From NCBI GenBank assembly GCA_964016885.1, contig OZ024741.1:107198001-107262000 (forward strand): DNA of 64,000 nt, in the 5' to 3' direction. This stretch comes from Eledone cirrhosa (Eukaryota). The position numbers and the translations under genes were made by a program. The stretch's first letter is position 1. The number at the start of each line of letters is the position of its first letter. Of this stretch, positions 1 to 64,000 are shown one piece after another. Below the pieces are notes generated by a model. The model saw only the letters and a program-made list of their open reading frames with translations, was not told the DNA's origin and did not search any database.

Positions 1-29741: not shown

Positions 29742-29820
<79 letters not shown>

Positions 29821-29824
<4 letters not shown>

Positions 29825-29900
29825 GTTGTAACATAAGTTCCCGCTGTTGTTATAATTTGTTTAATAAAAAACAACGGCGGGAATTTATGTTACAACCTAA
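29821..29900. mobile_element. 80-bp mariner-type MITE, inverted copy of 28433-28512
   Basis: Same TIRs with the interior reversed, and the same flank gaagtggtaa. Confidence 0.8.
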
Positions 29901-29950
29901 TATATATATAGAAGTGGTAACAACAGGTATATATATATGTGTATATATAT

Positions 29951-30458
29951 ATTAGAATTGGTGCTCTGAAATAGCGATGTATATATGAATGTATATATAG
30001 TGTATTTTGCAATACACTGTATGCTTAATTAAAAGCATTTCGAAGACCTTACGCTATTGTTTTAGAGTAGTGAGAGTCTCACTTACTTTAAATTTTCAGC
30101 AAACGGGGGTGATAAAGCTGAGAGAGCGCTGTTTCGTACTGATTGGTACTTATCAAATCCAAGTACTCCACCTGTTTGCTGAAAATCATGAATGTTTGAT
30201 TCTTATTGAATTCTAGTAATAATCAGGAACTGATTATACAGAGCGGTTGCCGAAAACAGGGAGGTGGTGAGTGAGGTGTGAAGCGAAGCGAAAATGTTAG
30301 GTGACTCTGATGGTTGTCGACTCTGTCTCCGAGGTGATCGGCAAACTTGTCCGCTAGTCGACGACCGGTTTGTCCTATATAGATGACCTCGCATAACGGA
30401 CAATGGAGCCTATATATACTATCCTCTCTGGATTTACCCTTTTTATTTATTATTGCTA

Positions 30459-30505
<47 letters not shown>

Positions 30506-30875
30506 TTGGAGCTCTGAAATAGCAATATATATATGGATGTATATATAATGTATTTTGCAATACACTTTATGCTTAATTAAAAGCATTTTGAAGACCGTAT
30601 GCTATTGTTTTAGAGTAGTGACAAATTCACTTACTTTAATCTCAGCAAACAGGGGAGATAATTACTAGAATTCTATAAGAATATAACATCAGTAATCTCA
30701 CAACAAATCTCACAACAAAAGCGAAACAAGGCCTTGTCGGCTTATCTCCCCTGTTTGCTGAGATTAAAGTAAGTGAATTTGTCACTACTCTAAAACAATA
30801 GCACACGGTCTTCAAAATGCTTTTAATTAAGCATAAAGTGTATTGCAAAATACATTATATATACATCCATATATA
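29951..30875 (-). mobile_element. Truncated Penelope-like element: GIY-YIG remnant with direct and inverted pLTRs (family E)
   Basis: IYRLHCPLCEVIYIGQTGRRLADKFADH at about 30330-30425. 3' pLTR 29951-30160, direct copy 30499-30660, inverted copy about 30720-30875. HHR-like UUGAUAA-GUAC..GUAC-GAAAC at 30120-30160. Confidence 0.85.
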
Positions 30876-30880
30876 TATAT

Positions 30881-31353
30881 ATTGGTAAACGGAATAGAAA
30901 ATGCTGACAAATTGTTCACAGTTGAAAATGGTTTAATTAGGAATAAAAGTGTATTAGTGATTGTATGGGTTAGTATTCAGTTGTGGTTTTAAGTTTTTAA
31001 GTTTTTACCGGTTGCGCATTTCTAAATGCTTTTCAAAAATAATTTTGAGATAGAGTGTCCGTGCTGTTTGCTCTGATCTGATTAGTTTTGGGAGCCACTT
31101 TTTTGGGAGCCACTTTTTAAACATAAAAACAGGTAGAATTCCCAAAACTAATCAGATCAGAGCAAACAGCACGGACACTCTATCTCAAAATTATTTTTGA
31201 AAAGCATTTAGAAATGCGCAACCGGTAAAAACTTAAAAACTTAAAACCACAACTGAATACTAACCCATACAATCACTAATACTCTTTTATTCCTAATTAA
31301 ACCATTTTTCAACTGTGAACAATTTGTCAGCATTTTCTATTCCGTTTACCAAT
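30881..31353. mobile_element. Fold-back pLTR-like pair (family D)
   Basis: Arms 30881-31093 / 31140-31353; a third copy lies at 49186-49398. Confidence 0.9.
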
Positions 31354-31387
31354 ATATAATAACTTGTGTGTTACACCTCTATTCTTT

Positions 31388-31431
<44 letters not shown>

Positions 31432-31706
31432 GTGACTGTGTATCTGTCTCTACTTCTTAGTCTGTCCTTTTTCTCTTATTATCTGTGTCTATCTATCCGT
31501 TTCACTTCGTGACCAGTTCTATTCCTTGACCTTCATATTCATTTCAACTATCACCACTTTCTTTTTTCATATCTGTCTAATATTCACTATTTACCACCCT
31601 CTTGCTTTCTATCTCCTCGAATCTTTCTCCCGATCTATCTTATATATATATACTCATATATGCGAATTACTTTTCAGACCCCTTCCCTCCCACTCTCTCT
31701 CTGTCC

Positions 31707-31817
<111 letters not shown>

Positions 31818-32814
31818 ATCTGACATGGCCATCTCCTTCTCCTCATAGATCTGACACCACCCATGTCTGCTTAATCAGATGTCACACAAAACAACACGCC
31901 CTATTCATGCTTGAGAGTGCAACGTTCAGAAATAACACCTCCACTAGAGCACCACTACCACCATCACCACAGCCACCACCATCACCACCACCCGAACCCC
32001 ATCACCACCACCCGAACCCCATCACCACCATCCGAACCCCAACACCACCACCACACAAACAACCCACCACCACCACCAACAACAACAAAAACTAACTCGT
32101 TTTCTATTTATTTCTACATAGTTTCAATCGTTGAGGAAGACTAGACTGCAAAGCCAGTGCTGGGACCACCTGCTCTCATCTGACCAATTAATCAATTTAA
32201 TCCTGTATAAATACACAAGATGCACTGCAAAGCACACACACACCACACACATACCCTCTACGCAACACACGAATGCACTTAAACTATATTCCCTTTATCT
32301 TTGCCTCTCATCTCTTTCTCTCTCTCTCTACCCCCACCTCTCCCTTGCACTCCGAGATATCTATGTTTCATAGATGGTGTACTTCAAAACATTTATACAA
32401 TCATATTAGTAAAATATATTTCAGCGTAACTGATGAATTATTTTCACTAGCATAGTTTTAGAATAAAAAATAGAATTAGTTGTTTTGAGTTTCGACTCAG
32501 ATAGTAGAGAAGTGAGGGCAAACGATGAAAACTTCAGTGAACTTTACAAGTAATCGACAACAGAAGAAAGGTAAAGAACACTCAAAGATCAGAGCCCTGT
32601 CCAACAGTAGCTAGATCATATACACAGCAGTAATAGTCTAGAATGACGACATCCCCAAATTAGGTGATATTCGGAGATATACCAGACATACGAGCTTACA
32701 AATGGGCCGTATTACGCTAAGGCTATCTAAATCTGTTATATACGTATATATTCACTAAAACTACGTCACACTGAGTTATTTTCATAATAGATATCACATA
32801 CTGATTTATGTAAG

Positions 32815-32868
<54 letters not shown>

Positions 32869-32873
<5 letters not shown>

Positions 32874-33071
32874 AAAACCACAGACCCTCCATCTCAACTC
32901 TACTTTTGAAAAGCAGAAGAACTGCGAGACCGGTAAAGGAACCAAATAAATATATATATTTTTTTAAAAATAAGACTCCAGTTGCATTTTCGATTTCATC
33001 TTTTTTCCTTATACTTTCACTCGTGTAGGACACCTCGGTTATTTTTCATTTTGTAAAAAAACCTCACTTTC
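32869..33071 (+). mobile_element. pLTR-like repeat (family C) in (TA)n
   Basis: Matches 48946-49090, 48730-48940 (rc), 43352-43432 (rc) and 42752-43013; the HHR-like core here reads GAGAC instead of GAAAC. Confidence 0.8.
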
Positions 33072-33074
33072 GAA

Positions 33075-33109
<35 letters not shown>

Positions 33110-33110
33110 G

Positions 33111-33153
<43 letters not shown>

Positions 33154-33162
33154 TGTATATGT

Positions 33163-33258
<96 letters not shown>

Positions 33259-33496
33259 TATATATATAAATATATGCTAATTTATGTAGGTGAACATACA
33301 TATGTATTCTGTATATATATATACAAGTATATATATAATAATATACAATAGTATTTATTTAAGTTCATACATGGAACAAAAGCGGTCCCTAACGTTTTCA
33401 GAACCCCTCTCTCTACCCTCTTGTACAGCTCTCATAACTGATTGAGCAGTTTTTCTTTTTCCTTTTTTTGACACCTACGAATATTTTCTACACACA

Positions 33497-33532
<36 letters not shown>

Positions 33533-33594
33533 TGTATGTATGTATGTATGTATGTATGTATGTATGTATGTATGTATGTATGTATGTATGTCAG

Positions 33595-33790
33595 GTCACC
33601 AGTTGGTGCTACTGGTCACATGTATCCCAGTACAACCTGTCTCATGGTCGGGTCGTTGGCGACTAAACTGGCAACCCCACCAAGGTTTCTTGGTGAGGAG
33701 GGTGACTTTGGACATCCTGCAGGACTAAAAACAAAACCTGTCAAAGGACAAAGGAGCTCTTAAGAGTCAATGGCCATCCAAAATCACCGG
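33595..33790 (+). mobile_element. Dispersed repeat next to (ATGT)n, related to 13540-13690
   Basis: Shared gcgactaaactggcaa...atcctgc...ggccatcc. Confidence 0.5.
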
Positions 33791-34356
33791 GAGAGATGAC
33801 CCCTTAGCCTTTGTCAAGGCAGAATTCTAGGAGAAGGAAAACTCTGATATAACACCTGCAACCCTGATGGTATCCAATGATGTCGACTTGTTCTTCTTTT
33901 TGGTAAATATCATCTTGGTTAAGAGAGTGGGACTGGCTTTGTGCAGTGCCTTTGCTCACTATAAAAGCTTCACGGCACAGGCATTGCTTTATATCTGGAG
34001 ATCTCTCTGCACTTGTCCTCATATGGTACCATGGGCCCAGCACTATGTGTCAATAATTGTCACAAGTGTAGTGTTTGTACCAGAGTTTTCAAGTCACTGG
34101 CTGGACTAAAAAGTCACACTCGTTCAGCGCATTGGTAGAGGTTCTCCTACATGGATATAAAGTAGTGGCCGTACTCGAAAACGAGTTGGCAGCCACCATG
34201 TATGTATGTATGTATGTATGTATGTATGTATGTATGTATGTATGTATGTATGTATGTATGTATGTATGTGTAAAAGGTAAACAGAAATAACAGCACAATC
34301 GGTACAGTATATGGAAAGGATATATTAGGTTAACGCTTGATATAGCAGGAAGAGGG

Positions 34357-34392
34357 TCTTAACGTTTCGGACGCTAGTCCTTCATCAGAAGA
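34357..34392 (-). ncRNA. Minimal hammerhead ribozyme (family B, copy 2, within 34268-34418)
   Basis: Identical core to 17012-17047. Confidence 0.75.
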
Positions 34393-34761
34393 AAGAATGA
34401 GAAATAAGATAGATTGAGAAGTCTTGATTGCGCATGCACGTGCAATCCCGATTCTTCGACCAGTTAAGGAAGAGCGCATCGTTTGTTTTTGCTTTGAATT
34501 GTTTTCATTTTTTGCATTTGAAAAGGGGATTTAACCCTGAAATATCATGTTTAAATATACTGTGTAAAAAATAACATTACTTTACTACGTTTTGTTTTAT
34601 TTGTCATCCTTTTATCTTTATATATTTGTACTGCATTGTACCGGCTTTCTGAAATATTTATTTATTAATTATTACATATTTCACAATGCTTCATATTAAC
34701 TATACTACATATATATGTCTGTGTGCCTGTGTGTATGGATGTATGCACGTATCTGTGTGTA

Positions 34762-34828
<67 letters not shown>

Positions 34829-34829
<1 letters not shown>

Positions 34830-34905
34830 GGGTGCCACCCCCAAAATTGTATACACACTTTTATTAGAATGCTGTTGAAGTGTGTTTACATTTTCGCGGG
34901 ACACC

Positions 34906-34907
<2 letters not shown>
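34829..34907. mobile_element. About 79-bp Tc1/mariner-type MITE
   Basis: Imperfect TIRs agggtg..aaaat(t)gta.acacactt / aagtgtgtttacattttc..acaccct, in a TA context. Confidence 0.6.
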
Positions 34908-34990
<83 letters not shown>

Positions 34991-34999
34991 TAGAATGCT

Positions 35000-35075
35000 T
35001 TCTTGGTCGCCCTTGAAATATATATAATAAAATAAATATGGTTTTATAAATATAGTTTCCATTTATTAATATCTT

Positions 35076-35078
<3 letters not shown>
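35000..35078 (+). mobile_element. pLTR family A fragment truncated in HHR stem II
   Basis: cttggtcgcccttgaaatatatataataaaata... matches 40532-40606. Confidence 0.85.
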
Positions 35079-35135
<57 letters not shown>

Positions 35136-35819
35136 TACACACACATGCACACACGCTGGTGCGAACACATACCCACACTCACACAGAGATGATTATTATA
35201 ATCGAGGACCACGATAAATAGAAGTTGAGAAAATCTGATAAATACGTGTAGAGATGTGTAATGTAATGGCGCCTGCGAGGATGGGGCCTCTCTCATCTCC
35301 AAATTATTTAAAATGAGTGTCCCGAACATTTTTTTTTTTTAAAGAGCCCGTAAATTCCATCAAAACTGCTTCATTCTGAGTTGATCCTAATAATCACCAT
35401 ACACTTACCTTTGTATATGTAAGCAATGTATTCTGTTTATTACGATCTATTTGTAACATGTATTAATTAATTATTTCAATTATGACATTAAATTTTAATT
35501 AGTCATATCTTAAATATGCATTGCCTTTCAATGTTTTGTATGGAATTATGAACCAAACATCTGTTACAAATAACAACCTAATTTTTTTCAAATTAATCCC
35601 GACAGTTGCTTTTTTGTAAAGGACCTATTCTGTTGGGATTTTCTATTTATGAAATCAGCTGTAATGTTCAGAGCTGGAATAGCTTTGATGTATCATCTAT
35701 TTAATAAGTGGACGCAAACATGGCTGTATGGTTAAGGATATCGTTGAAAAATCCTGTGGTGCTCGGTTCGGTGTATAAGGTGATATCTTTACCAAATCTC
35801 TCTGCCCTAAACTCGGGTC

Positions 35820-36470
35820 CATCCAAGCCTTCCAGACAGGAAACAGTGTCGATGCCTCTTGGACAGATGTTACATGTCATAGACGTCTCTCCTCCTTCTC
35901 CCCCTGTTGACGTCAAGTCCCTCCAACGCACTTGGGATGCCAACCACTGCAGCCTGGCCTCAGACAGGCTCACGCTCCAGCTCGACCAGCTCCGCCTTGC
36001 TTGTTTTCGTGCGGCCTCCAAACCCCACAGTGGTGTCTGGTTCCATGCGCTGCCCTCCTTCTCCACTGGCACGACAGCCATAGCCTGCGCATCGGGGTTT
36101 CCCTGAGGCTCGGCCTCCAGATCTGCCAGCCACACCAATGTCGCTGCGGTTCCACCGTGGACTCTTTCGGCCTCCACCCGCTTTCCTGTCACCGCAGTGC
36201 CGGCCGAATTCCACACCATGCTGCCCTCAACGAGATCATTAAGCATGGCTTGGACGCTGCAGGCTTCCCTTCCCAGCTAGAGCCGGTGGGGCTAGATCGA
36301 GGGGACGGCAAAAGGTCATATGGCATGATCATCTTCCCGTTCCGCGGTGGAAAACCCCTCGTCTGCGATGCAAATTGCACCGCGAACTGGAGTGGCTTTT
36401 CCAGCGCGTCTCCCTTGCCGTCCTCCGAGGAAACGCCTTCTCCATTTTGTCCGCCGGGGCTGTGGGTGGG
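35820..36470 (+). pseudogene. CRE-clade non-LTR retrotransposon C-terminus (CCHC plus RLE), internally deleted
   Basis: SGVWFHALPS; CRCG..DSFGLHPLSC..GRIPHHAALNEII..LEPVGLDRGDGKR-SY-G (canonically RPDG)..LVCDANC; an alternative frame gives LFQRVSLAVLRGNA. Confidence 0.8.
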
Positions 36471-36641
36471 TCCCATCGCGTACCGTTGTAGTTGTAGAAG
36501 AAACAGGAAGACAACAATTACTTTAAGTGTACACGTGTTTTATTAGTCTGATGTTCAGTTGCTCCATAAACCGATAGATGACTCACCACTCGATTAGGAC
36601 TAACGAAGAACGCCAACAACATTGGAAGCTAGATTTATATG

Positions 36642-36698
<57 letters not shown>

Positions 36699-36756
36699 AT
36701 CTAGCTTCCAATGTATATATATATATATATATATATAAATGATATATATATATATA

Positions 36757-37080
36757 TAATTGAGGATGTCTGTCTGTGTGTGAGTTTGAATCCCTAAAAC
36801 TCGAGAACCACCGATCAGACTGTTTTCAAACTTTACACATGTAATACTTATGTTTCAGGGAGTATTCTGAGCAAAAAAGATTTCAAATTTTCAATGCCTT
36901 AAGGACCGTATTAGGCGATTTAGCGATCTCTCTCTATAATTCTTAGTCTTTCTCCTTTTAGATAGATACATACATATAACGTCGCGCCCTTATAATATCT
37001 GTCTGCATGCCCGACTGTCTGCATTACGTCACTTCCCTGAGGATGTCTGTCTCTCTCTCTGTGTTTGTGTGTTTGTATGT

Positions 37081-37139
<59 letters not shown>

Positions 37140-37280
37140 TCTGTGAGTTTGAATCCCTAAAGCTCGAGAAGTACCTAACCGACCTTTTTTAAACTTTACA
37201 TGTGTATTACGTATGTTTAAGGGAGTGTTATGCACATAAAATAATTCAACTTTTTGATCCCCTAGGGTCCGCATTAGTTG
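36757..37280 (+). mobile_element. Two tandem Helitron-like 5' segments
   Basis: tgaggatgtctgtct..gagtttgaatccctaaa.ctcgagaa..aaactttaca is duplicated at about 36761 and 37038; no clear 3' CTAG hairpin. Confidence 0.45.
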
Positions 37281-37794
37281 AAAAATTGCGTTTTTTCAGG
37301 TTTTTATGGGTTTTTCGAGGTGTTACGTCAGACTAATTTCCTTGAAATTGTAACTATGTATTAGTCAGTCTCTTCTTCATACCGTGAGCAGAGAAAATCC
37401 AACTTTTTTTGTATCTCCAATACATTATCTCCAATACATTATTTACCTCTGGTCAAATCCTCAGAATATTCTGAGGATTTGATCAGAGGTAAATAATGTA
37501 ATGGAAATCGAGTGACGCAACTTGGAGCGATTAGCGGCCTCTAGACTCACCTGATCAATGAACCAATTGTTAATACCTGAAATAAAGCCCCTTGTTATAC
37601 AGCCAGCCATGTTACTCTTCATTCTTTCACTATTATTACTCCAAGTATAACCTACATAGGAATTACCGCGAACTCGCTGCCTAAATATGGAAACATCTTG
37701 TTGAGTTAAACAAAGCCGTACGTTAAAACTATCCACGACGCAGAGTACTCACAACCTCTAACTGGATTACCTATAACGATAACTTGTTAACCTA

Positions 37795-37871
<77 letters not shown>

Positions 37872-37915
37872 CAATGATATTAAATAAATGGAAACTATAT
37901 TTATAAAACCATATT

Positions 37916-37980
37916 TATTCTATTATATATATTTCAAGGGTACCAAATAAAACTTTGGTACACTTTCATCAGATAGAATA
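37916..37980 (-). ncRNA. Type-I hammerhead ribozyme (family A)
   Basis: UAUUCUAU-CUGAUGA-AAGuGUACCAAA guuuua UUUGGUACcCUU-GAAA-UAUAUA-UA-AUAGAAUA. Confidence 0.9.
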
Positions 37981-37985
37981 CAAAA

Positions 37986-38233
37986 CTGTAAAATCAAACT
38001 GTCCTTTACAAAATAAGTGTTTAGATAAAAACGTAGTCTATAAATGCACAGTTAAAACTAGTGAAATTATATTTAACTATGTCGGTGCCACTTCTACTGA
38101 ATTTAAACTTCGCTGGATTAACCACAATTGTTCTTTCAGAAGATCTGATAAAAAATCTTCTATTTCCCTCTCAAACCTTATATGGAACTTAAAAAGCAAG
38201 AATATAGACTATTCAATATCTTGGAAACCTTAA
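37986..38233 (+). pseudogene. Second, inverted GIY-YIG fragment
   Basis: SNCPLQNKCLDKNVVYKCTVKT..YVGATSTEFKLRWINH..LSNLIWNLK..YSISW. Confidence 0.85.
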
Positions 38234-39532
38234 CGGTCGGAAAATTCGCTGGATAGTGGAAACTGATTAGGGGTAATTCAAAATTATGTGTGAATATGCA
38301 AATGAATGTATGAAAAATTGAAAAAGACAACCGTTTATTTAAATTACGCTAGTGAAAGATAGGGAAGAAAGACAAGAAAGAGAGAGAGAGGAAAAATAGA
38401 GAGGGAAAAAAATTACTGTTATGAGAGAGATAGAGAGAAGAAAGAAATTTATCAGAGGATGAACTCAAGTAACGTAAATACGTCTTAACTTTTTATTAAT
38501 GTTAGGTATCTTTACTAATTATTGTTAAAATTCTAATATAATACGATATAATATTTATTAATTATAAGTATATAGAAAAAATATAGATATAAAGATATAT
38601 TGAAAAATAAATTGAAAATAAATAGATATACAGTAGAAAATAGTAGAATCAATTATATAGAAAAATATAGATAGAAGAATAGATATATGAGTGGATAAAT
38701 GGGTATATCATGTTATAGATAATTGTTTTAATAAGTTATGAGGGATACTGGTTTATATTTAGTGTAAGTAATAAAATTAACTGAGTTAATAAGATTATTT
38801 ATGTTTTTAATGTTTTAAATTGGGAAGATAGTCAAAATCCCAGTTTTGTTTATTTATTAGCTAGTATGAGACGATTTTGACGAAGATATATATGTTGAAA
38901 GATATATTTAGCCAGAATTAGTTAATTATTGGTTATAACTCTAATATTAAATAATTACAAAATATTAAAAGTATTAAAAAATATTAAAAAATATAAAAAA
39001 ATATAAAAAATATAAAAATATTAAAAGTTCTGGAAAAAAATTCTGGAAAGAAATTTCTGGAAAAAGTTTCTGGAAAAAAGTTTGGAACAAATTTTTTAAA
39101 AGATCCCTTAAAAAAAAAAAAAAATAAAATAAAATAAAATAAAAAAAAAAAATTTTTTTTTTTAAATTTAAAAATCCCAGAAGATAAAAAAAAAAACCTT
39201 TTAAAAAATAAAAATATTTAAAAGGTACTTAAAATATTTAAAATGTTTAAAGATATTTAGAAATATTAAAAAATGTTAAATAATCTTTAAAAAATTAATT
39301 TTTTAAGAAACAATTAATTTTTAAAAGTAAGTAATTTTTTAATATATAAGATATTTTAGAAATAAAATAAAAACTGAGATATTTTAGAAGTAAAATAAAA
39401 AATGAAAGATTTAAACAATAAAAATAAAGATTTAAGAAGTAAAAACCTTAAAATTAGAGTTAAACTTAAAATTTTAAAAAATATAGGCATTGGAATAAAG
39501 TAAGCATTATGTAGAAAAGATTATAAGTGTAA

Positions 39533-40290
39533 TTATATTTTATATATAGTTCTAAACGTTGAGTTTAGGCGATGTTTACAAGAACTAAATAAATTCATAC
39601 GTATATTAATAGAGTTCTTACATTTAAGTATGAAGAAAATGTCCTCAACACACAATTTGCAAAATCTAGATAAAGCTATGTTTTTGTAGGCAGGTGCTTT
39701 GAAATTATATTCCAAGTTAAAGAATAGTCTTTATTTTTAGATTTTAAGTTCCATATGAGGTTTCATAGAGAAGTTGAAGATTTTTTACCAATATTATTAA
39801 ACGAACATTTATGATTATTGAAACGACATTTGAAGTCTGTAGAAGTTGAACCTATATAGTTAAATATATTATCATTTGTTTTGACAATGCATTTATAGAC
39901 ATCTTTATCTAAGCACTTATTTTTTAAAGGAGAGTTAGATATAATTCTACAATTACATTTAGCAGAGTTGATGTTATTCGGAACAGTATTATTATTTTGG
40001 ATATTGCTAGAGGTATTAGTGCTATTTTGCTTATGGTTTAGATTTCTATTATTGATTCTATTTATATTTTGTGCTAAGTTCATAGTAATGGAGTAAGATA
40101 GTTTTATTGTATGTCTGTTAAAGATTGAGTGGTACCTATGGGTTTTGGGAAAACATTTATCTAGAGCTTTAAAAAATAGTTTAGCTAAAGGTGTTTTAAT
40201 ACTTAGTGAAAATGGAGGTACATACCAAATTATATTTCTAGTTCTATATTTAGAGTTTATGTTAGGTATCTTAATGTAATTATAATTAAT
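39533..40290 (-). pseudogene. GIY-YIG endonuclease domain and linker of a PLE
   Basis: VYKC...YIG motif, CxC linker and terminal CxxC/CKH; split across frames. Confidence 0.88.
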
Positions 40291-40500
40291 ATTATGGTTA
40301 TTTGTCTTTTTTTTTTGTCTTTCTTCCCTATCTTTCACTAGCGAAATTTAAATAAACGTCTTTTTCAATTTTTCATACATTCATTTGCATATTCACACAT
40401 AATTTTGAATTACCCCTAATCAGTTTCCACTATCCAGAGAATTTTCCGACCGTTAAGGTTGATTTCCATGGGTATGTCATTATTTATAAAACAAATCTTG

Positions 40501-40564
40501 TATTTTATCTGATGAAAGCGCACCAAGATTGCTTGGTCGCCCTTGAAATATATATAATAAAATA
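40501..40564 (+). ncRNA. Type-I hammerhead ribozyme (family A)
   Basis: UAUUUUAU-CUGAUGA-AAGcgcACCAAG auug CUUGGUcgccCUU-GAAA-UAUAUA-UA-AUAAAAUA; predicted cleavage after 40556. Confidence 0.9.
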
Positions 40565-40853
40565 AATATGGTTTTATAAATATAGTTTCCATTTATTAAT
40601 ATCTTGGAATATTTACTCCAGTAAACAGTTGAGTGCTCTATATCAGTTATAAACATTTATATTTGTCGGAATTCCAACAAATTAAATATAACTTCTACAT
40701 ATATATATATATATATATATATATACGTTATTCCGGGTTGAATCGGAGGTAACCACAGTAAGTAAGGTACTCAATACATAGCAGCGTATAAAAGATTTAA
40801 TATAGATGAGATTCTACAGGACTAGAACTGTTTCATTCTTTAGAAATCATCAG

Positions 40854-40906
40854 GAGATTTCTGATGATTTCTAAAGAATGAAACAGTTCTAGTCCTGTAG
40901 AATCTC
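40854..40906 (+). ncRNA. Type-I hammerhead ribozyme within the fold-back 40801-40913
   Basis: Stem I GAGAUUU/GAAUCUC; CUGAUGA; stem II UUCU aa AGAA; GAA-ACAG uucuaguc CUGU-A; predicted cleavage after 40899. A decayed relative lies at about 21045-21085. Confidence 0.88.
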
Positions 40907-40911
40907 ATCTA

Positions 40912-40976
<65 letters not shown>

Positions 40977-40997
40977 CGATACTTGAGATAGTAGAGC

Positions 40998-41122
40998 ATG
41001 GTTATATGAATGAGTCAGGACCCCGACGACTGAGTTCTTGCCGTTTCAGCAGTTAGTTCCAGACCAGCTGTTGAAACGGCAAGAGTTCAGCTGTCGGGGT
41101 CCTGACTCATACACATAACCAT
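40998..41122. repeat. Fold-back of two HHR 3' halves (related to family H)
   Basis: gagtcaggaccccgac..gccgtttc / gaaacggc..gctgtcggggtcctgactc. Confidence 0.8.
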
Positions 41123-41180
41123 ATATTTATATATATATGTGTGTGTGTATATAGAAAAAGAGAAATAAGAGATAGATATG

Positions 41181-41532
41181 TTTCTTTATTAGCCACAGGG
41201 ACACAAAAGAAGGGGACAAATACAAAGGGGGAAGTTTACATACAATAAAAACGTGTAAAATATTATCACAAATGCAATTGAAAAGTTAATCGATTTTCCC
41301 CAATAGGGGGAGACATTTCATTGAGTAACACATACCCCCGAAAAAATGTGCAACCCTCATCTCCAGGAGTACGAAGAGATTGTACCCCTTTCCTCTCTTC
41401 CCCCTTTTCCTCAACCTACAGGCTGATATAGAGAGAAGGCCCATTCTCACCACTTTCACCCACCTTTCATAAAACTTGCTAGGGTACAGCACCTCTCTCT
41501 CCATCCTGATTCTTCTTCCAAAGTGGTATTTG
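41181..41532 (-). mobile_element. 5'-truncated L1/Tx1-type 3' end, in (GATA)n
   Basis: KYHFGRRIRMEREVLYPSKFYERWVKV; closely similar to 23243-23606. Confidence 0.85.
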
Positions 41533-41620
41533 ATAGATAGATGGATAAATAGATAGAGAGAGAGAGAGGGGGAGATAGATAGAGAGAGAGAGACAAAGAA
41601 AGAAATATATATATATATAT

Positions 41621-41700
<80 letters not shown>

Positions 41701-56226: not shown

Positions 56227-56839
56227 TCATTATTATCATTATTATAATTATTATTGTTGGTTTTAACTTAATTGCTTATTTTCCCCGCACAGCCAAGCAC
56301 AGCTTTGAGTGCCTTGAGTTTTGATATCATTTGCGTTTTAGAATCATTCCTATTTTCTATTGTATAGAAATTAATTTATGTAATATTTTTACACAGCTTT
56401 TTTTGATATGTTGTACATAGATAGAAAGCAGTTTGTTTTGTTTTATTTTGTTTCGTCATGTTTTGTAAATACTTGTACTAGTTTTCTGTACTGTAAATAC
56501 TTGTACTAGTTTTCTGGAGTGCAGTTTTGTGCGAAAGGAAAATCGATTATACCGATACACATTTGGGAGGTACATTATATTGCCGACCCCGGAAAGATGA
56601 ACGGCAGTATACCTCGGTGAGAATTTAACTTACAACGTAAAGAACCGGTACAAATGCTACAAAAACATTTTTCCTGGTTCTTTACTTTCTGGTTCGAAAA
56701 TATCTTAAGTTTACCTTTCACCCTTCTCGAATAGAGATCGATAAAATAAATTGCCACTAAAAAACTAGGATCGATTTAATACACTTCCCTGGAAATTGCT
56801 GGCCCTGTGCCATCATTACAAACACTTATTATTATCATT

Positions 56840-57900
56840 AGGACTGGGCATGCCGTGGCTGATAATGCGCAGACATGTGCTGAGGCTAAGACATCTCAAG
56901 ATTTTCCTAGACGGTGAACAGGTGTGGTCGCCTTTCGTTAGGCACGTTTTTCTTCAGCCCGTCTCCTTGACGGAGCTGCAATCCTGGGTCAAGCGGAGAT
57001 CGAGAGGGAACACTTGGAAACTGGAACGCTTCCAAGCGCTCACTTCCCTTTGTCCATCGGGCATTAGGATCAGTGGAAACCCAATATTGGCTTTCTATAT
57101 AGGGTTAGTAGAGGGCAAGAGCGACGACGTACTTGGGAAGACTCTGGGTGTCGACAAAAATCAACTAGCTATTCTCTTCCGGAGGACTTTCGGGCCGGGG
57201 TCCATGGATAACTTTGCCAGTTCGAGATAAATATTACTGGCATGGACGTTCTGTCCTCCGGGCCTGTCCGAGATGCGCGTTGGGCGACGAGATTGTCCTG
57301 CGCGCACTCGTCCAGTGTCCGAGTACCACTGCCTTGTGGGTTTATGTCGCGTGTAGGACGGATCCGGCTATCAGCTGAGTCCATCATGAAGAGTGCCCCA
57401 CCGCCCTCTTTTAACCAAGAAGGGCAGGCAGTTTTTACCTGCCTGATGACCATAGTGAAAGAGGTCGTATGGTGGATTTGAAGACGAACACCTTTCTTTT
57501 CTGCGACGATCTCATTAACCTTTTCACGCTTCATCAAGAACAGAAAAATCAGGATGGAGAGGGGAGTGCTGCTTTCCAACCAATTTGTTGAAAGGTGGGT
57601 GAGAGAAGCAATAATGGCCCGTGTAAACGGGTTTGCCTTGAGCCTTGCCTGTAGCATTAAAGAAGGACAACTGGGAGAGGACACTTGCCCTAGCGGTCAG
57701 GGTGACCGTGGCTTTTTGTGGGATTTCTCCACGAATAACCTTCAGTGGTTTCCCCCCTATTGTGGAACTTATTTTGTTTTTATTTTTTGTTACATTCTTT
57801 GCTTTTGTTATGTTTCCTTTTCTACACGCAGAAACCCATATTTGTACCGTCCTGTACCGTCCTTGATGTTTTCCTTTAGGTAAACCCTTGTGGTTAATAT
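56840..57900 (+). pseudogene. Degenerate L1/Tx1 ORF2 C-terminal part plus 3' UTR
   Basis: GLGMPWL..RRH.LRL; EGQAVFTCLMTIVKEVVWW; MERGVLLSNQFVERWV. Confidence 0.8.
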
Positions 57901-57921
57901 ATAAATAATAATAATTTATTA

Positions 57922-58006
<85 letters not shown>

Positions 58007-58008
58007 AG

Positions 58009-58336
58009 TTGCATTTATCTTGCTTTATGTTCATACGAGTTATCACCAAGTCACAACCAGTGACCTCAAGAGACAACAAGGTCCGCCATGTTCAAGAAAG
58101 AACATACATACTCACACATGCATCTTTAGTGTTTAGACTTGTGATGTACTTATATTGACAGAATCTTCCTTAGTATATGGGCAGTTCCCATTAGTACTAT
58201 CTTTTGTATTTCTCCTATACGCGGGTTTCCTGGGATTTGCGATAAGTAATCATTAGACTCCTTAGGTATCATTCCCAGAGTGCCTACAACCACTGGTATT
58301 GTTTTAGTTCTCAATTTCCACATTTTTCCAATTTCT
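58009..58336 (-). mobile_element. R4/Dong family A copy 1 (3'-terminal 330 bp)
   Basis: Near-identical to 58385-58712; (TAA)n downstream, (GAA)n/(TAA)n upstream. Confidence 0.92.
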
Positions 58337-58384
58337 TCTTCTTCTTCTTCTTCTTCTTATCATTATTATTATTATTATTATTAT

Positions 58385-61171
58385 TTGCATTTATCTTGCT
58401 TTATGTTTATACGAGTTATCACCAAGTCACAACCAGTGACCTCAAGAGACAACAAGGTCCGCCATGTTCAAGAAAGAACACACATATTCACACATGCATC
58501 CTTAGTGTTTAGACTTGTGATGTACTTATATTGACAGGATCTTCCTTAGTATATGGGCAGTTCCCATTAGTACTATCTTTTGTATTTCTCCTATACGCGG
58601 GTTTCCTGGGATTTGCGATAAGTAGTCGTTAGACCCCTTAGGTATCATTCCCAGAGCGCCTACAACCACTGGTATTGTTTTAGTTCTCAATTTCCACATT
58701 TTTCCAATTTCTATCTCCAGGTCCTTATACTTGCTCAATTTTTCAAATGTTTTTATAGATACATTCTTGTCTATTGGAACAGACATATCAATTAGCAGGC
58801 ATACCCTCCTTTGAAAGTCCTTCAATATTATATCAGGTCTATTTGCATCTATTTTTCGGTCTGTTTGGATGCTAAAGTTCCACAAGATTGAGATGTGATC
58901 TTTTTCAAGTATGGGAGGTGGTTGATGCTCCCACCAATTCTTTTGATGGGGCAGGTCAAAATGCTTACACATTATCCAATGTATGTATTGTGCAGCTCTG
59001 TCATGCCTGTTTAGGTATTCGGTTGGAGCTATGGGACTGCACATTGAAATTATATGGTCAATGGTCTCTGGTTGTTTTTTGCATACACGGCATAGTGGGC
59101 TGCACCCATTTTTTATTATGTTGGCTTGGTAATTTTTTGTTGGCAGACACTGATCTTGTGCGGATATAATCAGTCCTTCAGTCTCCGATTTCAGTCCAGA
59201 GGATGCCAACCACTGATGGGTTAAAGTTTTGTCAACATCAGGATTGTTAGCTCGCTCTGGGTATTTTCCATACAGAGGCTTTTCTTGCCATTTCTTAGCC
59301 AGTTTCTGTAGCAGTTCTTTCTTTGCAGTTACTTTTACCTGCTTTGCTTTTTCTGTGTTTTCCATTTCAGCAGTAAATGGGACTTCTGAAATTTGTAGTC
59401 CATTACTGTATCTTTGTGCATCTTTTGTAATGGAATATGATCTTTTGGTGCTTTCGTGTTTCAAAACGAGTTTGATCATCCAATCATGTGATTCCCTTAG
59501 ATATGTGGATAATCCAATTGTTGCAGTTTTCAACGCAATGTCTAACTGGATTAACCCACGTCCTCCTTCTTTCCTAGGGAGATATATTCTATCTATGTCT
59601 GCCTTAGGGTGATGCATTCTGTGCATGGTTAAGAATTTTCGGATTTTTGTATCGAGCCTACGGATCTCTGTGCTTGACCAGTTGATGACATTGTAACTGT
59701 AGGTTACTACTGGTATGGCAAGCGTGTTTATGGCATCGATCCTATTCCTTGCATTCAATTCCGTTCTTAAGATTGCTCTGACTCTGCGGTAACATTCCTT
59801 CCTTATCCTTTCCCTCATTGTCGAGTGCTTGATTCCGTCTCCTTCACAAACACCTAGATATTTGTAAGTTTGTTCTTGATCAAGCTCTCTTATCACGTTC
59901 CCCCGATCAAGATTAATGTCTGAACTCTTCAGCAGCTTTCCTCTGGTGAACGTTGCTTTGGCGCATTTATCCAGTCCAAACTCCATTTTAATGTCATCAC
60001 TGAACTGCTTCACAGTGGATAATAGCCCTTGCAATTGTTCATCATTTTTTGCAAATAGTTTCAGGTCATCCATGTAGAACAGGTGATTAATGGTTTTGTC
60101 ATAGACTCTATATCCATGTTTTGTTTCATTGAGCATTTTACTTAATGGTATAAGTGCGATGCAGAATAAAAGCGGTGATAAAGAGTCACCCTGAAAAATT
60201 CCACAATTAATGTTAACTTCTCCAGCTTCCAGTGATTTTGTTTCACTATTCAAAAGGAGTGTCGTTCTCCATGTCCTCATACTGAATGACAAAAACCTCC
60301 TGACAACGGGGGATATTTTGAAAATCTCTAAACATTTTTCAATCCAACTGTGTGGCAAACTATCAAATGCTTTTTTATAATCTATCCAAGCAATCGATAG
60401 ATTTTTGTGTCTATTATGACAATCTTCCAGTATCATTTTGTTAACCAGAAGCTGATCCTTACAGCCATATGAGCCTCGTTTACACCCTTTCTGCTCAATG
60501 GGAAATAGGTCATTTGTTATCAGGTGGTCATATGTGTATTCAGTTAGGACTGATGTTAAAATTTTATACATTGTGGTCAAGCAGGTTATCGGTCTGTAAT
60601 TTTTGGGATTGTTTGTCTCATCATTCTTCGGTAGCAGGAATGTAATGCCGTTGACTAGCCATGATGGTATCTTTTCTGGCTCCTTAACTATTTCATTGTA
60701 AAGTTGGGCTAACAGCTCATGAGACTCTGTGAAGGCATTTATCCAAAAGTTTTGTATTTTGTCTTTTCCTGGGGATTTCCATTTGCTGGTTTTTCTTAGA
60801 GCCAAGCGCAGCTGTTCAACTGTTATATTTTCCCATGTTTGTTCTTCAAGGTGAGCTGTTTCTTTCATTTGTCTGTCTATCCATGGGGCATGTATGTTAT
60901 GAACTTTTTCTTCGGCCCAGATCTTTTCCCAGAATTCTTGCACTTCCTCCTTGGGTGGTATTGATTTAGCAGTTATTGTTGACTTACCAATTTTTCTGTA
61001 GAAGTTTCTTTGGTTGTTTTTGAACATATTATTATCCTTATAGAATCTAGATCGTTTTTCAAAGCGCCTTATACGAGCAGCTTTGGCCGACACTTTTTGC
61101 TTGATTGTTTCTATCAGCATGTCTATGTCACATGTTGATCTTATGCTGTACTTTTTTTTCAATTTTCTAAG

Positions 61172-61174
<3 letters not shown>
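58385..61174 (-). mobile_element. R4/Dong-type non-LTR retrotransposon, family A copy 2, 5'-truncated
   Basis: Long ORF plus 140-bp 3' UTR, bounded by (TAA)n on both sides. Confidence 0.93.
58526..61174 (-). CDS. Reverse transcriptase plus CCHC and restriction-like endonuclease (R4/Dong clade), N-terminally truncated
   Basis: [62 protein letters not shown]; no stops. Confidence 0.93.
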
Positions 61175-61241
<67 letters not shown>

Positions 61242-61252
61242 GTTATTGTTAT

Positions 61253-63448
<2,196 letters not shown>

Positions 63449-63450
63449 GT

Positions 63451-64000
63451 TCTTTGAGTCTCAGTCATTGATGTTAGTTAACTGGAAAGTTTGTTGAAAT
63501 GAATATCAAGCCACTACCTGCAGCCTCAGATATTCAGGACGTATCGGAGGGTTCTTGCTGTTCCCAGCAAGCAGGCCTTTTGAAGCGTTCCAAAAAGCGT
63601 GGCGGGGCCAATCTTCTTTAACCATCCCTGGAAACTTTTTGAGATAGTACCTAGTGCGCCTATGACAATCGGGACCACTTTGACTTCCTAGCAGTTCCAA
63701 ATCCTTTTTACCTCCCACTTTAAGTCCTGGTATCGGTTAATTTTCTCCCTCTCCTTCTCTTGCACTCTCGTGTCGAATGGGCAGGCCACATCCACAATCA
63801 GGCACGATCTTTTTTCCTTGTCCACAAACACCAGGTCAGGTCTATTGTGTTCCAGTTTCTTGTCCGTCTGTATCCTAAAATCCCACAGCACCTTCACCTG
63901 ATCGTTTTCTATCACCGACTCTGGCTTATGCTCATACCACTTCTCAGAATGTGGTAAATTGTTTACTTTGCATAGGTGCTAGTGGATCACCCTGCCCATT
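63451..64000 (-). pseudogene. R4/Dong family B copy 2 (runs off the window), with a premature stop
   Basis: Homologous to 61253-61800; in-frame TAG at 63688-63690. Confidence 0.9.

What the first reader, a model, noticed from the sequence alone, without database searches (positions are those of the whole stretch)
37916..40564. Two family A hammerheads show compensatory base changes, and their stem III is itself (UA)n
Seen: stem I is UAUUUUAU/AUAAAAUA at 40501 but UAUUCUAU/AUAGAAUA at 37916, a U-A to C-G swap. Stem II is ACCAAG/CUUGGU versus ACCAAA/UUUGGU, a G-C to A-U swap. The core is invariant. Stem III is GAAA-UAUAUA-UA, as also in family F at 53757. Inference: covariation means the fold was under selection. 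A (UA)4 stem III could serve both as the dimerisation palindrome and as homology to the (TA)n target, linking the ribozyme to site choice.
Basis: partly seen in the sequence, partly recalled or inferred. Interest (0 to 1): 0.75.

Follow-up and report, generated by a model that had tools for sequence, protein, structure and literature searches.

The report
Hydra-clade Penelope hammerheads, not target guides
These are two hammerhead-ribozyme sequences at the ends of broken copies of a very abundant, known kind of jumping gene; their AU-rich palindrome likely lets two ribozymes pair up, and it is not needed for landing in TA repeats, so this is largely ordinary.

Summary
Both hammerhead motifs are there as described. 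They are the 3'-end ribozymes of two truncated copies of a Hydra-clade Penelope-like retrotransposon, with about 5,900 pattern matches in the genome. The quoted stem I swap is not selection. At that pair the genome holds U-A 4326, U-G 1523, C-A 12 and C-G 6 (Fisher p=0.43), so it is a private mutation on a wobble subfamily. The stem II pair closes the loop and is unpaired in 36 of 91 copies. The fold does covary, but between families. The target idea fails. A sister family with stem III UGCGCA (15,686 matches) ends in (TA)n as often (32 of 37 against 79 of 87, p=0.53). Elements end about 50 or 142 nt past the cut, and about 0.4% end at stem III. Of 25 published Hydra families, 24 prefer (TA)n and none has this stem III. 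The palindrome is kept while its letters change, which fits the known dimer model. The scan found this element class before, on other DNA of this genome.

The parts
37793..37868 (.). (TA)n target microsatellite, left flank
37869..37984 (-). inverted, 5'-truncated 3'-end stub of element 1 (U-G stem I subfamily); ends at the proximal terminus, about 52 nt past the cut site
37916..37980 (-). type I hammerhead motif 1; private C at 37976 facing the subfamily G at 37920; palindrome 37932-37925; predicted cut after 37924
37985..38230 (+). fragment of the GIY-YIG endonuclease coding region of element 1; cut off at the junction with element 2
38226..39762 (-). end of the endonuclease region after a premature stop, then the AT-rich 3' UTR of element 2; its own terminal hammerhead is missing at the junction
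   Evidence: full ORFs
39763..40304 (-). 5'-truncated ORF piece of element 2 (RT C-terminal region, linker, GIY-YIG endonuclease)
40305..40698 (+). inverted copy of the 3' end (pseudo-LTR) of element 2, including hammerhead and tail; 99% identical over 103 nt to 38226-38328
40501..40564 (+). type I hammerhead motif 2; palindrome 40548-40555; predicted cut after 40556
40608..40698 (+). 91-nt tail between the two family termini (+51 and +142 nt from the cut site)
   Evidence: loose ends at 40603
40615..40634 (+). first of two small bulged hairpins that lie about 7-9 nt past each terminus (this copy has a mismatch in the upper stem); likely RT start signal
40699..40725 (.). (TA)n target microsatellite, right flank
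53716..53772 (+). family F hammerhead copy with the same stem III but a mutated core; inverted partner just upstream (about 53575-53695)

Best explanation
The two motifs are type I hammerhead sequences in the 3' terminal repeats of two truncated, inverted copies of a Hydra-clade Penelope-like retrotransposon, and their 8-nt stem III palindrome likely serves to pair two hammerheads of a tandem transcript rather than to choose the target. Shown: in longer copies the order is endonuclease > 3' UTR > hammerhead > tail > (TA)n on the coding strand; a tandem hammerhead-ORF-hammerhead unit exists; copies end at two fixed sites about 50 and 142 nt past the cut site. Inferred mechanism: a tandem transcript carries two hammerheads that pair through the palindrome and cut weakly, perhaps with protein help. 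The GIY-YIG endonuclease, probably through its CxCx5C linker, nicks (TA)n. Reverse transcription starts inside RNA that is intact across the cut site, at one of two sites just before a small bulged hairpin. Both target strands are primed, which gives outward-facing ends. Genomic copies then decay neutrally, so selection shows only between master lineages. The two window motifs are on opposite strands, likely from two insertions later joined by a deletion, and could not pair in cis.
For: Sense order and inverted stubs across 80 loci. Full ORFs of 689-821 aa with Hydra motifs, matching the published Hydra alignment by eye. Tandem unit in L182: hammerheads at 4344 and 8181 around an ORF. Termini: a TA run starts 35-62 or 120-155 nt past the cut in 79 of 87 family A and 32 of 37 UGCGCA-family copies (p=0.53); background for a TA run in a 205-nt window is 35%. 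Stem III is self-complementary in 113 of 113 family A, 42 of 42 UGCGCA, 8 of 8 CUAG and 4 of 4 CG copies while its letters change (detector needed UH and stem I, not a palindrome). Stem I pair 4 table: 4326 / 1523 / 12 / 6, p=0.43. In 80 copies anchored on non-ribozyme sequence, every change seen 4 or more times in stem I is a wobble, and N7 accounts for 7 core changes while no other single change occurs more than twice. Two-sided changes between families in stems I and II and A-U to G-C at stem II pair 2 in 5 of 83 rows. Published: 24 of 25 Hydra families with a listed hammerhead prefer (TA)n and none has an AUAUAUAU stem III; in a Poseidon PLE, RT starts internally at two sites without target homology and hammerhead mutants still insert (PMC11167929).
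Against: No cleavage, dimer or RNA evidence was obtained here. The predicted AUAUAUAU duplex is weak (-3.2 kcal/mol against -10.5 for the UGCGCA family). One family of 7 copies has a non-palindromic stem III. Four to five families here share UAUAUA, which shared ancestry would explain, but no tree could be built. About 0.35-0.4% of family A copies end at stem III in (TA)n, 5 to 27 times the rate near the cut site in the UGCGCA family. Family A has A-U, not the usual G-C, at pair 10.1-11.1. Between-family pair counts rest partly on a detector that demanded 4 stem I pairs, and the sampled loci were chosen by searches, not at random.
Confidence: 0.85

Rival explanations
1. One reading: the (UA)4 stem III pairs with the (TA)n target and so determines where the element inserts.
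For: After cutting at AUA the upstream RNA would end in (UA)4, a perfect match to the target (sequence). At least four families here carry UAUAUA and end in (TA)n.
Against: The UGCGCA family is three times as abundant by pattern count (15,686 against 4,906) and as tightly TA-flanked; the CUAG family too (7 of 7). Copies end 50 or 142 nt downstream. 24 of 25 published Hydra families prefer (TA)n without such a stem III.
Confidence: 0.04
2. Weak form: now and then a hammerhead-cut RNA ending in (UA)4 anneals to the nicked (TA)n and primes a short insertion; a minor side route.
For: 24 matches run from stem III into a longer TA run; 16 of 20 inspected do not resume the element directly. The UGCGCA family has only 1-2 such loci at the cut site and 10 within 9 nt.
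Against: A later deletion between stem III and the flanking TA run 50-140 nt away gives the same sequence and needs no ribozyme. 4 of 20 are plain repeat expansions. The two patterns are not strictly matched.
Confidence: 0.15
3. The hammerhead is a passenger that no longer cuts; the structure is kept for another reason, such as protein binding, or simply inherited.
For: PLE hammerheads cut poorly in vitro (PMC4209133); insertion did not need cleavage in PMC11167929; Naiads thrive without them (PMC8557442). Genomic copies span the cut site.
Against: Core conserved except N7, UH kept, and stems rebuilt with pairing kept across families whose proteins are about 51% identical.
Confidence: 0.12

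Closest known systems
Hydra clade of C-terminal EN+ Penelope-like elements (Craig et al. 2021, PMC8557442; seen: outline, passages, section 11, supplement files S1 and S2 tables and alignment passages)
   Same: Single ORF with RT and C-terminal GIY-YIG; RW(K/R), DKT, CxCx5C, CxxC and CxH motifs; hammerhead near the 3' end; (TA)n targets; inverted 5'-truncated copies; tail at one end.
   Different: Stem III is a perfect 8-nt palindrome (2 bp plus 4-nt loop), whereas the listed Hydra hammerheads have 3-4 bp plus a 1-3 nt loop; stem II opens with A-U; 3' UTR about 1.2 kb and tail about 90 nt (30-40 nt is given as typical); not the same family as Hydra-1_Obim; very high copy number.
Minimal and short-helix-III type I hammerheads of metazoan PLEs (Cervera and de la Pena 2014, PMC4209133; seen: parts 1-2 of 4 of the text)
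   Same: [quoted passage not shown]
   Different: 8-bp AU-rich stem I; no G10.1-C11.1 pair and no unpaired base before stem II in family A.
Poseidon element of Anolis carolinensis (Frangieh et al. 2024, PMC11167929; seen: parts 1-2 of 4 of the text)
   Same: Two genomic termini downstream of the hammerhead defining a tail; template intact across the cut site.
   Different: Other clade; there the start sites lie inside the ORF, here in the 5' UTR before it; AT-rich rather than strict (TA)n target.

Membership tests
Type I hammerhead ribozyme | CUGANGA and GAAA core with UH at the cut site | tested here: met
   core intact in 69 of 80 copies anchored outside the ribozyme
Type I hammerhead ribozyme | Three helices, open at helix I | tested here: met
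   stem I 8 bp, stem II 3 plus 5-8 bp; stem III 2 bp, not stable as monomer
Type I hammerhead ribozyme | Match to an Rfam hammerhead model | tested here: not met
   no hammerhead family at E<=10; these searches only show that no curated model covers this variant
Type I hammerhead ribozyme | Self-cleavage at the predicted site | not testable with these tools
   needs an in vitro assay or raw RNA reads
Minimal PLE hammerhead (PMC4209133) | Palindromic positions 15.2-16.2 and loop 3 | tested here: met
   113 of 113 family A copies
Minimal PLE hammerhead (PMC4209133) | Conserved G10.1-C11.1 pair with an unpaired base before stem II | tested here: not met
   A-U in 81 of 83 rows; G-C in family F and the related family
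Hydra-clade PLE | Single ORF, RT plus C-terminal GIY-YIG endonuclease | tested here: met
   ORFs of 689-821 aa in L171-L173 and L177; Pfam gave no family for 3 of 3, so the call rests on motifs
Hydra-clade PLE | RWK-type and DKT motifs | tested here: met
   RW(R/C/T) and DKT in L171, L173, L177 against section 11 and the alignment; compared by eye
Hydra-clade PLE | CxCx5C linker, no CCHH motif, terminal CxxC and CxH | tested here: met
   L171-L177 ORFs; the third Cys is mutated in the window's element 2
Hydra-clade PLE | Hammerhead near the 3' end on the sense strand; insertion into (TA)n | tested here: met
Hydra-clade PLE | Placement in the Hydra clade of an RT tree | not tested
   reference proteins were seen only in a supplement and were not entered into tools
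Non-LTR retrozyme | Head-to-tail tandem monomers, each with a hammerhead, no coding sequence | tested here: not met
   no such array; motifs are inverted and tied to endonuclease sequence

The most novel reading that the evidence does not exclude
A minority of insertions (about 0.4% of family A) are primed directly by the hammerhead-cut RNA, whose (UA)4 end anneals to the nicked (TA)n. These copies would be genomic fossils of in vivo cleavage by a PLE hammerhead, and would show a second, homology-guided priming route beside the main hairpin-marked internal starts.
Probability: 0.15. Interest if true: 0.55.

Novelty: new member of a known kind. Interest (0 to 1): 0.24.

Why it matters
What hammerheads do in Penelope-like elements, and how these elements find microsatellites, are open questions (PMC8557442). 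This genome gives a natural test with thousands of copies: stem III keeps its palindrome but not its letters, while the target stays (TA)n. That separates ribozyme pairing from target choice and supports the existing view that the protein picks the site. It is also a caution: a two-sided change between two transposon copies can be a neutral mutation on a wobble pair. The pair of families (weak AU and strong GC palindromes) is a convenient set for testing dimer cleavage.

Tried and rejected
Rfam: whole window (150 of 263 rows shown, microsatellite look-alikes, none at gathering score) and both motifs alone gave no hammerhead. Pfam: nothing at cut-off for the two window fragments or three full ORFs. 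No RNA holder listed; laying contigs of two runs of one sample showed only high copy number and loose TA ends at 40603, nothing on expression or cleavage. A tree to place the UGCGCA family among UAUAUA families could not be built: 20 stretches fetched upstream of family F and related copies held no ORF of theirs. The whole-structure shuffle result (0 of 500) was not used as proof, since rows are related and were picked by a pairing filter; the inner stem II was left out of that count because the alignment is out of register there, and three C-G copies found by a C-specific search were left out of the 83 rows. Lunse et al. (PMC5785218) is not held; seen only as cited in PMC6765202 (passages). 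The Atlas look-up gave no result. Rejected: retrozyme array; the two motifs as a cis dimer pair (opposite strands); the stem I C-G as a subfamily trait (6 copies, all on the G background at the same rate as C-A). Four paper searches listed no paper proposing stem III as target homology; only listings and the papers named were read. PMC13282606 (passages) has no mention of hammerhead or Hydra; bioRxiv 10.64898/2026.07.22.740005 (part 1 of 5, supplements closed) concerns tandem retrozymes.

Full report
Observation. Both fold better than shuffles (z -2.7, -3.0), with stems I and II formed and stem III open. They face outward on opposite strands. The two copies are about 90% alike over 131 columns, and the sequence downstream of the ribozyme is as invariant as the core, so core identity between them says nothing by itself. 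The family F copy at 53716-53772 has the same stem III but a mutated core; most of its relatives shown have the normal core.

What they belong to. Between the motifs lie GIY-YIG endonuclease coding pieces of two subfamilies, 76% alike. The genome (3.0 Gb, animal-like; organism not determined) holds very many relatives: 59,320 first-look candidates for the protein piece, and 5,867 exact matches over the four stem I variants of the ribozyme pattern. In 80 loci the order, where the parts occur together, is endonuclease > UTR > hammerhead > (TA)n on the coding strand, often with an inverted truncated end in front. Long ORFs of 689-821 aa carry RW(R/C/T), DKT, CxCx5C, CxxC and CxH and lack CCHH. 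These are the features given for the Hydra clade of Penelope-like elements (PMC8557442 section 11), and the proteins match its alignment motif by motif by eye. One locus holds a tandem unit with same-strand hammerheads 3.8 kb apart (L182). The window region is best read as two inverted insertions joined at 38226-38230 with loss of both inner ends (inferred).

Covariation. Stem I pair 4, genome-wide: U-A 4326, U-G 1523, C-A 12 and C-G 6. C occurs in 0.28% of the A background and 0.39% of the G background (Fisher p=0.43). The 'swap' is therefore a subfamily change to a wobble plus a private mutation. The stem II pair is a true two-sided difference between subfamilies, but it closes the loop: G-C 34, A-C 22, A-U 18, U-C 10, other 7 of 91; 36 are unpaired, while the four pairs below it are almost always paired. 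Real support for the fold comes from elsewhere. In 80 of 92 copies anchored on non-ribozyme sequence (12 not alignable), all stem I changes seen 4 or more times are wobbles, and 69 have an intact core with N7 free (part of these loci came from a search with the ribozyme in the query). Stem II pair 2 goes A-U to G-C in 5 of 83 rows. Between families, stem I pairs 1, 2, 4, 5 and stem II pairs 1-3 change on both sides (small samples of 2-42 copies, found with a pairing filter). Such covariation in PLE hammerhead families is already in print (PMC4209133).

Stem III and the target. A sister family (protein 51% identical) has the same stem I core but stem III UGCGCA, with 15,686 matches against 4,906. 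A TA run starts at one of two fixed distances in 79 of 87 family A and 32 of 37 sister copies (p=0.53); with a looser rule 94 of 100 and 38 of 41, against 35% background. A CUAG family is TA-flanked in 7 of 7. In the published tables 26 of 27 Hydra families prefer (TA)n; of the 25 with a listed hammerhead, 24 prefer it and none has AUAUAUAU. Copies end about 50 or 142 nt past the cut site (43 and 132 in the sister family), so the template spanned the cut site. At the proximal end of family A the element continues with AATATT where the target reads TATATA, so homology is not needed there; at the distal end 2-6 letters fit both. What is conserved in stem III is self-complementarity: UAUAUA, UAUGUA (wobble), UGCGCA, CUAG and CG all qualify (113 of 113, 42 of 42, 8 of 8, 4 of 4), with one 7-copy family as exception. 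That is the signature expected of the dimer helix described for PLE hammerheads.

Result against my reading. 24 matches run from stem III into a longer TA run. Of 20 inspected, 4 are repeat expansions and 16 do not resume directly, about 19 of 4,906, or 0.4%. In the sister family 10 loci have a TA run within 9 nt of the cut and 1-2 at it, 5 to 27 times rarer (patterns not strictly matched). This may be rare priming by cut RNA, or deletion between the internal and flanking TA runs; I cannot tell these apart and favour deletion.

Mechanism. Shown: anatomy, termini, target, independence from stem III letters. Inferred: weak dimer cleavage of tandem transcripts; nicking of (TA)n by the endonuclease with its linker, as proposed in PMC8557442; internal RT starts on uncut or re-joined RNA, as shown for another clade in PMC11167929. 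A small bulged hairpin lies about 7-9 nt past each terminus in both families: the first in 45 of 105 and 16 of 42 copies by a strict pattern, the second in the 3 copies that read past the distal end. I had noted the first motif before the look-up; the reading that the pair marks RT starts comes from earlier scan notes on other DNA and is only partly checked here.

Verdict. Real motifs of a known kind in a new family of a known clade. The specific covariation evidence is mostly artefact, the fold is conserved at family level, and the link from stem III to site choice is refuted as a rule, leaving a 0.4% remainder. Interest 0.24.

Noticed in passing
window 40615-40634; L171, L105, L147: Two small bulged hairpins lie about 7-9 nt past the two family termini, in family A and in the UGCGCA family; likely RT start signals. 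Earlier scan notes report the same on other DNA.
   Followed up: partly
window 17043 (-), 34388 (-), 28821 (+): Other hammerhead families in the window with CG and CUAG stem III; their copies end in AC-, ATAC- or TA-type microsatellites about 90-135 nt downstream.
   Followed up: partly
window 48096 (+): Short hammerhead-like core with a non-standard CUGAGG start, a short GC stem and GAAAUAUAUA; seen in the relaxed scan.
   Followed up: no
window 40795-40919 and 40998-41122: Two near-perfect DNA fold-backs (59-60 nt arms, 5-7 nt loops) between TA runs, the first very highly repeated in the genome; probably head-to-head stubs of other elements.
   Followed up: no
window 10683-11501: 41-bp tandem repeat, 20 copies, 99% identical.
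   Followed up: no
window 35701-36546: GC-rich stretch with overlapping open frames, resembling the C-terminal part of a non-LTR retrotransposon (resemblance recalled, not tested).
   Followed up: no
L101, L109, L008, L007: A hammerhead family whose stem III (GAAC, GGAC, GAGC) is not self-complementary, 0 of 7 copies; an exception to the dimer rule.
   Followed up: no
L087 and L088 (G000:C2:226232896-226233403): Two copies facing each other that both end at stem III across one TA-rich field.
   Followed up: no
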